DNA of 64,000 nucleotides. Source: Eledone cirrhosa (taxonomy: Eukaryota). The position numbers and the translations under genes are program-made. The notes below the pieces were generated by a model. It saw only the letters and a list, made by a program, of their open reading frames with translations. It made no database searches and was not told where the DNA came from. Of the stretch, positions 1 through 64,000 are shown piece by piece. Position 1 is the first letter of the stretch; each line of letters starts with the position of its first letter. The stretch lies in contig OZ024742.1 in NCBI GenBank assembly GCA_964016885.1, positions 58,714,001 through 58,778,000 of the forward strand. Reading direction: 5' to 3'.

Positions 1-139
1 TATGCATGCATATAAATTGATCCACACATGCATTTGAGTGTGTAGATATCTGCCTGGTTCAAGGAAGTGCATGATGGAAACATGTTTATGTCTTTGGGGA
101 GAATAATTACAGCAAATTCAACACGTACATATACATCAG

Positions 140-1200
140 TATCTCTAAACACACACATACACACTGACCTGTCTAAACACATACATACACACTGATCTGT
201 CTAAACACATACATACACACTGACCTGTCTAAACACATACATACACACTTACCTTTCTAAACACATACATGCACACTGATTTCTCTAAATACATTATACA
301 TACACACTAGTCTCTCTATATGATACATATATACACACTGGTTTCTCTAAACACATACATACATACTAAGCTGTCTAAACACATACATGCACACTGGTTT
401 CTCTAAACACATACATGCACACTGTTTTCTCTAAACACGTATATATACACACTAATCTGCCTAAACACATACATACACACTAATGTGTCTAAACCAGGGG
501 TTCTCAACTTTTTTTTCGCTGTGGACCACCAAAATAAGTAATTTTTTCCTGTGGACCACCTAAACTTTTAAATCTTTTGTAATAGAACTGCTACTTATAA
601 GCATCAGTAGATGTTTTTTTTCAATGAATTAGAAAATGCTATTATCATGTCGCAGTGCCTAAAAATCTACGCAAATAAACAGCTGAAGTCGTACTTATGC
701 GAAGAATAAGAACAGCGCCTTAAGTCAAATGCATGGATCAAAAAAGAATTTGCTATTGAAAATTTTCTGTGGACCACCTGAATTTTCCTGTGGACCACTA
801 GTGGTCCACATGGACCAGGTTGAGAACCCCTGGTCTAAACACATACATACACACTAATCTGTCTAAACATATACACACACACTGATTTGTTTAAACACAT
901 ACATACTGGTTTCTCTAAACGCATACATACACACTAATCTGTCTAAACACACATACAGTGGTTTCTCTAAATACATACATACACACTAATCTGTTTAAAC
1001 ATACACATACTGGTTTCTCTAAACACATACATACACACTAATCTGTCTAAACACATACATACACACTAATCTGTTTAAACACACACATGCTGGTTTCTCT
1101 AAATACATGTATACACACTGATCTGGCTAAACACGTACACACACACAATTCTCTTTAGATACATACGCATACATTAGCATCTCTAAACACATACCTATTC
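140..1200. repeat. ~28-bp degenerate minisatellite (consensus ~ACACACTGATCTGTCTAAACACATACAT)
   Basis: Repeated tctaaacacatacatacacact units, interrupted by a MITE at 495-832. Confidence 0.85.
495..832. mobile_element. hAT-type MITE
   Basis: TIRs CAGGGGTTCTCAAC / GTTGAGAACCCCTG; perfect 8-bp TSD GTCTAAAC (487-494, 833-840); subterminal GTGGACCAC repeats. Confidence 0.9.
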
Positions 1201-1349
1201 ACTGACGTTTCTACATGTTTTGAACATGACATACAAATGTTAGACGAATGTTTGGTAACATTCTGAAAACATTTTCAACAGATAAACTGCAACATAATGC
1301 ATAAACAATGAACAACTTAGATAACTAACAAGATAAGTAAAAACATCCC

Positions 1350-1416
1350 ATAAAACAACCACAATAACTACTACTGTAGCAACAGCTAAAACAACAACAG
1401 CAACTACAACTGTAGC

Positions 1417-1448
<32 letters not shown>

Positions 1449-2103
1449 AAACAACAAATACAATGATAATAGCAACAACAACAGTAGCAACAACAATAGT
1501 GACATCAACAGCAACAACGATTGTAACAACAACAACAACAACAACAGTAGTAACAACAACACCCGTAGCAACAACAATAATGACAACAACAGCAACAACA
1601 GCAACAACAACATCAGTAGCAACAACAATAATGACAACAACAACTACAACAACAACCGTATTAGACTGTGTTCCAGTCGTTCGGAACAACCTGCTCGTGA
1701 AATCACCATGCAAGTGGCTGAACATTACACAGACACGTGTACCTTTAGCGCTGTTCTCAGGAAAATTCAGCGTGATACAGTTTGTGACGAGGCTGACTCT
1801 CTGAATTACAAATATTACAAATACAACTCATATTTATCTACTGAGTGAACTGGAGCAACCTGAAATAAAGTGTCTTGCTCAAGGCCACAACGCACCACTG
1901 TGAATCGAGCAACAACAACTACATCAGCCACAGCAACAATAACAACAACAATCCCAACACCAGCAACACCAGCAACAACAACTATAACAGTAGCTATAGC
2001 AACAACATGAACAGTAGACACAGCAATAGCAACAACAAAAACAACAGTAACAACTACAACAAAAGCACCCCACAAAAACTGCAACAACAGTTGCAAGGGA
2101 AAT

Positions 2104-2152
<49 letters not shown>

Positions 2153-2155
2153 TCA
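1350..2155. repeat. (CAA)n-rich low-complexity region containing a SINE
   Basis: aacaac/gcaaca repeats flank the SINE at 1665-1910. Confidence 0.85.
1665..1910 (-). mobile_element. tRNA-derived SINE, second family (CORE/V-like central domain)
   Basis: Minus strand has ccttgagcaagacacttta followed by a tail also seen near 5525-6050, 11880-12270, 27850-28195, 46410-46860, 61040-61310 and 63470-63790. Confidence 0.65.
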
Positions 2156-2444
2156 CCAATTATTTTGGCACTAACATTGGCACCGCATTGGGAATGTAAT
2201 ATCTACATCCTTTTCACAACAGGCAACAAATATTTCGTCAGTATTTCTCCTTCTTTCAAGGATATGAAAATGTCATCGCATGTTTTGAAAGATATATTAA
2301 AAATTTTTTTTAAAGTGTCAAATTCACCAAATGAAACTGTTGTAGATTTTTTTTTTTTTTTTTAAATTTTTCAGACTTTAAAACAAAATTTAAGCATATT
2401 TCCAGATATGGCCTTCGTTGGCCGTTGTATATGGTATGACTGTC

Positions 2445-2690
2445 TCTTCTTCTTCTTCTTCTTCTTCTTCTTCTTCTTCTTCTTCTTCTTCCATTGTCTG
2501 GTGATGCGGCAGCCCTTTATATTATTGTGCAACAATTCAAGGCTATAAGGTTTTTCTGTTGTTCTTAAGTTTCTCTTCAGCCGTCGAGGTCCAGACTCTT
2601 TTCCTATTACCCACTCTAAGTATCAAGTACTCTGGTGCGTTATGGTCCACTGGTCCACCTGGTATCTTACCACACCTTCTTTGTACATAT
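2445..2690 (-). mobile_element. LINE 3' end remnant with (GAA)n tail
   Basis: (CTT)n tract at 2445-2491 abuts unique sequence; same architecture as 4978-5261. Confidence 0.4.
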
Positions 2691-2869
2691 ATTTATATAT
2701 ATTCTTTATTATAGTTGAGCGGTAGTGAGTCTTATTTCTTTGGAGTTTCACTTGTGCACTCGCAGGATCAACTTGACTTAGCCATACTACTATAATAAAC
2801 AATATCTAAATTCTACTTCGGTAATGAGTACTCATTCTCACGTCTGTCAATAGCACACAGATATATATA

Positions 2870-3063
2870 TTAATTGTTTCTACTTTTGGCACAAGGCCAG
2901 CAATTATCCCAGTGCATTACTGGTACTTTATGTTATCGACCCCGTAAGGATGAAAGGCAAAGTTAGCCACGCCGGGATTTGAACTCAGAATGACAAGGGC
3001 TGTAACTCTATGCGTCAAAGCATGGCGTCCGACCCTCTACCGTTACTGCCAACCCCCCGCCCT
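2870..3063 (-). mobile_element. tRNA-derived SINE, main family (Deu/Nin-like central domain)
   Basis: A-box-like TGGCAGTAACGG, B-box GAGTTCAAATCC, central GCCTTTCATCCTTACGGGGTCGATAA, tail GGCCTTGTGCCAAAAGTAGAAACAATT. Confidence 0.85.
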
Positions 3064-3451
3064 TATCTTTCGAAAATAATGTTAGAATTTTAGGAGTAAA
3101 AAAACTTTTTCCAATAAATATGATGACATTTTAATATCTTTGAAAAAAACAAAACAAAAAAACTGCCGAAATAGTTGTTGCTTGTACAAAGAACGTACAG
3201 TGCCAATGATAAATATTACCGACTACGACGATATTGTTGTCGCTTTTGTTGTTGAGGTTGTTTTTGCTCAATTCCCAGCGGCATTTGTGGCCTTGAGTAA
3301 GCTACTTTATTACAGACTGCTACTGTTATTGCTGGTGTTGCTTTTGGTATCTCTTCGTCTATCTCGTGTTATCTAAGTTCATGTGGTGTATATGTGTGTG
3401 TGTATTTTGTATTTTTCTTTTTTAGTGTGAAAAATTTATTCATAGTATAGA

Positions 3452-3637
3452 ATAATTGTTTCTACATTTGGCATAAGGCCAGCAATTACTCAGTGCATTA
3501 CTGGTACTTTATTTTATCGACCCCGTAAGGATGAAAGGCAAAGTTAACCTCGGCAGGATTTGAACTCTGAATGGCAAGGGCCGTAACTCTATGCATCAAA
3601 GCATGGCATCCGACCTTCTACCGATACTGCCAATCCA
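3452..3637 (-). mobile_element. SINE, main family
   Basis: Same motifs as 2870-3063. Confidence 0.85.
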
Positions 3638-3809
3638 AGGAAAAAGGTAAGGGAAGGGGCAAACTATATACCCATGGATGGGTGGTATATCTCAGCTGTA
3701 CCTTGTGGACAGAATGTCAAAGGTATTGGCGTTTGTGTTGAAAGGGTTTTCAGAATGTTTGTTTGACATTTGTCTAACAGTTGTTTGTCATGTTCACCTC
3801 TTTTAAGTC

Positions 3810-4390
3810 AAACCAGTGACTATGTATGTGTTTAGAGAAATCAATATATATCTATGTATGTATCTGTTTAGACAGATTTATGTGTATGTATGTACGTGTT
3901 TAGAGAGACCAGTGTGTATGTGTTTAAACATATAAGTGAATATGCATGTGTTTAGAGAAACCTGTATGTATGTTTAGAGAGGCCAGTGTGTATGCATGTG
4001 TTAAGAGAAACTAATGTGTATGTATTTAGAGAGACTGATGTAAATGTATGTGTTTAGAGAGAGACTAATGTGTATGTTTTGAGAGACCAATGTGTATGCG
4101 TTTAGATAGACTAATGTGAATGTATGTGTTTAGAGAGACTAAAGTGTATGTATGTGTTTAAGATGACTAATATGGATGCATGTGTTTAGAGGGACCAGTG
4201 TGTATATATATATGTTTAGAGAGACACTTATGTGAATGCGTGTTTAGAAAGACTATTGTGAGTGTATGTGTTTAAGGAGACTAATATATATATGTATGTG
4301 TTTAGGAGGACCAGTGTTTATGTATATGTTTAGAGAGAGAGACTAATGTGAATGTGTGTTTAGAGACAAATATATATCTGTTTGAGAGAC
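3810..4390. repeat. Minisatellite, reverse orientation of the 140-1200 family
   Basis: Units tgtatgtgtttagagagactaatgtg are the reverse complement of the 140-1200 unit. Confidence 0.8.
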
Positions 4391-4977
4391 GAAGGTGTTA
4401 AATATATTTCAATTCAAAATGTCTGAAAAAATGAATAGAAAGCTGTAAGACGTTGTAAAACACCCACTTACATTCTGGTTACAAACTTTTATTTCTGTTT
4501 TCTTTCCTTTACATTTTGCATTCGCCGTCTCTGACGACTCGCTGGAAGAGGAAGAAATGTTATGTTAAGTTATTTTATATTATCTCATTTTGAAATCTTA
4601 TCTTACAGTGAAGTCATCTGAACATTTAAGACATACGGTATCAAGCTCATGGATCATACAGTTATGAGTTATTACAGTTAGAATAGAGTACTATTTCAGA
4701 TTTTAAAGATGAAAAGAATTTCAATATTTATATCAGGTGTCGTTAGAGCGTAGAACAAAATGTCTTGCGATATTAGTTCCGCCACTCTGCGGTTTGAGTT
4801 CAAATCCCACTGAAACCAACTTTACCTTTCAACTTTTCGGAGCTTATGAAATATTATAGCTTATCAGTCCCAGGCACTGAATCTATTGAGTCGGTAGAGT
4901 GTCACACGATATGCACTGCAGTATTTGCCCCAGATCTTTACATTTTGTGTTTTAATTCCACCGAGGTACACTTGGGT

Positions 4978-5261
4978 CGGTTTCCTAATAGGTTGATGGT
5001 TTTTCTGGGCCGGCTGTTGGCCCTCCGCAGAATAGCGGGATGATGGGGCTGCCATCTTGCCGACACGCCGTGGGTCACTGTTGGTCTGGAACCTGGTCGG
5101 CTCTACGCACGACGATGCTTTGGGATCGCTGGCTTAGGATGACCCCCATCCTCGTTAAAGAAGAAGAAGAAGAAGAAGAAGAAGAAGAAGAAGAAGAAGA
5201 AGAAGAAGAAGAAGAAGAAGAAGAAGAAGAAGAAGAAGAAGAAGAAGAAGAAGAAGAAGAA
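4978..5261 (+). mobile_element. 5'-truncated non-LTR retroelement end with (GAA)n tail
   Basis: Flanked by a 15-bp TSD GAGGT(A/T)CACTTGGGT at 4963-4977 and 5262-5276; pure GAA tail at ~5160-5261. Confidence 0.75.
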
Positions 5262-5663
5262 GAGGTTCACTTGGGTGGTAGACTTAATTTATCGCCAGTT
5301 TAACACCACCACCTGGTATTTGGATGTCTTTAGTGTAGCCCACTACACTGCTAGCATTCGGACCTGGTCAGTGGATTGTGGATACTTTCTCTCTCCTTTT
5401 CATTTGTCGCACAAATAGATCCCAAAACATAGTCATCGATGTTGTGATAGTGTTAATAATAATAAAAAATATATATTTATGAATTTCAGTTTCAGAAGAC
5501 AGTTATTGTTATTTCATCATGTGTAAACGCGTGACTGAGTGGTTAGAATGTTCGGTTCACGATCGTAAGGTCGTGAGTTGGATACCAAGTGATTTTGTCT
5601 TTTAGTAAGACATTTCATTCCCCACTGCTCCAGTTCATTCAGCTGAGTTTTACTGCAATTTAA

Positions 5664-5883
5664 CCCTTTAGCATTTACATTACTCTATATATACAATTAC
5701 ATTTTCACGGTAAAGCTTTACCTCACATAATTATCTCACATAATATCGAATCTATGGGATTTTGATTTAATATATTTTGAGAACAATACCTAAATGTAAG
5801 TAGAAGCAGCCAGTTATGGCCGGTTTGAACAAATAGAGGTGAGAGAATTCTGGCTGGATAGGGCCAGTATAAATGCTAAAGCG
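5664..5883. mobile_element. piggyBac-type MITE nested in a SINE
   Basis: TTAA-CCCTTTAGCATTTA ... TAAATGCTAAAGCG-TTAA; splits the second-family SINE spanning ~5525-6050. Confidence 0.75.
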
Positions 5884-6334
5884 TTAAAAAGCCAGCCTTG
5901 TCAAACGCTGTGTCATACTGGATGTTCCGTGAAATAAATTAAGTGTACAGGAGTTTGTAGAATTCTCAGCCACTTGCCCGTTAATTTCAATAGCAGGCTG
6001 TGCGATCAACTGGGACACTCGTGTCGGAACCGGGGAGATCGAACAATAATTGTTATTTCTTTACTTACATAGAACATGTAGGTGACTTACCCTATAAATT
6101 TGTGTATGCAGCTGCGGGTTCGATTCAAGAAACCTCCATTACACAACTGGCTACATTTTGTCCACTTTGACCAGTGTGTCCAGGCTCCTTCCACTTCACT
6201 CGTTGATCCTTCCAACTGTTGAGAGAGTTAAAAAAGATATGTCCAGTAGGTTCAGTAAACATACACATACATACATACCTACTTACCTACCTACATACAT
6301 ACCTACTTACCTACCTACATACATACATACATAC

Positions 6335-6940
6335 ATGGTGGCTGCCAACTCGTTTTCGAGTACGGCCACTACTTTATATCCATGTAGGAGAACCCCTACT
6401 GATGCACTGAACGAGTGTGACTTTTTAGTCCAGCCATCGACTTGAAAACTCTGGTACAAACACTAAACCTGTGACAATTACTGACACATAGTCCTGGGCC
6501 CATGATACCATGTGATGACAAGTGCAGAGAGATCTCCAGATATAAAGCAATGCCTGTGCCGTGAAGCTTTTATAGTGAGCAAAGGCACTGCACAAAGCCA
6601 GACCCACTCTCTTAACCAAGATGATATTTACCAAAAAGAAGAACAAGTCAACATCATTGGATACCATCAGGGTTGCAGGTGTTATATCAGAGTTTTCTTT
6701 CTCCTAGAATTCTGCCTTGACAAAGGCTAAGAGGTCATCTCTCCCGGTGATTTTGGATGGCCATTGACTCTTAAGAGCTCCTTTCCCCTTTGACAGGTTT
6801 TGTTTTTAGTCCTGCAGGATGTCCAAAGTCACCCTCCTCACCCAGAAACCTTGGTGGGGTTGCCAGTTTAGTCGCTAACGACCCGACCATGAGACAGGTT
6901 TTACCGGGATACATGTTACCAGTAGCACCAACTGGTGACC

Positions 6941-6942
<2 letters not shown>
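6335..6942 (-). mobile_element. Non-autonomous RTE-like retroelement in (TACA)n
   Basis: Closely similar to 30761-31397; minus strand has RTE-5'UTR-like CTAGGAGAAAGAAAACTCTGAT; flanked by TACA repeats. Confidence 0.65.
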
Positions 6943-6971
<29 letters not shown>

Positions 6972-7135
6972 CATACATACATACATACATACATACACAC
7001 ATACATACATGATGGGAGCTATTTATGAATAGAAAATGAATTTTCTATTCAAACCAAGAGCATTTTCTAATGAATCAATTGAAACTTGATCAGTTGAACC
7101 CCACTTTCACCATTACCACCCTACCTTCACAAAGA

Positions 7136-7199
<64 letters not shown>

Positions 7200-7200
<1 letters not shown>

Positions 7201-7869
7201 TACAGGTTAACAGAAAATTCACATATGTTCTAACTGCACACAAAATATGAGAACAAACTATAAAGCTCAGTGTGTGGTCATGCTCCTTCGTTATAGAAAT
7301 CTACGATATAGAATTTCTTCAATTGAAATTTACAATTCAGTATTCGAAATAGCTTCGATTGCGTCTTGACGCAGATAATTTTTTCAATTTCACCCACAAT
7401 TACGCAAAAAATAGATAAAACTCAATATTTTACGATTTTTCTCTCTCATTTAAACTGCTGAACTCTTTCTACTACCATTCAAAATCTATACAACTTCATA
7501 CTTTCTGCTACTTTCTCTTTCCAAGCTTGATGGTGATACTGTCCGTTCACACCACTCCCTACTGTCTTAAATTTAGAAAACACACAGACAACCATGCAGA
7601 ACAACTCCATCGCAGCTCTGTTGTTCGGCTGGCATCGTCTACGCGCGTGTTGCGCAAGTACTGTGAAACAATAAATTTCAACACTTTTTTGCACAGAGAT
7701 AATATCCATAGGCGAAACTACAATTGTCACTGCTGGCGCAGCTCATGCTTCCAGGTCTGCAATTCATTCACCCAGTGACTGGCAGACAAAAAAGTGCTGC
7801 CATAAAATGGGTGGTGCAACCTAACTTTGGTAACTTAATGACCCGAGCAACGCCGGGCTTTAATGCTAG
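7200..7869 (+). mobile_element. Helitron-like element (3' end clear, 5' end obscured by TA array)
   Basis: Hairpin CCCGAGCAACGCCGGG at 7842-7857 followed by CTAG|T at 7866-7870. Confidence 0.55.
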
Positions 7870-9277
7870 TATTTGATAAATTTGACATACCAATCGAACC
7901 GGTAATATTTGACAAAATTTCTATCCATTTGATGAAATAATTATAAAAGTATTCATTTTTGTCGGATTAAAGAAAAAAATAATCTTTAGATATATCCCTG
8001 TGCTTTTTCACTTATACCTTTTACCTATAATCTTTGATTTGCATGAAACTGCACCTCCTTTTACAACTACACACACACACACACACATACGCACACACAT
8101 CTTTATTTAAGATGGAAATGACTTCTGCATAACTAGAACTGTTCAATTCGTGTGAAATTATCATTTTGATGATTTCACACAAATGAAACAGCCCTAGTCC
8201 TGCAATTTCTATATTAAGTAAAGATGCCTATATTCTACTACAGTATTGAGTACCTTTTTTAACTGTGGCTATTTCTTAGTCCCCATCGGGAATCCAGCCA
8301 TAATTATATATGAACAAATCTCATTGTTAGAACATCCGTTAAAACAGCCAAATGCTGTCAAAGACAGCGATGGGCAAAAGTGCTCCAGAGGACAGAGACC
8401 AGCCGCCAGTGATCAACAGAGAAACAACCCACAAGGTGGGTGACAGGCAGATAAAATATAGAAAAGATTGAAAGTGGAGAAGGACAAGAAGAAATGTGCT
8501 GACGCACAGAAGTGACTGGAATAAGGAAATAAAGTTTACACACACACACACACACATCTTCGCCTACATCAGCTCTTAATCCAGCAAAATGGTTTCGCAC
8601 ATACTGTAAATCTTGCGATTTTTTATGTGAATATAAGAAGAGTACATGAGAGATATGTAGACTGAAGTGTATATATTGATATAGTCCTGAGATAACATAG
8701 AACATCGTGAATCTGAATTTCGTATCTGGACAACCTAGACAATCATAGGACGTTTCAAAATATCGACAGTATAGCAATCATTAAAATATCTTTTATCATA
8801 ACTATTCTTTATCATAGCCGGTTTCTAACATAGGCACTTTAGTTTATCGACGCTGGAACGATGAAAGGCATAGTTGACCTCACGGAATTTGAACTCAGAC
8901 TGGGCTACCGATTCTGTAGCCCAATAACAACAACAACAATAACAACGAGAACTGGATTTTCTAGAAATATCAGCTAAATTATCTCAAAATCTTACACTTC
9001 GGATATCCTCTATGTCTGAGAGAAACAAATAAAGACAGGATGTTATTGGCTGGGACTGTGAGGCCTTACAAAAGCAGTGCCAACAGCAGTAGCAGCAGCA
9101 ACAGCAGCACCAACAACAACAACCAGAACAGCACCGACAACAGTAACAACAACAATTAGAACAACAATAGTAACAACAACAGTAATAACAACATCAATCA
9201 GATTAACAACAACAGTTCACCAGATATAAGTTACAGGCTATTACGTTACTATTCTTAATAAGTAGAACAACATCAAT

Positions 9278-9354
9278 AACTACTACTACTACTACTACCA
9301 CCACCACCACCACCACCACCACCACCACCACCACCACCACCACCACCACCACCG

Positions 9355-9439
<85 letters not shown>

Positions 9440-9440
9440 C
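9278..9440. repeat. Compound (CTA)n/(CCA)n microsatellite
   Basis: Direct reading. Confidence 0.95.
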
Positions 9441-9776
9441 TTCGCCATGTCCACCAATTAGCACCAAGCCTCATTACTTTAATGAGATGTCTTCAATCTG
9501 TTTTGCTAATCAAGAGAAGACAACTTGTGTACTTAACAGTAAATCCCAAAGTATTTTTAACAGCAATGAAGGTGAATAAGTAAGCTAGTGGATTCTAAGA
9601 TATCTAATATCTACTCAACTGTCGGAAATCATACATACACATACATACATGATCGCTTCCCCCTCGTTATCGAGTATGGCCATTGCACGATATACCATTA
9701 TTAATAATTATTAATTAATTCTATTGTGCAATGTCTGTGCGTGAAGATATTTTTTAAAGTGAGGAAAGACATACAT

Positions 9777-9832
<56 letters not shown>

Positions 9833-9847
9833 TTATTAAAAAATTAT

Positions 9848-9903
<56 letters not shown>

Positions 9904-9907
<4 letters not shown>

Positions 9908-11270
9908 GAAAAGAACAAACAAAACGCAGGAAGGAATTGTACACAGTTGCATTAGGTTCCCGCTTGGTAGAAGCGGAGGAGGTTTCAACGTTTCGAACTT
10001 AAGTCTTTCATCAGGAAAGTTAAGATAGGGGGAGAACAGGAACTCTGAGAGGGAGTAAGGTGGGTTGTAAGGAGGGAAGTTAACAAGTAAAGAACACAAA
10101 ATGAAGGAAAAAATAAAAATAAATATAAAAGCAAAATAAAAAAAAAGTGAAAATAAAGGCGGTTGGAGAGGTGTATAGGTCCGAGGTAGGTGGTGGTGGG
10201 ATGGCAAGGGTGTGGTAGTGTGTATAAGGGTGGGTGGAGTGTTAGAGGGGAAGAGAGAGTGGAGGGAGAAGCAAGATAATCAGAGTCCAGGCGGGGATGG
10301 CGGAAGGTAAGGTGTGTATGTATGTGTAGATGTGAGTGTGTATGTGTATGTGTGGCTGTAAGTATGAGTGTCTGAAAGGAAGCGAGTGTATGTGAATGTT
10401 TATTCTGAAAAGACATTGTGTGTGTGTGGAAGTGGTGTCTATGTCTGTGCGTGTATATGTTCCTGTATGCGTGTTGGTGTGTATGTATGTGGATGGAGGG
10501 GTCCGGATGGGATGAGAAAGTGTGTGTGTGTGTGTGGTTGAAAAGAAGTGAATGTGTGTGGGAGTGTAGTTGGATAGCGAGTACAGACACGTGTGTGGTA
10601 TGTCTATGGGTGTTGTGGGTTAGTGTAAGGTTTGTAGTTTCGTGTGTGCGTAACTGGTGCACATGTGTGTGTGTGTGTGTGTCTATGTTTCTGTATGAGT
10701 GTTGGTGTGTGTGTGTGTGTGTGTGTGTGTGTGGATGGTAAAAATCCAGGGGTAGGCGGCGTAGATGGCATCGTGAGGTAAAGGTGGAAATGAGGAAGTG
10801 AAATGGCAGTGTGGCGCGCGCAACCGGAAGGAGTGGTCAAGTCGAAAGAGTGGGCGTTGAGGGTGGTGACCACAGAACAAGTGTATGAGAGGGAAAGGAG
10901 GAGGTAGTGTCAACAAAACAGAACAACGTGGGAGAGAGCGATTGTGGCTACTGTGTGTGCGTGAGGGAGTAGTTGGATGTGTATACAGGCAGGTGGTGGG
11001 TGGGGGATGAGGCCGAGAGTAGCGTGTGTGTATGTATGTGTGTATGGAGGTATGTGTTTGTGTGTGTATATAAAGCGTAGTGGTCCTGCGAGGAGATATT
11101 GTCGGTGTGTGTGGGACGGGCGCTGTCTAATACTGTTTTGATATGTACATATGCGTATGTAAGTGTATATACTGGTGTGTGTATTTCAGGGTGTAAGTGC
11201 GTGTGTATTTTTTGCGGTGTACGGGGGGAAAGGACTAAACCAAGGGTGGGATATGCATGTGTGTGTGTGT
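9904..11270 (-). mobile_element. Penelope-like (Neptune-type) element 3' region with C/CA-rich UTR
   Basis: Bounded by TA arrays; shares ttgaccac...gttgcgcgcgc motif and architecture with 33640-35368; hammerhead near the 3' end. Confidence 0.6.
9983..10018 (-). ncRNA. Minimal type I hammerhead ribozyme motif
   Basis: TTTC-CTGATGA-AAGAC TTAA GTTC-GAAAC-GTT-GAAA; stem I TTTC/GAAA; palindromic AACGTT stem III; the GUU triplet is suboptimal. Confidence 0.65.
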
Positions 11271-11469
11271 AGTATATATATACATTGTGTCCCCAAAAAT
11301 GTATAAAACTTCACATTTTAATAAATCTAGCCTGTATAGGTAATAAAAATGTGTATATATATATATATATGATAAAACAAGTAATTTGTATGCCTAGAAA
11401 GTTAAATAGTTTTCACCCTTCTGAAAAAAAAAGAGTTCTCACCAGCACCACCAGCACCCCCACTACTAT

Positions 11470-11541
<72 letters not shown>

Positions 11542-11607
11542 CATCACAAGAAAGTTGATTATTGATCAAGCATTTGTAAGACAATGGAATATGTGTAACA
11601 GATGGGT

Positions 11608-11790
11608 CGTATCAGTATCGGTAGAGGGTCGGGCGCCATGCTTTCCAGCATAGTTACGTCCCTTTACGGTCTGAGTTCAAATCCCGCCGAGGTTAACTTT
11701 GCCGTTCATCCTTACGGGGTTGATAAAATAAAGTACCAGTAATACACTGGGTAATTGATGGCCTTGTGCCAAATGTAGAAACAATTATTA
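11608..11790 (+). mobile_element. SINE, main family
   Basis: B-box GAGTTCAAATCC, central domain and tail. Confidence 0.85.
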
Positions 11791-13183
11791 GTAGGACTGA
11801 CAATGATCCTGGTTTCAGTGGGGGTGATGGTAGTAGTAGTAGTAGCCGTTATAGTGGCTACAAACTGAAACCAAGATTTCTAAGATCAGTGGAATAGCTA
11901 CCTCATGAAATTAGCGTGTAAGTCTTCCACAGACACGTGTAACCTTAACATAATTTTTGGAGGAATTCAGCGTGATACTGTGTGTGACAATTCTGTTCTT
12001 TTACATAACAAGTACAGTCCATTTGACGGGCTTCCGAACTGTTTCCGTCTATCAAATTTAACATATAAGGTATGTGTCAACTCGTCACGCCAGTCCACTC
12101 AACTAGCAAAAAATGAGTTATACCAGTAATTCAATGGGTCAGCTTTATCACACAGTGTCATGCTGAATCTCCTTGACAATTACGTAAAGGATGCACGTGT
12201 TTGTGAAATTCTCAGTCACTTAATTTCAGGAATAGGGTGTTCCGTTGTTCGAACAACTGGAACACTCGTCGTTCATCATCATCAACAACAACAACAACAA
12301 CTTTAAGTTATGTAATCCAACTATTTACTGCTTTTATCATCTGTACCGCCCTCGACACCAGAAAAAATACCAATCTTAAGCACCGTCTGTATTCGGTTTA
12401 AAACATATACAAACATTTTAACAAAACTCTAAAGATTTATATACATACATACACACACATATATATATATATACATACATACGCCCACATACATACACAC
12501 ATGCAAACATGCATACATACATGTATACATACACACACACTCACGCGTACATACACACATACACACACATACATATATATATGTAAATTCATACACACAT
12601 ATACTGTATAGTAAATACATAGAAAAACGACCTCACATGTATAAAAAAAGGAAATAAACCATTCTCTGAAACAAAACCCCAAAATGAATATAACAAAAAC
12701 AAACACATATAAAAACTCCACATATATAAAAATGTTTGAGTAAGTTTGTCATCTGCTCTTGAATGGCAGATGAAGTTGTGTCGTATAGAGCAGCTGAAAT
12801 ATATCAGAGTTAATGTCTCTTGTCATATTTGTCTTTGGAAAAAAAAACACCAAAAATATGGCTTTCATAGAGAATTATATAAAACACATAAAAAACAATA
12901 AAAACAAAAACAAATTATAATCTGCCTGGCGTTGATGTCAACCCATTCAAACATCTATATGTTGAGCGAACAACTGAACCTCAACGAGACTGCTCTACCT
13001 AATATAAATAGCAGTTAACTATATCTTAAATAACCATTCAAATCTGGTGATAGGCCTCGAAAATAGGTAAAATGTAGGATACCGGAGTTGGTAATAAGTT
13101 AAGAACATATGTAACTATAGGGCCCAAAGCTGGTAACAGGCCCAAGCTATATGTACATTATAGGAACCCAAAGGTAGTAATAT

Positions 13184-14250
13184 GACCACGGCATATGTAA
13201 ACTGCAGGACCTCGAAACTGGTAATAGGACCATGCCATATGTAAACTGTAGGACCTCGAAACTGGTAATAGGACCATGCCATATGTAAACTGCAGGACCT
13301 CGAAACTGGTAATAGGACCATGCCATATGTAAACTGTAGGACCTCGAAACTGGTAATAGGACCATGCCATATGTAAACTGCAGGACCTCGAAACTGGTAA
13401 TAGGACCATGCCATATGTAAACTGTAGGACCTCGAAACTGGTAATAGGACCATGCCATATGTAAACTGTAGGACCTCGAAACTGGTAATAGGACCATGCC
13501 ATATGTAAACTGTAGGACCTCGAAACTGGTAATAGGACCATGCCATATGTAAACTGCAGGACCTCGAAACTGGTAATAGGACCATGCCATATGTAAACTG
13601 TAGGACCACGAAACTGGTAATAGGACCATGCCATATGTAAACTGTAGGACCTCGAAACTGGTAATAGGACCATGCCATATGTAAACTGTAGGACCACGAA
13701 ACTGGTAATAGGACCATGCCATATGTAAACTGCAGGACCTCGAAACTGGTAATAGGACCATGCCATATGTAAACTGTAGGACCACGAAACTGGTAATAGG
13801 ACCATGCCATATGTAAACTGTAGGACCTCGAAACTGGTAATAGGACCATGCCATATGTAAACTGTAGGACCACGAAACTGGTAATAGGACCATGCCATAT
13901 GTAAACTGTAGGACCACGAAACTGGTAATAGGACCATGCCATATGTAAACTGTAGGACCTCGAAACTGGTAATAGGACCATGCCATATGTAAACTGTAGG
14001 ACCACGAAACTGGTAATAGGACCATGCCATATGTAAACTGTAGGACCTCGAAACTGGTAATAGGACCATGCCATATGTAAACTGTAGGACCACGAAACTG
14101 GTAATAGGACCATGCCATATGTAAACTGTAGGACCTCGAAACTGGTAATAGGACCATGCCATATGTAAACTGTAGGACCACGAAACTGGTAATAGGACCA
14201 TGCCATATGTAAACTGTAGGACCTCGAAACTGGTAATAGGACCACGCCAT
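13184..14250. repeat. 44-bp tandem satellite, ~24 copies
   Basis: Unit GGACCATGCCATATGTAAACTG(T/C)AGGACC(T/A)CGAAACTGGTAATA; the 44-aa period of the ORFs equals 3 x 44 nt. Confidence 0.97.
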
Positions 14251-14360
14251 AGTGGCCGCTAAATACTTTTTTCCATCCACTGTGGGTATTTTATCCGATT
14301 TTCTGTGCTATTATTTATAGCAGCCGATTGTGTTTACAACTATTTTCTACGTTTGAGTTT

Positions 14361-14499
<139 letters not shown>

Positions 14500-14530
14500 A
14501 TATATATATATGTGTATATATATATGTATA

Positions 14531-14561
<31 letters not shown>

Positions 14562-14587
14562 ACATATATATATATATATGTATATAC

Positions 14588-14633
<46 letters not shown>

Positions 14634-14900
14634 CGAGAGAGAGATAGAGATAGAGAGAGAGATAGAGAGGGAGAGAGGAATGGGGGTACATATGTGTATA
14701 CATCTACGTGTGTGCATATATGTATGTGTGAATGAAATGAAATTTATTCCGACGATTTTATTTTAAATATATTGTGATTGTGACATAAACCATGCCTCTA
14801 AAACCTGATCCTCTAATAATACAAGTACTCAAGAAGTAAAGTTTATGTCCTCCACCCAAAGAAACTTTAATTGCTTCTATGACGACAGAGCATTAAAGAT

Positions 14901-14964
<64 letters not shown>

Positions 14965-15012
14965 GAAAGTAGAGAATCGACTGCACGGTCAGCGGTTTCG
15001 GCTAGTTACCTC

Positions 15013-15128
<116 letters not shown>

Positions 15129-15182
15129 GGTAAAAATTGAATATACTAGATTAACGATGAGATCTGAGAGAGAAAGTCAATA

Positions 15183-15215
15183 CATAACGTTTCGGGATAC
15201 GTCCTTCATCCGATG
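15183..15215 (-). ncRNA. Degenerate minimal hammerhead motif
   Basis: CAT-CGGATGA-AGGACGTATCCC-GAAAC-GTT-ATG; core U4 changed to G. Confidence 0.4.
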
Positions 15216-15379
15216 GTAGAGAAGAGAAGAAAAAAGGTAGGAAAGTAAGCAATTTTGATTTACAGACTTTTAGTTATTTCTTGTAGAAAAAAAAAAACTA
15301 CAATTTGAAATGCATCTTGACGTAATGCCTGAGTGCGTATATATATATATATACGTACTCAGGCATACACACACACATG

Positions 15380-15410
<31 letters not shown>

Positions 15411-15608
15411 GTATGTAAAAGCTAAACAGAAAAAACAACACAATCGGTAAAGTATATGGAAGGAATATATTAGGTTAAACGATAAAATTTCGTTTACATA
15501 TAATCAGGATTTTATTGTGTAAACGAATCTTCATCGTTTTTCTTAGTATATACACTCTGCCTGTGCATCGAGTGCTTATATTGGTACGACCACCAGATAT
15601 TCACTGAA

Positions 15609-15649
<41 letters not shown>

Positions 15650-17003
15650 CTACACACTCGCATGTACAGTAAGTGTATAAACATTTAGTTACAATTTACA
15701 CGACAAAAGTACTCCTTTTTACCTTACAACTAACTTACATCCCTTTTCTCTAGCTTTCCTGTCACAACCACCAGGAGTTCGTAACGATATACACAATGTT
15801 TCATCTTTTTGAGGGCGATAAATGAAATACCAGTCGAGTACTGGCGTCGATTATCTTCCTTTCTCCTTCTCTCTGTAAGAAATCAGCTATGTTCAAATCT
15901 GGAGATGGAAGGACTCCACCAGATCTAAATTATCCAAGTCTTGCCTGTGTGTCCAGGACAGTACCTCTATAATTCCATCAGGAGTTAAGGTTTTTTTCTT
16001 TTTTCGATTATTGATAACAATTTCTAATTCAAAGCATAAGGACAGCAATTTGGTACTTGACTGGTACTTTATTTTATTGATCCCCGGGATGATGAAAGGC
16101 TAAATTGAACTCGGTTGGATTTGAGCTGAGAACGCAAAAAAGCGAATCAAATACCACAACACATATTACTCGTCTCTGAGGCGTCTGCCAATCCACTACT
16201 CTTAATAATTCATCAAGATTTGAATCCAGAATGTAAAGAGCCGAAACAAACCATCGTTCTCTGGTAATTCTGCCAAATCACAATAATATTAATAATATGA
16301 AACTACTTGGTAGTATTTAGTTTTATTGTATTTGAATATGAAATTAGGACAGGTTTAACCGCAATAATATATTTTTCTCGGAATGACATGTAATCAGATG
16401 TTAACCGCCTTGGGACAAATTTCTTGCTTAATCATCATGAAAATGTTGAAATTCCAGAAATATACTTTTAGGGGCAAGAAATTATGAAGTAATGCCAATT
16501 TAATATGGAAATTAAGACAGCATCATTTAATTGAAGAACGAACTTGAAAAACGTTTGAACAGTTGGAGTTATATTTCATGAAACGGAATGAAAGTAGGTC
16601 AGAGTTCTATTTTTATAGGAAATATTTTGAATATGTTGAAAAATACTAGTAACAATAACAACAACAAACTAGTGATTATGAAAACAAAAAATATACATGA
16701 AAAAAAATACGAAACAAAACAGATTAAAACAAACGCGGAACAAAACATCAACATTAGAAGTGACTAATAACACCCACTTAACTGACTTAAATATTAGATA
16801 TGATTGTTATTGTGTAATTATGAAATTAAACATTGAATTTTTTTAATACGGAGAACTTTATATAACAAAACGGCTGAATGAGTTAGCTAATAGGCCGATA
16901 CGTCGTTGTATAAGTGCAAATCTAGCCTCGTCCATTAGAACTCTACGCTCTCAGTTCAAATACCACCGCAATCAACTTTACCTTTTATTATATATGAAGG
17001 TAA

Positions 17004-17655
17004 GGGCGTTGGATTGGCAGTATCGGTAGAGGGTCGGACGCCATGCCTTGACACATAGAGTTACGGCCCTTTCCATTCTGAGTTCAAATCCCGCCAAGGT
17101 TAACGTTGCCTTTCGGGGTTGATAAAATGAAGTACCAGTAATGCACTGGGTAATTGCTGGCCTTGTGCCTAAAGTAGAAACAATTATATATGAAGGTAAG
17201 GGCGTTGGATTGGCAGTAACGGTAGAAGGTCAGATGCCATGCTTTGCAGCATAGAGTTACATCCCTTTACGTTCTGTGTTCAAATCCCGCCAAAGTTAGC
17301 TTTGCCTTTCATCCTTACGGGGTCGATAAAATAAAGTACCAGTAATACACTGGGGTAGATTTAATCGACTTTCCCCTCCCCTTCAAATTGCTGGCCTTGT
17401 GCCTATATAAGAAGCAATTATATATGAAGGTAGAGAGGGCGGTGGATTGGCAGTATAGGTAGAGCGTCGGACACCAAACTTTGGGACATAGAGTTACGAC
17501 CCTTTACGTTCTGAGTTCAAATAACGCCTAGGTTAGCTTTGCCTTTCATCCTTACGGGGTCAATAAATAAAGCACCAGTAATGTACTGGGTCGATTTAAT
17601 CGACTTTCACCTTCCCCCAAAATTGCTGGCCTTGTGCCTAAATCAGAAGCCATTA
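17004..17655 (+). mobile_element. Three head-to-tail main-family SINEs
   Basis: Copies at ~17004-17187, 17200-17420 and 17437-17655, separated by TTATATATGAAGGTA. Confidence 0.85.
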
Positions 17656-18914
17656 CATATGAAGAGAGACCACTATTGTTTCCTAGAACTCAATGGATCG
17701 AAGGGCTTACACGACACTTGAGATGACTAGATTGTATCAATTTTAAAATATCTTCGATTGAAAAATAATTTAATTCTCTCTTTTTTTTCCTTATTCGGAT
17801 TTTCTTTTTATTTCGTTACAGTTAAAATAAAAATCTGTTCATTTCTTGGAGATATGCGGCGAATTGACAGAGTCGTTAAGGTATACAAAACCCGCCGAGC
17901 CCAAATTTGCCTTTCATCCTTTCGACATCGATAAAAAACCATCGGTTCAGTACTCAGTGTTGACCCCCGCCCCCCCTCTCTCTCTGCTTATCTCTGTTAA
18001 TGAGACTTGAAGAGGAGATGGGATCCACCAGGTTTAAAATTCCGAAGACATGTCGTGTGTCAGTACGGTACTCCTAGAACTCCATTAGGAGTTAAATCAC
18101 TTTTAACTTTTTGTTTTATTTATTCGAGAGGAAATACTTGTCTTCGATAACAAAACATTAAAACAATGTAAAGAAAGGATGTCGTTTTTTATTCCAACAT
18201 TTGTATTAGAGCTTCATTTTTATTTTATGTTTCTGTTTTTTTGTTGTTGTTGCGGTTGTTAAAATTAGATTTGGTTATATTTCAGTAACTTGTTATACAG
18301 ATTTGATATCCGGAGATAGCAGCTGGCCTGGAGTAGACTGAATGTATGTAATTTACACGAAAAATGTTGGAGGAGTAGAAAAAGAGGGAAAAAGAAAAGA
18401 TAAACGACGAAGGAAAAGAACAAAATAAGGAGGAGAGGAAAAAGTAGACGGTCAAGAAAAGGAGGAAAAAGAACAAGATTGAAAAGAGAAAGACGGAAAA
18501 GGAGGAGGAGTAGAGTTGATGAAATGAAAGTATTTGTTTAGGGCGGTGGTTTGGTCGTATTTATTCCAGCTCCTTGAGTTCTGAGTTCAAATTTCGCTGT
18601 GACCCTCGTGGGTGGTAAACGTAATCCATGGACCACTTGAACCCATCACCCCCGCACACCTTGATTTTAGTGGTATCTACCCTGTTGCAAGCATTCGGAG
18701 CAGATTTCTGGTTTGGGGATACCTTCCTCTCGCCTGCTAGAAAAAGGACATGGGCACTGTCATTCCTTCTCTGACTTTCTTTCGATTAACCCGTAACTCC
18801 TGGCGGAATCGCAGGGGCACCGTAGTTATATACAGCATTTCTTGGGCATTTTAAAAACCTGGTGGACCCCATCATCTTTCCAATTTTAAACAAAACCAAT
18901 TTCTGTCAGAGGTG

Positions 18915-19098
18915 AGAGAGTTACGGCCCTTTTCGGTCTGAGTTCAAATCCCGCCGAGGTTAACTTTGCCTTTCATCCTTACGGTGTCAATAAAATAAAG
19001 TACCAGTCACGCACTGGGGTCGAGTTAATCGACTTACCCCCCCCCCCCCCCAAAAAAAAAAATTTGATGGCCTTGTGCCTATATAAGAAACCATTATT
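18915..19098 (+). mobile_element. SINE, main family (5'-truncated, long variant)
   Basis: B-box, central domain and tail. Confidence 0.8.
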
Positions 19099-19600
19099 AT
19101 AAGCTGTGTTGTACTCTTACACCATGTCCTTATCACCTCTATAGCGTGTGGTGAACAAACAATGTTCTCCACTGAGCACCAATATATTATATGATAGCGG
19201 TTTTATGGTTCAACTTTAAATTCTTCCGTCATTGACGTTAAAGTCCGCTGTAGCTATTTAAAACACCCCCAATTATACCCCACTTTCAGTTATATCCCCA
19301 AATGATATCCCATATTCAAAATGATATTCAAAAATATGCAACCCGTTTATTATTTAATCAATATACAGAATCTCTCAATGTCATGAAAAGCCATTGACAT
19401 TATATAAAAATAATTGAACAGTATCTAATAAAAACAAAACACACTATGAAAAGGAACAGGAAAGGAAGGAATATAAAAAAGAGAAAAAGAAAGAAGGATC
19501 AAGCAACGAAAGAAAGGGAGAGGGAGAGGGACAGTTACGACACCCCGGTCTGAGCGGTGTCTCAGCCGCAGCCCCGCGAACAAAGCAGCAAAAACGTTAC

Positions 19601-19658
19601 CGTGGAGAATGGCCAGAGACACCCGCTGCAAAAACAACTCCACCCCATGAGGCTCCAT
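19601..19658 (-). CDS. Possible first coding exon of an unidentified gene
   Basis: CpG-rich unique patch; ATGs at 19658 (gaggATGG, MEPHGVELFLQRVSLAILH) and 19648 (MGWSCFCSGCLWPFST); donor-like ACG|GTAACG at 19601/19600; no downstream exon found. Confidence 0.25.
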
Positions 19659-19848
19659 CCTCAAGCGAGGAAATCAGCCGCGCGGGGACCAAGGACGAAA
19701 AATAAGAATAATTCAGGGAGCAACTCAAAAAGAGAGGGAGAGAAAGGGAGTGATAGAGAGGCGAGAGAGGGAGAGATATGCACATAGATAGATAGAAAAT
19801 AAAAAGATTGATAGATATATAGAGAAAACACGCGCGTGCACACAGAGA

Positions 19849-19882
<34 letters not shown>

Positions 19883-20172
19883 TAGAGAGAGAGGGAGAGA
19901 GGGGGCTAGGGAGAGAGAGAGGGGATAGGGAGAGAGAGAGAGAGAGGTAGATAAATAGGTAGATAGACTAAGACACACACATATACAGACAGAAATAGAT
20001 GGATAAATAGACTGAGAAGGAATGACGCAAACACACACACACACACACACGCGCACACACACGCACACACACACACGCACACACACACACGCACACACAC
20101 ACATACCCACACACACACAGATAAGTAGATAGTAGAAAAAATATATATACACACACACACGCATATATATAT

Positions 20173-20230
<58 letters not shown>

Positions 20231-20522
20231 AGAGAGGAGTAGAGAAAAGGGGGAAGAGAGAGAGAGAGAGAGTGTGGAGAGGGAGAAGAGAAAATTAGAA
20301 ACCCCATGAAAATAAGGGATTACAGTAGGGTATATTAAATTGTCTCTAGGGAGAGATTGCTTGGGCAAATATATGGCCGAGGGATCAAATTCTATTAGCA
20401 CACGTCCCAGATAGAAAAACAACGTGCTCTTTACATAACTGTCTCTTGTTTCATCATATTTGTCGGTCATTTGATATATTTCGTGTTTCACACTGCTTTT
20501 AGTGGGTTGAGCATTTGGAACT

Positions 20523-20572
<50 letters not shown>

Positions 20573-20764
20573 CATAGCTACCTACTTACATACATATATA
20601 CATAGCTACCTACTTACATACATACATACATACATACATACACATACATACATACTTACATACATATAAACATATATTCACGCACACACACACACATATA
20701 TATATACATATATACATACATATATAAACATATATATATACAATATATATATATATATAAACAT

Positions 20765-20795
<31 letters not shown>

Positions 20796-21049
20796 CATAT
20801 AAACATACATGCACACGTACATACATATATATGTAGAGGTGGGGATAGTAACGGTGGTAGTAGTGGTATTGGTTGAAGTAGTTATGGTAGTGATGGTGGC
20901 AGTGATGGTAGTATTAGTTGATGTGTTGATAGTAATGGTAGTGGTGTTGATGGTGGTGATGGGGGCGATCGTGGTAATGATGGTGGCATTGGTGTTGTTT
21001 TTAGTGGTAGTGGTAGTCGTCGTTGTCATCAATCGATGTTGATGTTGGC

Positions 21050-21080
<31 letters not shown>

Positions 21081-21612
21081 TTAATGGCGATGATGATGAT
21101 GATGATGATGATGAATAAGTAGATAAATAAATCCTTGTAATGAATGAAAATATAAATAAATAAAAGCCTCCTTTTATCAACTGAAAGTGAGATCAAATTT
21201 GAAGTTATTTAAAAACGCCAAGAAAAAAAATCCGCTCCATAATTCAGACTGACATACACATTCTCAATTTCCACTCCTATATCATATAATTTAGTATGAC
21301 ACATAAATATATATTACATATATTTATGTCATTATATATATATATATATGTATAAATATATTATGTAAATAAGATCTCAACACTAATACATGCTAGCAAA
21401 GGTTTCAAACTTCAGCCAGCATAGGACATACACTTATAGGTTTCTAATTTCTAATTTTCTAATTTATTTATTGGTTTCTAATTTTATACATATATATTAA
21501 TTTATTTGTATTTACACACACACACGCGCGCGCGCGCTCACGCACAGACACATGCGCGCGCACACCCACAGACACACGCATGCATGCATGCACACACTCA
21601 CACCCCACGCAC

Positions 21613-21650
<38 letters not shown>

Positions 21651-23559
21651 AAATATATATGCTGTGCCACTGCCAGAAAGGAATTTAGTCATCCATATCA
21701 GCTCTTAGTGTCTTTTTAAGTCTAGTCCTTATTTTATCGATCTCTATTTGTCGATCCACTACTTCATTTATTTATATAAATTAATATATGTATATAACGG
21801 GAACAACTTTTCCTTTAAAGTTTGTTGTGTTGAAAACACAACTGGGCTCTACTTTTTTCTTCGTCTCCATAGTCTAGTATGAAGAGTTCTCAGCAGTTTG
21901 TTTGGAAAAGTGAAGTTATCAAATCTATCATCGACGCTTTTAGACTTTCACCGTCTCAACTTCTAGATGAAGTGATTATATGTGTTATTGTCACTTTAGA
22001 GTAGGCAGGTTTAATGTGATGGTTGGAAATATCTATCTTTGGGTATATATATATCATTAGGTGGTGAATTGGAAGAATCGTTAGAGTGTCGAATTAAATG
22101 CCTCCGTATTTATTCTTGTTAAGGCGCGTGGCCTAGTGGTTAGGTTGTTAGACTTACGATCATAATGTCATGTTGTTCGATTCCTCGATCGGATTGTGTG
22201 TTGTGTTCTTGAGCAAAATACTTAATTTCTCAATTGAAAATGTGTACCAGCAGTAATTGGAGGTTAACCCTTCGATGAACTAGCGTCGTGTCCAGGGAGG
22301 TGGGGAAAGTCGTGTACTCTCAGTCGTTTAACGCCAACGAAACAAGGATAAACACCGGCCGAATGAGCCTCCGGGTTTGAGACAGTATCTATTCCTGCTC
22401 ACTGTGCTCTGAGTTCAAATTCCGCCGAAGTCAACTTTGTCTCTCATCATTTCGATGTCGACAAATAAAATACCAAATCAAAACTGGGTTGGTTCTTCAT
22501 TTATCTCTCTTTACCACTTTCTCTTGCTCTCTAGTTCTAGAAAGGATAGATGTATTGTTTACTAATGTTTCTAGTCTAGTTTTCTTTCGTGTTGTATAAT
22601 GTAACATGTAACATTGCAATAGCTACATGTTATAAGTGTATGGTGATCCGACGAGAAAGTGTCGTAATTTTATGACCAATGTAACAGATGGAGTCGTGAA
22701 GTTTACGCTTGCTGTACAATTTATAAGCCACATTAATCATTAGTAGATTGTACGTGGGCTTCCAGACTTGTAGTTTGTTTCTGATAAGAATCTTTTAAAT
22801 CTTTCTTATACCAAACTATTTGAAAACACATATGATTCTATGATACAAAGCATTTTGTTTTAAAGTGTTCATATATAAAATTACAAACCTACCATAATAA
22901 TTTTATGGAAAAAAATATTTTAATATCTTTCAAGCACCAGTTTATCGAAAAAGTAATTTAGTAAACCTCTAAACATTCTTGGTTTTTCTAAATTAATTGA
23001 AAACCAATGTATTTCATTAGAAATATGGTAACAAAAGGGTTAATTTTACTGATTTTTGTAGTTATGTTTTGCATTCTGTTTTATGACATTTTTTTTATAA
23101 TGTGTTCGTCTATAGTTAATATGCATTTGATTAATGTAATAGGCAGTATATATAGTTTATTTAATTTCATCAGGTTTATTGTGTGACGCAAATACAATGC
23201 AATCATAACAGCAGACACAGCACCTATTAAAAACACATAAAATAGACATAAACTGTGTTACATACATCAGCTACACACTACCTATAGAATAGCGGAAGAC
23301 TTAAAAAAAATCTCACACCTTAACACTGAACATATATAGAAGGCTCTAAATTTGAAACCTCATCTTTAAAACCACTAAACTAGAGTGTCTTAGTTCAAAG
23401 GCTTGCCAAAGATACTGGTGTCAAACTCGGCGACGGATTAAGTTGTTATCGAACTTTAAGTTCTGAGTTCAAATCTCACCGAGGTATACTTTATTTTTCA
23501 TCCTTCCGGGTCGTTTGGCATAGATTTAATTAATTAATCGGCCATGTGTCTATTTTAGT

Positions 23560-24640
23560 CTTATATTTATGTTAGCCTAAAGTCTGTTAGCTTTATGTCT
23601 CTGTTAACCATGCGTCTATGTTAACCTTGTATCTATGTTAGCCTTGTGTCTATGTTAGCCTTATGTCTATATTAGCCTTACGTCTCTGTTAGCCTTATGT
23701 CTCTGTTAGTCTTATGTCTATGTTAGCCTTATATCTATGTTAGCCTTATATCTATATTAGCCTTATATCTGTGTTAGCTTATGTCTATGTTAGCCTTATG
23801 TCTGTATTAGCCTTATGTTTATGTTAACCTTATGTCTATGTTAGCCTATGTATGTGCTAGCCTTGTGTCTCTGTTAGCCTTATGTCTATGTTAGCTTTGT
23901 GTCTACGTTAGCATTGTGTCTATGTTAGTCTTGTGTCTATGTTAGCCTTGTGTCCCTGTTAGCCGTATGTTTCTGTTAGCATTGTGTCTCTGTTAGCCTT
24001 ATGTCTATGATAGTCGTGTGACTGTTAACCTTGTATCTATGTTAATCTTGTGTCTACGTTAGCCTTGTGTCTATGTTAACCTTGTGTCTATGTTAGTTTT
24101 GTGTCTATGATAGCCTTATGCTTATGTGAGCCTTATGTTTATGTTAGCCTTATATCTATGATAGCCTTATGTTTATGTTAGCCTTGTGATATGTTAGTCT
24201 TGTGTCTATGTTAGCCTTGTACCTATATTAGCCTTGTGTCTATGTTAGCCTTGTGCCTGTGTTAGTTTTGTGTCTATATTAGCCTTGTGTCTATGTTAGT
24301 TTTGTGTCTATGTTAGCCTTGTACCTGTGTTAGTTTTGTGTCTATGTTAGCCTTGTGCCTGTGTTAGTTTTGTGTCTATGATAGCCTTGTGCCTGTGTTA
24401 TTTTTGTGTCTATGTTAGCCTTGTGTCTATGTTAGTTTTGTGTCTATGTTAGTTTTGTGTCTATGTTAGCTTTGTGCCTATGTTAGTTTTGTGTCTATGT
24501 TAGCCTTGTGCCTGTGTTAGCCTTGTGTCTATGTTAGCCTTGTGCCTGTGTTAGTTTTGTGTCTATGTTAGCTTTGTGCCTATGTTAGTCTTGTGTCTAT
24601 GATAGCCTTGTGCCTATGTTAGTTTTGTGTCTATACTAGG
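23560..24640. repeat. 17-bp minisatellite (TTAGCCTTGTGTCTATG), ~60 copies
   Basis: Direct reading; lies within a SINE 3' tail. Confidence 0.95.
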
Positions 24641-25692
24641 AACAATTGTTTCTGTTGTAATTACAACTATATGTAGTCTAAAGGTTATCTAGTTTCCAAA
24701 CACAGATACACAGACACATTGTCACACACATATTTCCGCCTAACACGCACATACATAGACTTCAACACACACATAAACACACACAAACACACATATATAT
24801 TTCAACACACATAGACATCAACACATTCACTCACACACAGACTGTAGTACACATAGACTTCGACATGCACACATATACATATATACACATATGGTTGTAC
24901 GTATTAAAAAAATCCTCATTTCGTATGTCAAAATTACAAAGCCGTTGTCTTATTTACGGTTCTGTCAAACTCCTAAGAAATAAATAAAACATTTCTTTTA
25001 TCTTTTGTTCGTCTAACTTCTGTGGTATGTCAAGAATTAAGTCACATGTTGATAATAGGATCTTAGAAAATTCCCTTTTTGACCCTTCACCAACCCTTTT
25101 ACCTCCACCTATGGACGGCAACTGTCCAGGAGATGTCACTTTAGAGGAATTTTCACTTCCGAAAGAATTTTCTTTTTCATCTCGGCGGACATTTTAAGTG
25201 GCCATTACGTTGGTTCTGAAAATGTTTCATCTGCCATAATATCTAAATAATTTATCTTTCTGTATTTCCATTTTCGCCATCTTATTTATTCATTTTATTT
25301 ATATATTATTGTGAAGACAAATATAAACATGAGGATTTGATTAAGTGGATCGGGAATCTAGATAAAACGTTTTCAGTTCATGCAAACTTATATAAACTAT
25401 AAATATTTACAAGAATTTAAAGAATTAACAGAGAGAAATCAGAAATTTATTTTGAATTTAAAACATCATATAAACGTCTCTATTGTGCATTCATATTAAT
25501 GCTTTGAATTAACGGAACAACACCCAGTCGTATATTTATTCCATATGTGCCAATTTGGAATTATTTCGGTGTCTGAAAATAATTTATGGTTCATCAAGGA
25601 ATGTATTTGTTTATTCAACCAACTAAGAAAATGTGTTTGAAACACTTTCCTTCTTTTTCAATATTCTATAGCGTTCTTTAATTATTCAGACA

Positions 25693-25880
25693 AGGGCAGT
25701 CGATTGGCAGTATCGGTAGAGGGTCGGACGCCATGCTTAGAGTTGCGGCCCTTTACGGTCTGAGTTCAAATCCCGCCGAGGTTAACTTTACCTTTCATCC
25801 TTACGGGGTCGATAAAATAAAGTACCAGTAATACACTAGGATAATTGGTGGTCTTGTGCCAAAAGTAGAAACAATTATTA
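25693..25880 (+). mobile_element. SINE, main family
   Basis: A and B boxes, central domain and tail. Confidence 0.85.
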
Positions 25881-26029
25881 TCACACTTGAAAAGAACCAA
25901 AAGTACAATTCTTAATAATTACGTGTAAAAACTCGAAACACATCTATTATTTCGGTACATATGCGGACGACAATATATACTGCACTCTTCGTTATTATTT
26001 TTGTTGTTTGTTTTAACTTATATATATAT

Positions 26030-26583
26030 GATGGTTTTACCCTCGTTATCGAGTATGGCCATTGCACGATATACCATTATTAATGATTATTAATTAATTC
26101 TATCGTGCAATGCCTGTGCGTGAAGATATTTTTTAAAGTGAGGAAAGACTGTGCACTGAGCCAATCCCACTCTCTGAGCGACAGTAGCTATAACCCGAAA
26201 AGAAGAACAGATCAACATCATCGGTAACTACTGAGCCGCAGGTTTTATTGAGTTGCCTTCTCCTAGAATATTGCCCTAACAAAGGCTAGGAGTTCTTCAC
26301 TCCCAGTGATTTAACCGCACGATCGGGTGTCCAGCTCGACTATTTCTATGTCCCCGCGCATATACATATGTACATGTACATGTGTATATACATATTTACA
26401 CACTCATGGATGGCCGTTGACTTTCATAAGTTTTTCCGCCCTTTGTCAGATTTTGTTTTTTGTCCTGCAGGGTGTCCAAAATCACCCTCCTCACCAAGTA
26501 AACTTGGTGGGGTTGCCGACGACCCGACCATGCGACAGGTTGTACTGGGTTACATGTTACCAGTAGCACTCAAGAGTGACCCG

Positions 26584-26585
<2 letters not shown>
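26030..26585 (-). mobile_element. Non-autonomous RTE-like element, diverged subfamily
   Basis: Colinear similarity to 6335-6942; 26040-26149 is nearly identical to 9660-9770. Confidence 0.6.
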
Positions 26586-26655
<70 letters not shown>

Positions 26656-27253
26656 CTTGTAAATAACACTTATTGTTTATATATTCACACATACAACTCC
26701 CAAACTCCCCACACATATATATACTCCATATTTGATGACGTACAAGCCACCACAATCTCATTTCAGCAGGGAATATTAAGAAAAAAAATCAATTAAGGGA
26801 TGCCTGTAAATACCACAAAGTTAACCACACCTAACCATCACCCAAAAGTATATCTACCCCACCACCAGATTTGAACTAAGCCGTAATTAATCAAAACTAA
26901 AGGACTCCTTTTGATAATATGTAGCCTTCAATTCCTGATGGAGTTGTATGGGTACCGTCGTGACATTTTCAATCTATCGGAGCTCCCTCCTCTCCGGATC
27001 TGACCACGTCCAATGTCTTTCGGAAAGAAAAACAGAAAGAGAGATGGAAGAAGAATCGACCTCAGTATTCGCATTGATACTTTAGTATATCAATCCCGAA
27101 AAAAGAGAAAGCCCGAAATGCCTCGGTATTTATTCCTATGAAGGCGCGTGGCCTGAACATTTGACGTAAACTAAGAGCTAAAGAACATTAACGAACACCG
27201 CAAATTTTGCTAATTTGATCACCTTATGAATATTCTGTACCCAAGTCTAATCC

Positions 27254-27436
27254 CAAACCTGTCAACTCTCCCCGTCCGACGGGGAGATCTCCCACCCACT
27301 TTGGGGTGGGTGGGAAATGTCTTCTCTTGTGAAAATGGGTATAGCTTTAATTATGTAAAATCTCCCCATTTTGCCTCATTTCTCCCCGTTTTGGGGCACG
27401 TTTTTCATGGTACTCCCGTTTAGGTTTGCTGGTCTG
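27254..27436. mobile_element. Degenerate hAT-like MITE
   Basis: Imperfect TIRs CAAACCTGTCAAC / GTTTGCTGGTCTG; internal CTCCC repeats and palindromes. Confidence 0.4.
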
Positions 27437-44652: not shown

Positions 44653-44708
<56 letters not shown>

Positions 44709-44771
44709 ATATATATATATATATATATATATACTATATATATATACTACATATATATATATATATATATA

Positions 44772-44841
<70 letters not shown>

Positions 44842-44860
44842 CTATATATATATATATATA

Positions 44861-44944
<84 letters not shown>

Positions 44945-45176
44945 CATATGTATATCCTGTTTTTGATTGTGTAGGTCAGAACAAAGGAGAGATAAAATAA
45001 AAACCCAGTCACTAAGGAGGTCACAGAATGTGTGACGAAAGAGCTTTGACAATATATAAACAACCATCCGGTTATCGAACCAACCAAACAATCGAAAATT
45101 TATAATAGACTGAATTGAAAATCAACAGGTGCGTGTGTTTTTATTGGCAACCTGTCCCTCCCAAAGTATAACAATA
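44945..45176 (+). mobile_element. Partial pseudo-LTR of the 41535-43005 PLE family, opposite orientation
   Basis: Reverse-complement similarity to 41535-41770; degenerate hammerhead GTCA-CTAAGGA-GGTCAC..GTGAC-GAAAGAGCTT-TGAC at 45008-45050. Confidence 0.8.
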
Positions 45177-47889
45177 TCTGTTTCAACACACGTTTTCAGG
45201 TAAGAAATCTTGCAAAATAAATTCAAAATATATATATAGTGAGAAAATATATATATAGTGAGAAATATATATATATATATATATATGTATTTGAAGTGTT
45301 ATGTTAAAAACATGTTACACGAATAAACTGCCAAAGATTTTGGCTATCCGTTCATTCAGTTTGCTGTAATTAGAATTCGACCAAATTTTCTCGTATTAAT
45401 TAATTTCTCTAGAATCGTGTTGACAGAGATATTCCTCGATATAAGAAATAAGTAACTGTGTTATTAATTAATATTTTTTAGTAATATTTTAAATTTCTTA
45501 TATTCTATTTCTAATTCACATGAAAGATGTGCATCTAGAAGTTTGTCTCGCTATCATACGATCTTGGATTCAACTCCATAATGATTTCTTATTTCATGTC
45601 TGTGGGTATGAATGCATGTGTACGTGAGTGTGTGTGTACGTGAGTGCGCTCGAATGTTGTGAGGTGGGGTGCATGTTACAAAAGTTGTGAATATATCCTG
45701 GTAAACTTTCTCATTAATTATAAATAATTGTTTCTACTTTTGGCACAAGGCCAGCAATTACCCAGTGCATTACTGGTACTTTATTTTATCGACTCCGTAA
45801 GGATGAAAGACAAAGTTAACCTCGGCGGAATTTGAACTCAGAATGGCAAGGGCCTATAAATAATGGTAAGGTGTGAGGACTGGGAGAATCTTTAGAGGGT
45901 CAGACAAAAAATGTTGTAGCATTTAGTTACGGTCCTTTACGTTCTGAGTTCAAATCCCGCCGCGGTCAAATTTGCATTTCACCCTTTCCGGGATCGATAA
46001 AATAAAATACCAGTAAAATATTGGGTCGGTATAATTGACGTTCCTCTTACTCCCAAAATGCTGGCTGTGTGCCAATGTTATGATGAATTAATTATAATTA
46101 CCTACCGCAATCCATCTTATATTACAAGCGTTCTAAGGCTAATTTCCCTGCTAAAGCAGGGATTGGACTTTGTGGACCCTAACATAAGCTTCATACTCAT
46201 CATAAAGTCCTTGTTGAGGCAATGTCTTACTATGCTGAGGTGTGGGGATTGGCAGAATCTTTAGAGGGTCGGACAAAAAGCGTTGCAGTATTTAATTACG
46301 GGCCTTTATGTTCTGAGTTCAAATCCCGCCGCGGTCAACTTCGTATCCTTTTTCCGGGATCAATAAAATAAAGTAGCAGTAAAGTATTGGAGTCGGTATA
46401 ATAGACTCGGATAGACCCAAGCCTTGTGAATGAAATTGGGTCAACGTAAACTGTGTAGCAGCCCGTCAGATGAACTATACTTGCAATTCAAAGGTCCAAC
46501 CTCGTCACACATTGTATCATGCTGAATCTCCCCAAGAATTACGTTAAGGGTAGACGTGTCTGTGGAATACTTTGGAATCCATTTACGCGTGGAATCCATT
46601 TACGCATTAATTCACGCGCTGGACGTCCATGTCCTGTCATATTAAATATACGATAAATACATCTCCGTCGGTTTCGATGATCAGTTCGACCAAAGGAACG
46701 TTCTATTCATTCAATTAAAATCTAAATTGTTTAGTATTCCGAATACACATTCGTCATAACGTAAATATTCAGGAGATTCAATGCAACACAGCATGTGATA
46801 AGATTGGCCCTTTGAATTTCTAGTATATTCCATCCGATAGGGTTCCAATCTACCTGATTTCACTCACATTTATATTATATTTTATTTGTTTTAAAATTTA
46901 TTAAAAAAATATATTTTTACTGTTTTAATCACATCCTATCAGTCTTATTTATTGTTTATTTCGGTTTTATAATTTTTAATATCTTTTTTTTAAATATATT
47001 TTAATTGTTTTTCATGATATTTTGGGCATACAATTTGACTTACCACAAATGTAGATGATAACATACAATACCAGATCTGCCTTCACCCCTTTGTTAGAAA
47101 TAATTTTAATTAATATATATTAATATAAGTTTATGAGCAGTAGATTGGCAGAATCGTTAGAGCGTCGGACAAAATACTTTGTGGTATCTCTGAGTTCAAA
47201 TCCACCGAGGTTTTTTTTTTTTTTGTTTTTTTCATCTTTACGGGGTCAATAAAATAAAGTACCAGTAAAAAGCACTGGAATAGATTTAATCGTCTTGCAC
47301 TTCTCTACTTGTGCCAAAAGCAGAAACAATTATTATTATTGACCTCGTGCCTAAATTAGAAACCATTGTTGTTGTTGTTGTACTGGGGTTGATTTAATCG
47401 ACTTTACCCTCCCACAAAATTGTTGTCCTTGTGCCTAAATCAGAAACCATTACTACGTTTTTTTTTTACATTTAGTTATGACCCCTGAGTTCAAACCCCA
47501 CCGAAGTTAACTTTGCCTTTCATCCGTCCAGAATCGTTAAAATATGCTATCAATTAAGTACTGGGGGGGGGGGGGGATTTAATCAACTTTCCCTATCTCT
47601 TCAAATTGCTGGCCTTGTACCAAAAATTAGAAACAATTATTATTACGTTTTTTAGCAATTACGTGAATTTCATCAAATAATCAATTTCTTGTTTTTCCTT
47701 CTCTTCCCCTCCCATTCTTTCTCTTCTTCACCCCCCCTCTACACCTTGCTTCCTCTCATAAATTAAAACTGTCAACAAAACTGCGTCCATCTTGTTGAAA
47801 TATATCGCGGATATTGAGATTCATCTTTTGTAGGAAAAACACGTGCGGTATACATATTACTCGTACATATACACATGTACATATATATA

Positions 47890-47967
<78 letters not shown>

Positions 47968-48319
47968 GAGTGTGTGTATGTGCACGTGTGTGCACGTCTG
48001 AATACAGAAAAACGAAACATGTGGGATGGACAAACAAAGGCATCTATCTTCCTCTTCCCCTACTCCCCCCACTCTTCTCACTCCTCCGCCTCCCTGGGCA
48101 TAAATGTGGTTGCACGACTGCTTGAACAAGCCGCCGGAAAGATGCATAAGAGACCACACAACAACATAGAGATAGAACAACGGGGTGTATTTCGACTAGA
48201 ATAGCAAAGTGAGTACAAAAATGCACGCACGACCCCCCCCCCCCCCGCACACACACAAACGCACACCCACTCACACAAACACAAACGAACACACACATAC
48301 ATGCATCCCCCCCTACACA

Positions 48320-48409
<90 letters not shown>

Positions 48410-48712
48410 CTCTCTCTCTCTCTCTCACACATATATATCCGTGTATATGTGTTTAATTTAGAGAATTTAAGCGTTTGCTGTGGTGATCAGCAACTTAAAA
48501 GACCTTGATGGTAAATACAAAGTATACAAGATATATTTAATTTTTTCATACAATATACAAACTATTTCAGCTGCCTAGAGAATATATATATATCTAAAGA
48601 GACTACATTTCTGGAAACAACTCTTAAACTTTTGCAGTAAAACCAAGGAAACACAAAATTACGTTATTTACAGAGCATCAGTGTAGTTAGGAAGAGAAAA
48701 ACACACATTCAT

Positions 48713-48757
<45 letters not shown>

Positions 48758-48863
48758 TACACCCACACGCATTTATATTCCGAAAATATTTATGCTCAGC
48801 TCAAAATGTAATGGTGGTTCATTCAATTAATGTTTGAATGTTCTATCTACACTTGTAAATAGA

Positions 48864-48934
<71 letters not shown>

Positions 48935-48999
48935 TACAAACACATGCTAAAGGGGCTAATTTATATACATGTGTGGATAGAACTATATATATATACTTG

Positions 49000-49033
<34 letters not shown>

Positions 49034-49116
49034 ATAATAATAAATTTGAAGACTAAAATCCAAAGAGGGCTCAATAAGGATAAATATATATCAAATATAT
49101 AAGAACCGTAGAGCAA

Positions 49117-49265
49117 ATATTTATTAAAATAACAGATTAAAGTTTCAGCAAAGAATCGCTGCTTTCACCCTTAACGGGATCTTCTGAAACTATCTCAGAA
49201 GATCCCGTTAAGGATGAAAGCAGCGATTCTTTGCTTAAACTTTAATCTGTTATTTTAATAAATAT
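49117..49265. repeat. Near-perfect ~70-bp-arm inverted repeat with 7-nt spacer
   Basis: Arms at 49117-49187 and 49195-49265. Confidence 0.9.
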
Positions 49266-49474
49266 ATATATATATATAAGTATGTATACGTACATACATA
49301 TATGTATACAGACGTACAGTAGTATGTATATATATATATATATATACATACATGCACACATATATATATGTACGTATGGGTTTACTGAACATTTATTATA
49401 ATATTCAGTTTGTTTGTAAACAAACAGCCCGAATTAAGCCGTACAGTGTTTAGCAACCATCGTTGACAAAGGAA

Positions 49475-49515
49475 CGATGTACTAGTTTCAAGCTTATTAG
49501 CTATCGTCAGCACCG
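49475..49515 (-). ncRNA. Type I hammerhead ribozyme, intact core
   Basis: CGGTG-CTGACGA-TAGCT AATA AGCTT-GAAAC-TA-GTA-CATCG; GUA triplet; ACTAGT palindrome. Confidence 0.8.
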
Positions 49516-49905
49516 TATACCTTCCTGTCAGATGATCGAACGTCTGAAATTATATACTTTCCTTATGCATATTAATGGCTGAGCAGCCTAATTTGCATAT
49601 CGAGTGAATTAATCGGCCGGGCGCACCGAAAACGGTAAATGGAAAAAAATGAAACGAAATTTCATTTCTCACTCTTAGTACGGCTGTTACTTAAATATAA
49701 GTATGTATACGTACACACATATATGTATACAGACGTACAGTAGTATGTATATATATACATACATGCACACATATATATATATGTACGTATGGATTCACCG
49801 AACATTTATTATAATGCTCGGTTTGTTTGTAAACAAACATCCCGAATTAAGCCGTACAGTGTTTAGCAACCATCGTTGCCCTTTTGTTCAACACTGACAA
49901 AGGAA

Positions 49906-49946
49906 CGATGTACTAGTTTCAAGCTTATTAGCTATTGTCAGCACCG
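49906..49946 (-). ncRNA. Type I hammerhead ribozyme with core mutation
   Basis: As 49475-49515 but the core reads CTGACAA (G8 to A). Confidence 0.65.
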
Positions 49947-50152
49947 TATACTTTCCTGCCAGATGATTGAACGTCTGAAAGTATATACTTTCCTTATGCA
50001 TATTAACGGCTGAGCAGCCTAATTTGCATATCGAGTGAGTTAATCGGCCGGGCGCACCGAAAACGATAAATGGAAAAAATGAAACGAAATTTCATTTCTC
50101 ACTGTTAGTACGAGAAGGGTGAGAAATGAAATTTCGTTTCATTTTTTCCATA

Positions 50153-50223
<71 letters not shown>

Positions 50224-50499
50224 GAAAGGAGGTGTGTGGTTACTAAAAACAAGGTTTAGGATGGTGGTTTGGACGGAACAAAAGGAGAAAAGAAGAAAGA
50301 ATCCTTCGTCAGCTGTAATCCGCGATCCAGATGTTTCGGCGCTTATATATATATATACACACATATATATATAGTGTATGTGATTCAGTGAACTACTGTG
50401 GTGGTACCAATATCACCATTCGATGCACAGGCAGAGTTTATACATTAAGAAACAAAAACGCGCGTAACAGGTTGATAAACAATAAACACCCCCCTCTCT

Positions 50500-50584
<85 letters not shown>

Positions 50585-51503
50585 GATAACAAGTTATCGT
50601 TATAGGTAATCCAGTTAGAGGTTGTGAGTACTCTGTATTGTGGATAGTTTTAACGTACGGCGTTGTTTGACTCAACAAGGGGTTTCCGTCGTTAGGTAGT
50701 GAGTTCGCTAGAATTCCTATACAGGTTATTCTTGGAGTAATAATAGTGAAAGATTGAAGAATAACATGGTCGGCTGTACAAAAAGGTTTTATTTCTAGCA
50801 TTAACAATTGTTTCATTGATCAGGTGAATCTAAAGGCCGCTAATCACTCGAAGTTGCGTCACTCGACCTTAAATACAGTGTTAACCTCTGATCAAATCAT
50901 CGGAATACTGGAGGTTTTACATATGGCATTGGTATATATAGATACAGCGGAGAGTCATAACAATAACATCAATAATAAAAGATAATAATAAAGAAGTAAA
51001 GAAGTTAGAATGAAGATGATACAAACGAAAAATAAGTAAAATAATAATAAGTACAGAATACGATAGCTGAAAATAGTGGTGTTGGTGGTGGTGATTAAAG
51101 TTACAGTGCTGAGTAAGTGTATGTTTAAAGACGTGGTGAGGGTGGAGATAATACTAACATGAAAAGCAACATTAAATACATACATACGTGGTGGTCAAAT
51201 CTCAGAGGGTTAGAGTAGAAAATGAAAAATAGTAACACATGACAGATAAAAGATAATAAATTAAAAATTATATAGTGTAGGTACCACTGTGAAATATTGG
51301 TGTTGGTACCAAATCAAGCACTCTATGCACAGACAGAGTGTATATAAATACATACACGAATCCTTAATTGCTCGCGCCCTCACACAAACACGCACACGAA
51401 TATCGGTAAATACACACATACGTCCACACACACAAAAATTAGGGCCGATGCCTATATATACCTTCTCGGCCCACATACCACAACAAAAATCTTTTGTTGC
51501 AGC

Positions 51504-51586
51504 ACCAGTCCGAGGAGCAGATCAATACTGGAGTAATTTCTATGGGTCACCTTGAGCTAATCCTCTGCGAAACGCGCGTAACAGGT
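51504..51586 (+). ncRNA. Type I hammerhead motif with large loop II and a core variant
   Basis: ACCAGT-CCGAGGA-GCAGA-(42 nt)-TCTGC-GAAAC-GCGC-GTA-ACAGGT; palindromic ACGCGCGT stem III. Confidence 0.6.
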
Positions 51587-51632
51587 CGATACGCAGTAAG
51601 TATTTTTCATATGTAAACGAAACTTCCTCGTT

Positions 51633-51676
<44 letters not shown>

Positions 51677-51781
51677 AACGAGGAAGTTTCGTTATATATA
51701 TATATTCATTTAGGTTTGTTTGTTCACCACTGGATAGAACTGGTCATTCCGTATAGTCAACCTATATATATACAGTATATG

Positions 51782-51850
<69 letters not shown>

Positions 51851-52039
51851 ATATACATATACATTACGGAAATGTCATTTAGACAAAGAAATGGAATAGC
51901 TGAGAATAAGGATTTTATACACAATCATAAGACCATAGATTAGCTGGTGTGTGTGTGTGTGTGTGTGTTGGGGGGGGGGGGGGGGGGGGAGGAGGGAGGG
52001 AGGGCACAGTCAATTATCATTTTTACATCAATTCTTAAA

Positions 52040-52260
52040 TAATGATTTCTAGTATAGGCACGAGGCCAGTAATTTTTTTTGGGGGGAGGGGAAAGTCGAT
52101 TAAACCGACCCCAGTGCGTTACTGGTGCTTTATTTTATCGACCCCGTAAGGATGAAAGGTAAAGTTAATCTCGGCAGGATTTGAACTCAGACCGTAAAGG
52201 GCCGTAACTCTATGCTGCAAAGCATGGCATCCCCCCTCTACTGATACTGCCAATCCACCA
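52040..52260 (-). mobile_element. SINE, main family (long variant)
   Basis: Full motifs. Confidence 0.85.
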
Positions 52261-52281
52261 TAATAATAATAGCTGTTATGT

Positions 52282-52705
52282 CTTAAATACCAATACAGAG
52301 TAATAGAGAATTGGTATGAACATGTGCCTCGCAAAGTAATGCAGAAGGATGGGAATGCAACGATATTCTGGAATAATTATTTCCTGACTGATAAAGTAAT
52401 TGAGTATTGCCGATCGAACATTGTCGTATTGAAAAAGAACGACAAATACTGTCAGATTATAGACGTGGCCATTCCAAATGACATGAATATTGCGAGTAAA
52501 GAGGTTGAAGAAATCACCAGGTACTCCGAATTGAAAGTGGAGATGATTAAGACTATTTGGAATGCGAGAAGGTAATGTGAAAGTGATACAAGTTGTGATC
52601 GGAGCATTCTGAAAGCGTTTGGGAATATCATGCAAGATTGGTGTCATAAAAAAGCAGCCTTGCTAGGCACTGCACACGTTTTAAGGAAAGTATTATCTGT
52701 CTGAG
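52282..52705 (+). pseudogene. R4/Dong-clade non-LTR element, restriction-like endonuclease domain (disrupted)
   Basis: WYEHVPRKV...TIFW...TDKVI...RSNIVV...CQIIDVAIPNDMNI..KE.E.I.RYSEL, then frameshifted VKVIQVVIGA and KAALLGTAHVLRKVL. Confidence 0.8.
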
Positions 52706-52807
52706 ATCCTTTTTTGTGACTTGACAGAAATAATATTAATCAACATTCTGAACTGGACGTTAAAAGAACTCGGAGAACTTGAAAAACAAGAAAAATAATG
52801 ACTGTAT

Positions 52808-52892
52808 TTAGAATACACCACCCCGAATCAGATATAGAAAGATTATATCTATCACGAACACAGGGCGGAAGAGGCCTTATGCAACTAGAAAA
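52808..52892 (+). pseudogene. R4-clade RT thumb-region fragment
   Basis: RIHHPESDIERLYLSRTQGGRGLMQLE matches the HP.SD.ERLY..R..GGRGL motif. Confidence 0.7.
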
Positions 52893-53919
52893 ATAATGGA
52901 ATGTTAATACAAGTAGTCATAGTTTATGATATGAGGATATCTCCCTCCCAACGGCCAAGGATGTACTAAAGAAAGCTATGAGCACAACCCTTCCTTTCAT
53001 GACAAAACAATTTTAAAAAATCCTCACTACGCCCAATTTATGTCAATAAGCTATGCCAGTATTACTATAGCAATTAGATTTATTTAAAAGTAATATTTAA
53101 TTTAAATATATTGCTTCTGAACAATGTCAGTTAATATTACTAGATATTAGTAAACTATTACTCCAACGGGGATTGAACCACAATGGTTTAATACAACAAT
53201 AAGACAGCTAAAAGAACAGCTCAGCACTGCCCTTTTGGGACATTGTTTTAATCTATTTCGTTGGCCAGTACCATACATACGTGCTGTTATATATAATGAC
53301 TGTTCCTGACTAAACCAAAGAATGCCACAGACTTTCCAGTTTGTAACTGAGACAGTTTCATAATATGGAAAAGATATTTTCCCAAGAAATCTAATGTTTA
53401 AGTATATACAAACTAGTTGGTTTTCTGGTTTTCAAGTACTTAGCTCGTAAAATTCACTCTCAAGAGGAGACAAAGCACATTTATGAATTCTCCGGACACT
53501 TTGATTTATTGAACAGAATTCTAATATGGTAAATGGGAAGAGACAGAAATTTAAAAATAAATGAAGATAGATAAGAAAAAAGTGAACCCCAAGAGGAAAT
53601 CTGATATACATATCATAGCATATGCTCTACATATTTTCTTTTTATATCTTAATTAGTGAACAATGGCATCATTGATTACATGTTTACAGCAGTCTAATCA
53701 CAAAACCAATGAATATTTGAAGATGAGGATGACAAAGCAAAGGAGTGTCTGTGTAACACAATATAAAGCAATCATTACAAGGTATTTCGTTCAAAAAGAA
53801 CAATTTTTCTGGTTTTTTTTTACCATCGAACCCCCCCCCCCACACAAACACACACACAAACAGACACACACACACATGTGTGGTGGTCCTAGTGGTATTT
53901 AAAGGCAGAATCGTTAGAG

Positions 53920-54114
53920 CAGCCATGTCAAAATGCAGCCGGCGGGCCGTATGCAGCCCTTTACACGCACACTTGCGGCCCGCACAAAGGTTTTTACAGT
54001 GCCAGCATGTTTTATCTTCGTAATATAAAATCTAAAAAAGTTAGTTGTCGTGTGTGGCCCCCAGACAACACATATGTGGCCCATGTGGCCCTCGGAGACA
54101 CTCAGTTTGACATG
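53920..54114. mobile_element. hAT (Charlie-like) MITE remnant nested in a SINE
   Basis: CATGTCAAA ... TTTGACATG termini with internal GCGGCCC/GTGGCCC repeats. Confidence 0.6.
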
Positions 54115-54484
54115 TATTTATTCCAGTTCTTTAAGTTCAAACAGCAACACTGTTGACAAACTGTATCGTTCTTTGCCTTTGTCATTATCAACAATAGTGA
54201 CATAGTGACAAGGAGGGGAGTAAACTTGTTACATGGTCAAATAATTATATATATATATATATAAATATAATATAATATAAAAATATATAATATATATAAA
54301 TATAATATAATATAAAAATATATAATATATATAAATATAATATAAACAAGTATTGCACCAAGAAAAATAAAACGTCGACGCATATATATATATATATATA
54401 TATATGCATCGACGTTTTATTTTTCTTGGTGCAATACTTGTTTATATTATATTTATATATATTATATATTTTTATATTATATTA

Positions 54485-54522
<38 letters not shown>

Positions 54523-54575
54523 CAGTAATGTACTGGGTAATTTTCTGACCTTGTGCCAAAATTAGAAACAATTAT

Positions 54576-54616
<41 letters not shown>

Positions 54617-54617
<1 letters not shown>

Positions 54618-54803
54618 ATAATTGTTTCTAATTTTGGCACAAGGTCAGAAAATTACCCAGTACATTACTGGTACTTTATTTTATCGACCTCGTAAGGATG
54701 AAAGGCAAAGTTAACCTCGGCGGGATTTGAACTCAGACCGTAAAGGGACGTAACTATGCTGGAAAGCATGGCGTCCGACTCTCTACCGATACTGCCAATC
54801 CAT
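54617..54803 (-). mobile_element. SINE, main family
   Basis: Full motifs; its 3' end is mirrored at 54518-54578. Confidence 0.85.
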
Positions 54804-55387
54804 GTATACACAATAATGATAATTCTGAAGGCCAGATGTGGGTATTCATAATTCATTTTATTCAGAATCTGCCCGTAATACACATTTCTGTGGCATTCAT
54901 GATTACACAATGAAGTCATCACGCAACCACTAACACGATTTCATCAGGCAGTATTTTAAGTGATAAAATTGTTATGTAACATTCATAATTTAATACAGGC
55001 TAATGATACAAACAGTTGAACGCTTAATTATGTGAAGAAGTGAAGGCTTTTACTCTATCGGCAACCTTCGGGATATCCCTTCACTAAGAGTACATTCAAT
55101 GGATCTTCTTACATGTGAACACATTTAATCAAACTAATTATGATGATAAATCATCATTGTTGGCTGGAAGATAAAGAGGAAAAGAATAGCGTAAATCCGC
55201 GTTTTCCTGTGAATGTCACATTTTCTGACATAAAGCTGCGATGTGATTCTCTAATGGAACCTGAAATATCACCACTACCTCAGTGGACTCCACCGTATGC
55301 TTCTTCTTTCGTCACATCGGAAGGATTGTTGACCTTGTGTCTTTCCCCTAACCCAAAATTGAAGGCCTTGTGCCTAACTCAGAAACC

Positions 55388-55456
<69 letters not shown>

Positions 55457-55896
55457 TGTATATATATATATATATATATATACTGTATATATATATATAT
55501 ATATATATGAATTTTTTTGCAAAGTTTTGATATGAAATCGTGTGTTGAAACAAATAATGTTATATTTGGGGAGGGTCATATTGTTGTAATATTGCCAGAA
55601 ATAATGATAAAACACACTCACCGTTTGGTTTGGATTGGTTTTCGCTTCTGTATATTTTATATCCCTATAGTTGATTTAGCTGGCAATCAATGTTTATCAT
55701 TGATTGACCAACGGTGAAAATATATATAAATATATATATATATACAAATAAAATACACAGTTATTAACTCATATTGATACCCTGCAATTTTAGACACAGA
55801 ATTTACTGTGTTTATTTCTACGATAAATTATGTGCTCAAAGGAAAAGGAATCCTGAGCTCTTTAAAATGCAATATGTTGAAAGGGTAACCCACCAG

Positions 55897-55931
<35 letters not shown>

Positions 55932-56059
55932 GCGTGCTATCAATAAAACAGGGAGAACCACCAGTGTATGGAATCTATAACCTATGGAAGGCAGGGTAGA
56001 CACACAATAATTAAAAATATAAATTAAAATGTATATAGGCACCTCTATAACTATATAAC

Positions 56060-56142
56060 ACACGCGTACAAATCCAAAGAGATCTGTTTCGCCAGGAAAT
56101 TGTTGACTGAAATGGAATCGCCTATGGGTCATCAGCGCGTGT
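56060..56142 (-). ncRNA. Full type I hammerhead ribozyme
   Basis: Reverse-complement copy of 56235-56317. Confidence 0.8.
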
Positions 56143-56234
56143 AACAATACATTCCAAACAACTCTAAGAAAATCTAAGACAATCTAAGCAGCTCGTCCCT
56201 TAGATACCACTGGTTCACTGTCCTACACTGTCTT

Positions 56235-56317
56235 ACACGCGCTGATGACCCATAGGCGATTCCATTTCAGTCAACAATTTCCTGGCGAAACAGATCTCTT
56301 TGGATTTGTACGCGTGT
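56235..56317 (+). ncRNA. Full type I hammerhead ribozyme
   Basis: Stem I ACACGCG/CGCGTGT; CTGATGA at 56242-56248; long stem II (CCA..AGG/CCTGG); GAAAC at 56287-56291; stem III ACAGATCT-CTTT-GGATTTGT; GUA site at 56308-56310. Confidence 0.8.
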
Positions 56318-56514
56318 GTTATATAGTTATAGAGGTGCCTATATACATTTTAATTTATATTTTTAATTATTGTGTGTCTACCCTGCCTTCTATAGATTAT
56401 AGATTCCATACACTGGTGGTTCTCCCTGTTTTATTGATAGCACACGATCTCCCTCTCTCTCTCTAGTATGTTACCCTTTCAACATATTGTGTGTATATAT
56501 ATATATATATATAT

Positions 56515-57050
56515 ATAGTCTATCAGAGTTCTTTCATCACACACCTGTGACATCATCAGTGGTACTATTATGTTTCCTCCTGTTGTATTGTAATGTCTAT
56601 ACTATTATTCATTTATTTATTTTTGTCTCTGCGCATGTGTGTTTCCTGTTTGGTGTGTTTTCGTGTCTGAGTGTGTGTGTATTTGTATTTTATCTTTGCT
56701 CACTAGTGTGTGTTTATGTGTGGTTGTTGTTATTGTACCTGTGTATGGTTGTTGTTATTCCATTCATTTTTTTCTGTTTAACTTCGGTTTTCTTAGTTCT
56801 ATTTCAGTTACTTCTCTGATTTGTCTACCTGTTGAGTCATTTCTATGTTTAGATATTATTTTAATTTCTATGTTGTCTATATTACCGTCATGTTAACCGT
56901 TTTTTTTGTCCCCATTGTTGGTCTAATCTTTCCCCTATGCTCAGAGCTGTCTCTCCTATGTATGTCGTTGTCATGTTTCTGTAAGTACCCTCTGTATATT
57001 TTATGCTATAGACTACATTTCTAATTTTAGACAATATTATAACAATATGA
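56515..57050 (-). mobile_element. Decayed Penelope-like element related to 41535-43005
   Basis: Remnant KIRNVVYSIKYTEG...YIGETALSIGER; hammerhead ACCA-CTGATGA-TGTCAC AGGTGT GTGAT-GAAAGAACTC-TGAT at 56522-56563. Confidence 0.75.
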
Positions 57051-57064
57051 CTCTCCCTAAATAT

Positions 57065-57109
<45 letters not shown>

Positions 57110-57141
57110 TTATTCCTGATGATTTCTCACTAGTCCTGTAA

Positions 57142-59500
<2,359 letters not shown>

Positions 59501-61774
59501 TGTGTGTAGATAAGTAATTATGTGTCTATATTCTTTATTTCTTTATATAATTTTAGATATCCCTTTTATAGCTATATCTATACCTCTTTTTATAATCTAT
59601 TTTTTCTTATACATATATATATATATATATTCATACATATATATGATACATATATATGATAAGAATGTTAAATAACCAGGTGGCTGTGTGTGCATGTAAG
59701 ACGAACTGGTTAAGATTCAGAGCCGGCAGAAGACTATGTTGGTGATGTATTGACAGAGACATAGACACACCCAACAGCCACGGCATGATACTACTGCAGA
59801 CCTAACGTCACGCTATATATCGTCAACTTTCTCTCCTTGCGGCACCTTTCCAGTAGAAGCGCATAGACTGAAGCAAAACACACAAGTAAAAATTTGTTTC
59901 TGACTGGATTTGAAATTAAAGATACGAAACTAAATGCTACAAAATATGTTGTCCAGTGCTCTATTGATTCAATCACTGCACCACAATTGTATTGTATTGT
60001 ATAGTATGTATGGACTCGTAACTTTCGTGATAGACTTAGGGACGCCGCATTGACATACGGCGTTTCTGGGGCACTTTCCTCTCCACGTCTGAAATCAGCA
60101 GATTTCTTCTAGAGAAGGATAGAGAGTGAGAGAATGGAAGTGAGAAAGAGGTATTGCGGGAGAAACGACCACAATACTAGACTGGTTCTTTTTTTTTTAA
60201 ACAACATTGAGCGGGTGAAAGACAAAGTTAACCTCGGCAAGATTTGAACTCAGAGAGCAGAAAGCCGAAACGAACACCGCCATTACGGTTATAATACAAA
60301 AATGAGATCGCTTTTTCTTCCTGTTAACTGTAATATAATATTTTCTATTATATTTTAAATACCATAAATACCTTTGGAAAACATAGAAAGCAAAACAAAT
60401 ATGTATTTGTTTCCAATTATCTCATAGAATTTGCAGACGTTCTCTGTCTGTTGACATAATGGAATAGAAATAGAATTTAGCAAACAGTCGCTTTCTGCAC
60501 ACATCCTTCCTGTACACATGCTTCTACCCACTGCTTCTTCTACACCACTTCTACTTAGCACTTGTTGTAATCATCACTTGTTGGCATTCATTGTGCAGTA
60601 GAGTGCAACGCGTGGGTTAAGTAAAAACAGTGTTAATTGAATGTCTGGAAGTCTGAGATGATATCCTGCGAGATTATATATTTTTACAACAATGTTCCCA
60701 GGAATAGCTGCTGTGTAGTTGAAAAGTTCGCATCGCAAACATATTGTTTGGTGATCTGTCTCATTGCGGGGCAACTTGAGCATGAATCTTCTATACATAT
60801 ATCGAATAGATATAAATATTCTATATATACACACGAGAAGTTTTGTAGGTTAAAATATTTACTTTGTTTGGAGATATCGCTTGTTTCTCCACCGCCACCT
60901 TCGTGTTAAATCCACGTTTTACCTTTCTACCTCCCACTTTCACTCTTTCTCTTATACTATTACCGTCTGTCACTTTTACTCACGAACCTTTCTCTCTTTT
61001 TTTATTCTATCTTTCCTTTCCCCCATCATCACCACTACAAGTGGCTGAGGATTTCAGACACGTACACCCTAACGTTATTCTCAGGGAGCTTCAGTGGGAC
61101 TCAGTGTGGGACAAGGCTGGCTGGTCCTTTGACTTATAGGTACAGTAGTTCACCCTTTCAAACAGTTTCTGTCCACCCAATTTCAGTCACAAGGCATGGG
61201 TCAACTCTATGGTAAATGACACTTATCCAAGAAATCACGCAGTGGGATTACATCCGCGATCTAATGATTGCGAAGCGAAATCCCTACCCATTCGGCCATG
61301 CTGCGTCCGCCATTCATGCCAGTTTAACCAATTAAACCTAAATACAAACAGTTTAAATCAAACAAGCTTCTCTAAATACTCCCCCTTGCTTTCACCTTTG
61401 CTTATCAAGATTATCTTAATGGAACTAACTGATTTGTCTGGACTCATCCATCCTACACATAACTTCCGCTTCTTAACGACTTCCGGTCCCATATAACGAC
61501 AACAATCTATATAATATTTTTTCCATCTCTTGTTTTGTTTTTCCATTGTGTATTTTCTTTCATTGCAATTACTTGAATTTACAACGAATGAAAGAAACTA
61601 TCATGACACCATGTCAGCCACGCTAAATACCACTACTACCACACCCCCCACTACTACCCATCACTACTACCACCACCATGACTACTACACTATCACTACT
61701 ACTACTGCTACAACTACCACTTTTACCATCAACACCACAACAACTACTACTACCATTACTACCATTATTATTAT

Positions 61775-62205
61775 GGCGGTGAATTGGCAGAATCGTTAGT
61801 GCGTCGGATAAAATGTCACTGCGGTATTTATTCTGGCTTTCTACATTCAGAGTTCAAATTACATTCAGAGTTCAATTCATAGATCGATAAAATAAAGTAC
61901 CAGTTACGACCATATGATCGATATGATCGACGTTTCTGTTCTTCCAAATTGCTGGTCTTGTTCCTACGTTAGAAAGAATTACTATTATTAAGGCGCTGAT
62001 TGGCAGAATCGTTAGTGCATCGGATGAATTGCATTGCAGTGTTTCGTAACGACCATCTACGTTCTGGTTTCAAATCTAGCCTCAATCAAGTTTGCCTTAC
62101 TACTACCACTGAGGTCGAAGTGCCAGTAACGCACTAGGGTCGATTTAATCGACTCCCCCGTCCCTCCATAATTGGTGGTTTTGAGCTTAAATCAGAAGCC
62201 ATTAT
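61775..62205 (+). mobile_element. Two older main-family SINE copies in tandem
   Basis: GGCGGTGAATTGGCAGAATCGTTAG heads at ~61775 and ~61992, with degraded boxes and tails. Confidence 0.7.
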
Positions 62206-64000
62206 TATTATCATTGACTGCCGACCTGTTAGATGTGTATTTCATATTGTTCTTCGAGGCTGAATTGTAGCAGATTTAAACTGCAAAATAGATTAGTTTT
62301 TTGAGAGTGGCATTTTCATACAGAGTATTTCAACAGTTGAAAGTTAGTCTATACAATATTATGACTCCACCCCGCCAAAAATCTTTGTTAGACAAATTTT
62401 ACCTTTTTTAACCTGTTTATATATAAAATTGTTACGCGTAACCCCCCCCCCCCCCCGAAGGTGAACGCTTTTCTTTGCGTTTAAAATAAAAAAAAAAAAT
62501 AGAAAGAAAACTAGCATTTTGCAGCTAAGTACATGCACTTTGGAAAAGGAAAATATTGACATTCCAGTGGAAAATAATACTGGATAATAATACTGAGTGG
62601 TTATAGCAATGCGCTTGGGATAAATAACAACAGCTAGAAAAAAACAACAATATTCATAGGCACACACACATAAACTTTACCAAAACGAAAGTAACTATTT
62701 TTTAATTGTAACAAATTTGAACGGAAAAATTAATGCATTTTGGATAAGAGACATTTTGGATAAGAGATGTTGGATAACAGACATTTACACGGAAGAAAAT
62801 CCGCATGATAGCATTAAGTTACAAAAACAATTGCTTTTCTACCTGAAGCTGTCATACAAGAGAAAAGAAAGGCACCCTAACTGTGCATTGATAAGGCCAC
62901 ATGGATTTTCATTGTGCCCGCGAAAGAGTTAAGGGTAGATTTCTCTCTGTGCAGTATTCGCTCCAGCTCTCTGTGTTCTGAATTCAATGCAAACGATGGT
63001 GAACTTCACTTTTCATCCATTAGGGACTGATAAAAAACCAGATCAGTGTTGAGCTTGATTCTTCTTTCTCTTTCCCTCTTTCTCATTCTCTCTCTGTATT
63101 CTACCTCTAATTCAATGGCCTGAATTATGTAACATTGATTCTGCTTGAGAACTGTGTTAAATGTACATGTCTGTGGAATACTTAGCCGATTACACGTTGA
63201 TCGAGAGTGACGAAGAATCCACCTATAAATGAAGGTTGATTTGTTTGAAATATATAACTATCTCTGACACTCCACTACCAAAATTGGCGTTGGACCTAAA
63301 GAATTAGAATTAACCATCGTCTGATTACAGAAAGATAGCCACAGGGCCGATGAGGCTCCCTGGTGAGATGAGCTCATCAGAGAACCTTTATGTGGCAACT
63401 AAATATCACTAAAAACACACACTAGACAACATAAAAATAAATAGACCTTCATCAGTTTTGATGGTGAATCTACTAATTGTTAGGTTAACGAAACAGCCTA
63501 CTTGTAAAATGAACGTGTAAGAGGCCAAATATTCTGCAGGCATGTGTATCGTTTATGTATTTCTTAGGAAGATTCAGCTTCACTCGGTATGTGAAAATCT
63601 ACGACCCGCCTTGTATTATTGTATAAGTGGCTGAATACTCTACAAACACGACAGACTTTGAAACAGCTTTCGTCTATCTAATTTGATTCCACTCACAAGT
63701 ATTAGGTGGCTCAACACTACGGTAAAAGACTTGTCCAATATGTCACGCCGTGGGACCTAATACGAAATATCCAGACTGAAGCAAATTTGTAACGATACAT
63801 GTGTCGATCGTTGGACGATGCAAGACGGGATAGTACGTATAGTGATAATTTTGACTTCACTGCTGCTTATATTGGGTGTTGTTGTAGTTGGTAGGGTTGT
63901 TGGTTGTTGTTGTTGGTGGTGGTTGTTATTAGTGATTTATTTTTATTGCTGAATACAGCTGCAAATTCTTGCAAAATCGTAATTACATCTCACTTCCGAG

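What the first reader, a model, noticed from the sequence alone, without database searches (positions are those of the whole stretch)
55870..56487. Divergent pair of complete hammerhead ribozymes in an inverted duplication
Unlike the minimal motifs, this ribozyme has a 7-bp stem I, an 8-bp stem III, an intact CUGAUGA/GAAA core, a GUA site and an unusually long stem II with a C-C first pair. The two copies are identical across the ribozyme, and the inversion starts 2 nt outside stem I. Transcription from either strand would carry one sense ribozyme plus its antisense, forming a ~260-bp dsRNA hairpin that could silence cleavage or be an editing/RNAi substrate (inference).
Basis: partly seen in the sequence, partly recalled or inferred. 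Interest (0 to 1): 0.75.

Follow-up and report, generated by a model that had tools for sequence, protein, structure and literature searches.

The report
Mirror-image ribozyme pair from Penelope-type insertion
The two back-to-back hammerhead motifs are real, but they are one insertion of a common 537-base repeat whose copies usually have a mirror-image arm, a layout known from Penelope jumping genes that likely copied it; the more unusual part is the ribozyme motif itself, which mostly lacks a normally fixed base pair and is predicted to form an extra pseudoknot.

Summary
The inverted pair is real (232-nt arms, 98% alike; two type I hammerhead motifs with intact cores). It is not a locus-specific device. 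It is one insertion of a non-coding repeat with a 537-nt unit and hundreds of copies, in (TA)n tracts. 46 of 76 sampled loci have a divergent arm. Arms end at two fixed points 88 nt apart (29 A+B, no A+A or B+B): the published Penelope pattern of an inverted 5'-truncated copy with a one-sided tail. Corrections: the inversion point is mid-spacer (56183-56187); 'starts 2 nt outside stem I' results from a 73-nt and a 2-nt deletion; stem II is 3 bp with a 30-nt loop, not long. Family variation supports a helix between that loop and the 5' flank (likely pseudoknot). Pair 10.1-11.1 is A.C in 70, C.C in 26, G-C in 15 of 118 copies. No arm starts at the cut site (0 of 97), so cleavage in vivo is unshown. 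No RNA data.

The parts
55820..56184 (-). Inverted, 5'-truncated arm of the 537-nt repeat (unit position about 490 through the ribozyme to the tail)
55820..55869 (-). One-sided tail (between fixed ends A and B), about 36 nt shorter than in the family; fit to end B is inferred
   Evidence: family ends
56059..56143 (-). Type I hammerhead motif, minus copy; predicted cut between 56067 and 56066; 2 nt lost just 5' of stem I
56183..56187 (.). True inversion junction between the two arms (0-2 nt overlap)
   Evidence: sequence
56187..56490 (+). Direct arm (unit position 410 to fixed end A), with a 73-nt internal deletion at 56228/56229, followed by (TA)n
56234..56318 (+). Type I hammerhead motif, plus copy: stem I 56234-56241/56311-56318, core 56242-56248, C.C at 56249/56286, stem II 56250-56252/56283-56285, stem III 56290-56297/56302-56309, predicted cut after 56310
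56229..56260 (+). Remnant of the predicted pseudoknot helix: flank 56229-56233 with loop II 56254-56258 (5 of the family's 7 pairs; the - copy keeps 5 weaker pairs in a shifted register)
56233..56390 (.). Tract identical between the arms (0 differences), against 7 substitutions in the next 90 nt; likely gene conversion
56335..56395 (+). 61-nt intron-like stretch (GT...AG, pyrimidine tract); donor altered in both window arms; never seen spliced out
   Evidence: intron status is inference
55750..55821 (.). Short unrelated 70-nt repeat between the tail and the TA tract
56517..57030 (-). Older Penelope-type fragment (decayed endonuclease end, 3' region, minimal hammerhead motif at 56559) into whose TA tract the repeat inserted
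55510..55745 (-). Continuation of that older element (its end and tail) on the other side of the insertion
   Evidence: 11 of 11 relatives hold both flanks in this order

Best explanation
The pair is one two-armed insertion of a non-coding 537-nt hammerhead-bearing repeat (retrozyme type) into a TA tract, likely written by a Penelope-type reverse transcriptase. Shown: high copy number, 537-nt period, (TA)n flanks, a divergent arm at most loci, two fixed 3' ends used one per arm, arms that run across the predicted cut site and beyond one unit, nesting inside an older Penelope fragment, and abundant Penelope-type RT/endonuclease elements in the genome. Inferred: the enzyme cuts TA DNA, both ends prime reverse transcription at two fixed sites 88 nt apart on an uncut or circular RNA, and the two cDNAs are joined head to head at their truncated 5' ends; later a 73-nt and a 2-nt deletion trimmed the flanks and gene conversion made the inner 157 nt identical. 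In the family RNA the ribozyme likely folds with a short stem II and a loop II/5'-flank pseudoknot and is predicted to cut slowly because 10.1-11.1 is mostly unpaired. At this locus the hairpin is a by-product: a read-through RNA would make the antisense arm first and so would block the ribozyme.
For: Copy number: 1877 first-look candidates, 40 scored; 131, 153 and 232 exact pattern matches. Period 537 from a real head-to-tail copy, L018. Of 76 loci taken from the list, 46 have a divergent arm and 1 a convergent one; ends in the 46: 29 A+B, 9 B+other, 7 A+other, 1 other+other, no A+A or B+B; most ends run into (TA)n; 29 of 127 arms exceed 537 nt, longest 864. 0 of 97 arms start at the cut site. 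Arms of one locus differ at 12.6% of subfamily-diagnostic sites against 27.9% for random pairs, and 20 of 45 pairs share a rare allele against 6.6%. Window arms: 0/157 inner and 7/90 outer differences, Fisher p=0.0007; one allele combination occurs only in these two arms. Host element: 11 of 11 relatives. Penelope-type ORF in the window with 41659 candidates, a 1257-aa frame with YVDD, CxxxxCxxC and YIGETAR motifs, best named relative an RT-domain protein of an octopus. Literature: inverted 5'-truncated copy plus one-sided tail (PMC8557442; PMC3846280); two internal RT start sites bounding the tail, AT-rich cuts on both strands, uncut RNA as substrate (PMC11167929); opposite-strand hammerhead pairs 100-700 bp apart (PMC4209133). 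Pseudoknot helix: first of 46 candidate helices, 1 of 500 shuffles reach it, 5 of its 7 pairs predicted by RNAalifold, present in the lowest-energy fold of the unit as a circle, pair-keeping 35 against 18 breaking in 39 further loci.
Against: No autonomous partner was found: the unit has no DNA match to the ends of the one large Penelope family tested, and none of 12 of 198 family loci with Penelope protein hits shows an ORF leading into the unit (one fusion to a decayed ORF, L127, looks incidental). Pfam does not name the Penelope ORFs; the GIY-YIG match in the PDB is weak (E 0.55). The tail (88 nt) is longer than the published 30-40 nt, and the unit is longer than the 170-400 nt of described animal retrozymes. 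17 of 45 arm pairs differ at two or more diagnostic sites, so not all arms come from one RNA. Unconstrained folds do not give the full hammerhead: single-sequence folds give stem I but not stems II and III, RNAalifold gives none of stems I-III, and in the circular unit stems I and II have probability 0.0 and the extra helix 0.15. The helix's two-sided changes sit at essentially one pair in related copies, it was first seen in the same data, and 2 of its 10 recurrent variants break it. No long tandem arrays were seen; no circle or cleavage is shown.
Confidence: 0.8

Rival explanations
1. The pair is kept by selection as a locus-specific RNA device: the antisense arm silences the ribozyme, or the hairpin is a source of small RNAs or an editing substrate.
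For: Very stable predicted hairpin; the arms are more alike than at 43 of the other 44 two-armed loci; both cores intact.
Against: The layout is routine for the family (46 of 76) and for other families in the window; both copies have damaged 5' flanks; identity extends 70 nt past the ribozyme and stops abruptly, as for a conversion tract; no hyper-edited arm among 248; the insert sits inside another decayed element.
Confidence: 0.05
2. The extra helix is part of a long rod that holds the ribozyme in an inactive fold (as in viroid-like circles), not a pseudoknot of the active fold; or the motif no longer cuts and serves only as a protein-binding shape.
For: The helix extends into a rod of about 19 pairs in the lowest-energy circular fold, where stems I and II are absent; 10.1-11.1 is a mismatch in 100 of 118 copies; 0 of 97 arms start at the cut site; a Penelope hammerhead was dispensable for insertion in vitro (PMC11167929).
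Against: Core positions are spared relative to the loop; stem I shows pair-keeping recurrent variants, 3 of 4; the helix starts exactly where stems I and II would meet (inference); pseudoknots stabilise many natural hammerheads (PMC3088659).
Confidence: 0.3
3. The inverted arm arose at DNA level after a plain single-armed insertion (fold-back or template switch), or is an assembly artefact.
For: Inner 157 nt are identical; some junctions in the family are near-palindromic; public contigs laid on the locus do not span the junction.
Against: The arms have different fixed 3' ends, different 5' truncation points and different deletions; the A+B rule across 29 loci cannot come from copying one arm; outer parts differ at 7 of 90 sites.
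Confidence: 0.05
4. The element is a foldback or MITE-like DNA transposon with terminal inverted repeats.
For: Long inverted arms; TA targets.
Against: Arm lengths and inner ends vary from locus to locus, 30 of 76 loci have one arm only, the two outer ends differ, and head-to-tail partial tandems occur.
Confidence: 0.02

Closest known systems
Insertions of endonuclease-bearing Penelope-like elements (Craig et al. 2021, PMC8557442, passages read; Arkhipova et al. 2013, PMC3846280, passages read; Frangieh et al. 2024, PMC11167929, parts 1-2 of 4 read)
   Same: 5' truncation, partial tandems, head-to-head inverted truncated copy, tail on one side only, (TA)n targets, hammerhead motif near the end, intron-like stretch retained.
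   Different: No ORF; tail 88 nt rather than 30-40; partner element not identified.
Metazoan non-LTR retrozymes (Cervera and de la Pena 2020, PMC7229834, passages and section 14 read; Li, Clavereau and Pollet 2026, bioRxiv 10.64898/2026.07.22.740005, part 1 of 5 and passages read)
   Same: Non-coding unit with one type I hammerhead, head-to-tail repetition, GC 40%, co-occurrence with Penelope elements.
   Different: Unit 537 nt (described 170-400 nt); arms at most about 1.7 units, few with two ribozymes in tandem; circular RNA and cleavage untested; inverted arms are not among the features in the passages read.
[quoted passage not shown]
   Same: Type I; pairs on opposite strands 100-700 bp apart are reported there.
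   Different: Those have almost no helix III, a 6-8 bp helix II, an extra base after A9 and a conserved G10.1-C11.1; this one has an 8-bp stem III, 3-bp stem II, 30-nt loop II and mostly A.C or C.C at 10.1-11.1.
Pseudoknot-stabilised hammerheads (Perreault et al. 2011, PMC3088659, passages read)
   Same: Short stem II; base-paired contact between the stem I side and the stem II side; a natural mismatch at 10.1-11.1 (U.U) is reported.
   Different: Mismatch here is A.C or C.C; the helix is predicted only. The crystallised PK hammerhead (PMC11300833, passages read) differs: there the pseudoknot replaces helix II.

Membership tests
Type I hammerhead ribozyme | Core CUGANGA, GAAA, A15.1-U16.1 and NUH cleavage triplet | tested here: met
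   Both window copies; intact in 29 of 39 loci picked outside the ribozyme.
Type I hammerhead ribozyme | Three helices around the core, open at helix I | tested here: met
   96-98% of cells paired in stems I-III over 80 distinct copies (stem III is biased by how loci were picked); covariation within these stems is slight and free folds do not recover all three.
Type I hammerhead ribozyme | Conserved pair 10.1-11.1 (usually G-C) | tested here: not met
   C.C in the window; A.C 70, C.C 26, G-C 15, U.C 4, other 3 of 118. Not absolute: a U.U exception is in print.
Type I hammerhead ribozyme | Tertiary contact between the stem I and stem II sides | tested here: inconclusive
   Flank/loop II helix supported by variation; pseudoknot versus rod undecided; partly lost in both window copies.
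Type I hammerhead ribozyme | Match to an Rfam hammerhead model | tested here: not met
   No match at gathering score or at E up to 10.
Type I hammerhead ribozyme | Self-cleavage | not testable with these tools
   Indirect test negative: 0 of 97 arms start at the predicted site.
Penelope-type insertion (non-autonomous) | Inverted 5'-truncated copy, head to head | tested here: met
   46 of 76 loci, 1 convergent; window junction.
Penelope-type insertion (non-autonomous) | Two fixed 3' ends giving a tail on one side only | tested here: met
   29 A+B, 0 A+A, 0 B+B among 46; tail 88 nt.
Penelope-type insertion (non-autonomous) | Microsatellite (TA)n target | tested here: met
   Flanks listed; host TA tract.
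Penelope-type insertion (non-autonomous) | Shared terminal sequence with an autonomous RT/GIY-YIG element | tested here: inconclusive
   No match to the one large family tested and no ORF-linked copy among 198 loci; other Penelope families were not surveyed.
Non-LTR retrozyme | Non-coding unit with a type I hammerhead, repeated head to tail | tested here: met
   Period 537, longest stop-free frame 91 codons, no protein match; only partial tandems seen.
Non-LTR retrozyme | Unit of about 170-400 nt in dimers to multimers | tested here: not met
   537 nt; longest arms about 0.86-0.91 kb.
Non-LTR retrozyme | Accumulation as circular RNA | not testable with these tools
   Indirect only: 29 of 127 arms exceed one unit and cross the cut site.

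The most novel reading that the evidence does not exclude
The family carries a natural hammerhead variant that has given up the 10.1-11.1 pair and uses one flank/loop II helix both as the pseudoknot of the cutting fold and as the seed of an inactive rod, so that the RNA cuts and closes into a 537-nt circle once and then stays whole while a Penelope enzyme copies it from two fixed sites into both ends of a TA break.
Probability: 0.2. Interest if true: 0.65.

Novelty: new member of a known kind. Interest (0 to 1): 0.3.

Why it matters
The locus itself is ordinary: a by-product of Penelope-type insertion. The family is a useful test object. Its three natural states at 10.1-11.1 and its predicted pseudoknot can be assayed directly, which bears on the open question of whether hammerheads in Penelope elements need to cut. 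The strict one-end-A, one-end-B rule adds genomic support for priming from both sides of a break at two RNA start sites. Because most insertions are two-armed, such elements may supply much of the double-stranded RNA in this genome (inference).

Tried and rejected
Rfam: no hammerhead match. First pseudoknot idea (flank -22..-16 with loop +17..+23): rejected, 34 pair-keeping against 54 breaking departures. Extension of stem I past the bulge: no covariation, 457-500 of 500 shuffles as high, 17 keep against 45 break, though 11 against 7 in the second set; not supported, not excluded. Long stem II: rejected. Excess of arm starts at the cut site: 2 of 127 (biased sample) and 0 of 97 (98 of 100 listed sites recovered, 1 not anchored). 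A cluster of 10 of 97 starts inside stem III (unit 56-65) was seen after the fact. Spliced copies: none of 231. Hyper-editing: at most 3 rare A>G per arm among 248. Autonomous partner: not found. Expression: no RNA holder listed; contigs of three runs of one sample hold family pieces but none spans the stretch; neither bears on expression. One search used a wrong gap length and was redone. A genome-wide search for diverged sister families with the RNA model was not available for this genome, so that test is open; the model finds only the two copies in the window. The bacterial promoter scan is not relevant to an animal. Lunse et al. 2017 (PMC5785218) is not held. Paper searches listed no description of this family or of a cephalopod retrozyme; supplements (for example the family lists of PMC8557442 and of the 2026 preprint) and repeat libraries were not seen and may hold it. 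One misaligned row (L207) was left in the 39.

Full report
Observation. The inverted repeat is real: arms 55913-56144 and 56233-56464, 232 nt, 98% complementary, 88 nt apart, with a further 19-20 bp beyond a CT tract of unequal length. Each arm holds a type I hammerhead motif with CUGAUGA, GAAA, a 7-bp stem I plus one U-G, an 8-bp stem III, GUA and a C.C at 10.1-11.1; the predicted cut is after 56310 (+) and between 56067 and 56066 (-). Rfam has no match at the gathering score and no hammerhead match at E up to 10. Below, unit position 1 is the C of CUGAUGA.

The family. The arm belongs to a dispersed repeat: 1877 first-look candidates, 40 scored, best other copies 95% alike; exact patterns give 131, 153 and 232 matches with reversed controls at 0. 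A real head-to-tail copy (L018) gives a period of 537 nt, GC 40%, with no stop-free frame over 91 codons and no protein match. The genome is 3.0 Gb; the best named relative of a window ORF is from an octopus, so a cephalopod is inferred.

Insertion anatomy. I mapped 76 loci from the list (leaving out four picked because they were pairs, and those already held). 46 have a head-to-head second arm, 1 a convergent one. 3' ends fall at two points, A (unit 242-246) and B (330). Among the 46: 29 A+B, 9 B+other, 7 A+other, 1 other+other, no A+A or B+B. Most ends run into (TA)n. 5' ends are spread over the unit; 29 of 127 arms are longer than one unit, the longest 864 nt. This is the structure described for endonuclease-bearing Penelope-like elements: an inverted 5'-truncated copy and a tail at one end only (PMC8557442, passages; PMC3846280, passages). 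In vitro, one such enzyme cuts AT-rich DNA on both strands and starts reverse transcription at two internal RNA sites that bound the tail, using uncut RNA (PMC11167929, parts 1-2 of 4). Hammerhead pairs on opposite strands 100-700 bp apart were reported in 2014 (PMC4209133). A very large Penelope-type family is present (41659 candidates; a 1257-aa frame with RT and endonuclease-like motifs), but Pfam does not name it, the PDB match is weak, and its ends do not match the unit. No ORF-linked copy was found among 198 family loci, so the partner is unidentified.

This locus. The - arm starts near unit 490, runs through the ribozyme and end A, and carries the tail to about 55820. The + arm starts at unit 410 (56187), lacks 73 nt at 56228/56229, and stops at end A (56490) before (TA)n. 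The junction is therefore at 56183-56187; the apparent start of the inversion 2 nt outside stem I comes from that 73-nt deletion and a 2-nt deletion in the - arm. The insert lies in the TA tract just 3' of the minimal hammerhead of an older Penelope fragment: 11 of 11 relatives hold both flanks in order. The arms differ at 0 of 157 inner and 7 of 90 outer positions (Fisher p=0.0007), share an allele combination found nowhere else, and are the second most alike of 45 pairs (median of 26 inverted pairs 6.3%). Gene conversion between arms is the simplest reading (inference). Across loci, arms are more alike than random pairs (12.6% against 27.9% at diagnostic sites; 20 of 45 share a rare allele against 6.6%), but 17 of 45 differ at two or more diagnostic sites, so some insertions used two different RNAs.

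The ribozyme. Stem II has three kept pairs; the proposed extension is broken by recurrent variants. Pair 10.1-11.1 is A.C in 70, C.C in 26, G-C in 15, U.C in 4 and other in 3 of 118 full copies, so C.C is a subfamily state and the commonest state is also a mismatch. A scan for covarying columns showed that flank -14..-8 pairs with loop II +13..+19: it ranks first of 46 candidate helices, 8 of 10 recurrent variants keep pairing, including A-U to U-G and to C-G; 1 of 500 shuffles reach its score (same data, related sequences, so not a probability); 39 further loci give 35 pair-keeping against 18 breaking departures, while stems II and III there give 3/14 and 6/25. RNAalifold predicts 5 of its 7 pairs but none of stems I-III; the lowest-energy fold of the unit as a circle has it as part of a longer rod with stems I and II absent. 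It may be a pseudoknot of the cutting fold, as in many natural hammerheads (PMC3088659, passages), or part of an inactive rod. Both window copies keep only 5 of the pairs (-3.4 and -1.6 against -5.5 kcal/mol). Core positions depart less than the free loop (10/427 against 32/468, p=0.0014), which suggests selection on source copies, though base composition may contribute.

Cleavage and RNA. If cut linear RNA were the template, arms would start at unit 70. None of 97 does; 10 start inside stem III (seen after the fact). The template was thus uncut or re-ligated (inference). A 61-nt intron-like stretch is retained in all 231 copies measured. A read-through transcript of the locus is predicted to fold at -456 or -478 kcal/mol; since the antisense arm would be made first, the ribozyme would be blocked (inference). 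No arm of 248 shows hyper-editing. Expression could not be tested.

Comparison and verdict. It works like a Penelope-mobilised non-autonomous element of the retrozyme type (PMC7229834; bioRxiv 10.64898/2026.07.22.740005). It meets the Penelope insertion features tested; it fails the described retrozyme size range and the 10.1-11.1 pair; cleavage and circles are untested. My paper searches listed no description of this family; supplements and repeat libraries were not seen. The scan has noted the same two-armed architecture in other families of this genome, and a 546-nt family with a predicted pseudoknot; look-ups by sequence found no note on this family, and the cut-site excess reported for the 546-nt family is absent here. 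I had reached the Penelope reading and the pseudoknot before seeing those notes; the wording of priming from both sides of a break follows them. Verdict: the divergent pair is an expected insertion product; the family's ribozyme variant is a modest, testable novelty. Interest 0.3.

Noticed in passing
window 29230-29760: A second divergent pair of minimal hammerhead motifs (cores at 29416 - and 29561 +) in inverted arms between TA tracts; another copy of that motif at 49510 (-).
   Followed up: partly
window 41540-43001 (-): 3' part of a Penelope-type element: 359-aa frame (RT end, zinc-finger-like linker, endonuclease) followed by a minimal hammerhead at 41723; family has 41659 first-look candidates and frames up to 1257 aa.
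   Followed up: partly
window 10014 (-), 31780 (+), 35249 (+), 36616 (-): Further short CUGANGA...GAAA motifs from the scan, probably ends of other Penelope families.
   Followed up: no
window 57031-57068 (+): Short inverted end of the older host element, so the host too looks two-armed with a tail on one side (seen by eye; weak matches).
   Followed up: partly
window 55750-55821: A 70-nt repeat with 987 first-look candidates, lying between TA tracts and sometimes in inverted pairs.
   Followed up: partly
window 13106-14251 and 23585-24634: Homogeneous tandem arrays: 44-nt unit x 26 (95% matches) and 17-nt unit x 62.
   Followed up: no
window 54290-54497: Perfect palindrome, arms of 104 nt with no spacer, AT-rich.
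   Followed up: no
L111:2689-3055 and 6508-6874: Two 371-nt family arms with the same ends in inverted orientation 3.5 kb apart, probably part of a larger inverted duplication.
   Followed up: no
L127:2236-3270: A family arm fused to a decayed Penelope ORF through a repeated 10-nt word, and followed by the tail of the large Penelope family.
   Followed up: partly
family-wide, unit positions 56-65: 10 of 97 arms have their 5' end inside stem III, 5-14 nt past the predicted cut site, as if the enzyme stalls in that hairpin (seen after the fact).
   Followed up: partly
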